Below, in pieces: positions 1 through 64,000 of a DNA stretch of 64,000 nt. The DNA is from Nitrososphaeria archaeon. GTDB lineage: Archaea; Thermoproteota; Nitrososphaeria; JACIWG01. Location: the NCBI GenBank assembly GCA_963752255.1, contig CAVVXT010000012.1, positions 64,001-128,000 of the forward strand, given 5' to 3'. A program made the position numbers and the translations under genes. Numbering within the stretch: position 1 is the stretch's first letter; every line of letters starts with the position of its first letter. The notes beneath the pieces are model-generated. The model worked only from the letters and a program-made list of their open reading frames with translations. It did not search any database and had not been told where the DNA came from.

Positions 1-544
1 GAGAAAGGACAAGCATGAAGAGCGAACCCAGCATGAACTGGGAGCCTACGACTGAGATTGGGTCGTCTTCCTTCATTTTTTTGAAATACACTGAAAATAG
101 TGACCATAAGACTGCGTTGACGAGGGTTAGTATAGAACCTAATAGAAGGAAACCTGTCAGTAGAGGTATTGAGAAGATTACGACACCTGAAAAACCTATC
201 ACGGCACCTATTACTTCTGTGAGTGTCCCCTTTTCCTTTAACAGTGCCCATGAGGTGAAGATCGTTATTAGGGGCATTGTGTAACTTAGTACGGCTGAAT
301 CTGAAGGAGATAAATATTCGAGTCCGTACGCCCACAGGACAGTACTTGATGTCGTAAGCAACGACAGAATTATTAAATCCCTATTAAACAGAAAACGTCT
401 CGAAATTAATAGCAACAATGAGCCCGCTATCAAGTATCTCAATCCCATCACGAAAAATGGCGATGAGTAGTTGAGCGAATCCTTAGTGAATTGATACAGG
501 AATACGGCAACTACGATGTAAGGAACCAAATACTTAAACTTCAT
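1..544 (-). CDS. EamA/DMT family transporter (runs off window edge)
   Basis: Manual translation from ATG at 544: MKFKYLVPYIVVAVFLYQFTKDSLNYSSPFFVMGLRYLIAG..., hydrophobic, DMT-like 'P..F...RYLIAG'. Not in the ORF track because it is truncated. Confidence 0.75.
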   Translation of the reverse strand, partial: MKFKYLVPYIVVAVFLYQFTKDSLNYSSPFFVMGLRYLIAGSLLLLISRRFLFNRDLIILSLLTTSSTVLWAYGLEYLSPSDSAVLSYTMPLITIFTSWALLKEKGTLTEVIGAVIGFSGVVIFSIPLLTGFLLLGSILTLVNAVLWSLFSVYFKKMKEDDPISVVGSQFMLGSLFMLVLS

Positions 545-776
545 AAGGTTAAGTGCGTAGTTATCAAGTTCTTAATTAATTTTTTTATACATAACTATTG
601 TAACGCCATCTTTTTCCGACCTTGTTTATAAGATCTAAAGTGGAGCCGATCTGGCGTCTATCTTACCTTTTTCTTAAATTATTCATTAAAATGGAAAAGC
701 TTTGCAGATGTTTGAGGAGTGGTCACTTAAATGGTTATAAAGAAGTGTTCTTGTCGAATGTGACAATGGAAGTAAA

Positions 777-1982
777 ATGGCTGCGCCAGTTAAATCGGAT
801 AATGGGATGTTTGTAAGTCCTTATAATTTTGAGGATGATGTGGTAAAGCAGTTTAGGTTTAAGGGTGTAAAGATTAATGATACAACTTTGAGGGATGGTG
901 AGCAGACGCCAGGTGTTGTCTTCACCATCGAGGAAAAGCTGGAGATTGCCAAGCTTCTTGACGACATCGGCGTGATCAGATAGAGGCCGGTACACCCGCT
1001 ATGTCCCCGCATGAAACCAAAGCGGTCAATTTGATCGCCAAACAGGGACTTAAGGCAAGCGTGATGGGCTGGGCTAGGGCTGTCAAGGAGGATATAGAAT
1101 CGGTGATCAAGACCGACGCCGATGCGGTAGCCATATCCATCGCCACATCGGATATTCACTTAAAACACAAGTTGAAGATGGATCGGGAACAGGTGGTCAG
1201 CGTGCTGTCAGCATGGTGGAGTATGCCAAAGCCCACGGCCTCTATGTCTCCCTCAACGCAGAGGATGCGACTCTAACAGATTTCAACTTTCTAAAAGAGT
1301 TCGCCCTAAAGGGAAAGGAGGCAGGGGCAGACAGGTTGAGGATCTGTGACACAGTAGGTGTGCTCATACCAGCCGCATCATTCTATCTGACAGCGAGGTT
1401 ACTGAAGAAGTGAATATGCCTTTGGAGATTCATGCTCATGACGACTATGGGCTGGCTGTAGCCAACGCGCTGGCTTCCTGTGAAGCTGGATCAGAGTATG
1501 TCTCAACAACCGTCAACGGCCTAGGTGAGAGGGGTGGGAACTCATCCCTGGAATCGGTCATCATGAACCTAATCAAGCTATACCGTCGACCCAACACATT
1601 CAAGACCAGCAGGATCATTGAAATTTCACAATTCGTGGAGAAGGCGTCAGGGATAGCTGTGCCCGTGAACAGGAGCATCGTGGGAGGCCACATGTTCACC
1701 CATGAATCCGGAATCCACGTTGACGGCGTCCTAAAGTTCTCCTACACCTATGAATCCTTTCCCCCAGATGAGATTGGGGCAAGCAGGAGAATTGTTGTCG
1801 GGAAACATTCTGGGAAACATGCCATATGGGATAAGCTAAGGGAGATGAAGATAGAAGTGGATAAGACACAGTTGATGCAGATACTTGACATCGTCAAGGC
1901 AACGGGAGAGGAGAAGAAAAGGTCCCTCACCGATGAAGAATTAAAAACAATAGCCCTTGAGATACTTAATATCAGAGAATAA
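777..1982 (+). CDS. Homocitrate synthase / 2-isopropylmalate synthase family (DRE-TIM), split by 3 apparent single-base indels
   Basis: [32 protein letters not shown] and HESGIH motifs spread over ORFs 777-983, 1001-1276, 1213-1413 and 1410-1982. No C-terminal LeuA regulatory domain. Confidence 0.9.
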
Positions 1983-2167
1983 TACGGTAAAAATAAGGAA
2001 GTAAAATTAAGAAAGCGTTTAAATAAAAAAACAGCAACTTTCGATTAAGTTAAACAATCGTTGGAGTTTATTCGAAAATCAGCTGATGTTATAGGAGCTA
2101 AAGTATCAGCAAGATAGCAAATTTTCTTAAATAACAAAGGTTGGCTTTCGATAGCTATTTTTCATCT

Positions 2168-2930
2168 CTATTCGAGCCATCGCCAGACAAGTGCGGCTAG
2201 GATCCCTCCGATGATGGGAGCAGCCAAAAATAGCCATAGCTGGGTCAAAGCAGTTCCTCTAACGATGACAGCTGGGCCAAGGCTTCGTGCAGGATTGACT
2301 GAGGTACCTGTGATAGGTATTCCTACAAGATTGATTACTACTAGACTTAATCCGATTGATAGCCCAGCGAAACCCTTAGGAGCCTTCTCACCAGTTGATC
2401 CGAAGAAAACCAGCAGTCAAGATAAAGGTCAGGACCATTTCAGCGATAAAACAGGATACCATAGAAATCCCCGCAATTGAAGCTTCGGCGTACCCGTTCT
2501 GCCCTAAGCCTACAGTTGCAAGGTCATATTGCGGACTTCCTGAAGCTATGTCATAGAGCATTGCGGATGCGAATATCGCTCCAATACACTGCACTGCCAC
2601 ATAGGATACCGTACGTCTAACCTTCATCTTCCCAGCAACCAACATCGATATCGAAACTGCTGGGTTTAAGTGGCATCCGGAGATACTTCCTATGGTGTAT
2701 GCCATAGCAAGGTAGGAGAGGCCGAAGGCAAAGGCTACTCCGATATAGTTTCCTGCCAGCACAGAGACACTGCACCCTATGAAGACATACACGAAAGTGC
2801 CCAAGAACTCAGCCAAATACATCTTTGCATGACTTGGTTCGCTCGTAACAGGACTTGGTTCGCTCGTAACAGGACTTGGTTCGCTCGTAACAGGACTTGG
2901 TTCGCTCATTGCATGATCTGTCTCGCTCAT
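2168..2930 (-). CDS. aqpZ: Aquaporin Z (MIP family), one frameshift near 2415
   Basis: AEFLGTF and SGCHLNPAVS in the first frame. Second NPA (GTSVNPARSLGPA...WLFLAAPIIGG...WRWLE*) read manually in the shifted frame. Confidence 0.9.
2831..2907. repeat. 21-bp tandem repeat (about 3.7 copies) encoding SEPSPVT in the aquaporin N-terminus
   Basis: gacttggttcgctcgtaacag repeated at 2831, 2852 and 2873, partial at 2894. Confidence 0.95.
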
Positions 2931-3030
2931 AACAAAACCTTCAAGAAAACATCACAAGACATAATTGCTCCCTATTCGGCTAAAGTTCTCCTCCTATATA
3001 TGAATATAGAATGGAGCGAATGCAAGTTCC

Positions 3031-3070
3031 TAAAAAATGGTAAAAAATGGTAAAAAATGGTAAAAAATGG
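3031..3070. repeat. 10-bp tandem repeat x4 (taaaaaatgg), intergenic
   Basis: Four exact copies seen directly. Confidence 0.95.
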
Positions 3071-3161
3071 ATATCCATATTATATTGTTAGACAATAAGG
3101 TTTAGAATTCTAAATAAGACCATAAAAGTAGCTTTTGCCAGATATTACCTAGAGGATGTTC

Positions 3162-3425
3162 CTACTTGCTCTCTGGTGTAGCGGATCCTGCTTCATCCTT
3201 TACGGCTGGCATCTCTTTTTCTATTTCTTCGATCGGCTTAGGTGGAGGTGTTGTCATAAGCGTGTACCCTATCCAGCAGACTACGGCTAGAGCCCCCGCA
3301 ATGATTACAAAGCCTGTAATCTGGAGCACTATTATAGGAAATGAATACAAAAGGAAGCCGTAAACAATTATCCCAACAATGCTTACTAAAAGGAGCAGCG
3401 CCCCAATCAACTGATCTCTATGCAT
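3162..3425 (-). CDS. Small two-TM archaeal membrane protein (DPM2-like pattern)
   Basis: 87 aa, two hydrophobic helices, WIGYTLMTTPPPKPIEEIE tail, GGTGA SD-like motif upstream. Confidence 0.75.
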   Translation of the reverse strand: MHRDQLIGALLLLVSIVGIIVYGFLLYSFPIIVLQITGFVIIAGALAVVCWIGYTLMTTPPPKPIEEIEKEMPAVKDEAGSATPESK

Positions 3426-3549
3426 ATCCTATCACCTATTTCGTATACATGTAAGGGTTTATAACAATACCTCAATATATAGCAAAAACTTTATTTGGAA
3501 GACTTAAACCACTATTAATTAGTATCGTTATAGTTAAAGGGTTTCAGAT

Positions 3550-4528
3550 TTGATGAAAAAAGCTCTCGTCACAGGTGGAGCAGGCTTCATAGGTAGCCAT
3601 ATTGTTGATGCCTTAATGTCTGATGGTCTCCGTGTTACTGTATATGATAATCTCAGTAGTGGTAAGCTTGATAATATCCAAAGAAACTTAGGGAAAGATT
3701 CTTGCACGTTCTTCAAAGGGGATATGTTAGAAGGGAGCGCAGTCTCATATGTTCTAAAAGGCTGTGATGTAGTATGGCATCTGGCAGCTAATCCTGAAGT
3801 TAAGCTTAGCTCCACAAATCCTGACATTCATTATAAGCAGAACATTCTGGCTACATACAACCTACTCGAAGCCATAAGGAAGGGTGGGAACGTCAAGATT
3901 CTTTGCTTTGCTTCTACCTCTACTGTTTATGGGGACGCACTTCAGATTCCTACTATTGAAGATTATTCACCCTTGGAGCCTATTTCAGTTTATGGCGCCA
4001 GCAAGCTTGCCTGTGAAGCCCTAATATCTGCTTATGCCCACACTTACGGGTTTAAGGCCGTCATCTACCGTTTAGCTAACGTTGTCGGCCCGAGGAGTGG
4101 GCATGGAGTTCTCTACGACTTCGTCAGGAAGCTTCAGGAGAACCCTAAGGAATTGGAGATCTTGGGTGATGGCGCTCAGACAAAATCATATCTTCATGTT
4201 AGAGATTGTGTCGAAGCAATGCAATATGGTCTAGATAATTCGAAAAAGCAGGTTGAAGTCTTCAACATTGGTTCAGAGGACCAGATCAACGTTATGGTCT
4301 ATAGCTGAGATAGTTATAGAAGAAATGGGCCTAAAAGACGTCGAACTCAAGTTCACCGGCGGCGTTGACGGAGGCAGAGGCTGGATAGGTGATGTCAAGA
4401 ATATGCTCCTAGATGTCGGTAAACTTAAAGCTTTAGGCTGGAAACCTGAACTCAATAGTGAAAACGCTGTAAGATCCGCTGCGAAAGACCTAATCAAGAA
4501 AATGGTGGCGAAGAAGAAGTCTTCTTAG
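3550..4528 (+). CDS. NAD-dependent epimerase/dehydratase (UDP-glucose 4-epimerase-like), frameshift near 4297
   Basis: TGGAGFIG, STSTVYG and YGASK motifs. The C-terminus (GWIGDV, LGWKP) is in ORF 4253-4528. Confidence 0.9.
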
Positions 4529-4591
4529 TACTCTAATTTCATTACCTTATTTTTTACCACATTTATTATAATATCAGTAAAAAATAATTAT

Positions 4592-5057
4592 TTAACCCAT
4601 AAAATCTGCAAGCAAGTTATAGGGGTCCTTGATCGTCTGGAAGGAAACGCATGTCTGCGTCTTCTGTATACCCCTCATCATTCTAAGCTTATCTATGACA
4701 AGTGTCCCTATTTCGCTCACTGATCCTGCACGCACCTTAATTATTATATCCCATTCTCCTGAAATCAGGGAGACCTCGTAGACTTCAGGTATCTTCGCGA
4801 TTTCTTCTGCGACATTCCTCTGTGAAACGTTACTATCTCCGCTGAAGCCGACTAGAATGAAAGCCGTCACTTCCTTTCCGATCTTATCGTAATCTCGTAG
4901 GGCTGTAAACTTTTTTATTACACCAACCCACAAGCCTCCTCATCCTCTCCTGAACCGTCGCGCGAGGCATTCCCAGCTCGTTCGCTATTTCCACGACAGG
5001 TTTCCTACCATCATCAAGCAACTGAAGTAATATTTTTCTGTCCTTATCGTCCATCAT
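4592..5057 (-). CDS. Lrp/AsnC family transcriptional regulator, frameshift near 4930
   Basis: Manual N-terminus MMDDKDRKILLQLLDDGRKPVVEIANELGMPRATVQERMRRL (HTH) plus RAM domain (ISGEWDIIIKV). Confidence 0.9.
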
Positions 5058-5058
5058 A

Positions 5059-5073
5059 TTAGCATAATGCTAA
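5059..5073. promoter_or_regulatory. Candidate Lrp/AsnC operator palindrome
   Basis: TTAGCAT-A-ATGCTAA perfect inverted repeat between the divergent regulator and asnA. Confidence 0.45.
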
Positions 5074-5161
5074 AAAAAAGAGATATATATATTTTTTATC
5101 CGTTATATTGCTAAAGAATATGGTATAATGTTTTTAAGGGATGTAAAGTGTCGCTCTGTTC

Positions 5162-6148
5162 GTGCAGACTCAAAAAGGCGAAGCAGGAGAAAAAGGTTCA
5201 ATTAAAATACCGAAATCACTTGAGCAGATGACTACTGAAGAGTTGACGGAGAAATTCTTTTTGAGCAAGATATTCACTCAGACCCTGAAATCGCTCACGG
5301 AAGGTTTCACTGAAGAGGGTTTTGAATGGTTTCTACCCGTAATATTCTCGAAGTCAACCGATCCCCTCTGGCCCGACCCAGGGGCGTCGATTGAGAAAAG
5401 AATTGAAACCGAGATATACGGTGTCACCGTCAGGACGACCCTGAGCATGATCATACACAAGCTCGTCGCCTGCTCTCTAGCCTATCCGAAGTTCTTCGCC
5501 CTTTCACCAAACATAAGAATAGAGAAGAGGGAGAGGCGATCAACGGGATGGCACATATACGAATTCACACAGCTCGACTTTGAGACGAGAAACGCTTCCT
5601 CAAATGACATAAGAAGCTTGGTGGAGAGAATATTCTGCAGGGTGATCAGCGACCTGAAAAGCAAACGCAAGGAGGAGCTAATACACCTTGGAAGATATAA
5701 TAGTATAACCATTCCAGAGATTCCGTTCAAAGTTTACGATAGGGAAGAGTTAGAGGGTAAGTGGGGGAATGACTGGGAATCGATGCTACCTAAAGAAATA
5801 CAGGTCCCAACATGGGTTATCAACATTCCAAGGGAGTTCTATGACTTTGAAGACTTCGATAGCGGTAAGTGGGACAACTGCGATCTTATCCTGCCAAAAA
5901 ACGGCGAAGTGCTATCAGGTGCAAGGAGGGAGTGGCAGTACGATAAGATTGTAAAGAAGATCGAAAGGGATAAGGTGAAGAAAGAAAATTATAAAATCCT
6001 TTTGGCGCTCGCAAAAGAAGATAGGCTCAGACCTTCAGCCGGAGCAGGGATAGGCATCGAAAGGCTTGTCAGCTGGATAGTTGGTGCAAAACACGTAGGT
6101 GAAGTGCAGCCGTTTCCCAAGATACCTGGCGTAGTCTATGAACTATAG
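5162..6148 (+). CDS. asnA: Archaeal asparagine synthetase A (AsnRS catalytic-domain paralogue)
   Basis: STDPLWPDP, SMIIHK, SPNIRIE, HIYEFTQLDFE, GEVLSGARRE and SAGAGIGIERL motifs. No anticodon-binding domain. Confidence 0.88.
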   Translation: MQTQKGEAGEKGSIKIPKSLEQMTTEELTEKFFLSKIFTQTLKSLTEGFTEEGFEWFLPVIFSKSTDPLWPDPGASIEKRIETEIYGVTVRTTLSMIIHKLVACSLAYPKFFALSPNIRIEKRERRSTGWHIYEFTQLDFETRNASSNDIRSLVERIFCRVISDLKSKRKEELIHLGRYNSITIPEIPFKVYDREELEGKWGNDWESMLPKEIQVPTWVINIPREFYDFEDFDSGKWDNCDLILPKNGEVLSGARREWQYDKIVKKIERDKVKKENYKILLALAKEDRLRPSAGAGIGIERLVSWIVGAKHVGEVQPFPKIPGVVYEL

Positions 6149-6345
6149 CTCTTTTATTAGATCATAGCCTAAGGATATTGGACCACAAGTTTACGCCAAC
6201 ATAGGGGCTAACGTGTCATTCGTAACTTTAAGGGATATTAGGATAGATGGAAAATACTCCCTACTCCTTAAAGATGAAATTTCTGCTTTATTATATTAAA
6301 GGCTGAAGGAAAGGCTAAATAACAGTATAGCAAATACTTCATCAC

Positions 6346-7656
6346 ATGCAAAAACCTTCATTGATATTAACATTCTCTCTTATTTTGATGCTGATGACAG
6401 TAGCAGTACCTCAAACACACGCCCAGAGGAATGTGTTCGAGCTCTGGAGCAGCGCCATGCAGACCAGCGACGCGGCCGTTTCAAAGGATGGAAACTACCT
6501 CGTAGCTGTAAACAACACGGGATTATACTACTATTTATCGAGCAACAGTAACCCGATATGGTGGTGCACACCACTGTACTGGTCAGTGCCATCCACGTTC
6601 GCGTCAGTTAAAATATCCGCTGACGGGGTAGACGTGGTAGTTGGAAGCACAAACGGTCACATCTTCTACTTCGGCCAATCTAGGGGCAGAAGCGGCTTAC
6701 AAAGCGCTTTTACATGGGAAAGCGTGAGTCTAGGAGGGGTTATCGAACCGCGGGCGCTCGACATATCAGATAATGGGGTATATGTTGTAGTAGGCGGCAC
6801 AGGCGAAGGCGTATACTACTTTGGAGGGTCAACTCTGAGAACCACAAGCAGCGAAGCTCCGGACTGGAAAGTCTACATGTTGGACCACGTTAGCGCTGTA
6901 GACATATCCTCTGACGGACATTACGTGGTTGTAGGTGGAACTCTAGGCACAGGAGGCGAAGTAGTCTTCTTCAAGGACGCATGGAACGGGCCAACTCCCC
7001 AATGGATTTCCAGCTATCAATATGTTGGCGCAATAGGCGATGTCGCAGTTTCCGACGACGGATACGCAGTATCAGCTGTAGACCAGAATGGTGGTGCCTC
7101 ACTCTACTATTGGGCAAACGCGCTTACACTTATAGGCAATGTTCCCCCGACATGGGACAACCTTAGCCTACCCTTCAGGTCCGTTGACATGAACTCAAAC
7201 GGAGACATGGTCGTAGCTTCATCTGGAACGGTACCCTTTAGTCTCCACTTCTGGAACAATTCGAGAACCAGGACTTCAGGTGAATTCACTTGGACGAGGC
7301 TTAGTGATTATTTTGTGACAGAATCAGCCATAAGCGCCGATGGAAGCATAATAGTAGCGACAATTGAACAAACCCAAAACCCCGAATTTGGCGTATACTT
7401 CTACGATCCTAAGGGTAACCTTCTAGGACAGTTTAACTTGGACCAGATGAGCCCCATAATATCAGTCTCAGGAGACGGCCAAATAGTAGTGGTGGCAGGC
7501 CAAAGTGTTGATAGCTTGCACGTCTACAAGCTGCCTCTACCGTATACTGTAGGAGGAGAGCTCACAGAACCCACGATACCAAATATAGTAGTGGCCATTG
7601 TAGCCATAGCATTAGCGTCGACGATAATATTGGGCTATAAACTTCGGAGAAGTTAG
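6346..7656 (+). CDS. Secreted beta-propeller (WD40/YVTN-like) protein with C-terminal membrane anchor
   Basis: Signal peptide, repeated 'V.IS.DG.YVVVG' blades, VGGE motif followed by TM helix and basic tail. Confidence 0.75.
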   Translation: MQKPSLILTFSLILMLMTVAVPQTHAQRNVFELWSSAMQTSDAAVSKDGNYLVAVNNTGLYYYLSSNSNPIWWCTPLYWSVPSTFASVKISADGVDVVVGSTNGHIFYFGQSRGRSGLQSAFTWESVSLGGVIEPRALDISDNGVYVVVGGTGEGVYYFGGSTLRTTSSEAPDWKVYMLDHVSAVDISSDGHYVVVGGTLGTGGEVVFFKDAWNGPTPQWISSYQYVGAIGDVAVSDDGYAVSAVDQNGGASLYYWANALTLIGNVPPTWDNLSLPFRSVDMNSNGDMVVASSGTVPFSLHFWNNSRTRTSGEFTWTRLSDYFVTESAISADGSIIVATIEQTQNPEFGVYFYDPKGNLLGQFNLDQMSPIISVSGDGQIVVVAGQSVDSLHVYKLPLPYTVGGELTEPTIPNIVVAIVAIALASTIILGYKLRRS

Positions 7657-7918
7657 CCCACCATATATTTTTTTCTTTCAAATTATCCTAGATTAGTTCT
7701 TTCATGGCCCACAGGAATTCTCAGACTAGATGGGTCAAATATGAGCGTAGGTGAGACCAATAAAATGCCTCCAAGGGGCTTTATTACTCTTCCTCCTAAC
7801 AGTCTGTACACGATATAGGTTTCGATCTTAGGATCCCTTATCCTTCCATTTAGAACCAGCAAATCTTAAGAATTCTGTACCATAAAAGCTTATATTAGGA
7901 GAAAAGGACTTAACATAG

Positions 7919-8626
7919 ATGAATATGGATATAATAGAAAACTTTAATGAAGCAGGAAGGTTCACAGCAAAATTATTGAATAACATTGGCAACCTTATTA
8001 TATTGTTAGTACTGGCCATTATCCCGATCGTTGACTTTATCTTTCTTGGCTACTTAGTAAAGGTTATCAGGGAAGGAAAGGGTCTGGCTGAACCGCCTAA
8101 AATATCCGATTACGGGAAACTTTTTGTCGACGGATTAAAAATAATCATCGCAGTAATTGTTTACGCGATTATACCAGCGATCATCTTAGGAGTACTGGCG
8201 TTGCCCTTTATACCTACTTTCACTCTCGGCTTCTTAGTCTCCCCCCTGGCTTTTATAGGATCGATCTTTGCTTACGTAGTGATAGCGCTTGTAATATTCT
8301 TCGTCTTCTCGATATTTGGAGTAGCGGCGATAGGTAACATGATTCGCAACAACAGATTCATGAAAATATTTGCTTTCGGAGAAGCCTGGAAGATAATATC
8401 TAAGACAGGGTTCGGAAAATACCTCGCATGGCTGGTTCTTGTCTTTGTCTTAGGACTAATAGGTTCAGGTTTCGGAGCCGTGAATTGGATTTTAGGAGCT
8501 ATAGTCTCAGTCTTCATAGGAATCCTTGTAGCAAGGTCGTTTTCGACATTGCTCGATGAGGCGCTTGGACAACCCACACAGCCTCCAGCTGTTACGGTTA
8601 TTCCTCCAGCTCCTTCGTCTCCTTGA
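7919..8626 (+). CDS. DUF4013-like membrane protein
   Basis: IIPIVDFIFLGYLVKVIR...P...DYGKLFVDGLK pattern, multiple TM helices. Confidence 0.75.
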   Translation: MNMDIIENFNEAGRFTAKLLNNIGNLIILLVLAIIPIVDFIFLGYLVKVIREGKGLAEPPKISDYGKLFVDGLKIIIAVIVYAIIPAIILGVLALPFIPTFTLGFLVSPLAFIGSIFAYVVIALVIFFVFSIFGVAAIGNMIRNNRFMKIFAFGEAWKIISKTGFGKYLAWLVLVFVLGLIGSGFGAVNWILGAIVSVFIGILVARSFSTLLDEALGQPTQPPAVTVIPPAPSSP

Positions 8627-8797
8627 GTAGAAGAACTATAACAATTGGAAACCATCTCATAATTTACCGCTTACGTTCAACGATATCAAAATTAATTGCA
8701 ATGATATGCCCTTTAATGAAATTAATTAAGTGTTCCTACCGCACTTCGTAACACTTAATTACGTCGCTGACGGCAATTTTTTGAATGTGATATCGCC

Positions 8798-9661
8798 GTG
8801 AAATTAATCGACGTCCTATCCCTTTCCTCTGTAGTCCTCCTCTGGGGCTCGACCTTCACGATAATCAAGCTCGGGGTGTTGGAGGTTCCTCCAATCACTT
8901 TAGCCTTTATACGGTTCCTGATAGCACTCCCCTTCCTCTTTGCTTTAACATTCCTACAGAATAGGAATGCATTTGGAAAATATGTCCTCGAAAATTGGAG
9001 AGCCTTTGTCCTCCTCGGTTTGACCGGCGTAACGTTACAGAACCTGCTCCAGAATGTTGGGATACAGTATACAACGGCCTCAAATGCTAGCCTGATAATC
9101 GCGATAAATCCGGTTTTCATTTCATTGCTTAGCCATTTCTACTTAAAGGAAAAAGCGAGCTCAAAGCTAATTCTGGGTGCCGCACTCGCCTTTTTTGGCG
9201 TACTCTTTGTCATCGAACCCCAGGAATGGTCACTTTACCCGACGAAGGTGTTCGGAGACCTTTTATGTCTAGGCTCCGCAATCTCCTGGGCCCTCTACTC
9301 GGTGCTCGGTAGAAAAACGCTATCAAAATGTGGAGCGAACGAGATGACTACATATTCTATGGCGTTCGGTACACTGTTCCTGCTTCCTGCTGCTATTTTC
9401 TTAGAAAAACCTGCTGTTCAGACATCAATACCAGTTGTGTCTATGATACTCTATCTTGGTCTGCTCTGTTCAGCTTTGGCCTTCCTTCTCTGGAACCGTG
9501 CTCTAAAAGATGTTCCAGCGACTAAAGCAGGTGCTTTCCTGTTCTTTATACCTGTAGTTTCAGTTGTAATCGCACATTTTGTCCTATTTGAACCTTCTGA
9601 TATCTTTTTCATCATAGGCACCCTTCTTGTGATGGCTGGTGTTGCAGTAACAGAATTATAG
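8798..9661 (+). CDS. EamA/DMT family transporter
   Basis: LLWGSTF, P..LAFIRF, two EamA repeats, about 10 TM helices. Confidence 0.9.
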   Translation: MKLIDVLSLSSVVLLWGSTFTIIKLGVLEVPPITLAFIRFLIALPFLFALTFLQNRNAFGKYVLENWRAFVLLGLTGVTLQNLLQNVGIQYTTASNASLIIAINPVFISLLSHFYLKEKASSKLILGAALAFFGVLFVIEPQEWSLYPTKVFGDLLCLGSAISWALYSVLGRKTLSKCGANEMTTYSMAFGTLFLLPAAIFLEKPAVQTSIPVVSMILYLGLLCSALAFLLWNRALKDVPATKAGAFLFFIPVVSVVIAHFVLFEPSDIFFIIGTLLVMAGVAVTEL

Positions 9662-10270
9662 AAAAATGATCACTACGATAATAAGACCACCTTTTTCTCA
9701 GAACCTTTAACGTTTATTTTAAAATAAACTGGAATATTTTCCTATAATTTTTAAGGTTATTGTCAAAAAATAGGGGAGGCTAAGTGGTTTTTTAAACCGT
9801 TTGCCTTTTTAGGCAAGGAAGAACATTCTCCTTTTTTTCTTAGCCTTATCTAAAGGCATTAAGCCTTGTTCTTCCTCTATCTTGTCTATGTCTTTCCATG
9901 GCATGACTAGGGCCACTTTACAATGCTATATAAATCTTTAATAATATAACAAAAATTTAATGGATAGCAGAAAATATTATATTTTAGACGCTAAAAGGAG
10001 TGGCTATGCTAGTTTATATATAGTCCGCTCTAATCTTGGTCACTAATTAATTAGTTTATTTTATTATAGTTCTCTTTTTCATAGATTACAATGTAGTGTT
10101 ACAAAGCGCTCATTTTAGTCTGAACGTGCAAATAGAATTGTAAGTCTTCTAAAAAGTCAGACTGACACTGGAATAACAGCGATGTCAGGTTGATTAGGAT
10201 ATGCATCTGTCTAAGCTTTCTATCTTAAAGGTAAAACGTATATACTACAAAAAAGCCCTTCCCTAAAAAT

Positions 10271-10341
10271 GGTCTGTGTGCATATTAATGGGTGCCCCTT
10301 TTTAAAGAGCACCTTATTATTTCGGTCGATGCACACGGACC
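10271..10341 (-). ncRNA. Candidate small structured RNA (long hairpin)
   Basis: 13-bp outer inverted repeat (ggtctgtgtgcat / atgcacacggacc, one mismatch) with an inner GGUGCUCU/GGGGCACC stem. On the minus strand, TATA-like TTAATATA upstream and a T-run downstream. Confidence 0.35.
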
Positions 10342-10544
10342 TATATTATTACATATAATATATTAAGAATATCTGTTCCAATGTTTAAAGTTTTTAACTA
10401 ACTATGGACTGAAGTTATTCTGCTTGAACAGTTCAACTTATGCAAGAACGACATCATCAAAAATGGTGTATCTGTAGATGAACGTTCTCGTAATTCGTGC
10501 TAACAAGCATCAAAGATTATAACCTACTAAGGGTGTCATTTATC

Positions 10545-11220
10545 ATGGAATCTAAACTGTTGCGGAAACTTGTAAGCAAAACAATGACAAAAGAAGAACT
10601 TCTTCAAAAGGTTGAACAAGATTCCAGTATACTTCCAGAAGTGCTCAAAGGACTCTCCTCATCAAAAGCCGCGATTAGGTACGGTTGTGCCAAGGCACTA
10701 ATGGACTTGAGTGAAGAGAATCCAGAAAAAATGTATCCGTACATGGATTCCTTCATAAATCTTTTGGAAAGCAAGTACAGGATCCTTACCTGGAACGCCA
10801 TGGCCATAATAGCAAACCTAGTCTAGGGTTGATAAGGACAAGAAGTTTGATGCCGTATTCGACAAATACTTTAATTTTTTGAACAATGAATATATGGTTA
10901 CAGTAGCAAATGTCGTCAGCTGCTCCAGCAAGATCGCATTAGCAAAACCATACCTTATACAAAAGATTACAGACAAGCTTCTGGAAGTCGAAAGCGTACC
11001 TACATCTCCTCACCTGACAGAGGAATGTAAGAGAGTCATAGTCGAAAAAACCGTCGAATTCCTTGATCTTTTCTTTGACCAAATCAAAGATAGAGATAAA
11101 GTAATTTCGTTCACAATAAGATATCTCGACAGCCCCAGGAGAACACTGAGAAAAAAGGTGGAGGATTTTATTAGGAGAAGGGGGTCAGTAGAAGATTTTT
11201 CCAAATTGTCTAATAAATAG
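10545..11220 (+). CDS. HEAT/ARM-repeat-like helical protein, frameshift near 10822
   Basis: 'IRYGCAKALMDLSEENPEKMYPY', 'LTWNAMAIIANL'. The two ORFs join with a one-base correction. Confidence 0.65.
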
Positions 11221-11384
11221 ACTTAAGTTACGAAACTCCCCATTTTCTTGTAGGCTATAAAGGAAACTACTAGGGCCACTGTGCCCACCATTCTGGAAGT
11301 CTGGAATAACAGATGCGGGAGCCCATGTACTTTATACCCTTCAAAGCCATCGTAGTAGCGGCCATGCAATACTACATATGAAAT

Positions 11385-11825
11385 TCAGAAATGAATGAGG
11401 AACTTCTTGAGTTCGGCATGTCCTTCTATCAATTGAACTGTCCTTTTAGTGGCCACATTGATTTCGTGCTCTAATACTCTAGATATCAATAGCGCGGCTA
11501 TAAAGGATATAATGGAAACAAACACGCCCTGGACGACATTTATGGTACCTAGATACCATATCAAGCTCAGCGTAACTAAAGCGCCAACAACGCTCATAAT
11601 CGAAGCCCTCACTATAAAATATAGTCTTTGGGTCCAGCTTAAAGACAAGAAAATCCTCATCAACTCTTTCTTCCCTTCTTCCGTCATCTGTTCCGAATCA
11701 CTTATGTTCGGTACCATTTTGGTTTGTACACAGGAAACAACTTCTGCTGAAAAAACTTTTTGTATCTCATCCAGTACACCGTTAGCAAATTCAACATCGA
11801 AACTAGTTTGGGGCTCAGATTCCAT
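11385..11825 (-). CDS. Hypothetical membrane protein (2 TM)
   Basis: ORF with two hydrophobic helices. Likely start MESEPQ. Confidence 0.6.
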   Translation of the reverse strand: MESEPQTSFDVEFANGVLDEIQKVFSAEVVSCVQTKMVPNISDSEQMTEEGKKELMRIFLSLSWTQRLYFIVRASIMSVVGALVTLSLIWYLGTINVVQGVFVSIISFIAALLISRVLEHEINVATKRTVQLIEGHAELKKFLIHF

Positions 11826-12133
11826 TTTTTTTCTCCGATGCAAATATCCCCATATGTCCTCTTTTATAAATTTCTCTTGTCATCCTAGCATTCGATCGGA
11901 AATATAGAATGTCTTTAGACGCCATTGTCAAATTAACTTTCACAATTTTCCTTTTAACAACATTCCTATCCAATATATTATTTGGGAACTATCCCAATGC
12001 GTTAAAGCTAAGTATTAACGCTAGAAAATCTGAGCTAGTTTTCCCATAAAAAATGATTTCAGTTGAAATTTTTAGAAGCATATTATAAAAGCTGAGACCT
12101 CATTGAGAAAAAGAAATCTTGGAAATTAAATTT

Positions 12134-12591
12134 CTATTTAAGTACAAGAACCGAGCAGGGCGCGTTCTTCGTAACCTTTTCGGCAACATTGCCCAATGAC
12201 AACATTGTAGAATGTGTGCCGCGGTAGCCTATGACTATAAGATCGTATCCCTTTTCGGCTTCTTTCACGATTTCGCTCGCGGGGTCTCCGAAGACTATGG
12301 CGTAGTCGATCTTTTTAGCTAATTTTTCGACATCTTCCCTTGTCTGCGATAGAACGTCCAGGGCTTCCTTTGTCATAAGGTCGCGCATGCTTTCTGGGAT
12401 AGGTAGAATCGTGCCTTGAAGTTCACTGCTGTGTGTGGCGGCTGATGAAGAAATCATCGGCCCTACTACGGACTGACCGGCGACGTAGAATACGGTAATG
12501 TAGCTTTCGAAGAGGCCTGCAAGCTTTATGGCTGAGATAAACACTTTTTGCTCTCCTCTGAACCGTCGAATGCGACAAGTATCTTTTCCAT
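12134..12591 (-). CDS. Universal stress protein (UspA family), frameshift in an A-run near 12545
   Basis: Manual N-terminus MEKILVAFDGSEES. GDPASEIV, DLIVIGYRG and LGNVAEKV...APCSVLV motifs. Confidence 0.9.
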
Positions 12592-12636
12592 ATACTTCAA
12601 CCTGAGTTGTTTACCTCTGCTAAATAAGAACTTTAC

Positions 12637-13917
12637 CTATTCCGTGCTTTGATCCCTCGCCCTTCTTGGCAGGCTCGAACGCAATTCTTCGATCAGCGCC
12701 TTTCTTAGCGTTGTTTCAGATTTCTTTGTTTCTATAAGCTTCTGATGCATTACAGCTATTGCGAGTCTCCCAAACACCGATATCATGTAAACATACTGCA
12801 GCGCTAGAACTAGACCAAAGTATGGTTCACCCAAAGCGATGAGCACACCTCCTGCGATTGAACCGACAAAGTATGACATACCAGTTGCTAAATTATACAA
12901 AGAAATGCAGACACCCCTCTGGCCCCCCGGCGTTGAATCGAACAGGTACGCTAGAACACCTGTATCGTTCAAAGCCGAAAAGACTCCTCCGATAAGGTTT
13001 GCGATATATAGTAACATCATATTGGGAGAAAACGCGTACATAAGAGGTAAGACAAGAAGCCCAGCTCTCGCAAAGACGAGAACAGGCACCCTACCTGCTC
13101 GATCGAACAGATGCCTGAAGACGTTCTGGGCTACGATATACGATACCATGGCTGATATCTGTATTAAGCCGAATTCGAGAACACCCGCATTATGGACTTC
13201 AGCAAGAGTCAGCCCGACCAGAGGCCACATCAAGGACATGAAGAAACCGTAAAGAGAGCTCATGAGAACAAATTGGGTGAAAAGAGGATTTGTTTTAGTA
13301 ATCTTGATAAGGTCGCTGAAGAGCTGCGTTGACTCCTTTAAGGGTTTTGTCTTAGGCTCCTTTATAAAATGGATTGAAATAGTCTGGAAGACTCCGAAGG
13401 CGATCGAAGCCAGGAACATGAACTGGAATCCAGACCTGCTTATCCCAAAGATAAAATATACGGCGACAGAAGTGAATAGTGTGGCAATGAGGCTGCCGAA
13501 ACCGTTTAGCAGGTTCAACTTCGCCATGATTCCAGCCCTGTTCTCCATCGTCGTCGCGTCCCCGATAAGCGAGAGGAAAGCCGGGGTCATCATCGCACTC
13601 GCAGCGGACTGTATCGATAACAGTAACACAAATTCCTTGGGTGTCTGCGCTAATAGAATAGGGACGAAGATTACGAAGTAGACCATACTAGCAATGTAAA
13701 GGATCAGCTTCTTTTTCCCAAGCCTGTCCGTTAACCTGCCGAAAGGCAGTTGGAACACGTTTGGAACAACGTTCACTGCAGCCTGTAGGAGACCTAAATC
13801 AATAGAATTAGCACCCAAGTCTATCGCAAAAAGCGTCAGGAAAGGCCCTGAAAGTCCCACTGCTAGAGCCAAAAGTGTTGCTCTTACAAACAGTGGACGA
13901 TAGAATGAGGTGCTCAT
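12637..13917 (-). CDS. MFS transporter
   Basis: GRLTDRLGKK motif A, 12 TM helices. Confidence 0.9.
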   Translation of the reverse strand: MSTSFYRPLFVRATLLALAVGLSGPFLTLFAIDLGANSIDLGLLQAAVNVVPNVFQLPFGRLTDRLGKKKLILYIASMVYFVIFVPILLAQTPKEFVLLLSIQSAASAMMTPAFLSLIGDATTMENRAGIMAKLNLLNGFGSLIATLFTSVAVYFIFGISRSGFQFMFLASIAFGVFQTISIHFIKEPKTKPLKESTQLFSDLIKITKTNPLFTQFVLMSSLYGFFMSLMWPLVGLTLAEVHNAGVLEFGLIQISAMVSYIVAQNVFRHLFDRAGRVPVLVFARAGLLVLPLMYAFSPNMMLLYIANLIGGVFSALNDTGVLAYLFDSTPGGQRGVCISLYNLATGMSYFVGSIAGGVLIALGEPYFGLVLALQYVYMISVFGRLAIAVMHQKLIETKKSETTLRKALIEELRSSLPRRARDQSTE

Positions 13918-13952
13918 TAAGAATCAAAGCTCAATTTTGCTTCCTTTTTAAC

Positions 13953-14363
13953 TTATTTTCTAATATCTAAGACGTGAGATTTGAGCACAAGACACACGAA
14001 TTTTCCTTCTAAAACCTTTTTTTCTTCAACAAATACTTCAACCCTGATATAGTACCTGTTATTCTGATGTTTATATAAGCGGGCTTTCGCTATCAGAGTG
14101 TCGCCGACTTTCACAGGAGAAGTAAATTTAACTAACGCTTTTAAGAGGACAACGTTCGGATGGTTTACCGCGGTCATAGCCGCGTAATCGGCGACCGAAA
14201 ATGTGAAGCCACCATGGACCAACCCTTTTTCATCCACCTTCATAAAATCCTCTGTCTTGAGGGAAACAATAGAACGCTTCCCAGGAATCAGGTCAAGACA
14301 CCTGCCAGAAAAGCGTTCATCGATATTTTTATGCGTTCTCAGCATAAATGTGTCACTCAACAC
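13953..14363 (-). CDS. PaaI/hotdog-fold thioesterase
   Basis: GLVHGGFTFSVADYAAM, F.SPVKVGD. Confidence 0.85.
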   Translation of the reverse strand: MLSDTFMLRTHKNIDERFSGRCLDLIPGKRSIVSLKTEDFMKVDEKGLVHGGFTFSVADYAAMTAVNHPNVVLLKALVKFTSPVKVGDTLIAKARLYKHQNNRYYIRVEVFVEEKKVLEGKFVCLVLKSHVLDIRK

Positions 14364-14475
14364 TTTCTCTTAACTGGTTATAAAAAAGTTTATGACCATT
14401 TACATTCAAAAGGGAAAAAAAGAAAGGGAGAGGAATAAATCCAAAGTTTTAATATATTGGGATCAGGAATATGCT

Positions 14476-15378
14476 TTAGTCTATTCCTAGAAGCTTTGCA
14501 GGTTTGTCCTTAACCATCTTTTCAACTTCTGACAGGGTAAAACCATTATCCAACATCATGTGAATATATTGACGCATCCCTTCTATGGGATGAGGATTTC
14601 TTATCTGACCAAAATCGGTTGCCATTACACACTTGTCTGTCCCAACCTTCCTTATTGATTCCACTAGGTGCTGTACGGTGAACGACCTTTCCGGCTTATC
14701 CAAGCAACCAAAGACGTCATGTTCCATGATAGCGCCCATTTCTGCCATCCTAACCTGATCAGATATCTGCCAGGGTGTGATGTAAAAGCCGGGATGTGTG
14801 ACGAGTATCTTCTTGACCCCACATTTCCTTGCCGATTTTATTAGAGCGAAGACTTCTTCCTTTGAAATGTGGCCTGATCCGAGAATCAAGTCGTTTGCCG
14901 CAACAAGATCAAGTATCTCGTAGACTTCCTGTTTGACTTCACCGTCTTCTTGCAGGATATTTATTCCCTCTATAGGTCCCAGGTCGGAATTGGGGACAAA
15001 CCTTGAAGCATCGTACGAGGTTGGTCCTGCAACTTTGATATGATTCTGTGAATGGAAGGTGGGCATCCAAACTTCCCTTGCACCAAACCCTATCGCGGCC
15101 CTTACAGCCTTAGGGTTCAGTCCACCCACTGTATGATTTAGTACGATACCGCCGAAGAACTTGACGCATGAAACTTCAGCTCCTACGATCTGCGCTCTAT
15201 CCGCGTTGATCACAAAATGATTTTTCGACAATACAGCCCTGTACCCTACATCCACGGCACTTTTGGCGAATTCGATTTCGTTTAAGGATCTCAGAAATAG
15301 GTCGGGTGCAAGGTGGACATGCATTTCGCAGACGTTTTCAAGGAGAAGTCTGTCTTCCCTTGACACTTCAATGGTCAT
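14476..15378 (-). CDS. Metal-dependent TIM-barrel protein (DUF6282/amidohydrolase-like)
   Basis: HVHLAPD, SKNH, VWMPT, SGH, VTHP and ATDFGQ motifs. Confidence 0.75.
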   Translation of the reverse strand: MTIEVSREDRLLLENVCEMHVHLAPDLFLRSLNEIEFAKSAVDVGYRAVLSKNHFVINADRAQIVGAEVSCVKFFGGIVLNHTVGGLNPKAVRAAIGFGAREVWMPTFHSQNHIKVAGPTSYDASRFVPNSDLGPIEGINILQEDGEVKQEVYEILDLVAANDLILGSGHISKEEVFALIKSARKCGVKKILVTHPGFYITPWQISDQVRMAEMGAIMEHDVFGCLDKPERSFTVQHLVESIRKVGTDKCVMATDFGQIRNPHPIEGMRQYIHMMLDNGFTLSEVEKMVKDKPAKLLGID

Positions 15379-15435
15379 AGTAATACGAACGTCTTGCTCT
15401 CTGTCAATTATTTATACTTTATAAACAAAAAAAGC

Positions 15436-16821
15436 TTACTTGACTTTTTCGATGAATTCGTTGTGCAATGCCCTAACAGCTTTTGTACCATCTTCTTCTT
15501 TAACAACAAAGCTTATGTTAAGCTCACTCGACCCCTGAGCTATCATCCTAACGTTCACCCCCGCGTCGGCTACGGCTCTGAACATTCTAGCCGCAACACC
15601 TGGGGTGCCTTTCATGCCCTCCCCGACGGTTGCTACAACCGAAATGTCGGGTTCAACTTCCATTCTTTTAGCATTTTTACCAATTTCCGAATCGAGTACT
15701 TCGCGCGCACGTTCCAGGTACTGCTTCTTCATGACGACGCTGATGTTGGATTCAGAAACGCTCTGCGAAATCATCATAATGTTTATTTTGGCATCTGCAA
15801 GTAGATCAAAGAATTTTGCAGCTGTCCCCGCTTCTCCCACCATTGAGGCGCCTCTAACTGTCACCATTCCCGTATCTTTTATCAGAGAAATAACTTTGAC
15901 GACAGAAAAGTTCGGTTTCGAAACCCTAGCCACAATCAATGTTCCATTATGGGTCGGATTGAATGTATTCTTCAGCCTGACAGGTATCTTCTTTTCTATT
16001 GCAGGTTCTAACGCTCTAGGATGCAGTGACCTTGCACCTATTACGGCCATCTCTAGAGCTTCATCATAGGTTATTTCTGGAAGCGTTTTGGCTTCGGGTA
16101 CGATCTTTGGATCCGCTGTCATTATGCCGTTGACATCACTCCATATCAAAACTTCATCAGCTCCTATCGCACTGGCTATAATCGTCGCAGTATAGTCACT
16201 GCCACCTCTGCCGAATGTTGTAACTATCCCTTCCTTTGTAGCGCCCGCAAATCCGCCGACAACGGGAATAGATCCCTCATTTAGAAGAGGTTCCAGATTA
16301 GCCCTAATATTCTCGCTTGTTGCTTCCATTATTGGTGTCGCCTCCCCAAAACGATTGTTTGTAACAATACCTGCTTCCCCACCTGTAAAGGATTTAGATT
16401 TGTAACCTGTACTTAGTAGCGTCCCAGAAGCTATATCAGACGAATACCGTTCACCAAAACTTATAACGTAATCAACGCTCCTTGGTGTTGCCTCCTTCAG
16501 GTATAGGATTCCGTATAGAACATGCTCAAGTTCATAGTCCGCCTGGGACAAGCGTTCCTCAAGCCTATGAGGTATTTGGCCGACAGAATTCTTTGCAACC
16601 GTTCTTTGGGTTTCTTTCAGATTGTTTAAAAATGCGTTCACCCATTTTTGGTCACCCGACTCAGCTCTCCTCGTTGCTTCAAGCAGGTCATCGGTTACGC
16701 CTTTTAGCGCGGAGACAACTATGATAACGCTGTCATTCTTAAAGTTTGATAGCAGCTCGGATATTTTTTTATATCCTACATTCTTAACCGATGTACCGCC
16801 AAACTTCATTACATATTTCAT
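15436..16821 (-). CDS. lysC: Aspartate kinase
   Basis: KFGGTSV, VSA, GRGGSDYTA, DV.GIMTADP, two ACT domains. Confidence 0.95.
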   Translation of the reverse strand: MKYVMKFGGTSVKNVGYKKISELLSNFKNDSVIIVVSALKGVTDDLLEATRRAESGDQKWVNAFLNNLKETQRTVAKNSVGQIPHRLEERLSQADYELEHVLYGILYLKEATPRSVDYVISFGERYSSDIASGTLLSTGYKSKSFTGGEAGIVTNNRFGEATPIMEATSENIRANLEPLLNEGSIPVVGGFAGATKEGIVTTFGRGGSDYTATIIASAIGADEVLIWSDVNGIMTADPKIVPEAKTLPEITYDEALEMAVIGARSLHPRALEPAIEKKIPVRLKNTFNPTHNGTLIVARVSKPNFSVVKVISLIKDTGMVTVRGASMVGEAGTAAKFFDLLADAKINIMMISQSVSESNISVVMKKQYLERAREVLDSEIGKNAKRMEVEPDISVVATVGEGMKGTPGVAARMFRAVADAGVNVRMIAQGSSELNISFVVKEEDGTKAVRALHNEFIEKVK

Positions 16822-16825
16822 TAAA

Positions 16826-17881
16826 CTATCTCTCCAAGTAGCCCAATCTATTGAGAAGCTCGGCTGTCAGTATCGCGTTACCCGCCGCCCCTCTTATTGT
16901 GTTGTGACTCAAAAGAGTATATTGTAGTGATCTTGAATCAAGGCCCTTCCTTACCCTTCCGATCACTACACTCATTCCTGGAACGGTTCCAGCATACCTA
17001 TCGCGCCTAACCTGAGGCCTATCTTTTCCCTCCTTAACGATTAGAGGATGCTCAGGAGCCGAAGGCAGCTTAAAATCCTGTGGCAAGCCTTTGAAAGAGG
17101 ACATCATATTTTTCGCTTCCTCGACATCGATTTCTCCTTCTGTCTCTATGTACACGGATTCCGTGTGACCGTCGATCACGGAAACTCTATTGCAGGAGGC
17201 GGCGAGCAGCATAGGATTCTCAATTACAAAATTATCTCGAATGCTTCCAAGTATCTTCTTTGTTTCGTTGACAAGTTTTTCCTCTTCATCCTTGATGTAA
17301 GGTATGATATTGTCGATTATCTGGAGGCTGGAAACACCTGGAAATCCTGCACCGCTGACAGCCTGCATCGTAGTAACTATCACCCTCTTAACCTTAAACC
17401 TGTCATCTAAAGGTTTCAGAGACATTACAAGGCCGGTTGTAGTGCAGTTCGGTTTTGTTACAATGAAACCCTTCCAACCTCTTTCCATCCTTTGCCTTTT
17501 GATAAGCTCTAGATGGCCGCTGTTGATTTCGGGCACTAACACCGGCACATCTTTTTCCATTCTATAGGCGCTAGTGTTGCTGACGATTGGATACGTCTTC
17601 GCATAGGCTCCTTCCTGCTCTTTAGCCGCATCTGAAGGAAGACAGCTGAAAATGAGCCCTACGAAATTCTGGGGAACTGATTCCTCGACCTGCATCCTTT
17701 GAATACGCTCTGGTGGATCATTTTCACCAATCCATTCAGCTGCTGCACCATAGAGTTTTCCAGCAGACTTCTTCCCTACCAGAAGTGAAACTTCAAACCA
17801 TGGATGTGACTCTAGCAGGCGTATGTACTGTTGACCGACCATACCGGTCGCGCCCAATACAGCAACACTGATCTTTGCCAC
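16826..17881 (-). CDS. asd: Aspartate-semialdehyde dehydrogenase (archaeal type)
   Basis: GATGMVGQ, PNCTT, QAVSGAG and HNTIRGAAG motifs. Confidence 0.95.
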   Translation of the reverse strand: MAKISVAVLGATGMVGQQYIRLLESHPWFEVSLLVGKKSAGKLYGAAAEWIGENDPPERIQRMQVEESVPQNFVGLIFSCLPSDAAKEQEGAYAKTYPIVSNTSAYRMEKDVPVLVPEINSGHLELIKRQRMERGWKGFIVTKPNCTTTGLVMSLKPLDDRFKVKRVIVTTMQAVSGAGFPGVSSLQIIDNIIPYIKDEEEKLVNETKKILGSIRDNFVIENPMLLAASCNRVSVIDGHTESVYIETEGEIDVEEAKNMMSSFKGLPQDFKLPSAPEHPLIVKEGKDRPQVRRDRYAGTVPGMSVVIGRVRKGLDSRSLQYTLLSHNTIRGAAGNAILTAELLNRLGYLER

Positions 17882-17996
17882 TTTCTTTACACTTATTTAC
17901 CTAAGATTAAATTCGACAACCTTTAATATACTTTACTTCAAAAATCAAGTATTCAACTTTTTCCTATGTCTAATATGTGATGAGATGAGCATTAGA

Positions 17997-18441
17997 CTAT
18001 GGTGGTATTGTTGTATTGTTGGCCGCTTTCCAGGCCGTGAGACCTCCGAGCATGTTATATACGTGACGGAAAACGTTGTTAGCTAGTATAGTTGAAGCTT
18101 GGGCACTCCTCAGTTCCCGTACCACAGTAGACCAAGATATATGATTGAGGATCTAATTTACTAATATTCCCTTGTAGAGTGTTAACGGGGATACATATGG
18201 CTCCTTCGATGTGTCCGCTGTTAAACTCATCAAGGGTTCTAACGTCTAGAATAACTAAACCTGTTGTATTTCTTATCAATTCTTTAGCCTGTTCAACTGT
18301 AACATCCTGATAAACAATTTTGCTTGACTGGACACTTGGCAGCCATACATATAAGTAATAGGTTGCCAACGCAAAAACTAAGGCTACGATAACTATGATA
18401 GCTACAATACGCTTTTGATTTATTGAGAGCCCTCCCTTCAC
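17997..18441 (-). CDS. Membrane-anchored rhodanese-like protein, frameshift near 18113
   Basis: N-terminal TM, LDVRT.EF.SGHIEGA, VYC. The shifted frame continues LRSAQAS...VYNMLGGLTAW. Confidence 0.85.
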
Positions 18442-18506
18442 GCTCTATATCCTCTTAGTCCTGTTAAAAGTTCTTTGCTATAAACATTAGTTTATATCCA
18501 AACTTT

Positions 18507-18635
18507 CTAGCGAGAAATGCTTTTTATAAGACAACTGGAGCCGAAGTCTAGAAAGACTCCTATACTTTTTAATTCGAAGTATATCTTGTTTCCACCGATC
18601 GTGTTCGAGCCACCGTAGACAGTAATTGAAGTCAA
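18507..18635 (-). pseudogene. 5' remnant of an MBL-fold (RNase J-like) metallo-hydrolase
   Basis: Manual translation MTSITVYGGSNTIGGNKIYFELKSIGVFLDFG followed by an early stop. GGTG SD-like motif upstream. Confidence 0.6.
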
Positions 18636-18803
18636 AAGCACACACCTAATATTATGTGATGATGATGGAATAGGTTAAAGGGAAAATAAATGATTCTTCA
18701 TAATTAAAACAATGTATCTGATTGCACGATTTGGTAACTATATCAATGGCGTGTTAGGTTCTCGACATGTTTAAATATCTATCAACTGTTCCCTAAATCG
18801 GAT

Positions 18804-20147
18804 TTGATGAAGACTGAAGCTTACCTTCAGTGCATAATACCAAGCTGTGGAAAAAAATACGACACCAAAGGAATAAGAACGACCTGCGATTGTGGCAACC
18901 TTCTTGACGTAAAATATAAGGGTAGGTTTTCAAGAAGGTTGAAAGGTAAATTTTTTCAGAGAAGGAACCCGTTAGGTAACATTTTCAATGAAAGCGGCGT
19001 GTGGAGGTTCAGGGAACTCATCAACTTTACAGGATTTGATTCTGAAGATCACGAAAATTACAGTAAGGTCTTCGTGTCGTTCGATGGCGCAGAAGGGAGG
19101 ACAAGACCTTATCAGATGACGAAGGTCGCAGAATACGTTGGAATGCCTAAAGAAAACGTCCTCTTTCAGCCTGAGGGACTTAATCCCAGCGGCTCCTTCA
19201 AAGATAACGGCATATCCACAGGTTTGACTCATGCGAAAATGATAGGGGTTAAGGAAGTAATATGTGCTTCAACAGGAAATACTTCAGCCTCTCTTGCGAT
19301 GTACGCGGCGAACGAGGGTATTAGAGCTGGAATATACATTCCGAAGGAAGAGGTTGCACCGGGGAAGCTTGGTCAGGCTTTTCAGTTTAATGCAGACGTA
19401 TATGAAGTAATAGGTAACTTCGATGACGCTCTCCAAGTTGTTCTGGAGAAGGGAAGAAGGGGAGCGTATGTTATGAACTCTGTTAACCCGTTCAGGCTAG
19501 AAGGCCAGAAGACGATGGTCTACAGGGTGCTGGAGTACCTTAACTGGGAGCCACCTGATTGGCTTGTGTTCCCCCGCGGAAACATGGGGAACTGTTCGGC
19601 GTTTGGAAAAGCGGTTATTGAACTTTATGAATGGGGATGGATAAAGAAGAAGCCGAGATTTGTTTCCGTAGACGCCGAAGGTTCTAAAACCTTCTTCACT
19701 CTCTTTAATGGTCTGCACAATGGAGAAAAATTGAGGTGGAACAATGGAGAGGTTGATGAAGAACTGATAGAAGATTACTATAATTATTTGGATAGAAGAG
19801 GGGTGAAGCCTAGGACAAACGCTACGGCGATACAGATAGGAAGACCTGTAAACATCAAGAAAGGTCTAAGAAGCCTAGATTTCACAGATGGAATCTCGGT
19901 GGAAGTTAGTGATAAAGAAATGGAAGACGGTGTAGCTGTCGTCGGTAGCAACGGATTCGATTGTGAACAGGCTTCAGCCGCATGTATTGCAGCGATAAAA
20001 AAACTTGTTAGAGAAGAGACTATAAAGAAGGATGATATGGTTGTCGGCATCCTAACTGGCAGGCTGAAGGACCCGCAGATGATTGTGAACTATCACGCAG
20101 ACAAAGATAACCGATTCGCTAACCCTCCTAAAACAGTAAAGACCTGA
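18804..20147 (+). CDS. thrC: Threonine synthase
   Basis: N-terminal Zn ribbon, NPSGSFKD (PLP Lys), ASTGNT, NSVNPFRLEGQKT. Confidence 0.92.
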   Translation: MMKTEAYLQCIIPSCGKKYDTKGIRTTCDCGNLLDVKYKGRFSRRLKGKFFQRRNPLGNIFNESGVWRFRELINFTGFDSEDHENYSKVFVSFDGAEGRTRPYQMTKVAEYVGMPKENVLFQPEGLNPSGSFKDNGISTGLTHAKMIGVKEVICASTGNTSASLAMYAANEGIRAGIYIPKEEVAPGKLGQAFQFNADVYEVIGNFDDALQVVLEKGRRGAYVMNSVNPFRLEGQKTMVYRVLEYLNWEPPDWLVFPRGNMGNCSAFGKAVIELYEWGWIKKKPRFVSVDAEGSKTFFTLFNGLHNGEKLRWNNGEVDEELIEDYYNYLDRRGVKPRTNATAIQIGRPVNIKKGLRSLDFTDGISVEVSDKEMEDGVAVVGSNGFDCEQASAACIAAIKKLVREETIKKDDMVVGILTGRLKDPQMIVNYHADKDNRFANPPKTVKT

Positions 20148-20189
20148 AGACAACATTGTTGATTTGCTTCTTGGAATCTACTGTTGCAG

Positions 20190-21149
20190 TTACTTGTTGA
20201 CCATCCTAGCACCTACGCCAGCTTTTGTGATGTAATAAGACGCTTCAACGTCAGCCCTGTTAAAGGCTTCGCACATTGACTTGCCTATCTCCGAACCATC
20301 GCAAACACTGTTGTCAAAGAATGCAGCCATGCTTGGACCAGCACCGCTGATTGTCACACCGAGGGCGCCAGAACCTGATGCAGCCTCCTTGACATAGGAG
20401 TACCCTGGTATCAGCTTTGATCTTGCAGGTTCAACTACCGCATCGCTGAGTGCGCAGCCGAAGAGCTTTAGATCTTTTAGAAATAAAGCAGCCACTAAGG
20501 CGGAAGCGTTACCTACGTTGTGAACAAGCTGTGTCAGTCCGATTGATTTTGGTATGACAGCTCTAAACTGCTCCGTCTTCTTTGCACCATAGGACACTTT
20601 GGGTGAGGAGATGCATATGCCAAGATGTTTAGGGGGATCAACTTTAATGACATCCATGGGTGTGTAGGACCTGACTATAGTGAAACCCCCTAACAGAGAT
20701 GCTGAAACATTGTCAGCATGGGGTTTACCAGCAGACACTACTTCCCCTAATGAAGCGTACCTGACAAGAGCGTTCTGGTCCAAGTTTAAAGAAAAAAGCA
20801 AATTCAAGCCAAAAGCTACCGCAGAAGCTGATGCAGCACTACTTCCCATCCCCATGCCCACCGGTATCCCCTTGACGACTTTAACGTCTAAACCCCTTGT
20901 CAAATGAAAATCCCTCGCCATCGTAGACGCGACAATTCCAGCAGTGTTACCTTCCAATTGAATAGGTATCCTGTCGGAGTCTATTCCTTCTACAGAAACC
21001 GTCAGCCACTCCCCTCCGACAGATATGGTAACCTTATCTTTTGGCGAGACTAATGCTAACGCAAAAACATCGAAGCCCGGGCCGACGTTGGCTGAAGATG
21101 CCGGTGCTTCGACAATTATCTTGTCTTGCTCAAACTGTAACGCGGGCAT
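20190..21149 (-). CDS. thrB: Homoserine kinase
   Basis: PASSANVGPGFD, GMGSSAAS, HADN and ISGAGPS motifs. Confidence 0.95.
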   Translation of the reverse strand: MPALQFEQDKIIVEAPASSANVGPGFDVFALALVSPKDKVTISVGGEWLTVSVEGIDSDRIPIQLEGNTAGIVASTMARDFHLTRGLDVKVVKGIPVGMGMGSSAASASAVAFGLNLLFSLNLDQNALVRYASLGEVVSAGKPHADNVSASLLGGFTIVRSYTPMDVIKVDPPKHLGICISSPKVSYGAKKTEQFRAVIPKSIGLTQLVHNVGNASALVAALFLKDLKLFGCALSDAVVEPARSKLIPGYSYVKEAASGSGALGVTISGAGPSMAAFFDNSVCDGSEIGKSMCEAFNRADVEASYYITKAGVGARMVNK

Positions 21150-21222
21150 TTATTTCTCCCAATTTAAAATAGGCATCATATTTAAACTTGCACGTGCTTA
21201 TATTTGTAATCGACGATAGATA

Positions 21223-21816
21223 CTATTTCTTATCTTTAAGTATAAGAGATGAAAGATTTGGGTATTCCGAGACAAATCTTATTCTATACGTGAAGTCAGG
21301 TTTTATCTGGTTAGACTGCTGTATAGCCCTTTGAATTTCCGTCTCATCTAGGCTTGTGTCAGCGATAAGGTTTTCAATAGAAGACTTAATCTGCAAGGAG
21401 ACCTGTTCGCTAAGCCTTTCCTTAGAAAAATATTTTAGAACATCTTCGATTACGGCGATCTTTCCTAAAATTTCAACCTTTTCCATCGGTTCTTTGAACG
21501 CTTCCTCGGCTAAAACCTGCAACCTTATCTTTATCTGAGCCAGTTCTCTGAGTATGACGATTATTTCGTCTTCTAGCCTTATCAATTCGTAAGAAGAAGA
21601 AGCCCTCTGAAGGTCGTTTAATGTAGATACATCATGTATCTTGTTCAGGGAATCAAACAGTCTATCTACGCACTTTGTGGCATTCTGGAGATGTGCGATT
21701 ATATCTTCCTGTAGCTGTGAATATTTTTCAGGTAACTTCTTTTCTAGGACGAATTTCCTATTTCCGGCTACAAATATCGATAAGGTTTTGAGAACTTCAA
21801 TTGTGTCCTCTATCAT
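21223..21816 (-). CDS. Hypothetical helical protein
   Basis: 197-aa ORF, no recognised motif. Confidence 0.55.
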   Translation of the reverse strand: MIEDTIEVLKTLSIFVAGNRKFVLEKKLPEKYSQLQEDIIAHLQNATKCVDRLFDSLNKIHDVSTLNDLQRASSSYELIRLEDEIIVILRELAQIKIRLQVLAEEAFKEPMEKVEILGKIAVIEDVLKYFSKERLSEQVSLQIKSSIENLIADTSLDETEIQRAIQQSNQIKPDFTYRIRFVSEYPNLSSLILKDKK

Positions 21817-21910
21817 CGATTATATCGCGCGGATATGCTTTAATAATCTTTATAGCCAAAGTTGATGAAAAAAATCTCTCCACTAACAGATATTGAGAGC
21901 GAACTGTGGC

Positions 21911-22819
21911 TCAAACTCCAACGCCTAATCTTTCAGCCACCGTTAGGTAAAAGCCAGCTAACCCCTTCCATTTACCCCACTTGCTGGCTGTTACACGTGC
22001 TTCCTTGCTTGAAATCTCTGCATCACTAAAGTAATAGTGTGAAATGGACCTCCTTAACCCAAGGTCATCTGCAGGAATAGCATCGAATCTATGCATTCCT
22101 CGTAGTACTGTTAGCTCAGCAGTCCACAATCCGATACCCCTTATCTTATCTAGCTCATCAATGATTTTTTCTGTACTTTCAAAGTCATTGAACTTTTCTA
22201 GATCTAACTCATTACTTGCTATGGACTTTGATATGCTGTTAATGTATTCTGCCTTCCTCATGCTCAAACCGCATTTACGTAGCTGTCCAAGACTGGCATA
22301 AGCCAGTCTTTGTGGTCTTGGATAAGAATAAAAGACTTCGCCGTCGACCTCCAAGGGATCGCCAAATTTAATTATCAAGTCTCTCTGTAGGCCATGAGCT
22401 ACTTCTAGGGAGATTTGTTGTTCAATTATCGAATCTATTAGCGCTTCGAAGACAGTGGGGGTGGCTGGGCTCTTTAGACCCTTAAGTCTTTCGATTATTC
22501 CACTCATCGTTTTATCCCCTTTCACGTCCTTATAGAACAGTTTAAGGTCCAGATCCAAGTTAAAAATAGAACGTACATTCTCCCGAGCTGTGTCGATTTT
22601 TATATCATCTGTATATCCAGATTTTAGTTCGATTGACAACTTCGGCTTATCAACAGAACCTAATGATCTGACGATAATGAGCACTAAATGATCTTCAAAT
22701 CGCAAGGCCTGCCAAAATCTTTCACCTTCATATTTACGTATACGTCTATCACCGTATGAAAAGATCTTTGAACTGAGGTCGAAGTCAAAAGGGGGAACCG
22801 AGTCTATAATAATCTCCAT
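21911..22819 (-). CDS. alkA: DNA-3-methyladenine glycosylase (AlkA/HhH-GPD)
   Basis: FEALIDSIIEQQIS, IRGIGLWTAE, PADDLGL. Confidence 0.9.
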   Translation of the reverse strand: MEIIIDSVPPFDFDLSSKIFSYGDRRIRKYEGERFWQALRFEDHLVLIIVRSLGSVDKPKLSIELKSGYTDDIKIDTARENVRSIFNLDLDLKLFYKDVKGDKTMSGIIERLKGLKSPATPTVFEALIDSIIEQQISLEVAHGLQRDLIIKFGDPLEVDGEVFYSYPRPQRLAYASLGQLRKCGLSMRKAEYINSISKSIASNELDLEKFNDFESTEKIIDELDKIRGIGLWTAELTVLRGMHRFDAIPADDLGLRRSISHYYFSDAEISSKEARVTASKWGKWKGLAGFYLTVAERLGVGV

Positions 22820-22939
22820 AGCTTACTTCCTATTCAACCATTAACCTTAGTTAAGTATAAAAAATTTAAAAAAAAACCCATCATTGACATAGGAATAAAG
22901 CAAAAACTTGGAGAGTCCCTAATGGCTGCTGAACCGAAA

Positions 22940-23368
22940 TTACAGGAAGTTCAGCCTCGATGCATATCTTTCAGCCTGCTGACAAATTCGGCCAGATTCT
23001 AGGTCCTTTTCTTCTGGTATATCAATACCGAACTTATTCATCAAACAACTTCGGATATACTTTTCAAGAGTGTAAGAGCCGATGCCAAACAGCATATGTA
23101 AGGCTTCATGAAATTTGTTAATGTTGGATGGAATCTCCTCCCTAGTCAACCCATAGTCAGCTTCTGCAAAATAGTACACCGACTTCTTTACATTAACTCC
23201 TAAGATGGAGAGGGCTTCATCGATAGCCTCTAGAACCATGTTGTCTGTCGCAGACAGCCCCCCTTCCTTCAAGTCAGCATCCTCCAAACAAGTATAAGAT
23301 AACCCCCTTTCTTTCTTCATATTGATTTTCTCGAAAAGAGGCAAATGTGGAAACTTGTTCGGTTCCAT
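22940..23368 (-). CDS. NitrOD5/DUF3227-like signalling output domain protein
   Basis: EAIDEALSILG..VKKSVYY......GL..EEIP....KF..AL..LFG.GS..LEK.I pattern recalled for this family. The C-terminus may be frameshifted. Confidence 0.6.
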   Translation of the reverse strand: MEPNKFPHLPLFEKINMKKERGLSYTCLEDADLKEGGLSATDNMVLEAIDEALSILGVNVKKSVYYFAEADYGLTREEIPSNINKFHEALHMLFGIGSYTLEKYIRSCLMNKFGIDIPEEKDLESGRICQQAERYASRLNFL

Positions 23369-23428
23369 TGTGATGCATCAGTGTTGCTTTAGTTGACCAT
23401 GGGATTCCATCGCAAAATTTATCTAAGC

Positions 23429-24389
23429 TTAAAGTTTCACCATCCTTAATTTACCTAAAACGAAATCAGGGGCCAATAGGTTACCTGAGACAACTTCAAC
23501 GCCATATGATCTAAATACTTTATCGCCGGCACAAAAATCGATCCTGACCTTATCATATACCATAGATGTGTCCGAAATAAAAGCAAAGAGCTGAGCTTGT
23601 TCGCTGAAACTGATTATTCCATTCTCTTCCGACGTTGTCCCGAAGTAGCACGTTCCAAGCTCTTCAGCTTCTGCGACAAATGAACTTATCGGATCACATG
23701 TAAGGAGGACTATAGTGTTATTTCTGAACTCTATCGCGCTCTTCTTAAACTTTCCCATAGCATCTGCTATCTCTTTACGTATCCAGACACCAGAATGTCC
23801 TCCTTCATCTCTACTGGCGAAGCTCGTCATCAGTGACACATCTAAGGGTGGAAGAAGGGTGAACTCAGTATTATCTTTCAGGAAGTTGATTTCATTCATC
23901 GCATAGAAGGCCTTACTGCTATCAATTGAAGAACGCTGAACTCCAGTTTTGGTATTATATCCCATCTTCTCTATCTCCAACATAGCGAGCCTTGGCACCG
24001 CAAATATGAGATTTTTCAGAGTTGGACCGAGAAAGTATGACAGAAGCTTTGAACAATATCGGCTACTGATGAATCCAATATCAGGAACCAAGTATTTGTA
24101 GCTCATCTTCGAAAGAAAGAATTCTTTCCAGTCTGGGGCTGTTATAAGCTTTCCCCACCTTTTCTCCTGGAAGAAAGGTGGTTATCCTAGAAGGATCATA
24201 TACGTTGAAGAATTGGGTGTTAAGGCCCAGTTCCTTCTGAAACTTGACACTCCTGGAAGCATCATCGTATTCCCAAACCTTATCTTGGTCCCTGTAGGCG
24301 CGTATGACAAGAGACGCGTTTTGGAGCTTTGCATTGAAATCTAATGCTTCTAAAAGCTCTGAGAACTGCTTCCCCTCTACTACGCTCAA
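23429..24389 (-). CDS. Hypothetical protein with PIN-like core (two overlapping ORFs, possibly one frameshifted gene)
   Basis: LVPDIGFI, AVPRLAMLEIEK and LLTCD resemble PIN acidic motifs. ORFs 24081-24389 and 23429-24106 overlap by 26 nt. Confidence 0.45.
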
Positions 24390-24887
24390 ATTCCATCAGA
24401 AAGATGTAAAAGTGCCATAATATAATCTTTGACCAACACTTCGACCCTACCTTATTAGGACCATCTTCTTGAATTCTTCGACAGCCCTCAGGAAGGATAC
24501 ATCCACCGGAACATAGTCCTTGTCGATCTGCTTAAACATCTACCTCCATATGGCCTCTACGACAAAAATAAACTTGGAGCATAGGCAAAAAAAGAGCCAC
24601 AAGGAAGTCTTCAAACTCCTCCGAATGCTCGCAGACCTTAAAGAATTGCAGGGTATGCTTTCGAGTGAACTGTATTATTATTGTTGCGTCAAATATGACA
24701 ATTTATCAAGTGATGGCTGATGATGAACGCTGATGATATTTATTTGATGATAGCCGATGATTATGACTACGGAAGGTGTTGACCCTGACGGCAATCTGAC
24801 AAAACAACATATTGACAAAGCCCCAGAAAAAGACCTCAGAATATGATTGTTTAACGCCTTTCCAACATATTAAAGATATATTTGAAT

Positions 24888-26139
24888 TCAAACCCTTTTC
24901 CGTAAAGGAAGTGTTATTATGAACTTTGAACCCTTTCCAACACTACTTCCCACGGTTATACTTCCACCATGCGCCTCTACCAGTCTTTTACATATTGCAA
25001 GCCCTAATCTTGTACCCTTTGATTTAGTAGTAAAGAATGGCTTGAAGAGTTTTTGTAAATTCTCCTCAGATATACCCACACCTGTATCTTCAACGCTAAC
25101 TATTCCTTCTTTTTCAGTGTTCGACATTTTTATTTGTAGATTACCTCCCTCAGGCATAACTTTGATAGCGTTCGTGATCAAGTTAGTAAACACCCTTGCC
25201 ATAAAGGCTGAATCAATAAATACTTCAGGGAAACCGTCTTGAACGTCAATTCTAAACGTGATATTATTAGGGATTTCAATTGTTAAAATAAGTGAGTCTA
25301 GAAGCTTCGGCAAGTTTGTTGAGGCAAAAGCTGGTTTAAGAGATCTTGCATAATGGAAATTTAAGGACAGCTTGGACACTTTCAAATAAAGTTAAGAATT
25401 CCTTCGATCTTTGTTGTGCCTCTTTTAAAGCAACTTCAAGGTTTTTTTCAGCAACTTTTCTTATTGTTATATCTCTTGCATAAAAGTTAACGTATCCCTT
25501 TTAAAGCACCAACTTCACATAAAATAGATACGTTCTTGAATTGTGTTCGATCCCAACACTCTTAACTTCTTCACTTTTACTAACTTCCAAGATCAAGTTC
25601 TTCCAGAAATCTGATGCATAGTATCCTACCTCCCCTACCATGCCCTTAAGCAGTTCTTTGGTGGCTCTGTTCTCATATAGTACTGCGTCATCAATTCCTA
25701 GGCGAAAAACTGGATTTGGGTTTTCTTCCGGAAAACTTGCATGGTCCTCAATTTGTTCTTCTGCTACCTTTTCCTTTGTTATATCATATAAAGTGATTAC
25801 CGATTTGCCATCCCTAAGCATTTTCATTTCTGTTTTCACATATCTCAATTCACCATCCTGACTAGATATACGATAAATTGATGGACCACCTCCTTCAGCT
25901 AAATGCCTTCTAAAAGCTGTATACACATTCTTTTGGTCTCCCTCAACTGGAAAAACCTTGGCTATCGTATCCTTTACGTTCTTGATTTCATCCAGATTGC
26001 AGCCAAGGATTCGACCGGATTTAGGGTTAGCATATATAATATCCTCATCCTTTCCGACTAAAATGATACCATAAGGTACAGTATTCAAGATGGATAGAAG
26101 GGTTCTTCCTATTCCAACCTTCTTTGCGATTTCAGCCAA
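24888..26139 (-). pseudogene. PAS sensor histidine kinase, disrupted and lacking the HisKA domain
   Basis: Two PAS domains (…YDITKEK; ENPNPV…YARDITIRK) and HATPase ([26 protein letters not shown]). An in-frame stop and a frameshift lie between them, and no H-box is present. Confidence 0.75.
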
Positions 26140-26271
26140 CTACAAACGGCTTTCGCAAATGTAGTGTTTCCTTATATACTTTGACTTACGTTTGTAATCA
26201 GCAAGGTTTATTTAAGCAATAAACTTCTCATCACTAGATTGACTTTCCAATGTGAGTCACAGTGAAAAGTA

Positions 26272-28143
26272 ATGGCCAATTACACTCTGTTGGATGCAAA
26301 ATATGATGGTAATGTAGTCAGACTATTTTATCTCTCTGATAAAGGTAAAATTGAGGAGTGGAATGAAGGAATAGAATATCACCCCTACTTCTACTCCCTT
26401 GAAGATTCTGATACACTAAGCGAAGTAAAAGATCTGGGCTGTAAGATAACCCCGGACAGGAAGAAGGAGCTTTTCTCAGATAAAGAGCTGGGATATTATA
26501 GAATCGTTGGAAAAGAAGCAGCACTCGAAGAAGCGAGACGGGTTTTAAATAAGGTCTGGGAAGACGATCTCCAAGTTGAGGAAAAATATGCCTTTGATAA
26601 AGGTATAAGGTTCGGCGTTACATACGGCGATTTCGGTGAAAGTTTTCGACCAATCGGCGTTGATGCTAAAGTTTTCGAAGAAACTTTCGGTGATCTTATG
26701 GATTCAGACTCGATAAAATACGATCTTGCCAAGAAATTCTTCAATATTATTGAGCAGCCACTTCCTGATATACCAGAGGAAGTCTCAAAACGTTACAAAT
26801 ATGATAAGGATAGAATGCTTCAAGCTTTATATCTTTCACGGATTACCAATAGCCCAATAACTTTTAGAAACGCTCCTCCAAGTAACTTCATTAAAGCATT
26901 GTACTACCTATACCTGAAGAGCGAAGGGTATGTAATTCCTAAACCAGAAGAGTTCGCACGCGGTGAGAGTCCTAGAGGTATCTACGGGAAAGCAGCGTTG
27001 GTGATGACACCTGAGAAAGGTATATTCTTGAATACCTATGCTCTTGACTTCGAGTCACTCTACCCGAGTTGTATTGATGTCTATAATCTATCACATGAAA
27101 CAGTAAATTGCGAACATCATGAATGCCTGACAAATAAAGTACCTGAAGAGCAACATCATATCTGTACAAAAAGAAGAGGGAAATATTCCACTTTGATTGG
27201 GACGCTCAAAGACCTCAGAATAAGATATTACAAAAAGAAAGGAAGAGAAGGAGAGCCGAACGCAAAGGTCATTTCTGAAGTCCTAAAGATGATACTGGTC
27301 ATCTGCTATGGTGTGACGATAAGGATAAAAGGTCTCGCGAACCCCGCGCTTGCTGAATCTATAACAGCATACTCCAGAAATGCACTGAAAACCGCATGGA
27401 AGTTTGCTCTCGAACAAAACCTAAGACCTATCTATGGAGATACGGATTCCCTTTTTGTTGTAAACCCTTATGGTAAACAGCTGCAAACGTTGATTAACAG
27501 GGTAAGGAATGAGCTCAGGCTCGACCTTGCTATAGACAAGAATTATAAGGTCTGTGTCTTCTCATCCGCTAAGAAGGCGTACCTTGGGATATACGAGAGT
27601 GGTAAGATCGATCCTAAGGGCCTTGTAGCCTTCAAGTCGAACACACCAAGATTTGTCAGAAACGTGCTTGAGGAAACAGCGATGGAGCTTGCCAAGATAA
27701 ACTCTCAGGATGATATAGTAGATGTCCGGAATAGAGTATACAGGATATTGGAAAGCAGGGATAAAGATCTTCTTGAGAAGAGGTTTGAGGTCAAAGATAT
27801 GGAATTTAATGTTATACTACATAAGAAGCCTTCAGAAATAGCTAGTTCAAACGTATTCGCCCAAACCTATCAGTGTGCGATTCAGATGATCGATTCCGGA
27901 ATCGATTTGAGAAGAGGCCAAGTTATAACCTTTGCAAAGGTAAAGGCCTTTAACTATCGAGGGAAAAAATTTACTGTTAAGCCAATAGACTTCGTTAAGA
28001 AGGAAGAAATCAACATAGCAGATTATGTATCTAACTTGTACAGCATGATGGGCCAGATATTGGAGCCCTTGGGGATAAGTAAACGTGACACAGAGAAAGG
28101 ATACGATACCCTTACGAAATGGTTTAAGAATGTAACGAATTAA
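26272..28143 (+). CDS. polB: Family B DNA polymerase, PolB1-derived, lacking the 3'-5' exonuclease domain
   Basis: DFESLYPS and YGDTDS intact, HETVNCEH..C...H.C Zn-like insert, KKAY. Only 623 aa, with no Exo I/II motifs seen. Confidence 0.85.
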   Translation: MANYTLLDAKYDGNVVRLFYLSDKGKIEEWNEGIEYHPYFYSLEDSDTLSEVKDLGCKITPDRKKELFSDKELGYYRIVGKEAALEEARRVLNKVWEDDLQVEEKYAFDKGIRFGVTYGDFGESFRPIGVDAKVFEETFGDLMDSDSIKYDLAKKFFNIIEQPLPDIPEEVSKRYKYDKDRMLQALYLSRITNSPITFRNAPPSNFIKALYYLYLKSEGYVIPKPEEFARGESPRGIYGKAALVMTPEKGIFLNTYALDFESLYPSCIDVYNLSHETVNCEHHECLTNKVPEEQHHICTKRRGKYSTLIGTLKDLRIRYYKKKGREGEPNAKVISEVLKMILVICYGVTIRIKGLANPALAESITAYSRNALKTAWKFALEQNLRPIYGDTDSLFVVNPYGKQLQTLINRVRNELRLDLAIDKNYKVCVFSSAKKAYLGIYESGKIDPKGLVAFKSNTPRFVRNVLEETAMELAKINSQDDIVDVRNRVYRILESRDKDLLEKRFEVKDMEFNVILHKKPSEIASSNVFAQTYQCAIQMIDSGIDLRRGQVITFAKVKAFNYRGKKFTVKPIDFVKKEEINIADYVSNLYSMMGQILEPLGISKRDTEKGYDTLTKWFKNVTN

Positions 28144-28455
28144 ACCTTATTCACTTTTTTAAAAGAATATGACTTTTTATACGATTCTACACTTAAAGGG
28201 GATATAGAAATTCATGATTAATTGATTTCGGATGATGGAGAAGCAACTAAGAAAAAGAATTCTAACTCTTACCACGTTATATGGTCTTTAAAAGAAAGGT
28301 AACGATAGATGGGTAAACAAAAATAAATGACAATATTTAGTACTTACATACTGAAACACGGTTTCATTTTCAATTAATTAACTATCGTCGGGAAATAAGA
28401 TAGTTGAAATAAAGATTCGACATGGTTTTTAATAGCATTGTTTAGAGCTTGGAAT

Positions 28456-29526
28456 CTATGCGAACCTGCTGCGTGCATTAATCGGCCAGATAGCTTCTAT
28501 TTCAGAGTCTCTAATCGCATAGAATTTATCGTGAAGGTTCACAGTAGTGCATATATGGCTAGGATATAGTTCTATAATATCCCCGACTCTAAATCTGTTT
28601 TTGGTTCCAAGATTTAAAACTCCATGTTCATCACTTGAAACCCGGCATTCTACCTCTCCCATACCCTTTACCTGAGGCATTCCGGAATCGGTTGAGCAAG
28701 CTTTCGTACCGCAATCAACGACAACTCTATCTGAAGAGGAAATACTAATTACTCTTGATAATACTGTTACGGCCATATCAAACTCTGGGGCAGCGACCTT
28801 GTATCTCCAATCCATTAGAGCATAGGAACCGGCTTGAACTTCGTCTAGGACGTTAAATTCGTACTTGTATGTTCCAGTTCCCGCACCGCTTACAACTTCA
28901 AGGTAGATACCGGCGTGTTCAAAGTCTTCTCTAAGAACTTTTATTTGGTCTATAACTTTTTTTACTTCTTCCATTTTCTTATCTTTCCCTATCGTATGTT
29001 CGGCCATTTGCAGGTGACCATCATACGCTTGAATGCCTTTTAGTTTCACACCCTTTAGCGAAGAGATCGCCTTAGCAAGATTCAATGTTTCCGAAGGTTC
29101 GACGCCACACCTGTTCATTCCAACGTTCACTTCTATTAAAAGACCCATCTGTTTATTCTTCCTTTCAGCCGATCGAGAAATAAGTCTGATGTTTTCTATA
29201 TCATCGACTAAACACTTGATTTCAGAAAAGTTCAGAAGGTTGACCATCTTTTGAATCTTGGACTCTTGAACTATCTGATTTGTAAGAAGGATTTCACGGA
29301 CACCTGCGTTTACTAAGACTTCCGCCTCACTTAGCGTTTGACAGCAAACACCGGAAGCTCCATATTGTAATTCTCTCCAAGCTACCGCAGTGGACTTTGG
29401 TGTCTTGAAATGAGCCCTTAACTTCGTTTTCTTTCCTGACAGCCATTCTTTCATAACCGTCAAATTCTTTTCCATAAGGTCCAAGTCTATCATAATAGCG
29501 GGTGTTTCGATATCTGCTATCTTCAA
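28456..29526 (-). CDS. D-threonine aldolase / DSD1-like PLP enzyme (alanine racemase fold)
   Basis: TPA...D, RAHFKT (PLP Lys), RCGV, YDGH, GAGTG, QAGSY, EHG and PSHIC motifs. Confidence 0.88.
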   Translation of the reverse strand: MKIADIETPAIMIDLDLMEKNLTVMKEWLSGKKTKLRAHFKTPKSTAVAWRELQYGASGVCCQTLSEAEVLVNAGVREILLTNQIVQESKIQKMVNLLNFSEIKCLVDDIENIRLISRSAERKNKQMGLLIEVNVGMNRCGVEPSETLNLAKAISSLKGVKLKGIQAYDGHLQMAEHTIGKDKKMEEVKKVIDQIKVLREDFEHAGIYLEVVSGAGTGTYKYEFNVLDEVQAGSYALMDWRYKVAAPEFDMAVTVLSRVISISSSDRVVVDCGTKACSTDSGMPQVKGMGEVECRVSSDEHGVLNLGTKNRFRVGDIIELYPSHICTTVNLHDKFYAIRDSEIEAIWPINARSRFA

Positions 29527-29699
29527 ATTTGTTCTTATGCTTTATATATTTTTGACTTATTAAATATTCTGTAAGAAAATTGGAGCTCTTATTTTTCATT
29601 TTCATTCGTATAACACGACTTGCACAGGTGTTTTTCTATTGTCAGATCTTCTTTAAAAGCTCCTTAAGAGAACTTAACACTAGGTTGCTGAAGTCTTTT

Positions 29700-29984
29700 T
29701 TTCCTGAACCTTATATTTAATTTCACCTCGAAGCATCATAGCTGAAGACAAGCCCAGTTCGTTCGATAAGCACCAGCCAAATTAAACAAAGAGTATTGAG
29801 ATTAGAGACAGGAATGAAAGATAGTCTCAGAACCTGTTATGTATATTTCCCTTTGTACTTTTTTTAAAATATCTTCAGCTATTGCCTTCACTTTCTCACT
29901 ATTCTCGTCATAAGTTTTGTTTTGTGCTTCCGGCTCTTCAAGTATCTCAATTAACAGACTATGGCCAAATGCGTTTCCTATCAT
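29700..29984 (-). pseudogene. Decayed SIS-domain (GlmS C-terminal-like) gene remnant
   Basis: 'EILEEPEA...IYITGSETIFHSCL' parallels GlmS 'EISEQ...FLVACGSSYHSCL', followed by stops. Overlaps the stop of the GlmU-like gene. Confidence 0.55.
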
Positions 29985-31276
29985 CTTTTTTCCATCCTCT
30001 CTTTTTCTTTATCCACCTTTCCTTCGTTGAATTCCTGTTTTAGATAGACCTTTGAATTAGGCGCCGTATCATTGTATAGAATAACCCCTGGACCGACGAT
30101 ACTGCTTGAGCCTATCTTAACCCCGGGCATTAACATGGCTCCAACTCCAATATATGACCCCTCACCCATCATTGCCCCTAGCTTCATTCTTCCAGTATCC
30201 TGTAGGATGCTGTTAACGGAGACCTTTATCGTTTTTTTATCAAACCTAAGGTTTGCGGTTAACGTTCTGTCACCAAGAAGACAACTATCAGCTATTACGC
30301 TGTCTCCGATGTAGTTTGAGTGGAAAAAACATTCGTTCCCGATGTATGATCTGGTTATCTCTGTTGAAAATCCGATTGTACAGCCACTTCCTATGTGTAC
30401 GTGATCTCTTACAAGTGAACAGTTTCCTATAGTCGTTTTTGGCCCTATATAACACGGTCCCTTGATTATTGCACCTTCTAAGATTTGAACCCCATCTGAA
30501 ATGAAGACGTTTCCATTCACGGTAGCCTTTTTCGATATGTGAGCTGAACCGGATATCTTGGAAACCTTTAAACTATTTAGAAAATATTCCGCAGCCTCAA
30601 GAATATGCCATGGATACTTGATGGCGATCCATGGGCCGTCATATTCTAAAACCTTCACTTTATAGCCCTTTTTTATAAGGCTGGTAAACGCACTTTCGTA
30701 AATATCGTCATCTGCGCTCTTCGTCTTTTCAATTTGATTAAGAAGTTTTTTTGGATCCCTGTGAAAGTGAACCACTATGTTGACGAGATTACTTGGCTCG
30801 TTGCCCGGTCCTGGTTTTTCTGAGATACTTAGAAGTTCGTGCTTGGAGTTGACAACCAAATATCCGCCTGGAAAATATGAGTCGACTCTATGAGCTACAA
30901 TAGATGAATCATATCCATTGCTCTCAGCTTCTATGATATTGTGGTATAAAGAAGAAGAAAAAATATCGTTGGGATTAACCACTAAAATTTCGTCGTTCAA
31001 GATAGCGTCTTTAGCTTTCATAAGCGCGTCAGCCATTCCAAAAGGGCCGTCTTGGACGAAGAAAACGGCTTTAACTTTGATTCTTGAGAATATGGACTTA
31101 ATCTTTTTAATGTTAGAAGAATTGCCTACGATCACGAAATCATTTAAACCGATCTTTCTAGCCTGTTCTATATGATGTTCAAGCAAAGGCTTACCCAAGA
31201 AGTCAAGTAAACACTTGTCCTTCTTTATCGGAAACATCCTTTTACCTACTCCACCACATAAGAATATAATCTTCAT
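29981..31276 (-). CDS. glmU: Bifunctional sugar-1-phosphate nucleotidylyltransferase/acetyltransferase (archaeal GlmU-like)
   Basis: LCGGVGKRMFP...K, YPWHIL, hexapeptide repeats, TANLRFD, TGRMKLGA. Confidence 0.85.
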   Translation of the reverse strand: MKIIFLCGGVGKRMFPIKKDKCLLDFLGKPLLEHHIEQARKIGLNDFVIVGNSSNIKKIKSIFSRIKVKAVFFVQDGPFGMADALMKAKDAILNDEILVVNPNDIFSSSLYHNIIEAESNGYDSSIVAHRVDSYFPGGYLVVNSKHELLSISEKPGPGNEPSNLVNIVVHFHRDPKKLLNQIEKTKSADDDIYESAFTSLIKKGYKVKVLEYDGPWIAIKYPWHILEAAEYFLNSLKVSKISGSAHISKKATVNGNVFISDGVQILEGAIIKGPCYIGPKTTIGNCSLVRDHVHIGSGCTIGFSTEITRSYIGNECFFHSNYIGDSVIADSCLLGDRTLTANLRFDKKTIKVSVNSILQDTGRMKLGAMMGEGSYIGVGAMLMPGVKIGSSSIVGPGVILYNDTAPNSKVYLKQEFNEGKVDKEKERMEKR

Positions 31277-31434
31277 TCCACCATTCTTCCTTCTAACAAT
31301 TACGTCATCTCTGGCTATTTAGTGTTTTCCAGCTGATATGATTTATGAAAAAATGGTATTCTACAATAGACAATAAGTGCGTCCATAACATACTTTAAAT
31401 ATAGCCAACTAGCGTAATTAAATTAGTGTTGGAT

Positions 31435-32473
31435 TTGAAAGCTGTTGGAAAAACTAGGCAAGAACGCTGGAATAGAAATTTTTGAAATAGAAGAGCCTAA
31501 ACTAGCTTCGGGTGACGTTTTAGTTGAAGTTAAAGCGACCGCAATCTGTGGCACAGACCTTCATTATTATCATTGGGACGGCTATGCTGAGAGGCACAAC
31601 CCAGGTTTCCCGAGGGTTCTTGGACATGAATTCTGCGGTGACGTCGTCAAAGTTGGAGAAGATGTTAAGTCTCTGAAGGTTGGGGATAGAGTCGCTGCCG
31701 AGACACATATACCCTGTGGTACTTGTTACTTCTGTAGAACAGGCAAGATGCACATATGTAAAAACATGAAGATATTTGGTGTAGACACTTTATATGGATC
31801 TTTCGCATTACACACAGTCTTACCTGAAATAATAGCTGTCAAGGTCCCGGACGGTATCAGTTACGAGGAAGGAGCTGTCTTAGAGCCTTTGGGGGTCGCT
31901 CTTCATGCAATCACAAAGGCTAATATCAAACCCGGAGACTCGGTTGTTATCACAGGATGTGGCCCAATAGGCTTATTTGCGCAACAGCTCGCCAAGGTTG
32001 CCGGTGCATCAAAGATCATTTCAACAGATCTTAAAGAATATAGGCTGGGTCTTTCCAAAAATATTGGAGTTACTGAAGCAATCAACGTAGCAACTGTTGA
32101 CCCCGTCAAAAGAGTGAAAGAGCTGACAGGAGGGGAGGGAGCGAGTGTTGTCATCGAAATCTCTGGTTCAAACGTTGCTATAAAACAAGCCCTTGAGATG
32201 GCGTCGCTTACGGGAAGGGTGGTACTTGTTGGAACAGCCCAGAAACCTACGGACATTGATACGACAAATATGCTGATTTACAAGGAGATAGATCTGTCGG
32301 GGATCACAGGTCGATTAATGTTCGACACATGGTATAGGGCAATCGAAATAGTATCAAACAGGTTAATTGATCTGCACCCTATTATAACTCATAAGCTATC
32401 CCTTGATGATGCTGAAAAAGCCTTTAATCTATCTGATAAGGGTGAAGCTGGTAAAGTTCTGTTTATACCTTAG
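31435..32473 (+). CDS. tdh: L-threonine 3-dehydrogenase-like Zn-dependent dehydrogenase
   Basis: ICGTDLH, GHE, ETHIPCGTCYFC...C, GCGPIG, GITGRLMFDTW. Possible indel just after the TTG start. Confidence 0.8.
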
Positions 32474-32514
32474 GTAGTTCCTTGAACATTCTGCTGTGGA
32501 ACCTGTTGCATGTC

Positions 32515-33975
32515 CTATACGCTATAATCTTCATCTATATCCTCAACTTGTGTAGGTTGAGATTTCGGGGTTCTCTTTATGAAGGCATAATATGATTTGA
32601 GGGCATCTTTAAAAGTCCATGGTTCAGTGAGATAGTATATGAATGCTGCTGCCAAAACATAGACCATAGGTGACAGCGTGATTACATAGAAGCTGTACTG
32701 GGTCTTATTGCCGAGGAAGTACACCCCAACATATCCTAAGAATCCTGCGAGGAACCACAGCGTTGGGACCAAGTATTTTTTATTTACTTTAAAGTAGATG
32801 TATGGAATAAACACCAGCATTACTAAGGCTATGATATAAATTGCAGGGTCGACTTTTGCTATAACATCCGGTTTGAAGTTAAGAGCAAATGGGTTCTGAT
32901 TATAGAACCACCCCCAAGGAGTGGAAACAGGTGGACCTGTGGGCCTATTTGTAATATGCCATTTTAATCCACCTTCAACTTGGCTGACCCAGTTTTGTAC
33001 ACCGTAATGTATGATAAGAGGAATGTTGACGGAAATCCATATAACTGGAGAGACGATCAGCGGGTATACGAAAGATTTTATAACATTGAACCTAATGACT
33101 AGCATGTAGATAAGAAGTGCTACGACTGGAAAGACGCCAGTTAGTTTAGCTGAAGCTGAAAGACCTAACGATACCGCTGAGAGGAAATAATTATTCCTTA
33201 ACGCCAACCACGCCGATAATGTTAGAAAGAAGGCTGCGTAAATGTCCAACATAGCTACAGAGGACATGGCCATGAAAATTGAATCAACGAAGGCGAAGAG
33301 GAACACCAAAAAGACGATAAAGTAGTTGTTTGTGAGTTCAGTTACTATCAGGCATATGAGAACCAGTATGAGTGTTCCCAATATTATGCTAGGAATTCTC
33401 CACGAAATAGGTTTATCTCCTAAGAGCAACATAGAAAAGCCAATGATAAACTTTGCAATGGGAGGATGTTCTGTGTTCATATAGTTTTCAATCCCACTAA
33501 TATCGGGATACTTATAACCCGCTTGAATAAGCTCAATTCCTTGAATACTGTCTTTTATGGCCTGCTCGTTCAGTGGCTTCTGCGTCATTACTGTGACACA
33601 GTATGTATTGTTGTACGTGGTGGGCAATATGTATCCTCCGTACTGGGCGTTGAGAGTATCGTTAAGACTTGGTATCATATCGTCACGAACACTAGCAGTA
33701 TAGAAGAATATCGAGTAATGGTAATAGCCATCAGGTGAAATATAAGATGGCTGTACGTTGAACAATTCTCTTAGAATATTCCTTGATGAACTGGCGTACC
33801 AGCATTCGTCAGATACGTATCCTAGAGTGCCCTGCATGTTATTTGCAAGCGTGAAAGATTCATATGCAAAGGCTATTGTTAGAATAATCATCAACACAAT
33901 CAGCATCTTTCGAGCCCTCTTAGATGAGAGCTTATCAATCTTAGATGAGAGCTTATCGAATATGTCCAAATGCAT
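32515..33975 (-). CDS. GT39/PMT-family dolichyl-phosphate-mannose:protein mannosyltransferase-like protein
   Basis: YVSDECWY (DE motif), NTEHPPIAKFII, WRIPS, many TM helices. Confidence 0.82.
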   Translation of the reverse strand: MHLDIFDKLSSKIDKLSSKRARKMLIVLMIILTIAFAYESFTLANNMQGTLGYVSDECWYASSSRNILRELFNVQPSYISPDGYYHYSIFFYTASVRDDMIPSLNDTLNAQYGGYILPTTYNNTYCVTVMTQKPLNEQAIKDSIQGIELIQAGYKYPDISGIENYMNTEHPPIAKFIIGFSMLLLGDKPISWRIPSIILGTLILVLICLIVTELTNNYFIVFLVFLFAFVDSIFMAMSSVAMLDIYAAFFLTLSAWLALRNNYFLSAVSLGLSASAKLTGVFPVVALLIYMLVIRFNVIKSFVYPLIVSPVIWISVNIPLIIHYGVQNWVSQVEGGLKWHITNRPTGPPVSTPWGWFYNQNPFALNFKPDVIAKVDPAIYIIALVMLVFIPYIYFKVNKKYLVPTLWFLAGFLGYVGVYFLGNKTQYSFYVITLSPMVYVLAAAFIYYLTEPWTFKDALKSYYAFIKRTPKSQPTQVEDIDEDYSV

Positions 33976-33982
33976 AGTTAAC

Positions 33983-35029
33983 CTACCTCCAAATCACCAT
34001 CTCACTAAAGAAGTAATTCGCTGCAAAACCGAGTAGGATACCAACCCCATCAGCGACCATATAGTTTATTGCTAGATATAAAAGGAGAGCATATACGACG
34101 TAGTTAATAAGAGGACCTAATGCGGAAACATGACATTTTATAAGCCTGTACAAGAACCGCCCACTTCTCCTGTCCTTAAAAGTCCAAAAATCGTTTAATA
34201 AAAAGTTACTGAGGATAGAAGCCTCAATTGATAGAACACCCGCTAAGAGACCTGAAAGATTGACGGCCGAAACAAACAGCCAGAGCACACCTAAGTTAAC
34301 GAAAACCCCTGAAACACCAACTGCTACAAATTTGAATGTTCTAAAGTCAGAAAGCGTAACCAGCTGTTTTATGTAATCGAGAATTTCGTTTGTATTCATC
34401 TTGCTCTCTCCGGTCAACCGAGGTTTAAACGTGTATGGGATTTCAGCCACCGTGTTGTATTTGCCTTTAACAAGTATTTCTATCAAAAGTTTGAACCCTC
34501 TAGTATTAAGTCCAACGTTTTCGATGACGTTCTTTCTAAAGATAAAATAACCTGACTGTGTATCTTTTACATTTCTAGTCTTCTTTAAAAGCAGATGCGA
34601 AAGCCATAGTGCACCTTTAGATACGATTCTTCTAACAAATGACCAGCCCTCGATCCCTCCACCTTCGATGTATCTTGAGGCAATCACTATATCAGTACCG
34701 CTTTCTGCTTTCACAAACATGCTTCTCAAGAGCTCTGGAGGATGCTGGAGATCCGCGTCAATAACGCTTACAAAGTCACCTTCGGACACCCTAACACCGT
34801 CTAAAATAGCCGTTCCAAGACCCATCTTACGTTCCCTATGTACAACCTTAACTTTTTGATGCCTTGAAGCTATTTGGTCCGCAAGCTTCCCAGTGCCATC
34901 GGGGCTGTTATCGTCCACTATAATTAACTCGAAGTCCAACCCATCTAGTGAAGCAAAAACCTTACTTACGAGGTTCTCGAGGCTCTCCTTTTCATTATAT
35001 GTTGGCACTATTATAGAAAGCTTACTCAC
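33983..35029 (-). CDS. Dolichol-phosphate mannosyltransferase (GT2) fused to a GtrA membrane domain
   Basis: PTYNE, VDDNSPDGT, DADLQHPPE, ASRY, GESK, and C-terminal GtrA (NFLLNDFWTF). Confidence 0.9.
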   Translation of the reverse strand: MSKLSIIVPTYNEKESLENLVSKVFASLDGLDFELIIVDDNSPDGTGKLADQIASRHQKVKVVHRERKMGLGTAILDGVRVSEGDFVSVIDADLQHPPELLRSMFVKAESGTDIVIASRYIEGGGIEGWSFVRRIVSKGALWLSHLLLKKTRNVKDTQSGYFIFRKNVIENVGLNTRGFKLLIEILVKGKYNTVAEIPYTFKPRLTGESKMNTNEILDYIKQLVTLSDFRTFKFVAVGVSGVFVNLGVLWLFVSAVNLSGLLAGVLSIEASILSNFLLNDFWTFKDRRSGRFLYRLIKCHVSALGPLINYVVYALLLYLAINYMVADGVGILLGFAANYFFSEMVIWR

Positions 35030-35268
35030 GCTTTTTAAGGGAGGCTTTTTGACGAATATAAAAGTTTAATTGCTAATGTAATAGTTAATATTTATTTAAA
35101 AACTTAGAGATTTATTTACAGAATTTTGACACCAATTCTATGGAACCAGATCATTAATATAGCAGTGGACGTACGGAACCTAATCAAGGTCCTACTGAAA
35201 CATGAAATAAGCGGGTTCTATGTCCACATGTAAGCTATCTTTAGTAGAAGGTCGCATTCCGCTCTTTT

Positions 35269-35583
35269 TCAATTTAGCTCCTTTAGCTCAAAAGTGAACC
35301 TTGCCCCTTGAAATTCGCCTGTGCCAACTCTTTCCCACTTAATGTCAAACGATTTTTTTGTCTTCAGTGATATTACTTGAGCGTGGGTTGGCATCTTATT
35401 AAACATCGATTCAACTTTAGTATGGTCTCTTGTAAAAAGTAGACTCCTTCTTCTTTTCATTAGATACTTTATCAAAGCTTTATGTGGCTCATATCCCTCG
35501 ACTTCAACCTTTTCTATGCCAAAATCTAACACAAAATGCCTTTTCCCTTTGGAAGGTTCTTTTTCTGGTTCAAAAGCACTCAA
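35269..35583 (-). CDS. Hypothetical protein
   Basis: 104-aa ORF with GGT/GTGA SD-like motif upstream. Confidence 0.55.
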   Translation of the reverse strand: MSAFEPEKEPSKGKRHFVLDFGIEKVEVEGYEPHKALIKYLMKRRRSLLFTRDHTKVESMFNKMPTHAQVISLKTKKSFDIKWERVGTGEFQGARFTFELKELN

Positions 35584-35664
35584 ATCACTTACCTCAGATA
35601 ACCTATCCTAATCTGGAATATATTTTTTACTTGTTAAAAGCTACTCTTCTTGGAAGCTTATATA

Positions 35665-35853
35665 TCACAAGTAGACATAAGTAAGAGAGCAATTAAGAAA
35701 GAGGTTGAACCAATAAAGAAGTCTCGCCAACGTTATAACCAGACCACTTATGAGAACGTCTATAGAAAGAATATCATGAAGGTAAAGTGGGACCAGAGTG
35801 GTAGAGAGGATGAAGCCAAAGTTAAGTAGGCCTGCTGTAAAAAAATAAGACAA
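35665..35853 (-). pseudogene. Possible MFS transporter N-terminal remnant
   Basis: 'LNFGFILSTTLVPLYLHDILSIDVLISGLVITLARL' resembles MFS TM1-2, then ends. Confidence 0.4.
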
Positions 35854-35885
35854 GCGTTATAAATAGCTAGATAGGTTAAGCATAT

Positions 35886-36593
35886 ATGGAATACCCCCTT
35901 ATCAGCTTTATAATTCCTGCACTTAATGAGGAAAACTATATCGGCTTGACTTTGGCTTCAATACAAAAACAGGATTACAAGGGGAATTTTGAGATAGTTG
36001 TAGCAGATGGCATGAGTAAGGACCGCACGATTGATGTGTCAAAGAAATATACTGAAAGAATAGTAACCGTTAACCGTAAAGGAGTGTCCGCTGGAAGGAA
36101 TGAAGGAGCGAAGGCGGCCAAGGGGGGCATATACGTCTTCCTCGACGCAGACACCATCGCATGCCGGAACCTCTTAACCAACATCGCCAAGCATTTTAAT
36201 AATAAGCAAGTTCTTGCTGGCACACCTAGGATACTTACAACCGAATACGGTAAGAATTTCATATTATATACTGCAGCAAATGAGATTGGAATAAGTACAT
36301 TATTCAAAATAAAGAGACCAATATTACCTGCTGTTTGCATGGCTTGCAGGAAAGAAGCTTTTTGGCAGGTTGGAGGATACAATGAAGAACTTAAAGTTGC
36401 TGAAGATGTGGAGTTCTCTTCGAAGATTAGAAAATTACACGGCAAATTCGTTTACATGCGAAACGCGTACGTTTATACTTCACCTCGAAGGTTAAATAGT
36501 TGGGGTGTAGTTAAGCAACTGAGGGCCTGGCCCTTCGGATACATCTACATCAGATTAAGGAATAAGCAGCCAAGGTATGAACCGATAAGATGA
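35886..36593 (+). CDS. Glycosyltransferase family 2
   Basis: IIPALNEE, DGMSKDRT, RNEGA, FLDAD, EDVE and TSPRR motifs. Confidence 0.9.
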   Translation: MEYPLISFIIPALNEENYIGLTLASIQKQDYKGNFEIVVADGMSKDRTIDVSKKYTERIVTVNRKGVSAGRNEGAKAAKGGIYVFLDADTIACRNLLTNIAKHFNNKQVLAGTPRILTTEYGKNFILYTAANEIGISTLFKIKRPILPAVCMACRKEAFWQVGGYNEELKVAEDVEFSSKIRKLHGKFVYMRNAYVYTSPRRLNSWGVVKQLRAWPFGYIYIRLRNKQPRYEPIR

Positions 36594-36794
36594 GAAAGTT
36601 CTATTTTAAGATTAATTGTGCGTCTGATTACATACTCAATGAAAACCTAACGATTTCAGCCAAATAACTAACGTATCAACCACCTATGGAATATGACCTT
36701 CTTTTAAGGTCTAAGAGACATTTATTTCCATTAAATGATAAAGATAAAGTTGAACAGCTTTGATTAACAAGCTTTTCTCATGATAAATGGAGTC

Positions 36795-37015
36795 TTCTAT
36801 TTTAAAGCCAGGGCTTCTCCTCTTTCCACATTTTTAATAAATACTGGACCGCCCAGTGGGTTCGTTAATGAAGGGCTTTTATTTCAAAGGTTAACCATCG
36901 GATCCTTTATTGGAAGATCACTTAATTTTCTGACTTGGCTGCATGTTGCATTTCAAGTCTTACAAAATCTTCTCCTGGCTCAAGAAATCGGGTTAGGGAT
37001 ACGGTAGTCAAAAAG
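36795..37015 (-). pseudogene. Decayed acetamidase/formamidase-family gene fragment
   Basis: Manual minus-strand translation: FLEPGEDFV... and *NKSPSLTNPLGGPVFIKNVERGEALALK*, matching the family 'NPxTGPIYxxGAEPGD' motif, with stops and frameshifts. Confidence 0.5.
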
Positions 37016-37512
37016 ATAGTTTATGACATCCTTGTGAAAAAATCGTTTCAATAATAAATCAACATATTAAATTATTATCTTGGATTTTAATTATATTTTA
37101 TTATATCAAGTAGCTGAGCCTATTCCACTTAACCCGAATTTATTTTGGACCGTAAACAAGTAAGCAATTTCTTTTAAAATTCAACCTTATTATTAATATT
37201 TCTAACCCCAACGAGCTTTGTCATTTAAGAAAGATTTTGTAAACGAGCAGCAAGAATCCTTTGACTTTAAAACTCTAACTTGCAGCTCATGAATCGATCT
37301 AATTTATTGAAGTGGAACGAACATACTTTGCCCTCAATCTTCGTTAAAACTATAATATAATCTGATCTTTTAGCGCTATCAAAGATGTTTTTCGAATTAA
37401 AAGGATGCAGGGTTATCCAAGCTCTCTGATTCTAATTGAACTTGGAAAAAGCGTTATAGGGATGGAGAAAAATAAATAAGACAGTAGAACAGTTTTCCCG
37501 AAAGTGTGCTGA

Positions 37513-39648
37513 TTGATGGCTGAAGAGCAACATATTATTATGAAAGTCGAAGACTTGTCTTCCACTATATTAAGCTTAGATCACGTGGACCATGTTATTC
37601 AAACAGCTTTTAAGGGTCACGTGAAGCTTGCTTCAGATCATATTTTAAACAGAGGGATGATAGGATGTCTTGAAAAAACCGTTGGAAGCATAACGCGAAA
37701 GTTGAATTTAAAATTCTATGAAAGTAGATACCTTCCCTTACAGGAATCGATTATCGTTCGGACCAAATCTTATGCTACACTTTTAAATATAGCATTAAAT
37801 TTTTTTGGTTTTGAGCGTGTACTAATAGGGTTTTCAGAAGATGAAACAGAGAGTGCTATTAACTATGTAAGAAGAACTTTAGGTGAGTGGGAAGAATATG
37901 AAAAGAAATATTTTGCGACTACGATCGCAAAGGATGTCGTCGACGATTTTATTGCTGAAATGAAGATACCGATGTCCAAGAACTATAAACCACCCGGGTC
38001 GATGACCTCGAAGATAGGTGAAACCGTAGAAGGAAAGCTTAGGGCGGATGAGAGGATGTTGAGCTTTCTGGAGGCGGTAAAAGAAGAAGTTCAAGAAAAT
38101 ATATACTATCGCTTAAGTGTTAAGAAGAACAGGTTCGGCAACGATTATGCTCTTGGTTTGAGGTGGCTGAGGCATTTGGGTTACGTTCAGGTTTCAACAA
38201 ACCCAGTTCTAGCCGCCGCAGCATATGTAGATGATCCCTCTCTATGGGATGGCTTTAAAGGTGAAAGCTTCTGCCAGGATTTCAAAACGGTAGCAAAGGA
38301 GAACAGAAAATGGTTAGATGAACCAGAAGCGTTCGCCGACGAAATTGCAATGAAGGCCACCGAGATATCCGTCTTTCCTAACCTAGGCAGTGTTCAGGCC
38401 TATCGCTATATCCTCAAACTTTGTAAACGGCATGGTTAGCTATCAGCTCAGCCCGAATGTTAGTGGAAGCAGTGAAGAGAGTATTAAGGACGCTTTACAG
38501 ATATATTCTGATGCCTCTAATTTTCTCAGAAAATATGACGAATATCTTCTGTGGGGATATAATGATTTCGACATTGAAAAGATGCGACCAAATATTGTGT
38601 TCAAGGTCGCAGGAAACAATTCTTCTTCTATTGATACAACACACGATTTAGAGAGTTTGGGAATAGGCACGAACAACACCGAAACTTATACTGTCTCGCA
38701 GGAGACAACTCTAATAATTTCTAAAATAGAGGGTAGAGCGAAAGCTGTCAAAAAAGGGATTCATGTCGGAACATCTTATGAAACTACTATGTGTGGACGA
38801 CTCAACGACTATTTGCGTGAAAAGCAGGCTAAAATAATGTTGGAAATGATTTATAACAAGAACAAAGACCTTTCTGCTATAACATTACTAGCCAAAGATC
38901 TTGGTGTACAGGATGCAGGTGCTCTGTCTATCGAAAAGCTATTCGAGATATCTAGCGATCGTAGTTATCTTAGCTCATTAACGATTAAACCTTTCGTAAA
39001 ACTTGTTATGGACGCAGATATGTTCGGAGGAACGAAGGAAGAAGTGCAGGCATACTTATCAAGGTTGGAAGACGATATCTGTAAATGTGGAATAGCCGTT
39101 ACGCAAAGGATTTATGAAGTCTTCTTTGTTCCGGAGAATAGGTCTAAATGGCTGAATCATATCAGAGCCAGATTCGAGCTGAATGAAGAGCAGGCGGAGG
39201 AAGTTATAGCGTTCATAGACATGCTTCCCGCTTCGAAGAGAAAACCTGAGAGACATTTTTGACCCTCGCATCAAGTAACATGACTAATACAGAATTTCCG
39301 AACCATCAGACAAACGTCTTGAACGAGAGTAGGAAACCAAGTTTCAATTTAGAAGAATATCTGGATGCTGTTGTGAACAAGGTAGTTGGAGCTGAAACAA
39401 TGCAAAGACTTTCTGAAGAATATGACATAAGGGATGAATGCAGAAAAGCTTTACAACTTACACCTGCTATTTTAGGAAAGCTGAAAGATGTTGGGGTAAA
39501 CGTGAAATTCGGAGAACATGGACTGACACCTGAGGAATGGCCTAATTTTGGGGCTGTAATAAAAACTAAGAGCGAATTCGCAAAAGCTTATAATAATTTC
39601 AGGCAAGAAGCGGTTAGCTTTGTCAAAAAAACAAAAAACAGTTTATAG
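37513..39648 (+). CDS. Large (~710 aa) transaldolase-family protein, split by 2 apparent indels
   Basis: VSTNPVL, VSYQLSP, NIVFKVAG (Schiff-base Lys), TNNTETYTVSQ and MCGRL across ORFs 37513-38439, 38390-39262 and 39259-39648. Confidence 0.75.
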
Positions 39649-39708
39649 CAAATAAATTGATTGACAGCAATAAAAAAAGTGGGAAGAACAGTATCTTTAA
39701 AAGGAAAT

Positions 39709-40713
39709 CTATCTGATAGGATTGTCCTTTATCTTTTGAACCAGCAAGATGTCATAATTTGAGTTTAGGTATTCGTCTAGTTGTTCAAGCGCGTCAAATT
39801 CTTCCTTGGTTTTTTGGGCGGAGCTTTCAAAATTATAAAATCTGCCACAGATTTTGCATTCCGTCTTAGTTAAAAGAACTATGTTACCTTTAATCCTGTT
39901 AAGCATTATATCCGATCTTATTAACTTGAGAGATGCACCACACCCACATCTTTGTCGAAGAGCGTTTTTTAACGCCTTCCTTCTCTCGTGAGCACCGCGC
40001 TCAGTAGATCTTAACAGCTCACTTCTATAAGCCCTGTATTGGGGGTCATCCGATATTGTCGGAAATGATTGTTCGAGGTTATCTAGTGTTGTCATAATGT
40101 TATATGTGTCATCCTCATAGATTTTCGGTTTCAATAGATCGTCGGTTTGGAATTTCTGAATTGCCCACGCAGGAACATCATAGTCTAGAAGTTTCTCGAA
40201 ATAGGTTAAGAGCTCCCACAGGGCGCGCCCTACGTCTTTTTCAGCTCTACCCTTTAGTTTTGAGGTTGGCGGAAGGTTGACTGCGATGTCGCACAATAAA
40301 ACGTTGAAAATGTGATCAAGGAAGTCTTCTCTTCCACTATAAAAGCTGCACCAGAATACATAGTACACGTGATCGATAAGTTTTCCGACGGACTTGACAT
40401 ATCTTTTAGAACAAAGAGAAAAATTTGGAGCGTTACGTCTACAGTTCGCATAAAAATGGTCGAATATTACTTCTGATGCTTTATTCAAATAATATTTTGA
40501 CGAGGATAAAAGTTGCTCATATAATCTTTCATCGCAATCGTGTAGATCATTTAGCCAAGAGATAAAGTAAGATGATGAATGACAAATGCTATCAACATTA
40601 GATTTTGTGGGTTTTAGTGTAAGATAATATGCTAGGCTGTTCTTCCACCTTTCACATCCTCTTATTAGCCTCTTTTGCTCATCAGACATTATTTTTTTAT
40701 CGCAAGCCAGCAA
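39709..40713 (-). CDS. Hypothetical protein with C-terminal Zn-ribbon-like CxC...CxxC
   Basis: 334-aa ORF, RCGCG and ECKICG. Confidence 0.6.
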   Translation of the reverse strand: MLACDKKIMSDEQKRLIRGCERWKNSLAYYLTLKPTKSNVDSICHSSSYFISWLNDLHDCDERLYEQLLSSSKYYLNKASEVIFDHFYANCRRNAPNFSLCSKRYVKSVGKLIDHVYYVFWCSFYSGREDFLDHIFNVLLCDIAVNLPPTSKLKGRAEKDVGRALWELLTYFEKLLDYDVPAWAIQKFQTDDLLKPKIYEDDTYNIMTTLDNLEQSFPTISDDPQYRAYRSELLRSTERGAHERRKALKNALRQRCGCGASLKLIRSDIMLNRIKGNIVLLTKTECKICGRFYNFESSAQKTKEEFDALEQLDEYLNSNYDILLVQKIKDNPIR

Positions 40714-41162
40714 CTAAGCGAGCTTTAATAAACTTTTTGAAAACAGAAATAAAAAGATATACTTTCGATCGTAAAGGATCTACATTTAGGTGGGACGGAT
40801 ACGCCCGGAATGATAAACTTGAACTATATTAGCCACCTCTGCTCAAGAGTTGGGGTTTTTGTAAAGTTATGCTTTCTAACGTAGACAAGTGTATCAGCAT
40901 AATCCCTACATACAAAGTAACCTCTGACGGAGTCGAAGAAGTCAAGGACAAGATGCTTAAGATAAAAGAGAAGATAGTGAAGTATCTAAAAACTCTCAGA
41001 TGGAGGTTGGGAGCAATAATTGGAGAGAGAATGGCCTAGCACAATGTAATTGAAGAACAAGGGTTAACCAAAGCCATAGATGAAGAATGATACAGAGATC
41101 ATACCTGGAATTAAATTAATTTATCCAACCCCAAATTTTTATGCTTTAATAAAGAGACATGT

Positions 41163-41516
41163 TTAGAATTTGGAGAGAATTCTATATTTCATAATATCCG
41201 GGTCAGTGGAAAGAGCAGCTTCAAGAGAATTTGAATTAATTAGTCCAACAAGTATATCAGGTTCGGGTCTAGTGAATGTCGCTCTAAAACCGTTTCGAGT
41301 AGTTAATTTGTTCAAAGCTATAAGAGCCTTTACCGATTCATTAAGCTCTTCTTTACTAAAGGCGACAGGCCTCCCCAAAGTATGCCTAAAAGAATTAAGT
41401 TCCGACGATAATTCGCTGAACCAGAGATTTCCTAATTGTAAGCTGAGGACTCTAACTACATCACTCATAAGAAGCTCTTTATTATCTTTAGGCGCATTTA
41501 AAAAGGAAAAAGACAT
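41163..41516 (-). CDS. Hypothetical protein (possible winged helix)
   Basis: 117-aa ORF with TATA-like TTTATA upstream. Confidence 0.5.
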   Translation of the reverse strand: MSFSFLNAPKDNKELLMSDVVRVLSLQLGNLWFSELSSELNSFRHTLGRPVAFSKEELNESVKALIALNKLTTRNGFRATFTRPEPDILVGLINSNSLEAALSTDPDIMKYRILSKF

Positions 41517-41930
41517 AACGATACATACAAAGAAAGTGTTCTATAAACTTTAGGAAAAAATCGTATTCGATAAAGGTATTCATACTCGATTAATTAATGC
41601 TCTTTGATTATATTGAAATAAAAACCATCGTTAAAACTAATTCTGTTACCGATGTACTAATGTGACCATTGTAAACTGTTAAAAAAAATGGTGCATAGTT
41701 CAAACTGATATCGCAGAGGAACTCTATCAAATGCGTTTAAGGCTACCAATTGATCCCTTCTAGAATAACATCAAACTCCTTCTTAAGCTTGAACATACTA
41801 TAGAATCCAACTTTCATCTACTTTAGACTAAATTCGCATATCAAATCAAATGGGGAAGTTTCCAACAAAAAACGTGAGTTCAGGGTTTGGTCAGGCGTCT
41901 GCACTCTATAATCTTTGGAAATATACCGGA

Positions 41931-43061
41931 TTACGATTTATGCAATGGATATTTACCGTATTTTCTTGCCTCATCGACCATAGTGTATATGTTTTCTACC
42001 TTAACGTTCGCATGAAGCGAATTGCTCGATGTCAGGACGTAGCCGCCTCCCTTCGCTGCTTCATCTATACATCTTCTAACGTCCTTTCTAACCGCTTCCT
42101 CATTCCCAAATGGTAGAACATTCCTACAGTCAACGTTTCCGGCGAGACAAATTCTGCTTCCATATCTTTCTTTTACATCTTTCAAGCTCATCACCCCCGG
42201 CTCAATAGGATGGAGACCTGTTATTCCCGTATTAACGATGTCATCAAGAATTGGGTATAGATTTCCATCCGAATGCTTCATCAAGGGTATACCATGTTTC
42301 TTAGCGATATTTACTATCTCTTTCAGCTTTGGGAGTTCATATTCTCTGAAAAGTCTAGGGTTCATCATTGGAGCTTTATTATCTGCGTAATCGTCTGTAA
42401 CAAATAAAACATCGATACCGGCTTCGATAAGGGATTCGGCAAACCCTTGACAGGTCTTTGAAATCTTGTCAAATAGCTTGCGGGCGAAGCTCGGGTTCTT
42501 GTAAAAGTCTATTGAAAGTTTGTCAATACCACCTCTAACTTGGAAAGCCATATGCCATCCGCTGTGGCATTGAGCCATTATTACAATATCCTCTCCCTTT
42601 ATCCTTCTTATCGTTTTCTGCATCATTTCTACGATGTCGGGATGGAAAGGATCTGGCGCTTGGTAAATATCTAGATCTTCTGGAGAATTTATTGTACCTC
42701 CTACAAAGTATGTAGTTTTGGATCGCTGATCCGTCTGCATTATTCTACCCCAGTGGTCTATGTACCTCTTCTCGTCGATATACTTGGGTTTATAGTCCTT
42801 GGTTGTCAGTGAATAGTCTGACATTGCCGCAACCGCGTCGAAGTCGATCTTCTTGCATGCTTCAAACATAGAAAGTCTATAGTCTATAGACGACTGCCAG
42901 CTGTCGCTCCCCCCAGCCATACTTAATACTGGTCCAAGCTTCTTTCCCAAAATTGCTTCAACAATGGGGGGATCTAGAGCTAAATCTGTTATCGGCACGC
43001 AATCTGGTTCCTTCAAATCAAGTGCTGTGAAGAATCGTTCCCGATGGTTCATACGATTCAT
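41931..43061 (-). CDS. MtaA/CmuA-like methylcobamide methyltransferase (URO-D superfamily)
   Basis: MNHRERF, PDCVP, TDDY, KHSDGN, HPIEP, GNVDC, GGGYVL.SSNS. Adjacent to corrinoid genes. Confidence 0.8.
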   Translation of the reverse strand: MNRMNHRERFFTALDLKEPDCVPITDLALDPPIVEAILGKKLGPVLSMAGGSDSWQSSIDYRLSMFEACKKIDFDAVAAMSDYSLTTKDYKPKYIDEKRYIDHWGRIMQTDQRSKTTYFVGGTINSPEDLDIYQAPDPFHPDIVEMMQKTIRRIKGEDIVIMAQCHSGWHMAFQVRGGIDKLSIDFYKNPSFARKLFDKISKTCQGFAESLIEAGIDVLFVTDDYADNKAPMMNPRLFREYELPKLKEIVNIAKKHGIPLMKHSDGNLYPILDDIVNTGITGLHPIEPGVMSLKDVKERYGSRICLAGNVDCRNVLPFGNEEAVRKDVRRCIDEAAKGGGYVLTSSNSLHANVKVENIYTMVDEARKYGKYPLHKS

Positions 43062-43143
43062 CTACTGATGCCTTGCAATTATTCTTATAAGCTTTTAACT
43101 AATCATTAAGCTGATTCTGAACGTTGTTTGAGTGTTGATCTCA

Positions 43144-43158
43144 GCGAAACTTATAAAT
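43144..43158 (+). promoter_or_regulatory. BRE-TATA promoter for the RACE/thyA-like unit
   Basis: gcgaaac-TTATAAAT about 33-40 nt upstream of ATG 43191. Confidence 0.55.
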
Positions 43159-43190
43159 GAAAGCTTTTTAATGAAAAGTGAGCTTTAGAG

Positions 43191-45059
43191 ATGTCGAAAA
43201 GATTACACAAGGTTACTGTTTATCCAAAGGCTTCAATCATATATACAAGTGATGGAGAAACATTATTCGAAGCTTTACTTAAAAATGGAATAGAGATCGG
43301 GGGCATATGCGGCGGAAAAGGGTTATGTGGTAAATGTTATGTGAGGGTAGCTAAAGGCGCGGTATCGCCTTTGACTAAGCAAGAGGAAAGATGGCAAAGG
43401 GTGCTCGATTCAGATAGTAGACTGTCCTGCCAGATTCGGATTCTATCGGATGCTGAAATAGAATTGAATCAGCAGTCAAGGGCTTCCGGAACCAAGATTC
43501 TTGTTTGGGGACAAGAAGTAAAATCAGAACTAAAGCCGAATGTGACCAAATGTAGGGTGGTGTTGAAGAAACCTTCCCTAGATGATCAAGAAGCAGATCT
43601 TAACAGACTTCTCTTATGTTTAGACATTGAAAGGTACGACAGCCTTATACTAAGAAAAGTTTCAAATGTGATGTGGAATTCTGACTTTGACGTTGATGTA
43701 GCTATTTTCGATGATGAACTAATCGACCTGTGTCCACATTTTGAGGCAGGTCACTTATACGGAATAGCTTTCGATATAGGTACAACAACCGTTGTTGGCT
43801 ATCTACACGATTTAGAGGACGGAAAATTGTTAGCTATCAAATCTCACTACAATGAACAGATAAAATTTGGAGAAGATGTTATTAGTAGAATCGAGTTCGC
43901 AAACAGGAATGAAGAAAATCTGTCCAAGATGCATTCGGCGATAATTGAGACTGTAAACAGAATCATCTCTGAACTTTTAGAAGAGGCAAAAGTAGATTCC
44001 GAAAAGATTTATGATATCGTCTGTTCCGGCAACACCGTCATGTGCTCTTTTCTCCTAGGGAATAGTGCCTACTACTCTTCGCGTGTACCATATATTCCAC
44101 CTTTCACTTTACCCACGAAATCTAAGACAAGAGACCTAAAGGTTATTTCAAACAGAAACGCGTATCTTAGAACCCTGCCTTCAATAAGTGCCTACGTTGG
44201 AGGAGATCTGGTTGCAGACATACTTGTTTCAGGAATACATAGATTTAAGGAACCTGCTGCTTTGGTCGACTTGGGAACAAACGGAGAAGTAGTCATTAAG
44301 ACTGAAGACAGTTTTTTGGCATCTTCCTGCGCTGCTGGCCCCGCCCTTGAAGGATACAGCATAAGGAACGGTATGAGGGCGATGGAAGGAGCCATAGAGT
44401 CGGTATCCATAAGCGAAGATAACAACGAGGTCTTTTTCAAAACTATCGGTGGAATTGAACCTTTAGGTATATGCGGTTCAGGAATCGTTGAAGCACTGGC
44501 ATGGATGAAGATAAAAGGAATTGTTGATAGAACCGGAAGAATAATTCAGGGATCAAGTAAAAAAATTATCAAAGAAAATAGTGAACTCCAGTTTATACTC
44601 TTCCAAGAGAAAGGGAAAAGAATAGTTATAACACAAAATGATATTCGGAAGCTTCAGTTAGCTAAAGCAGCAATCTTCTCCACGCTACTGACGCTGGCAA
44701 AGCTGGGAAAGGTTGACATCAGAGACTTCAAGAAACTCTTCATCGCAGGCGCTTTTGGCACATACATCGAGCCTTTTTACGCTGCAGTGATTGGCCTATT
44801 ACCTGAACTACCCAATGACAGATATACCCAGATTGGAAATGGCTCTGGTGCGGGTGCAACCGCTCTGCTTTTGTCTAGAAATGAATGGAAGAAGGCGGAC
44901 TCTATCGTTAAAAAAGTTAAAGTTGTCGAGCTCAACCTGATAAAGTTCTTTAAAGATGAATTCATTAACGCAACCTTTATCCCTCACAAAGATGAATCGT
45001 TATTCGACAAGACCCTGAGCTCGATTCGCCCCTTAGATTGGAAAAGATATAGCGCCTAA
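43191..45059 (+). CDS. Reductive activator of corrinoid proteins (RACE/RamA-type ASKHA ATPase with N-terminal 2Fe-2S ferredoxin)
   Basis: CGGKGLCGKC...RLSCQ ferredoxin, DIGTTT, GEDVISRI, DLGTNGE, AAGPALEG, GICGSG, QLAKAA, AGAFG. Confidence 0.92.
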   Translation: MSKRLHKVTVYPKASIIYTSDGETLFEALLKNGIEIGGICGGKGLCGKCYVRVAKGAVSPLTKQEERWQRVLDSDSRLSCQIRILSDAEIELNQQSRASGTKILVWGQEVKSELKPNVTKCRVVLKKPSLDDQEADLNRLLLCLDIERYDSLILRKVSNVMWNSDFDVDVAIFDDELIDLCPHFEAGHLYGIAFDIGTTTVVGYLHDLEDGKLLAIKSHYNEQIKFGEDVISRIEFANRNEENLSKMHSAIIETVNRIISELLEEAKVDSEKIYDIVCSGNTVMCSFLLGNSAYYSSRVPYIPPFTLPTKSKTRDLKVISNRNAYLRTLPSISAYVGGDLVADILVSGIHRFKEPAALVDLGTNGEVVIKTEDSFLASSCAAGPALEGYSIRNGMRAMEGAIESVSISEDNNEVFFKTIGGIEPLGICGSGIVEALAWMKIKGIVDRTGRIIQGSSKKIIKENSELQFILFQEKGKRIVITQNDIRKLQLAKAAIFSTLLTLAKLGKVDIRDFKKLFIAGAFGTYIEPFYAAVIGLLPELPNDRYTQIGNGSGAGATALLLSRNEWKKADSIVKKVKVVELNLIKFFKDEFINATFIPHKDESLFDKTLSSIRPLDWKRYSA

Positions 45060-45111
45060 CATTTGAATTTCCTTTTCACTGTTAAAACAAAAGATTTTTA
45101 ATGGCTCACAG

Positions 45112-45969
45112 TTGTCCCTAATTCAGAGCTTAATGATACCTGTATTGCTTGTTACAGGAAAGGGAATAGCGGAAACGTGGGAAAAATCGCTAAAAACGTT
45201 ATGTAAAAACGGCATTAAAATTAAGACCGAATATGATAAACCAAAAGATCCACCTAGCATCGATGCTACAATGATAATGGTAGTAAGTGAACCTCTCTCT
45301 GAGCCAAGAATCCATCTATCTATCCCTTCTATGTTCAAGGACCTAGAGAAGTATAAACAAGAAGTGATTGAAGGCGTTCATGACCATTGGATTGACCCAA
45401 AAAGCGGAAAATGGACTTATACATACCATCAAAGACTTTTCAAATATCCCACACAAGAAGGATTCATCGATCAAATCGATTATTTAATCAACAAACTTGC
45501 AAGTGTCCCCTACACAAGAAGAGCTCAGGCAATAACTTGGAACCCTATGTTGGACCCCTCAACTGACGATCCCCCCTGTCTTCAAAGAATATGGCTAAGA
45601 TGCACCGAGGAAGATGGTGAGCTGAAGTTGAATATGAACACTCATTGGAGATCAAGAGACGCCTACAAAGCAGCTTTCATGAACATTTTTGCTCTAACCG
45701 AACTACAGAAAAAAATTGCAGCGATGCTATCAAAGAAGATCAAAAAGGGAATCGTAGTCGGTCAGTACACGGATATTTCCGATTCATATCACATATATGG
45801 ATCTTATTTAGACGACTTTAATAGCAGGTTCCTCAAGGCAATAGAATTAAGGGAATTTTATTCGGAGAACATACGCAATTCTCGAACCATAGCGAGTACA
45901 CATCCTATTGTTCTAAAAGAGTTTGAGCAAGGTAAAATGGAACTGGAAAAAGAGCTTAGATCCAAATAA
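45112..45969 (+). CDS. thyA: Thymidylate synthase-like protein (archaeal ThyA type)
   Basis: YTYHQRL, TRRA, PPCL (catalytic Cys), RSRD....FMN and SYHIY motifs. Confidence 0.85.
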   Translation: MSLIQSLMIPVLLVTGKGIAETWEKSLKTLCKNGIKIKTEYDKPKDPPSIDATMIMVVSEPLSEPRIHLSIPSMFKDLEKYKQEVIEGVHDHWIDPKSGKWTYTYHQRLFKYPTQEGFIDQIDYLINKLASVPYTRRAQAITWNPMLDPSTDDPPCLQRIWLRCTEEDGELKLNMNTHWRSRDAYKAAFMNIFALTELQKKIAAMLSKKIKKGIVVGQYTDISDSYHIYGSYLDDFNSRFLKAIELREFYSENIRNSRTIASTHPIVLKEFEQGKMELEKELRSK

Positions 45970-46178
45970 TCGACCATTATTTACGTGAAAATGTAAATTG
46001 TGCAAAAAGTCGATCGACGTAGAAAGTAGACAACATAAGTCGGTGTTTTATGTTCAATCTATATAGTATTAACAGTGGAGAGATTTTGAGCATTTTATCT
46101 TCTAATGTTCAAATACTTAATGTTGAGGTAGAATCTTCGAAATCTCATAAGAAGCTATTCGCAAACTTTTAAAGGCAT

Positions 46179-47528
46179 TCAGGTTTCTAAATAGTCTTTA
46201 ACCTTGAGTTTTCCAACCTTTTGCTCGTAACTCGGTAGGGTTTGTTCAACCCTCTTTAAGGGGTCTCGATAAATATCATCCAATTTATCTTTCGCAGTCT
46301 CCAGATACCTTTTCTCGCTCTTGCCAAGTTCTAACCTTTGTTCTCCCATCATCAATATTGAAGCCTTTATTCCACTGGAGATAGTTCTAGAAAGCTCGTC
46401 CCCTCCACCGACTATGGCTCCCCCTATTTCACAAGCTATTTCTGGAGATAGAACAAAAGCCTGAGGGTCAACATATTTGTCGGATTCAACCAAAATATTC
46501 TTCAGTTCTTGCTGTTTTCCAATTTTTATCGCTGTGTTCATAATTTTTGTGTCATAGTGGAGAATCTCCAAAAAAACTTCTGGACCGTAGCCGCCGAAAA
46601 GCCTAACGTTTTCAACCTGCTCATTTGACCAAAGATCACAAACTCCACCGACAATGTTTCCGACAAGACTCGAATGTGCACAAGCAGCGGTCTTACCCTC
46701 CAATGACATAGGGTAACCTGTTATTGCCTTAATAATCACATTTTCATAGGCGCAATCCTTTCCAGGTCCAATAGCACCCTCCTCGTACGCTACTAGGCTT
46801 CTACATGCTGACATAGCCCTTACTATCGCTGCAAGAGAGTGGGGGATGACATTGTCTCTTAGACCCCCTGCAAGCCTCATTGAAGTATTACCAAATGCGC
46901 CAGCACTGTCACCACCCGCGATAACATTCTTATTCCTGGCGATTTTAACGATTTCCTTCCACAGTTTTTTCATATCGTAAGTTGCCAAGTACCCTAATGC
47001 CGCGACAATTCCAAGAAGGTCTTGCCTTATTACTGCGTAGTTAAAAAGTTCTTTTCCGCCTTCGGATTCTATCGAGAGGACATCAGCGCCATTAGAAGCT
47101 ACCTGCTCAAAAGCATCCATCATCCTATTGAATCCCCCTTCGTCGTTTTTTGGCTTGCCGAAATCCCTTATGTCTGGAACAGTTACTCTGAGAGCGAGTT
47201 GCATACCATATTCTTTAGAATATTCGTCTATCAGATTCTTCTGTAGTCTAGTTATTTCTCCTGGAAGAGTCGAATGCTGCATCTCAACATATGTCAATTC
47301 GGTTTCAAGCTGGAGTTTATCCACGCCTAAACTCGTTGCCCTCTTCAAAACCTGTTCTGTTATAGCTTTAAACTCTTCCTTCGAATCTTTGCCTACTCTT
47401 GGAAAATACTTTATCTCGGGTACAACACATCCTTTTCCTATCTCTAAGCCATTGCCATATATCAGGGGATGGCGGCTAAAACCAAAAACTAAACTATTTT
47501 TATCGAGCTCCACCTTGTTAAACTTCAT
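46179..47528 (-). CDS. mtaB: Methanol:corrinoid methyltransferase MtaB family
   Basis: LSIESEGGKE, RSLVAYEEGAIGPGKDCAYEN, EGKTAACAHSSLVGN, DLWSNE. Likely start MKFNKV. Confidence 0.92.
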   Translation of the reverse strand: MKFNKVELDKNSLVFGFSRHPLIYGNGLEIGKGCVVPEIKYFPRVGKDSKEEFKAITEQVLKRATSLGVDKLQLETELTYVEMQHSTLPGEITRLQKNLIDEYSKEYGMQLALRVTVPDIRDFGKPKNDEGGFNRMMDAFEQVASNGADVLSIESEGGKELFNYAVIRQDLLGIVAALGYLATYDMKKLWKEIVKIARNKNVIAGGDSAGAFGNTSMRLAGGLRDNVIPHSLAAIVRAMSACRSLVAYEEGAIGPGKDCAYENVIIKAITGYPMSLEGKTAACAHSSLVGNIVGGVCDLWSNEQVENVRLFGGYGPEVFLEILHYDTKIMNTAIKIGKQQELKNILVESDKYVDPQAFVLSPEIACEIGGAIVGGGDELSRTISSGIKASILMMGEQRLELGKSEKRYLETAKDKLDDIYRDPLKRVEQTLPSYEQKVGKLKVKDYLET

Positions 47529-47551
47529 ACGGAGCCTTGCTCCCCCCTTTC

Positions 47552-48193
47552 TTACGCTACCCACTGCTTGCAGAATCTTACTCCTTCTACCGCGTTCGAC
47601 CCATAGCTGTCGGCGCCTATGCTCTTGGCAAATTCTTCGGTGACAGCCGCGCCGCCAATTATGACTTTAACCTTCTTCCTTAAACCGGCTTTCTTAAGCT
47701 CGTCTACAACGTTTTCCATTTCCACCATTGTTACCGTCAGCAGAGCTGACATCGCGACTATGTTAGGCTTATCTTTCTTAACAGCATCGACGAACGCTTC
47801 TGCGGAGACATCGGCACCCAAATCTATGACGCTAAACTCAGATGCTTCAAGCATCATCGAGACAATGTTCTTTCCTATATCGTGAAGGTCACCTCTAACA
47901 GTTCCTATAACAACTTTCCCAATCTTCTTAATCTTGACACCCTTCAGTTTTGGCTCAAGTAGCTTTGTTACTTCTTTTCCAATTTCTCCAGCAACTATGA
48001 GCTCGGACAGAAAATATTCGGACGCTTCGAACTTTTTACCTACGATCTCCATACCTTGAGCTATACTTTTGAGGATTACTTGTTGTGGATCGACCCCCAT
48101 CTCCATAGCCTTTAGAGTATTCTCTTTTGATTTGTCAAAGTCAAGGTTTACTATATTGTCACGAATTGCTTCCAGAATCTCGTCTTTGTTCAT
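47552..48193 (-). CDS. mtaC: Corrinoid (B12-binding) protein MtaC/MtbC family
   Basis: Cap domain plus GDLHDIGKNIV (DxHxxG), SALLT and IIGGA motifs. Confidence 0.92.
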   Translation of the reverse strand: MNKDEILEAIRDNIVNLDFDKSKENTLKAMEMGVDPQQVILKSIAQGMEIVGKKFEASEYFLSELIVAGEIGKEVTKLLEPKLKGVKIKKIGKVVIGTVRGDLHDIGKNIVSMMLEASEFSVIDLGADVSAEAFVDAVKKDKPNIVAMSALLTVTMVEMENVVDELKKAGLRKKVKVIIGGAAVTEEFAKSIGADSYGSNAVEGVRFCKQWVA

Positions 48194-48342
48194 ATCTTCT
48201 CTCCGTCTCATTTATCAAATCTATATTTAAGTTTTTTCGTGAATGAGGATCCCGTTAAATATTTTTATTTTATTATTCAATCAGAACGCTGAGAGTCTTA
48301 TTTTCAGTGGAAAAAATTAATAAGTGTAGATAGAGTTCAATA

Positions 48343-49296
48343 CTAAAGCGTATTATATGATTTTATAATTTCCGCGTGGTCTATTTTTCCATCCCCGTCT
48401 TGATCGTAACCCTTAATTATCGAAGCATACCTTGACTGCCCATTGTAGAATTTTAGTATCTCTTCTGACAGTTCTGTCAAACCGATTATGGCCGATTTTG
48501 TTCCGAGATGTCTAATACCAGCTATAATTATGATACACTTTTCAGGGTCATAGGGATTTTTGATCTTGGAGATTAAAGCATCCGTCTCCCCCTGGTACAC
48601 ATTGCCATCTTGATCAATTAGACCTGACCAATAGTTTGGCTCCGCAAACTTTACAGGAAGATACTTATTTATTTCGGATGTTATAATATTTGTTACGGGA
48701 CCTCCTACCAAGATGAGGTTTTCATTATATAATCGTTCAGCTTTAATATCCGTATCTAAGCGGATAATGAAATTCTTTAGATTACTTGAATATTTTCCAA
48801 GGAAAAAAGATAATTCTGCTGCATAGTGACCGTCTCGTGCGACAGCCCTAAAAGGCCCATGTGGTTCAGGCGAACCTACAACAATGTACCCATTAAATGA
48901 GTCATCTTTGCAGAATTCTTTGAAAAATAAAGGGAATTTGTTATATAAATGATAAATTTTTAAAGCTTCTTCCTTTGATTCTTTAAATAGTATTGTAATT
49001 CCATTATTTGACAAGAGAACTCTTTTTGCACTAGCGCCGCGGATATTCTGTTCTTCGACTACGTTTATTATGCCAGATGTTATTAGTTTTTTAATGTGAT
49101 AGTAAACGCTTTGTTCGTTTAATGAAAGTTCTCTGGCTATCTCTCTGGCATACTTTGGCTTGTCTTCAATAGAATGGATTATCTTCCAACTTATCTCATT
49201 TGATAATACTCTCGTAGGGGTCAAGTCAAAAAATACTGAAGTATGGGCAGTAAGATTCTTATCTTCTTTTTGGTATGTTAAAAGTCCTTCAACCAT
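48343..49296 (-). CDS. ArsR-like HTH regulator with C-terminal alpha/beta domain
   Basis: KYAREIARELSLNEQSVYYHIKKL HTH, NLILVGGPVTN. Divergent from glmS. Confidence 0.75.
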   Translation of the reverse strand: MVEGLLTYQKEDKNLTAHTSVFFDLTPTRVLSNEISWKIIHSIEDKPKYAREIARELSLNEQSVYYHIKKLITSGIINVVEEQNIRGASAKRVLLSNNGITILFKESKEEALKIYHLYNKFPLFFKEFCKDDSFNGYIVVGSPEPHGPFRAVARDGHYAAELSFFLGKYSSNLKNFIIRLDTDIKAERLYNENLILVGGPVTNIITSEINKYLPVKFAEPNYWSGLIDQDGNVYQGETDALISKIKNPYDPEKCIIIIAGIRHLGTKSAIIGLTELSEEILKFYNGQSRYASIIKGYDQDGDGKIDHAEIIKSYNTL

Positions 49297-49436
49297 TTTA
49301 AATCAAATTATAATATTTTATTTCTGCTTATAAGTTTTTATTGTCTTTACACCCAAAGGACTTATTAACGAAATACGAATATTAACAAATTAGATAGCGA
49401 TGGTGAATTTATACAGCTTATATCGACTTTTAAACC

Positions 49437-51215
49437 ATGTGCGGTATAATAGGTTACATAGGGGAAAATAGAGCAGCTCCAGTAATTTTTATGGCACTCA
49501 AACAATTAGAATATAGAGGATACGATTCCGCAGGAATTGCTACACTTGATGGAAATGGCAGAATCCAAATAAAGAAAGATATTGGACGCGTAGAAGAAAT
49601 AAATAAAAAAATTGACTTTCAATCCATGGAAGGTACAATGGGAATTGGACATACTAGATGGGCTACACATGGGGGAGTCACACGTGCAAATGCTCATCCT
49701 CACATTTCGAATAACAACAAGATCGTTGTTGTACATAATGGAATAGTTGAGAATTATCAAGAAATAAGAAAAATGCTTGAAGAAAATGGCTTCACCTTTT
49801 ATAGCGAGACAGATACAGAAACGATACCAAATCTGATAGAATTAGAAATGCGAAAAGGAAAAAAATTTGAAAGTGCTGCAATAGATGCGATAAGACAACT
49901 TGAAGGATACTATGCAATTCTCGCTATGTGTGAGGGTGAAAGAAAAATAATTGCTGCCAGAAATGGTTCACCACTTGTATTAGGCGTTGGAAAGAAAGAG
50001 AATTTTATTGCAAGTGATATACCTGCTTTTATAGAGCATACAAAAGATGTGATATATGTGTATGATAAAGACTTTATAACTATAGGCTCCGATAATGAGA
50101 TTAAATTCTTTTCTTTGAAGGAAAATAAAGAAGTGGCAAGACCTATACATAGTGTAGATTGGAGTGTTGACCAGGCGCAAAAGGGTAATTTTGACCATTT
50201 CATGATGAAAGAAATATCAGAACAAGTGGATACAATTCAAAAGGCAGCGAATCAAGATACAAAAAACCTCTTTGCCGTTGCTGATGCCATTAATAAAGCA
50301 AAAGGAGTGTTTTTAGTGGCCTGTGGTAGCTCGTACCATTCATGCCTTTCTGCGAGCTATATTTTTTCCAAAATCGTTAAGATGCATATAAATGTGGTAT
50401 TAGCCTCAGAGTTCTCGAATTATGAGCATTATCTTACTCCTGAAACACTTATAATAGCTGTTTCCCAGAGTGGAGAAACCATTGATGTCTTGGAGGCTGT
50501 TAGCACTGCAAGAAGAAAAAATAGCCAAGTTATGTCTATAGTAAACGTAGTTGGTTCATCCCTACACAGAGACTCAGATAAGGCTCTAATGTTAAATACA
50601 GGGCCAGAAATATGTGTCTTATCAACGAAGACTTATACGGCACAACTAGCTGTTCTTTCGCTTTTGGCGTATACCGTAGTAGGTAGGTATGAAGAGGGTC
50701 TCTCTAATCTTAGATATCTATGGAATTCGATCTACAACCTAACATCTGTAAGTACAAGAGAACATATAAAACAAATAGCAGATAAACTAAAAGACAAAGA
50801 ACACATATTCTTAGTTGGACGAGGACTGATGTACCCTACTGCGTTAGAAGCTGCATTAAAAATCAAGGAGGTATCATACATTCATGCTGAGGGTTTCAGT
50901 GGAGGGGAATTAAAACATGGAACAATCGCTCTGATAGAAGATGGTACACCATGTATAGTTTTTTCTTCAAGAGAAACTGAAAGGGACATCGTATCAAACG
51001 CAATGGAAATAAAGGCAAGGGGAGGATATATTATAGGTGTTAATTCAAAGAATAATCCCGTCTTTGACTTCTTCATAAAAACAGCTGATTCAGATACCTT
51101 GGACCCTATAACACACATAATCCCAATTCAAATTCTTGCATATCAACTGGCAGTACTCCGTGGTTATGATCCAGACAAACCGAGAAATCTTGCTAAATCG
51201 GTGACCGTAAAATAA
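49437..51215 (+). CDS. glmS: Glutamine-fructose-6-phosphate transaminase
   Basis: MCGI, RGYDSAG, HTRWATHG, SQSGET, ELKHG, PRNLAKSVTV. Confidence 0.97.
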   Translation: MCGIIGYIGENRAAPVIFMALKQLEYRGYDSAGIATLDGNGRIQIKKDIGRVEEINKKIDFQSMEGTMGIGHTRWATHGGVTRANAHPHISNNNKIVVVHNGIVENYQEIRKMLEENGFTFYSETDTETIPNLIELEMRKGKKFESAAIDAIRQLEGYYAILAMCEGERKIIAARNGSPLVLGVGKKENFIASDIPAFIEHTKDVIYVYDKDFITIGSDNEIKFFSLKENKEVARPIHSVDWSVDQAQKGNFDHFMMKEISEQVDTIQKAANQDTKNLFAVADAINKAKGVFLVACGSSYHSCLSASYIFSKIVKMHINVVLASEFSNYEHYLTPETLIIAVSQSGETIDVLEAVSTARRKNSQVMSIVNVVGSSLHRDSDKALMLNTGPEICVLSTKTYTAQLAVLSLLAYTVVGRYEEGLSNLRYLWNSIYNLTSVSTREHIKQIADKLKDKEHIFLVGRGLMYPTALEAALKIKEVSYIHAEGFSGGELKHGTIALIEDGTPCIVFSSRETERDIVSNAMEIKARGGYIIGVNSKNNPVFDFFIKTADSDTLDPITHIIPIQILAYQLAVLRGYDPDKPRNLAKSVTVK

Positions 51216-51303
51216 TTGAAAAACTATAAGCGTCAACGTATATTACAAAAAATAAAGTTAAAACAAATTTTCTTAACTACAATTAAATGAGAAACATCCA
51301 AGT

Positions 51304-52437
51304 CTATTTACTATAGTACGTTTGCCCATATTTCCAAGCTTCATCGAACATGGCAACAATGTTCTCTGGCGGCGTTAATGGTTGGATATTATGAACCGAC
51401 GCTAGAACGTATCCTCCACCTTTACCTAACTGATTTATTCTCAACCTAACTTCTTCTCGAACATCTGATGGTTGGCTAAAAGGAAGAACATGCTGCGTGT
51501 CTATTGCACCCCAAAAGGCGACCTTGTCTCCAAACTTCTCCTTTAGATCTTTGCCATCCATCCCTTTTGCCGATACTTGGACAGGATTGATACCTGATAG
51601 ACCAGCATCAACAATGTCATCGATAAGGGAAGATATTGCTCCATCACTGTGAATTATGACCTTGGCTTTCGTTACGCGTTTGAAAGCGTCAACGATTTTT
51701 ATATGCTTGGGCTTAACGTACTTCCTATAAACTTGCGGCGATATTATGGCAGCTGTCTGAGTCCCTAGATCATCTCCAAAGAATACGAAATCGAGATAGT
51801 TGCCAATAGGTTTGACGTATTCTTCAATTAAACTAACCATTATACCCGCAACTTTTTCCATAATTGCATCAGCAATTTCAGGACGTAGTATTATATCAGC
51901 TAGAAACTGTTGATAGCCTCTGAGAAGCATCGAATGCGCAAAGGAGCCAACTATTACATATGGCAAACCTACAGCGTAGTCCTGTTTAGCAAGTCTTTCG
52001 GCCTGATCGATCATATCTTTGAGATCATAAGAGATGGTGTGTGAATCAGGCCAATTGAATTGCTCTATCTCTTCCATATCTTTTGCCTTTGCGAGTGGGC
52101 TGCCATCCTTTGTCACGTCATAATAATATCCTGTGAACCTCCTCTTAACACCCCATACATCTAGCATTTCTTTTGGATAGTTGAGCTCTTTTCCAGCAGA
52201 TTTTGGATAGATATACCTCGTATCTACGTGAAATTTCCTAAGAACTTTTTCGTCTGGTCTAGATGATCCACTAATCAAATCTAAAAGCCTGATTTTATCT
52301 ACGTCTATCTTAAGATTTCTAAGAAGAGGTTTATATGCTTCAACATGTATCGTGGAAACTGTTCCACCCATATCGATAGGTATACGGTCAGGCTGTTCAT
52401 GGTTGAGAGCAGACAGGACCCTTTCTCTGGAGTTCAA
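51304..52437 (-). CDS. URO-D/MtaA-CmuA superfamily protein (second copy)
   Basis: MNSRERV...PDRIP, GDDLGTQ, HSDG, NPVQ, FWGAIDTQ, GGGYVLASVHNIQ. Confidence 0.85.
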   Translation of the reverse strand: MNSRERVLSALNHEQPDRIPIDMGGTVSTIHVEAYKPLLRNLKIDVDKIRLLDLISGSSRPDEKVLRKFHVDTRYIYPKSAGKELNYPKEMLDVWGVKRRFTGYYYDVTKDGSPLAKAKDMEEIEQFNWPDSHTISYDLKDMIDQAERLAKQDYAVGLPYVIVGSFAHSMLLRGYQQFLADIILRPEIADAIMEKVAGIMVSLIEEYVKPIGNYLDFVFFGDDLGTQTAAIISPQVYRKYVKPKHIKIVDAFKRVTKAKVIIHSDGAISSLIDDIVDAGLSGINPVQVSAKGMDGKDLKEKFGDKVAFWGAIDTQHVLPFSQPSDVREEVRLRINQLGKGGGYVLASVHNIQPLTPPENIVAMFDEAWKYGQTYYSK

Positions 52438-52596
52438 AATTATCTATCGTCAACTATCTTTTATTAATTCTTTATATTTCTTTTGTGAGGACTAAAACAA
52501 CAATTCGTTTATTTCTTAGCGCAAAAACAACAGAAATTATTAGCTAGTATAATCTTATAAAAGTTTTTATACTCATTTTAGATAAAGTGATATTTA

Positions 52597-53001
52597 ATGT
52601 CAGTTAAGTCGTTGAATGTTAAAGACGTTAAAATTATTAAAGCGCTTGGAGGACCCATAAAACCCATAATCTCCAACGAGACCACAAGTAAAAACCAGGA
52701 CTTCGCGATGGGCGTCTTCAAACCCAAGGACGGGCTGTACCCTCATACCCACGTGAATTCAGAGGAAATCTACTTTGTTTTAGAAGGGAGAGGCACTGTT
52801 TTTGTTGGAAAAGAAAAGAAGACTATGAAGATCTCTGAAGGAGACGTTGTGTACATACCTTCCGGCGTTGTGCATGGTGTGACAAATACGGGGAAGAAGA
52901 AGCTTCTGATAGCATTCTTTGTGTCACCAGGAAAGCAACACGCAGGCTTTAGCATAGGCAAGGATTGTGTTGTCTTCGAAGAAAAAATTCTGACACCTTA
53001 G
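52597..53001 (+). CDS. Cupin-2 domain protein
   Basis: PHTH..SEEIYFVLEG.G, GDVVYIPSGVVH. Confidence 0.9.
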   Translation: MSVKSLNVKDVKIIKALGGPIKPIISNETTSKNQDFAMGVFKPKDGLYPHTHVNSEEIYFVLEGRGTVFVGKEKKTMKISEGDVVYIPSGVVHGVTNTGKKKLLIAFFVSPGKQHAGFSIGKDCVVFEEKILTP

Positions 53002-53176
53002 ACAAAAACATGAAATAAATAATGTTGATTAAGGCAAATTGATTTTAAGGCTTTTTTCACACCCCTTTCCTTTTTTGATATCACTTTTTCTAAACTCTAC
53101 ACAGTATTTTAAATAACATTTCTGACTATAAAACAAAAAGATATAGCCGAGATTCTTACAGTGTAAGCTGGTAGAA

Positions 53177-54421
53177 ATGTACCCCAACATGGTAGATGTC
53201 AGACAATATTTTGATGCATCTCCAGCGATAGACTATAAAAATGTACTACTAGAGGAACTGAAAAACGCTGATCTTAAATCAGTCGTGAAACCGGGTGCAA
53301 GGGTCGCCATAACAGCTGGAAGTAGGGGAGTAACAAACATAGCTGATATTATAAAGACGATTGTCGAAGAGGTGAAGAAAGTTGGAGGGATTCCCTTTAT
53401 CATGCCTACGATGGGAAGCCACGGTGGCGCTACTTCTGAAGGCCAAGTCAGAGTTCTGAGCGACCTTGGTTTGACGGAGAGCTTTGCCGGCGCACCTATA
53501 ATGTCATCAATGGAGGTAAAAGAGGTAACTAGACTCGACAACGGTAAACCTGTCTATGTTTCAAAACCCGCTCTTGGAGCTGATGCGATTATAGTGGTTG
53601 GCAGGGTTAAGCCCCACACTGATTTTAAGGACGAAGTCGAGAGCGGCCTTATGAAGATGATGGTTATCGGCCTAGGCAAGCAGAAGGGAGCTCAGACATT
53701 TCATTCCAATGGAAGATATGGTTACCATAACTTGATCGTACAAACTGCAAGGAAGATCATGGAAAATGCCCCAGTCAAGCTTGGCATAGCTATAGTTGAA
53801 AACCAGTACCATGATACAGCCCTGATAAAAGCGCTTAAACCTCATGAGATAGAAAGAGAAGAAAGAAAACTTCTTGCCAAATCAAAGGAATGGATGATGA
53901 AGATCCCTTTCAACCAATTAGATCTGCTCATAGTGGAGAAGATGGGAAAGAACATCAGCGGTACAGGGATGGACCCAAATGTCACAGGTAGATTTGCATG
54001 GCCTGAAGAAAAACCAAAGGACCTACTCGACATAAGAATGATTGTGACACTTGATCTGACTAAGGAAACCGAAGGAAACGCGATAGGCGTTGGACTAGCA
54101 GATATAATAACGAAAAGGCTATTTGATAAAATAAACTTCAATGACACATACATGAACTCTTTGACTGCCGGCATGATCGGGATAATCGGAGCCAAGATCC
54201 CTACTGTGATGCCAACAGATCAGGACGCCATAGGGCTTGCACTGCGTCTCCTAGACAAGAAGAATGAAGAAGTTCGGATTATGCGTATTAAAAACACTCT
54301 TGAACTGGCTACATTCCAAGTATCGGAACCTCTAATCAACGAAGTAGAGAAAAATAAAAAACTTGAACTACAAGGTGAAATTGACGAGATGCAGTTCAAT
54401 ATTCTTGGAAATCTGGTATAG
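53177..54421 (+). CDS. LarA-like (lactate racemase domain / DUF362-type) protein
   Basis: AGSRG, MGSHGGAT, RVKPHT, SGLMKMMVIGLGK, GKNISGTGMD. Confidence 0.75.
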   Translation: MYPNMVDVRQYFDASPAIDYKNVLLEELKNADLKSVVKPGARVAITAGSRGVTNIADIIKTIVEEVKKVGGIPFIMPTMGSHGGATSEGQVRVLSDLGLTESFAGAPIMSSMEVKEVTRLDNGKPVYVSKPALGADAIIVVGRVKPHTDFKDEVESGLMKMMVIGLGKQKGAQTFHSNGRYGYHNLIVQTARKIMENAPVKLGIAIVENQYHDTALIKALKPHEIEREERKLLAKSKEWMMKIPFNQLDLLIVEKMGKNISGTGMDPNVTGRFAWPEEKPKDLLDIRMIVTLDLTKETEGNAIGVGLADIITKRLFDKINFNDTYMNSLTAGMIGIIGAKIPTVMPTDQDAIGLALRLLDKKNEEVRIMRIKNTLELATFQVSEPLINEVEKNKKLELQGEIDEMQFNILGNLV

Positions 54422-54480
54422 GGGATTCTCAAAGCTCTGTAGAGGGAATATAGTTATCATCGGTATCTGCAGGAGTATAG

Positions 54481-55455
54481 CTATCTTGCGGCATTTGTTA
54501 CGCCGTTTACGTGATAGCAGGATACAAGATGCCTGTCACCTTCGAGTTTTGGTTCCTTGGAGCGGCATAGGTCATCTGAATACGGACAGCGTGGACTAAA
54601 CTTGCAGCCTTTTATGACCCCATTTGATCCTTCAGGAGTACTATTGTAATTTGATACATCATATTTATTTGACATGTAAAGAGATGGAACAGAGGATATA
54701 AGTAACTTTGTATAGGGATGAAGAGGATTGTTGAAGACTTCATCGCTTCCACCTATTTCCACAAGCTCTCCTAGATACATGACGCCCACTCTATCGCTCA
54801 CATAACTAACAACGGAGAGGTTGTGGGAAATGAACAAATAGGATAAGCCGACTTTTTTCTGGATTTCAGTAAGTAGGTTCAGGATCTGAGCCTGTACGGA
54901 CACGTCGAGAGCCGAAGTCGGTTCGTCTAGGACAATAAATTCGGGTTCAGCTAAAATAGCTCTTGCGACAGCAACTCTCTGTTTCATCCCTCCACTTAAA
55001 TGGTGTGGGAACATGTCTATGACGTCAGGTCTAAGGCCGACGTCTCCGACAACACTCTTTATTCGGTCATAACAGTTCCCCTTGTAACGGCTGCATTCAA
55101 GACCCTCTAACAAAATTTTGCCAATCTTCATCCTCGGGTCCAGTGACGAGTCAGGGTTTTGGAAAACCACCTGCATTTTTCTTCTCGCTTCTTTGACGAC
55201 GCTCTTCTTAGCTTTCAACAGATCCAAGTCCTTAAAGAGCACCCTACCGGAACTCGGCTGTTCCAACCAGAGGAGAAGCCTCCCAAGTGTGCTTTTACCA
55301 CTGCCACTTTCACCAACAAGCCCGAAGACTTCTTTACTTCGAATTGAAATATTGACACCTTCGACAGCTTTAAGCACACTTGATTTAGTGGTAGAAACCT
55401 TAACGTCATAGAACTTTGATAGATTTTCTCCTCTAATGATTTCCGTAAATGTCAC
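54481..55455 (-). CDS. dppF: Peptide ABC transporter ATP-binding protein (OppF/DppF)
   Basis: GESGSGKS, LSGGMKQR, DEPTSALD, HPYT, C-terminal Cys motif. Confidence 0.92.
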   Translation of the reverse strand: MTFTEIIRGENLSKFYDVKVSTTKSSVLKAVEGVNISIRSKEVFGLVGESGSGKSTLGRLLLWLEQPSSGRVLFKDLDLLKAKKSVVKEARRKMQVVFQNPDSSLDPRMKIGKILLEGLECSRYKGNCYDRIKSVVGDVGLRPDVIDMFPHHLSGGMKQRVAVARAILAEPEFIVLDEPTSALDVSVQAQILNLLTEIQKKVGLSYLFISHNLSVVSYVSDRVGVMYLGELVEIGGSDEVFNNPLHPYTKLLISSVPSLYMSNKYDVSNYNSTPEGSNGVIKGCKFSPRCPYSDDLCRSKEPKLEGDRHLVSCYHVNGVTNAAR

Positions 55456-56411
55456 CTTACTTTATGACAAGCTATAAGCCTCCCCTCTATTGGCACAAGT
55501 TCGGGTTCATCGAGCCTACAATTTTCTTGCGCATACGGGCAGCGCGGACGAAACTTGCAACCTTCAGGAAGGTTGGACATGTCGGGTACGTTTCCGGGCA
55601 ATGGTTTAAGAATACCCCTTTGCCCTTTTGGAATACAGCTCATCAATGAGAGCGTGTACGGGTGTTTTGGGTTATTGAAGATGTCCTCTAAAGATCCCAT
55701 TTCAAGAATTCTTCCAGCGTACATTATCCCGATGTAATTGCAGACTTCTGCGGCGACGCCCATGTCGTGTGTTATCAAGATCATCGACAGGCCTTTGCTT
55801 TCTGAAAGGTTTCTGATAAGCTTCAGTATCTGATCCTGTATCGTTACATCAAGTGCAGAAGTTGGTTCATCGGCTATTACTAAACTAGGGTTAAGCGCTA
55901 TAGCCATGGCTATAACTATTCTCTGTTTCATCCCTCCACTTAGCTGGTGTGGATAGCACTCCATCCGCTTTTCTGGATCAGGTAGTCCAACTATTTTTAG
56001 AAGGTCTAAGCTTCTATGATATGCTTCCGATTTAGAAAAACCGTGTGATGTAAAGACCTCCATTACCTGTTCTCTGATACGCATGACTGGGTTAAGTGCT
56101 GATCCTGGATCTTGGAAAATGATTGAGATTTCAGAGCCCCTCATCTTCCTAATCTCTTCTTCCTTGAGCTTAAGTAAATCCAAATCTTCAAACAGGGCTT
56201 CTCCTGCAATCTCTGCTGAACAAAGCCTGATAATGGAGAGACCTAAGGTGCTCTTGCCGCTTCCACTTTCCCCTACTATAGCAAGCCTGTCGCCCTTCTT
56301 AAGAGTGAAACTAACTCCATCAACGGCTCTTATTATAGAACCACTTAGCTTATAGTTGACTTTTAGATTGCGAACATCGAGCAGAACACTATTTGACTGC
56401 AATGACCTCAC
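55452..56411 (-). CDS. dppD: Peptide ABC transporter ATP-binding protein (OppD/DppD)
   Basis: GESGSGKS, YPHQLSGGMKQR, DEPTSALDVT. Confidence 0.92.
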   Translation of the reverse strand: MRSLQSNSVLLDVRNLKVNYKLSGSIIRAVDGVSFTLKKGDRLAIVGESGSGKSTLGLSIIRLCSAEIAGEALFEDLDLLKLKEEEIRKMRGSEISIIFQDPGSALNPVMRIREQVMEVFTSHGFSKSEAYHRSLDLLKIVGLPDPEKRMECYPHQLSGGMKQRIVIAMAIALNPSLVIADEPTSALDVTIQDQILKLIRNLSESKGLSMILITHDMGVAAEVCNYIGIMYAGRILEMGSLEDIFNNPKHPYTLSLMSCIPKGQRGILKPLPGNVPDMSNLPEGCKFRPRCPYAQENCRLDEPELVPIEGRLIACHKVR

Positions 56412-57211
56412 CTATTCTGTCTCCAATCCTGTTGAATGAAAATACTACAAGAAATACGGCAAGTCCTGGGAAAATAATTATGTGGGGCGCAAAGAACATA
56501 TACGCACTTCCCGTACCCAGCATCGTCCCCCATTCTGGCTGGGGCGGTGGAATACCTATGCCTAAGAAACCAAGGCCTGAAACAAAAAGAATTGTGGTTC
56601 CAAGATTCAAAGTCACTTGGGCGATCAGTGTGGGAGAAATATTTGGAATAATGTGTCTCATCATTACTTTCATATTTCTGACGCCTAGTTGTTTTGCTGC
56701 CAAGACATATTCCAGTTCCTTCACCTGCAACGTCAACCCTCTTAGCCATCCTTATATACGATGGGATCATAGACAGAGATACTGAAACTATTACTGTAGT
56801 TAGGTTATTGCCCATGATTGCGATGAACATTATAGCAAGCAAGAGACCCGGCAGTGCCAGAAGTATGTCTGTTAGCCTTTGAAAAACCATATCTACAGCG
56901 CCACCATAAAAACCGGAAAAAACTCCCCCAACTATTCCCACTGCGCCGCTTACTATCGTAGCTGCGAACGCTATAGCGAGCGTCAACCTTGCGCCGTAGA
57001 TAACTCTACTCAAGATGTCTCTTCCTAGTTCATCGGTGCCAAATGGATGGGATAAACTGGGAGACTGGCAACTCTGCGAAAGATTTGTAGCTAAAGGATC
57101 GTAGGGTGCAATAAAGTTAGCAAATAAACCCATTACTATGAAAGCTGACAATATGAGCACGCAAACAAGGACCATCTTGTATCTTAGAACTTCCTTTATA
57201 GTGGAAATCAT
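56389..57211 (-). CDS. dppC: Peptide ABC transporter permease (OppC/DppC), frameshift near 56740
   Basis: HPFGTDELGRDILSR, with EYVLAAKQLG...HIIPN and LGFLGIG..PP.PEWG in the second frame. Confidence 0.9.
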
Positions 57212-58134
57212 TTGAGCCTCACCCGAGGGTCGACAACCGTATAGATGACATCAACAGCAAGGTTAACCAGAGCATAAAAAAGGGCGAAAATGAATATGGA
57301 ACCTTGCACCATAGGGTAGTCTCGGGAGTTTATTGAATCGACAATCAACCTTCCGAGTCCGGGCCAAGCGAAGACGTTCTCCGTAATAACAGCCCCGCCG
57401 AGCAGGGCACCAAATTGTAGGCCGACTATGGTTATGACCGGGATTAGCGCATTTCTAAGAATATGCTTGTAAAGCACAACCCTTTCACTTAAACCTTTGG
57501 ATCTTGCTGTTATTACATAGTTCTTCTCCATCGTATCAATTACACTGGCTTTGGTTATCTTTACGACAAAAGCCATCAGATAGAGTGCTATGGTAACAGT
57601 TGGCAAGATATAATTTGCAGGGGAACCGGTTCCACCTGCTGGGAGAATATGTAAGCTTACGGCGAATATCATTATCAATATCAACCCAAGCCAATAAATT
57701 GGCAATGAAATACCAACGATTGAAAAAGATGAAATTAAAGTATCGAAAAAGGTGTTTTTTCTTGATGCCGCAAAAACCCCTAATGGAATACCTAGAATAA
57801 CCACTAGGATGGTGCCTCCTAAGGCTAAGGAGAGTGTGTATGGAAACCTTGAAAGAACTTCTGTGAGAACGGGAGATTGTGTCCTTGCTGAGACACCCAG
57901 ATTGAATGTGAATAGGTTACTCATATAAATAAAATACTGTACATAAATGGGTTTATCAAGGCCAAGCTGCTGTCTAAGAACTGCAACATCTTGTGGACTT
58001 GCCATAAGACCGGCTAGCGCTCTAGCAGGGTCCCCTGGTATAAGCCTGACAAGAATGAAAAGGAATGTAACTAAACCTATCAGAGTGGGTATGAGAATCA
58101 GGAGCCTTTTAAAAAAATAGGAGAGGGCTGACAG
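57208..58134 (-). CDS. dppB: Peptide ABC transporter permease (OppB/DppB)
   Basis: In-frame extension upstream of the ORF-track start (KRLLILIPTLIG...PGDPA), TARSKGL, ITENVFAWPGLG, RDYP. Probable CTG/ATA start. Confidence 0.9.
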   Translation of the reverse strand: MSALSYFFKRLLILIPTLIGLVTFLFILVRLIPGDPARALAGLMASPQDVAVLRQQLGLDKPIYVQYFIYMSNLFTFNLGVSARTQSPVLTEVLSRFPYTLSLALGGTILVVILGIPLGVFAASRKNTFFDTLISSFSIVGISLPIYWLGLILIMIFAVSLHILPAGGTGSPANYILPTVTIALYLMAFVVKITKASVIDTMEKNYVITARSKGLSERVVLYKHILRNALIPVITIVGLQFGALLGGAVITENVFAWPGLGRLIVDSINSRDYPMVQGSIFIFALFYALVNLAVDVIYTVVDPRVRLK

Positions 58135-58150
58135 TATCTTACACCTGTCA

Positions 58151-59795
58151 TCATGAAATTGTTACTTTTCTGATGTCAAATGTTTCATAGGGACTGATGA
58201 TTAACCCATGAATTTTGCTGCTTGTCACGATAACGAATTTTTGACTGTATAGGAATATCCATGGGGCATCATCCCATATGCCCTTCTGCGCGATAGCGTA
58301 CATTTGTAGCCTATAGGTACTATTACTCGATTGCCTACCTTGTTCAAGAGCCCAGTCTACGGTTGCGTTCTTGTAGAACATTGTGTTAAATTTGCCTGGT
58401 GCCCATTGAGATGAGTCGAATACTGGGTAGAGCATCTGATCTGCGTCTGGAACAGTCATAGCATATCCTATCAAGGTCAGATCCCAGGTGGTTGAAGTTG
58501 CGTTACCTCCCATCAGTTGGCTGACGAAGGTTGGCCAGTCTGGAGTAGATATTGTCACATTTATTCCCACCTTTGCCAAGCATGGACTGTATTGCTTGAC
58601 CAACTTGTGTGTCAAAAAGGTATCTGCCTGTTGGACACAGCATGTTCAGCGTAAACCCGTTTGGATACCCTGCAGCAGCAAGCAGTTCTTTAGCTTTCGT
58701 AACGTTGTATTCGTACTGTTGTTGAGGTGAATAACCGAAAAACGATGTCGGTACCGTGCTATTGACAACTGTTCCCAAGTTGAAGAGGACGTACTTGACT
58801 ATGGCGTTCTTATCGATTGCGTAGTTTAGGGCTTGTCTGACCCTTACATCCTTGAGTGGACCTTTCTGTGTTTCTATGTTAACACACAGCATTCTTGAAC
58901 TGTCTGCTGCTAGTACTTTGACGCCGGCTGTCGTGTTCAGTTTAAGAATGTCTGTTGGAGGAGGGGACAGTATCATATCTAGGTCTCCCGAAAGCAACAT
59001 AGCTTCCCTTGTCGTAGCATCGGGTACGATCACCCATTTGACTTGGCCAAAAGCCGCAGGCCCACCCCAATATTGGTCAAACCTTGTAAAGGTTATATGA
59101 TCACCTTTAACCCATTCCTTGAACATAAAAGGCCCTGTACCCAGACCAGCAAGAGAGCTTTTAATACCTGCTACACCGAGTTTTGCGTAAGATGAAGGCG
59201 ACATTATTGGAAACTCCGAAGTAGCCATAATAAAGGGAGCGAACGGGTATTTTAGGTTGAATTGAACCGAATATGTACCTGTAATTTCTGTTGAATTAAG
59301 GCAGGCAATTGAACTTCTCATAGGAACTGTTACGTTAGGGTTCAGAACTCTATCAAACGAGAACTTGACAGCTGTTGCATTAAAGTCAGTGCCATCCTGG
59401 AACTTGACGTTCTTTCTGAGTTGGACATCAACTTTGAGACCGTCAGAGGATACTGTATAGCTTTCGGCGAGGAGGTTCACGACTCTTCCATTTTGGTCGT
59501 AGTAGAACAAAGGTTCAACTGCGAATTGAATTATGTTCACAATGGTCGTCGTAGTTTGACCATCGGGATCTATAGTATCAGGGTCTGTACCTATACCTAT
59601 CCGTAGGTTAGTCGAAGTTGAATTAGAGCTTGATGTTGGAATGGTCGACATACTCGTGGAAGTCGAAGTAGAAGAAGTTGTGGTATTCATCATTCCCGAA
59701 AGGTAAATGGCTGCAACTCCAGCAATCACAATAATAACTGCTGCTGCAATAACCAACATCTTATTCAAAGCTTTCATCTGTCTATTGGTTGACAT
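58151..59795 (-). CDS. dppA: Peptide ABC transporter substrate-binding protein (family 5), frameshift near 58575
   Basis: N-terminal TM, Ser/Thr linker, FQDGTDFNA.AVKFS, GTGPF, VRQALNYAID, AKELLAAAGY. Confidence 0.9.
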
Positions 59796-59798
59796 TGT

Positions 59799-61064
59799 TT
59801 AGAAACCCCTCTTTGCGTTTATCGCACCTTCTTTAACGACGAGCCTAATGTTGTCCCTCTTCTGGAGTAGACCGATATCATCTAGAGGGTTTCCATTAAC
59901 TGCTATCAAGTCCGCGAACTTGCCTGCTTCAAGTGTCCCCGTCATGTTTGTAAGCGCACACGCTTGAGCTCCGGTCTTGGTTGCAGCAACTATCGCCTCC
60001 ATGGGTGTAAAATTGCATTTTTCTACCAGCAGTTGCAGTTCCATGGCGTTGCTTCCGAACTTTAACATTGGACTTCCAACGAAATCTGTTCCCGTGGCTA
60101 TTTTGACTCCACGTTTCTTTGCTGCAGAAATATTTTTTACATGGTCTTCGATTACTTCCATAGACTTCTTCAAACCCCATTCTGGAGTCCCAGCTTCTCT
60201 GCCCTTTGTTATCAGCTGGTGAACGATAGATAGAGTTGGAACAACGATCGCATCCTTTTCAACCATCATCTTCGAAGCTTCTTCGTCGATGTATATTCCG
60301 TGCTCGATTGTTTTAACACCTGCGACGAGGGCGTTCTTGATTCCTTTCGCACCCTGTGCGTGAGAGGCTACAAATGTGCCTACTTTCCTGGCTTCGTTTA
60401 CTATTGCACCTATCTCCTCTATCGTGAATTGTTCGTCGTTTGGCTTGTCTCTTTCAGACATAACACCTCCAGTAGAGCATATTTTTATGAAGTTCGCACC
60501 CTCTCTTAGCGCTAGTCTGGCAGCTCGCATGCATTCAGGGACACCGTCGCAAATAATACTGCCCATACCTTGTTTATACTCACTCCTCCTTTTTGCTATC
60601 TCAAGAGAAAAGAAATGTTCGTCGCCATGGCCGAAGGTTTGAGTAAGCACCCTTCCCGATGCGACGATTCTAGGTCCCCTTGTTATGCCGGCTTCAACCG
60701 CCATTCGAAGATAGGGACCGTTAATTCCTCCACAGTCTCTAACAGTTGTGAAACCTGCATCAAGTAGATCCTGTATATCGTAAATAGCTTTTATGAGCAG
60801 AAGCTCTGTTGGTCTTACTACAGTCTCCTCTACCCATTTGTCAGTCCAGTGACCGCCGATATGTAGGTGTGAGTCGATCATGCCCGGCATAACGGTGAAA
60901 TTTCCTGCATCTAAAACTTCAATGGATGAATCCACGCGCTTCGATATTGAATCAATTTTTCCATTGTTTATGACAACAAAGACATCGTGCAAAGGTGTAT
61001 TACCAGTACCGTCTATTAACAGCCCAGATTTTATAGCGTATTTAGTTCTTTTTTTATCGGACAT
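59799..61064 (-). CDS. Metal-dependent amidohydrolase (Xaa-Pro dipeptidase-like)
   Basis: PGMIDSHLH, GFTTVRD, IKICSTGG, ASHA, IEHG, GTD, GKFAD. Confidence 0.9.
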   Translation of the reverse strand: MSDKKRTKYAIKSGLLIDGTGNTPLHDVFVVINNGKIDSISKRVDSSIEVLDAGNFTVMPGMIDSHLHIGGHWTDKWVEETVVRPTELLLIKAIYDIQDLLDAGFTTVRDCGGINGPYLRMAVEAGITRGPRIVASGRVLTQTFGHGDEHFFSLEIAKRRSEYKQGMGSIICDGVPECMRAARLALREGANFIKICSTGGVMSERDKPNDEQFTIEEIGAIVNEARKVGTFVASHAQGAKGIKNALVAGVKTIEHGIYIDEEASKMMVEKDAIVVPTLSIVHQLITKGREAGTPEWGLKKSMEVIEDHVKNISAAKKRGVKIATGTDFVGSPMLKFGSNAMELQLLVEKCNFTPMEAIVAATKTGAQACALTNMTGTLEAGKFADLIAVNGNPLDDIGLLQKRDNIRLVVKEGAINAKRGF

Positions 61065-61079
61065 TTGTAAATCAGACCT

Positions 61080-61108
61080 ATTTAAACATTGTATATAAAC
61101 GTTTAAAT
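61080..61108. promoter_or_regulatory. Inverted repeat flanking a TATA-like element upstream of the amidohydrolase-ABC operon
   Basis: ATTTAAAC-N13-GTTTAAAT enclosing tatataaa. Confidence 0.3.
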
Positions 61109-61275
61109 GGTATATATTGATAAAAATTTTAATTATTTGACGATTAAAGAAAAAAAATAAACTTTATTGTTATAACCGGCCTTCCAAGAAATTAACATGT
61201 TTAAGTTAAATATGTTCCTATCTATCTACGCATTAAACTAATACTTGTAAAAGAAAATAATTATATCGCTAAAAC

Positions 61276-62670
61276 CTAATCAGATACATATATTACTCTG
61301 AGATCTTGAACATTTGTTCCAGTGCTACCGGTATAAATTAAATCCTCAAGCTTTGCTAGAGCCTGGTACGAATTATGGTCCTCTAACGCTTTATAGATGT
61401 CGACATTAAGCTCTCTAGCCCTCTTAACAGTAAATCCATCAGAAATGCCCCCAGCCACTTCGGTCGGTCCATCAGTGCCATCAGAGTCAACACTTCCTAC
61501 AGTTATTTTATCGCTTCCTTCTATCCTGGTTGCTGAAGCCAAAGCAAATTCCTGATTGCGGCCACCCTTAACATCCTTTCTTACATACCTACCCATAGTC
61601 ACAATCAATTCACCTCCCGATATAAGCACACATGGGGGTTTGAAAGGTCTTTTACGCTGTTCAACCTCACGTGCAATGCTCGCAAGTGTTCTCGCCGCAT
61701 CCTTTGCTTCAGCACTTACTCTCTGAGCCAAGATCACGCTTCTTATCCCCATCTCCTCCGCCTTTCTCCTTGCACCCAGAAGCATATACTCAGCTGTCAT
61801 GACAACAGATTTTCTAAAATACACTTTAGAGAACTCTTCCCTGCTCGGAAGTTCATACCTCGGATCTGCCCGCTCAAATAGAGACTTTACTGAACGAGGA
61901 AGTTCGTCCCACGCGCCATATTTTTTCACAACATTTATCGCGTCCTTGAACGTCGAGTAGGGTTCAGCATATGATAGTGTTTCTTCTGGCCAGAGTTCGT
62001 TAGTCAAAATATAGATGTATTTGGCTGGATAGACGTACATGTTTATTCTGCCTCCGCCTAACATCGAGAGATGATGCCTTACAACATTTAACTCCCAAAT
62101 AGGTATACCTCGATCATAATATAGTAGAAGATAAGTTTTGGCGAGATCTTCTATACTGACCTCTGGCGGTGGCAGAGCACTCAACGAAGTTGCACCGCCA
62201 GATCCCACATATATTACAATATCGTCTTCGGTAGCTTTCTCAGCTATCTGCCTTATGCGTTCAGCACCTTCCACCGAGTCTTCATCGGGTAGAGGATGGC
62301 CGGCAAAGGTTACTTCAATTTTCTTAAGGTCACTGCATTCCCCTTTTTTTATATTTATGTGGCCCTCCGTAAGTCTATTTCCTAACACTTCCTCGAATAC
62401 TTTAGCCATCCTTTGGACAGCTTTCCCAGCACCTATAACGTAGATGTTCTTTACCTCTGAAAGATCGAAAACATCTGATCCTATCGTCAGTTTCCCATTC
62501 TTTATATGAACTATCTTACGGGTGTTAGGGTAAGGGTCCGCTGATCTTAATCCTTCCTCAAGAATTTGTATAACGATTTTGCGCCCTTCAATGTTTCCGT
62601 GTGAAGAAAGGATGTTAGAATTCTTGATAGGGTTAGATAGGCTTACAGATCCTTGGACCCTTGAAGGCAT
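61276..62670 (-). CDS. Glycerate 2-kinase-like (DUF4147/MOFRL) protein
   Basis: GAGKA, AGHPLPD, SGG, GGRNQE, DSDGTDG, TGTNV.D motifs. Confidence 0.88.
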   Translation of the reverse strand: MPSRVQGSVSLSNPIKNSNILSSHGNIEGRKIVIQILEEGLRSADPYPNTRKIVHIKNGKLTIGSDVFDLSEVKNIYVIGAGKAVQRMAKVFEEVLGNRLTEGHINIKKGECSDLKKIEVTFAGHPLPDEDSVEGAERIRQIAEKATEDDIVIYVGSGGATSLSALPPPEVSIEDLAKTYLLLYYDRGIPIWELNVVRHHLSMLGGGRINMYVYPAKYIYILTNELWPEETLSYAEPYSTFKDAINVVKKYGAWDELPRSVKSLFERADPRYELPSREEFSKVYFRKSVVMTAEYMLLGARRKAEEMGIRSVILAQRVSAEAKDAARTLASIAREVEQRKRPFKPPCVLISGGELIVTMGRYVRKDVKGGRNQEFALASATRIEGSDKITVGSVDSDGTDGPTEVAGGISDGFTVKRARELNVDIYKALEDHNSYQALAKLEDLIYTGSTGTNVQDLRVIYVSD

Positions 62671-62740
62671 CGTTTTTCAATTTCTAATAATGCTTATAAA
62701 CTTTAGATGGAGGAGAAGCAGAAAATAGTGTGCGAAAATT

Positions 62741-63433
62741 CTATTTTTGGTGAAAGATAATCTTTAAAGCCTTTTTCGATTCATTTATCATATCATTTAA
62801 AGCCTCAAACGCTCTACCAACGTCTTCATTTTTCACTAGAATAACAGTATCAGTATAAGAACTTGTAGTATCTTCAATGTTGACACCCGATGTGAAAAGC
62901 TTTTCATATATCGATATCGCACACCCGGGAACATCTGTAATATCGGGTGGACTGCCTACAATTATTGCCGCAAGTCCTTTCCGGAATTCTAACGAAGAGC
63001 CTTTACCTAAGAAGTCCCAGGCATCCATCGATTGATCTTCGTCCATGATTATAGTTATTGCGGAAGTTCCTAAAGAAATATGTATAATAGAGTGTAAGAA
63101 TTTTCTTATGAATTCTGTAAATCTGATCATCATCGCTCTCGTCTTTTCAACAGTTATCTTTGCGACACCTGTTTTGACGGAAATGTCGCTGTCTGCTAAT
63201 ATCATAATAACATTCTTACTCATCTGTGGGATAGATGGTTTGAACCTCTTAAGCGCGGTGACTATACTCTGATATTCAGCATCATACCCCACTCTCTTGT
63301 CAACCATTGGCTTTATCATCCTAGCAATCGCGCTATAGTTGGAATATCCTCCTTTAATTGAAGCCTGAATGAAAATGTCATTTGAAACTATATCTTTTAC
63401 GCTTAAAGTTATGCTTTGACCAATTTTGGTCAT
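62741..63433 (-). CDS. ACT-domain protein with N-terminal helical (putative DNA-binding) domain
   Basis: NYSAIAR, IVTALKR, C-terminal ACT-like DVPG...GVNIED..SSYTD. Divergent from argG. Confidence 0.7.
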
Positions 63434-63500
63434 AATTATTTCCAATTGGACAAAAATAACCAAAAAATATATAAACTTACCTATTGGAAGCAAAAATCCT

Positions 63501-64000
63501 ATGTCTAAAGAGAAAATAGTGCTAGCTTATTCTGGTGGTTTAGATACTTCCGTGATGATAAGGTGGTTACCAGAAAAGTACGGGTACGATGTCATAACCG
63601 TCATAGTTAACCTGGGTCAAAAAGAAGATTTCAAAACAATTGAAGAAAGAGCATATCAAATCGGTGCAATAAAACACTATACGATCGATGCACAGGACGA
63701 ATTTGTTGACTCATATATCACAACGGCAATAAACGCCAATGGCCTTTATGAAGGGAAATACCCTCTTAGTACGGCTATTGGAAGGCCTCTTATAGTAAAA
63801 AAACTCGTTGAGATTGCAGAAAAAGAGGGGGCAGAAGCTATCGCTCACGGATGCACTGGGAAAGGAAACGATCAGGTTAGGTTTGAAGTTACGGCAAAAG
63901 CGTTGAACTCGTCCCTTAAGATTATTGCACCAGTAAGGGAATGGAATCTGAGCAGGCAGGAGGAAATTGAATACGCTAAAGAACATGGCATAACGATTCA
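63501..64000 (+). CDS. argG: Argininosuccinate synthase (partial, runs off window)
   Basis: Manual translation [17 protein letters not shown]...[14 protein letters not shown]...[15 protein letters not shown]. Confidence 0.95.

Follow-up and report, generated by a model that had tools for sequence, protein, structure and literature searches.

The window, a 64,000-nucleotide stretch of DNA from a Brockarchaeota-type archaeon, carries the sole thymidylate synthase gene of its genome within that genome's sole B12 methyl-transfer gene cluster. The five genes that an earlier note had read at this locus were all confirmed, with matching domains, in the order and on the strands it had given. A URO-D-family "MtaA-like" methyltransferase candidate (41931..43061, - strand; PF01208, 124 bits), whose position is kept in type-A loci, is followed by a RACo-type activase for the ATP-dependent reduction of corrinoid proteins (43191..45059, + strand), in which profile searches resolved a 2Fe-2S Fer2 domain, a linker, a middle domain and an ASKHA domain (PF14574, 275 bits; PF17651, 185 bits; PF17650; PF00111). 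Next come the ThyA-like gene (45133..45969, + strand; 278 aa from its ATG) and, convergent with it, the gene for MtaB, the methanol:corrinoid methyltransferase (46179..47564, - strand; PF12176, 498 bits over positions 3-459 of 460). The cluster ends with an MtaC-type corrinoid protein (47552..48211, - strand) made of a cap and a Rossmann B12 domain (PF02607, PF02310), in which alignment identified D108, H110 and G113 of the DxHxxG motif. Its likely start is the second Met, at 48193, which was the end coordinate given for the cluster earlier and is backed by relatives. RACo (by tblastn) and MtaB each occur once in the genome, and MtaC holds the only B12-binding domain found across it. Five URO-D-family paralogues are present in the genome; one of them (51304..52437, - strand; PF01208, 98 bits) is of a type that accompanies the cluster in relatives, adjoining MtaC in L024, L026, L112 and others.

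The spacing between RACo and thyA depends on the start codon. The thyA frame is open from a TTG at 45112, with which the 52-nucleotide gap first reported is correct; homologues of 277-280 aa, however, begin at the position matching the ATG at 45133 (MIPVL...), and with this start the gap is 73 nucleotides (45060..45132). A BRE/TATA-like box, acaaaagatttttaat, can be read in it ~35 nt upstream of the ATG. In 8/8 of the type-A relatives' loci listed, a CAAAA..TTTTAA/T box lies at a similar distance from thyA, and it is kept with either RACo or enolase as the upstream gene. We infer that this box is probably thyA's own promoter.

The label "MtaA-like" held for membership of the URO-D family and failed for the MtaA zinc ligands. 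The protein scored 80 bits on the MtaA equivalog, against a cut-off of 400, and in alignment to MtaA (4ay7) HSD replaces the HxC motif and GCG has lost its cysteine, so that the His-Cys-Cys zinc site is absent. Given this loss of ligands, an MT1-type (substrate:corrinoid) enzyme or a non-thiol MT2 becomes the more probable identity. MtaB, the DxHxxG corrinoid protein MtaC and an activase, all features of the MtaABC system, are present. No methyl-acceptor transferase (MT2) was recognisable in the genome, in which neither MtrH nor Pterin_bind was found and the MtaA-like protein is without zinc ligands. The second methyltransferase of the Brockarchaeota Mta system is also reported missing in the available portions of PMC8065059, where an enzyme yet to be described is proposed to pass the methyl group to H4F.

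The ThyA-like protein matched PF00303 at 45.8 bits (cut-off 24.3), over profile positions 80-220 only. Its best-scoring curated family was TIGR03283 (thy_syn_methano; 130.8 bits, E 4e-38, positions 2-196 of 201), under the cut-off of 174.55, and it scored under every NCBIfam ThyA equivalog cut-off. An AF2 model was obtained with a pLDDT of 97.7, and its top Foldseek matches were classical ThyA and the CMP hydroxymethylase MilA (probability 1.00, TM 0.55-0.61), MilA equalling classical ThyA in closeness of fold and profile score. Alignments to L. casei and E. coli ThyA, with residues numbered from Met 45133, bore out the earlier statement that the catalytic and dUMP-binding residues are kept, all of them being aligned by hhalign to the E. 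coli enzyme (probability 96.7). R129 and R130 correspond to the dUMP phosphate arginines R126 and R127 of E. coli ThyA, C149 of P147-P148-C149 to the catalytic C146, Y98 to the general base Y94, R173, S174 and D176 to R166, S167 and D169 (RSxD), N184 to the uracil-selecting N177, and H220 and Y222 to H207 and Y209. On the pterin side, hhalign found D176 (D169), W86 (W83) and D84 (D81) kept, W80 replaced by His, F176 replaced by Met, and the E58 and R21 regions unalignable. As the first 72 residues cannot be aligned to E. coli ThyA, DRTG and ELLW are indeed unrecognisable, as had been noticed; however, the E. coli IWDEW motif (79-83) does have a counterpart, VHDHW (82-86). The replacement of the His after the catalytic Cys was likewise read correctly (L150 for H147), and Leu at this position is the family norm, found in 181/188 PPC-bearing homologues. 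The suspicion that the protein is deviant was not borne out, since it has the consensus residue at 60/60 columns conserved at >=80% among 83 homologues, including the nearly invariant Asp and Trp, which are pterin contacts in classical ThyA. Most of these homologues are bacterial and have no corrinoid genes nearby. The protein is a typical member of the PPCL family of ThyA, which is large, divergent and found in archaea and in many anaerobic bacteria.

In its own genome (assembly 94.7% complete), the ThyA-like protein was the sole PF00303 match and ThyX was not found; the second thyA or thyX that the earlier note had thought worth looking for is thus not seen. A same-genus genome (G001, 97% complete) also has one PF00303 match and no ThyX. 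Of the folate and pterin families, SHMT is present, FolA/DHFR_1, MTHFR, Pterin_bind, GcvT and MtrH were not found by profile searches of the genome, and FolD (THF_DHG_CYH_C) gave two matches only, both under cut-off. Among 49 other genomes with the PPCL ThyA family, DHFR_1 was found in one. In a 151-genome sample of a bacterial phylum, DHFR_1/FolA was present in 70/70 genomes with classical ThyA and in 0/35 with the divergent type, RACo in 0/70 and 32/35, respectively. Genomes with PPCL ThyA almost always carry RACo (10/10; 16/17; 16/17 vs 19/134) and almost never FolA. Since RACo is part of the acs (Wood-Ljungdahl) cluster in the sampled phylum, lifestyle or clade could account for this co-occurrence. 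ThyX was absent from 10/10 tested bacterial genomes with the family, and five relatives carry ThyX too. Long homologues, 10 of 15 of which were scanned, carry inteins or Hint domains close to the catalytic Cys (7/10) or are fused to RNase H (1/10), hallmarks of DNA-precursor genes; the fusion to a B12 domain that had been envisaged was found in none of the 10.

The linkage to corrinoid genes, a survey of which the earlier note had suggested, recurs across the whole Brockarchaeota clade but not beyond it. Within the clade, ThyA adjoins corrinoid genes at 12/13 genome loci and 7/7 metagenome loci, and it stays linked to RACo, MtaB and MtaC despite a rearrangement, in two gene orders. Outside it, neither MtaB nor RACo was found beside ThyA at 67 bacterial genome loci or at 73 other metagenome loci, and no corrinoid gene neighbours the bacterial members that are 51-63% identical. 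In L023, and by spacing also in L028, RACo and ThyA are separated by glycerate kinase and enolase; a MetE-like Meth_synt_2 gene stands directly 3' of ThyA in L030 and L031, where PurP is beside RACo, and a MetE-like gene is also 3' of ThyA in L115. In L083, a B12-binding MtaC-like match lies 2.5 kb from ThyA.

Co-folding of ThyA with MtaC, proposed with the earlier reading, passed its controls. A ThyA dimer with MtaC scored 0.61 vs 0.00 for the best of three controls, a value that expresses model confidence only; the mark applied is reached by 58/80 solved complexes and 2/110 mismatched pairs, and 7/44 neighbour pairs picked blind pass the same test. Between runs, at least 86% of contacts agreed, with a partner pLDDT of at least 82. 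In the predicted pose, MtaC sits over the cofactor entrance of ThyA, where ThyA would contribute its loop 60-70, its C-terminal helices and W86, facing cap residues 64-76 of MtaC and, next to the DxHxxG loop, residues 112, 115, 132 and 134. Conservation of the ThyA patch within the clade was 0.796 vs 0.583 (SD 0.057) at matched variable positions, with 0/5000 draws as high; as the cofactor tail binds at this patch too, a pterin peculiar to the lineage could also account for the conservation.

With fold, residues, sole-copy status and distribution observed, we give about an even chance to the gene encoding a housekeeping pterin-dependent thymidylate synthase of the divergent archaeal-type ThyA family. 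In such an enzyme, Cys149 would add to C6 of dUMP, held by R129'/R130', R173, S174 and N184, Tyr98 would take off the C5 proton, and the one-carbon unit would most likely be supplied by a methylene-pterin, which SHMT would make from serine and which Asp176 and the VHDHW motif would contact. Its place in the Mta cluster would be a synteny limited to the Brockarchaeota clade that leaves the chemistry unchanged, presumably involves no direct coupling, and may lead to a degree of co-expression with genes of one-carbon metabolism. This reading is supported by the sole PF00303 match without ThyX in this genome and G001, by the confident model with classical ThyA and MilA as top matches, by the aligned catalytic, dUMP and pterin-side residues and the match to consensus, by inteins and an RNase H fusion in long homologues with no B12 fusion, by the lack of MtaB or RACo beside ThyA at the loci surveyed elsewhere, and by SHMT and the conserved promoter-like box. 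Archaeal cell extracts that make dTMP from labelled formaldehyde with modified pterins, as described in the accessible part of PMC9931769, point the same way. It is weakened by the genes not found (FolA, MTHFR, Pterin_bind, GcvT, MtrH, with FolD sub-cut-off), which leave the recycling of oxidised pterin unexplained, by the rarity of DHFR_1 in family genomes, by the RACo/MtaB/MtaC linkage in two arrangements, and by the co-fold and the conserved patch. The linkage, the co-fold and the patch also speak for the direct methyl-corrinoid donor of the earlier note, which we regard as unlikely and the chemistry of which is hypothetical. ThyA here, and possibly throughout the FolA-less family, would then be a B12-dependent synthase passing an intact methyl from a corrinoid protein to C5 of dUMP without folate or dihydropterin. 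MtaB (from methanol) or URO-D-like enzymes would methylate Co(I)-MtaC, CH3-Co(III)-MtaC would dock over the cofactor entrance, and the C5 carbanion of the Cys149-dUMP adduct would attack the methyl directly, as in SAM-dependent C5-pyrimidine methyltransferases, releasing Co(I) and forming no dihydropterin; RACo would repair oxidised Co(II). Besides the predicted interface, the clade-specific patch and the clade-wide adjacency, this proposal draws on MtaC being the genome's only B12-binding domain, on the lack of a recognisable MT2 (also reported in PMC8065059, in the portions available) and on a family without FolA that co-occurs with RACo. Against it stand the near-invariant Asp and Trp, the bacterial members that lack corrinoid neighbours, the placing of RACo in the acs cluster of the sampled phylum, the ThyX of five relatives, the overlap of the patch with the cofactor-tail site, and the blind-picked pairs that also pass the co-fold test. 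We know of no ThyA-fold enzyme that uses a corrinoid, and a literature search, in the portions of text it returned, found nothing linking a thymidylate synthase to a corrinoid protein. We consider an ordinary folate-type enzyme likelier than one with a B12 protein as carbon donor.

Coupling to the cluster could also be indirect, which we think improbable. A normal methylene-pterin ThyA would lie in a one-carbon island, methyl groups of methanol or methoxy compounds reaching the pterin through a putative MT2 and an oxidation step; or else ThyA, alone or in complex with MtaC, would be regulated together with C1 supply, and dTMP synthesis would track C1 availability. The C1/serine-cycle-type genes that join the cluster in L023, L028, L030, L031 and L115, the MtaC-like match of L083 and the transfer to H4F proposed in PMC8065059 (as available) are consistent with this. 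However, with MTHFR not found and FolD sub-cut-off, no route from methyl- to methylene-pterin is visible, and thyA, which converges with mtaB, has a promoter-like box to itself. That the protein is not a dTMP synthase at all but another ThyA-fold pyrimidine modifier, for instance a hydroxymethylase like MilA or the dCMP/dUMP hydroxymethylases, seems very improbable: the closeness of MilA and the sub-cut-off equivalog scores would fit, but the uracil-selecting residue is Asn, the protein is the only candidate dTMP synthase in two same-genus genomes, both without ThyX, and it belongs to a family whose 10/10 tested bacterial genomes are also without ThyX.

Two non-homologous thymidylate routes, ThyA and ThyX, both using methylene-folate, are described in the available text of PMC9012536, and the cofactor use of archaeal-type ThyA is stated there and in the accessible part of PMC9931769 to be unknown. 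If true, a methyl-corrinoid route would be a third one and new enzymology, would bear on the cofactor use of archaeal-type ThyA and on how ThyA organisms live without FolA, and would give the methyl groups of the Brockarchaeota Mta system a first named acceptor. Even under the ordinary reading, the bacterial phylum sample offers a clean, testable pattern of ThyA type, FolA and RACo.

In mechanism, the corrinoid proposal would combine the Cys Michael addition at C6 of DNA C5-methyltransferases and TrmA with the nucleophilic attack on a methyl donor, leaving Co(I), of MetH and archaeal MetE-like enzymes; the comparison is one of mechanism only, none of these being related to the ThyA-like protein in sequence or fold. 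The cluster resembles Methanosarcina MtaABC and its activase in having MtaB, a DxHxxG MtaC and a RACo-type activase side by side, and differs in that it has no MtaA with a His-Cys-Cys zinc site, MtaB and MtaC score under the Methanosarcina equivalog cut-offs, no MtrH was found in the genome, the lineage is without Mcr according to the available portions of PMC8065059, and a ThyA gene lies within it. With classical ThyA (E. coli, L. casei; PF00303), the protein shares the fold (Foldseek probability 1.00, TM ~0.6), the PxC Cys, the partner-subunit Arg pair, RSxD, Asn177, His207/Tyr209 and Tyr94, and the pterin contacts Asp169 and Trp83, whereas identity is just 15-20%, the 72 N-terminal residues are unalignable, Leu stands in for His147 and His for Trp80, the C-terminal part has a long helix and a FolA partner is lacking. 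From methanogen-type ThyA (TIGR03283) it differs in its score (130.8 vs 174.55) and in its length (278 aa, with additional C-terminal sequence, where the model has ~200 positions); yet this is its best curated family, and the two have in common an archaeal, FolA-less context and a PPCL-type active site.

The earlier note had placed five genes in this part of the window, and all five ORFs were found in the order and on the strands it gave: a URO-D family protein (41931-43061, -, by ORF call and domain search) and then, by domain search, the four-domain activase of corrinoid proteins, RACo (43191-45059, +), the ThyA-like protein (45112-45969, +), the methanol:corrinoid methyltransferase MtaB (46179-47564, -) and the corrinoid protein MtaC (47552-48211, -). 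RACo and thyA are indeed adjacent, but the gap between them is probably 73 nucleotides and not the 52 first read, because ThyA homologues of 277-280 amino acids begin at a position equal to the ATG at 45133 (MIPVL...). Directly adjoining mtaC, and kept in the same-genus genome G001, is a gene (48343-49296, -) for a 317-residue protein with an N-terminal ArsR/HTH_20-type winged helix and an S_layer_C-like domain, which could be a regulator of the mta cluster. Before the cluster, a transaldolase-like gene (37513-39648, +) is broken up: its three ORFs (308, 290 and 129 amino acids) overlap and lie in three different frames. The same stretch in G001 is a single unbroken ORF of ~715 amino acids, so that the window copy has two frameshifts; these may point to a pseudogene or to an error of assembly.

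The 41931-43061 protein had been called MtaA-like, but the MtaA zinc ligands are absent, with HSD in place of HxC. One of its distant relatives in the PDB, CdmB, belongs to a chloromethane:corrinoid methyltransferase system according to the accessible text of PMC13222342. Together, the missing ligands and this relationship suggest that the protein may load the corrinoid rather than unload it. The genome encodes five URO-D family paralogues, two in the window (41931-43061, - and 51304-52437, -) and three elsewhere (contigs C10, 115648-116751; C6, 17011-18051; C4, 4998-6281), against one corrinoid protein, and these may be methyltransferases that load substrates, methoxylated compounds being one example. 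The available portion of PMC8065059 reports that Brockarchaeota are without MtaA and that an undescribed protein must hand the methyl on; thymidylate is unmentioned in its main text, to the extent available.

Within the source genome (94.67% complete), the only PF00303 match is the window ThyA and ThyX was not found. The same-genus G001 (97% complete) likewise has a ThyA gene and no ThyX that we could find, so ThyA alone must be enough to make dTMP in the genus. Five relatives from other genera (G002, G004, G007, G008 and G009) have ThyA, there Mta-linked, together with ThyX. As for one-carbon metabolism, the source genome has SHMT and two PurP genes, MtaB and RACo are single-copy, and the one B12-binding domain found is that of the cluster MtaC. 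Searches of the same genome for DHFR_1, MTHFR, Pterin_bind, GcvT, MtrH and Meth_synt_2 found none of them, and FolD gave matches under the cut-off only.

Every motif first read in ThyA is present in an alignment to the L. casei and E. coli enzymes, in which Tyr98 (counted from the Met at 45133) is the equivalent of E. coli Tyr94. The Leu in place of His147 is real but not peculiar to this gene, as it follows PPC in 181 of the 188 homologues having that motif (out of 223 homologues of 250-335 amino acids). On the folate side, the N-terminal 72 residues are unalignable to E. coli ThyA, but a counterpart of IWDEW does exist, VHDHW. ThyA scores 45.8 bits with the Pfam ThyA model, above the threshold of 24.3, and its best curated model is the methanogen-type TIGR03283, at 130.8 bits under a cut-off of 174.55. 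AlphaFold2 modelled it with a pLDDT of 97.7 and a pTM of 0.94 from an 83-sequence alignment; the Foldseek matches of this model were classical ThyA and the CMP hydroxymethylase MilA only (TM 0.55-0.61, 15-20% identity), with no solved structure of a close relative among them. The family is large, with 1437 representative clusters at E <= 0.001 and 7525 word-matched proteins, and uncultured bacteria, Omnitrophota and Ratteibacteria among them, account for many of its members, at 51-63% identity. The window ThyA agrees with the consensus at every one of the 60 columns with conservation of 80% or more. Fusion to a B12 domain, one of the signs proposed for a corrinoid link, was seen in none of the 10 scanned of 15 long forms: seven (P0121, P0134, P0140, P0144, P0170, P0233 and P0242) carry an intein, Hint or LAGLIDADG element around the catalytic region, near the catalytic Cys, an RNase H/RVT_3 domain forms the N-terminal part of one more (P0127), and two consist of the ThyA domain alone.

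We then consider how far the linkage to corrinoid genes extends. The relatives' records are titled 'Nitrososphaeria archaeon' or 'Candidatus Brockarchaeota'. Among relatives from the same family as the window, RACo and ThyA are convergent on MtaB and MtaC in all seven whose flanks can be read, and a 2.6-kb contig of G006 keeps MtaC-MtaB-ThyA. A survey of genome contigs, which kept 80 of 167 relatives, found RACo and/or MtaB/MtaC beside ThyA at 12 of 13 archaeal loci (L021-L033); the exception, L032, has no corrinoid neighbour on a 5.7-kb contig that stops just past ThyA. A more distant archaeal ThyA (G057, ~55% identity) has no RACo, MtaB or MtaC within 14.9 kb. MtaB or RACo was near ThyA at 0 of the 67 other genome loci, among which L083 has the only MtaC-like match. 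Weak URO-D-like matches do lie 3-5 kb from ThyA at eight of these 67 loci, all bacterial, several genes off; they were set aside. At the two loci read in detail, L034 and L039, the match is on the other strand with several ORFs before ThyA is reached, one of which we take, from its N-terminal sequence, for miaA-like. Among metagenome contigs (80 of 239 relatives kept), ThyA has such neighbours at all seven loci of 69% identity or above, or a MetE-like one in the case of L115, and none of the other 73 is linked, 35 of these being single-match loci of 6 kb or less.

The linkage takes two forms. Type A is the arrangement of the window; one genus with it has an insert of two genes, for a glycerate kinase (DUF4147/MOFRL) and an enolase, separating RACo from ThyA (L023, 7343-9943, +; L028 likewise by spacing), which places serine-cycle-type steps beside one-carbon genes. 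Type B (L030 and L031), in a sister lineage, reads GH127 (-), ThyA (+), Meth_synt_2 (+), in some cases MtaC and MtaB (+), RACo (-) and PurP (+). Its MetE-like Meth_synt_2 gene, of 303 amino acids, comes right after thyA (L030, 10911-11822, +; L031, 5621-6535, +; L115, 2798-3346, +) and precedes mtaC-mtaB or RACo, and PurP adjoins RACo; the locus looks like a biosynthetic C1/methyl island. Kept in two arrangements, the linkage thus survives rearrangement, inside one clade only: the recurrence that the earlier note proposed to look for holds within Brockarchaeota but not outside, and within the clade chance placement on its own is ruled out. Phylogenetic inertia may still contribute, because the apparently unrelated genes orf334 and orf117 share the same synteny block.

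Upstream of thyA there may be a promoter of its own. A CAAAA..TTTTAA/T box lies 25-40 nucleotides before the thyA ATG in the window and in all eight type A relatives' loci listed, whatever gene lies upstream, and is a putative archaeal promoter (BRE/TATA-like) of thyA. This box and the glycerate kinase/enolase insert in one genus weaken the idea of a RACo-thyA operon. A sigma-70 and terminator scan gave background levels, with models that are not applicable to an archaeon.

The earlier note had proposed co-folding ThyA with MtaC. With ThyA entered twice (alignment A1) and MtaC once (alignment A2, 10 clade sequences), the pair passed, at 0.61, 0.63 and 0.60 versus 0.00 for the best of three controls. 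Of 80 solved complexes 58 score this high, as do 2 of 110 mismatched pairs, counts that are only a rough guide to a three-chain job with its own alignments; of 44 neighbour pairs picked blind, 7 passed. Contact agreement between runs was at least 86% and partner pLDDT at least 82. The predicted interface comprises, on ThyA, loop 60-70, W86 of VHDHW, helix 227-236 and the C-terminal segment 246-274, and on MtaC, the cap (22-25 and 64-76) plus residues 112, 115, 132 and 134, which stand beside the DxHxxG loop (D108, H110, G113). In the model, MtaC thus sits over the ThyA cofactor entrance and, judging by the motif positions, the contacting face would be the one that carries the corrinoid. As a separate test, we compared the 24 predicted ThyA interface positions in nine clade sequences and 77 other homologues. 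Mean identity is 0.80 at the interface versus 0.76 for the rest of ThyA in the clade, and 0.20 versus 0.44 in the other homologues; clade conservation at the interface (0.796) exceeds that of variability-matched non-interface positions (0.583, SD 0.057) and was reached in 0 of 5000 draws. The patch, whose clade-specific residues include F68, A236, R248 and K262, fits a clade-specific interface. An unusual pterin whose tail binds there in this clade would fit equally well, because classical ThyA holds the folate tail at the equivalent region.

A wider pattern emerged when genomes bearing the window-type family were examined for partner genes. RACo is present in 10 of 10 tested bacterial genomes, in which ThyX was found in 0 of 10, and in 16 of 17 further family genomes, four of them from the Brockarchaeota clade and G221 being the one miss. 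DHFR_1 is present in only one of 49 genomes having a ThyA of this family. We sorted 151 genomes of one bacterial phylum, that of G066 (G071-G218), by PF00303 state. DHFR_1, RACo and the ACS subunit CdhC occur in 70, 0 and 0 of the 70 genomes with classical ThyA, in 0, 32 and 27 of the 35 with divergent ThyA, and in 1, 3 and 3 of the 46 with no match, counts that ignore kinship, related genomes not being independent. The 35 comprise 17 with window-type ThyA and 18 with a second, short type; RACo is found in 16 of the 17 versus 19 of the remaining 134. The second type was not counted as linked to RACo, since at L106 and L107 ThyA lies 11-22 kb away with about nine ORFs between. From their N-terminal sequences, these are taken for housekeeping genes and the three ORFs after RACo for CooC, AcsD and AcsE; RACo would then be part of an acs cluster. 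With RACo apparently there and ThyA far off, the simplest reading is a split by lifestyle or clade, in which Wood-Ljungdahl or corrinoid-using anaerobes carry divergent ThyA without FolA. Some ThyA-family genomes without ACS have a short RACo-like ORF, of ~400 amino acids versus the ~630-residue form (G092, C4:21376-22056; G182, C3:93804-94490; G146, C14:4076-4756).

How, then, is ThyA to be read? We give an even chance to a housekeeping, pterin-dependent synthase whose placement in the Mta cluster reflects clade synteny. The orthodox sequence with its pterin-contact Asp and Trp conserved, the presence of SHMT, the promoter-like box and the lack of B12 fusions and of adjacency outside one clade all argue for it, as does the formation of dTMP by archaeal extracts from formaldehyde-level C1 units with modified pterins, described in the available part of PMC9931769. 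Direct methyl transfer from CH3-MtaC to dUMP by ThyA we regard as unlikely. It draws on the linkage that persists through rearrangement, on MtaC as the sole B12 protein with the second methyltransferase (MT2) missing, on the family-wide absence of FolA with presence of RACo and on the passed co-fold and the conserved ThyA patch; a literature search for a thymidylate synthase tied to a corrinoid protein saw no link in the text it could reach. We are also doubtful of an indirect coupling, metabolic or regulatory, of ThyA with the Mta cluster, and a different activity on the ThyA fold is highly improbable. The fold is known and, very probably, so is the activity.

Which cofactor archaeal-type ThyA uses is called uncharacterised in the available parts of PMC9012536 and PMC9931769. 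The ThyA/DHFR_1 split in the phylum sample raises the question of how dihydrofolate would be recycled in divergent-ThyA genomes. The window family breaks the ThyA-FolA rule, as the accessible text of PMC9931769 describes it, and its novelty lies in being an uncharacterised ThyA family, free of the canonical FolA partner, that in Brockarchaeota forms part of a corrinoid gene module.
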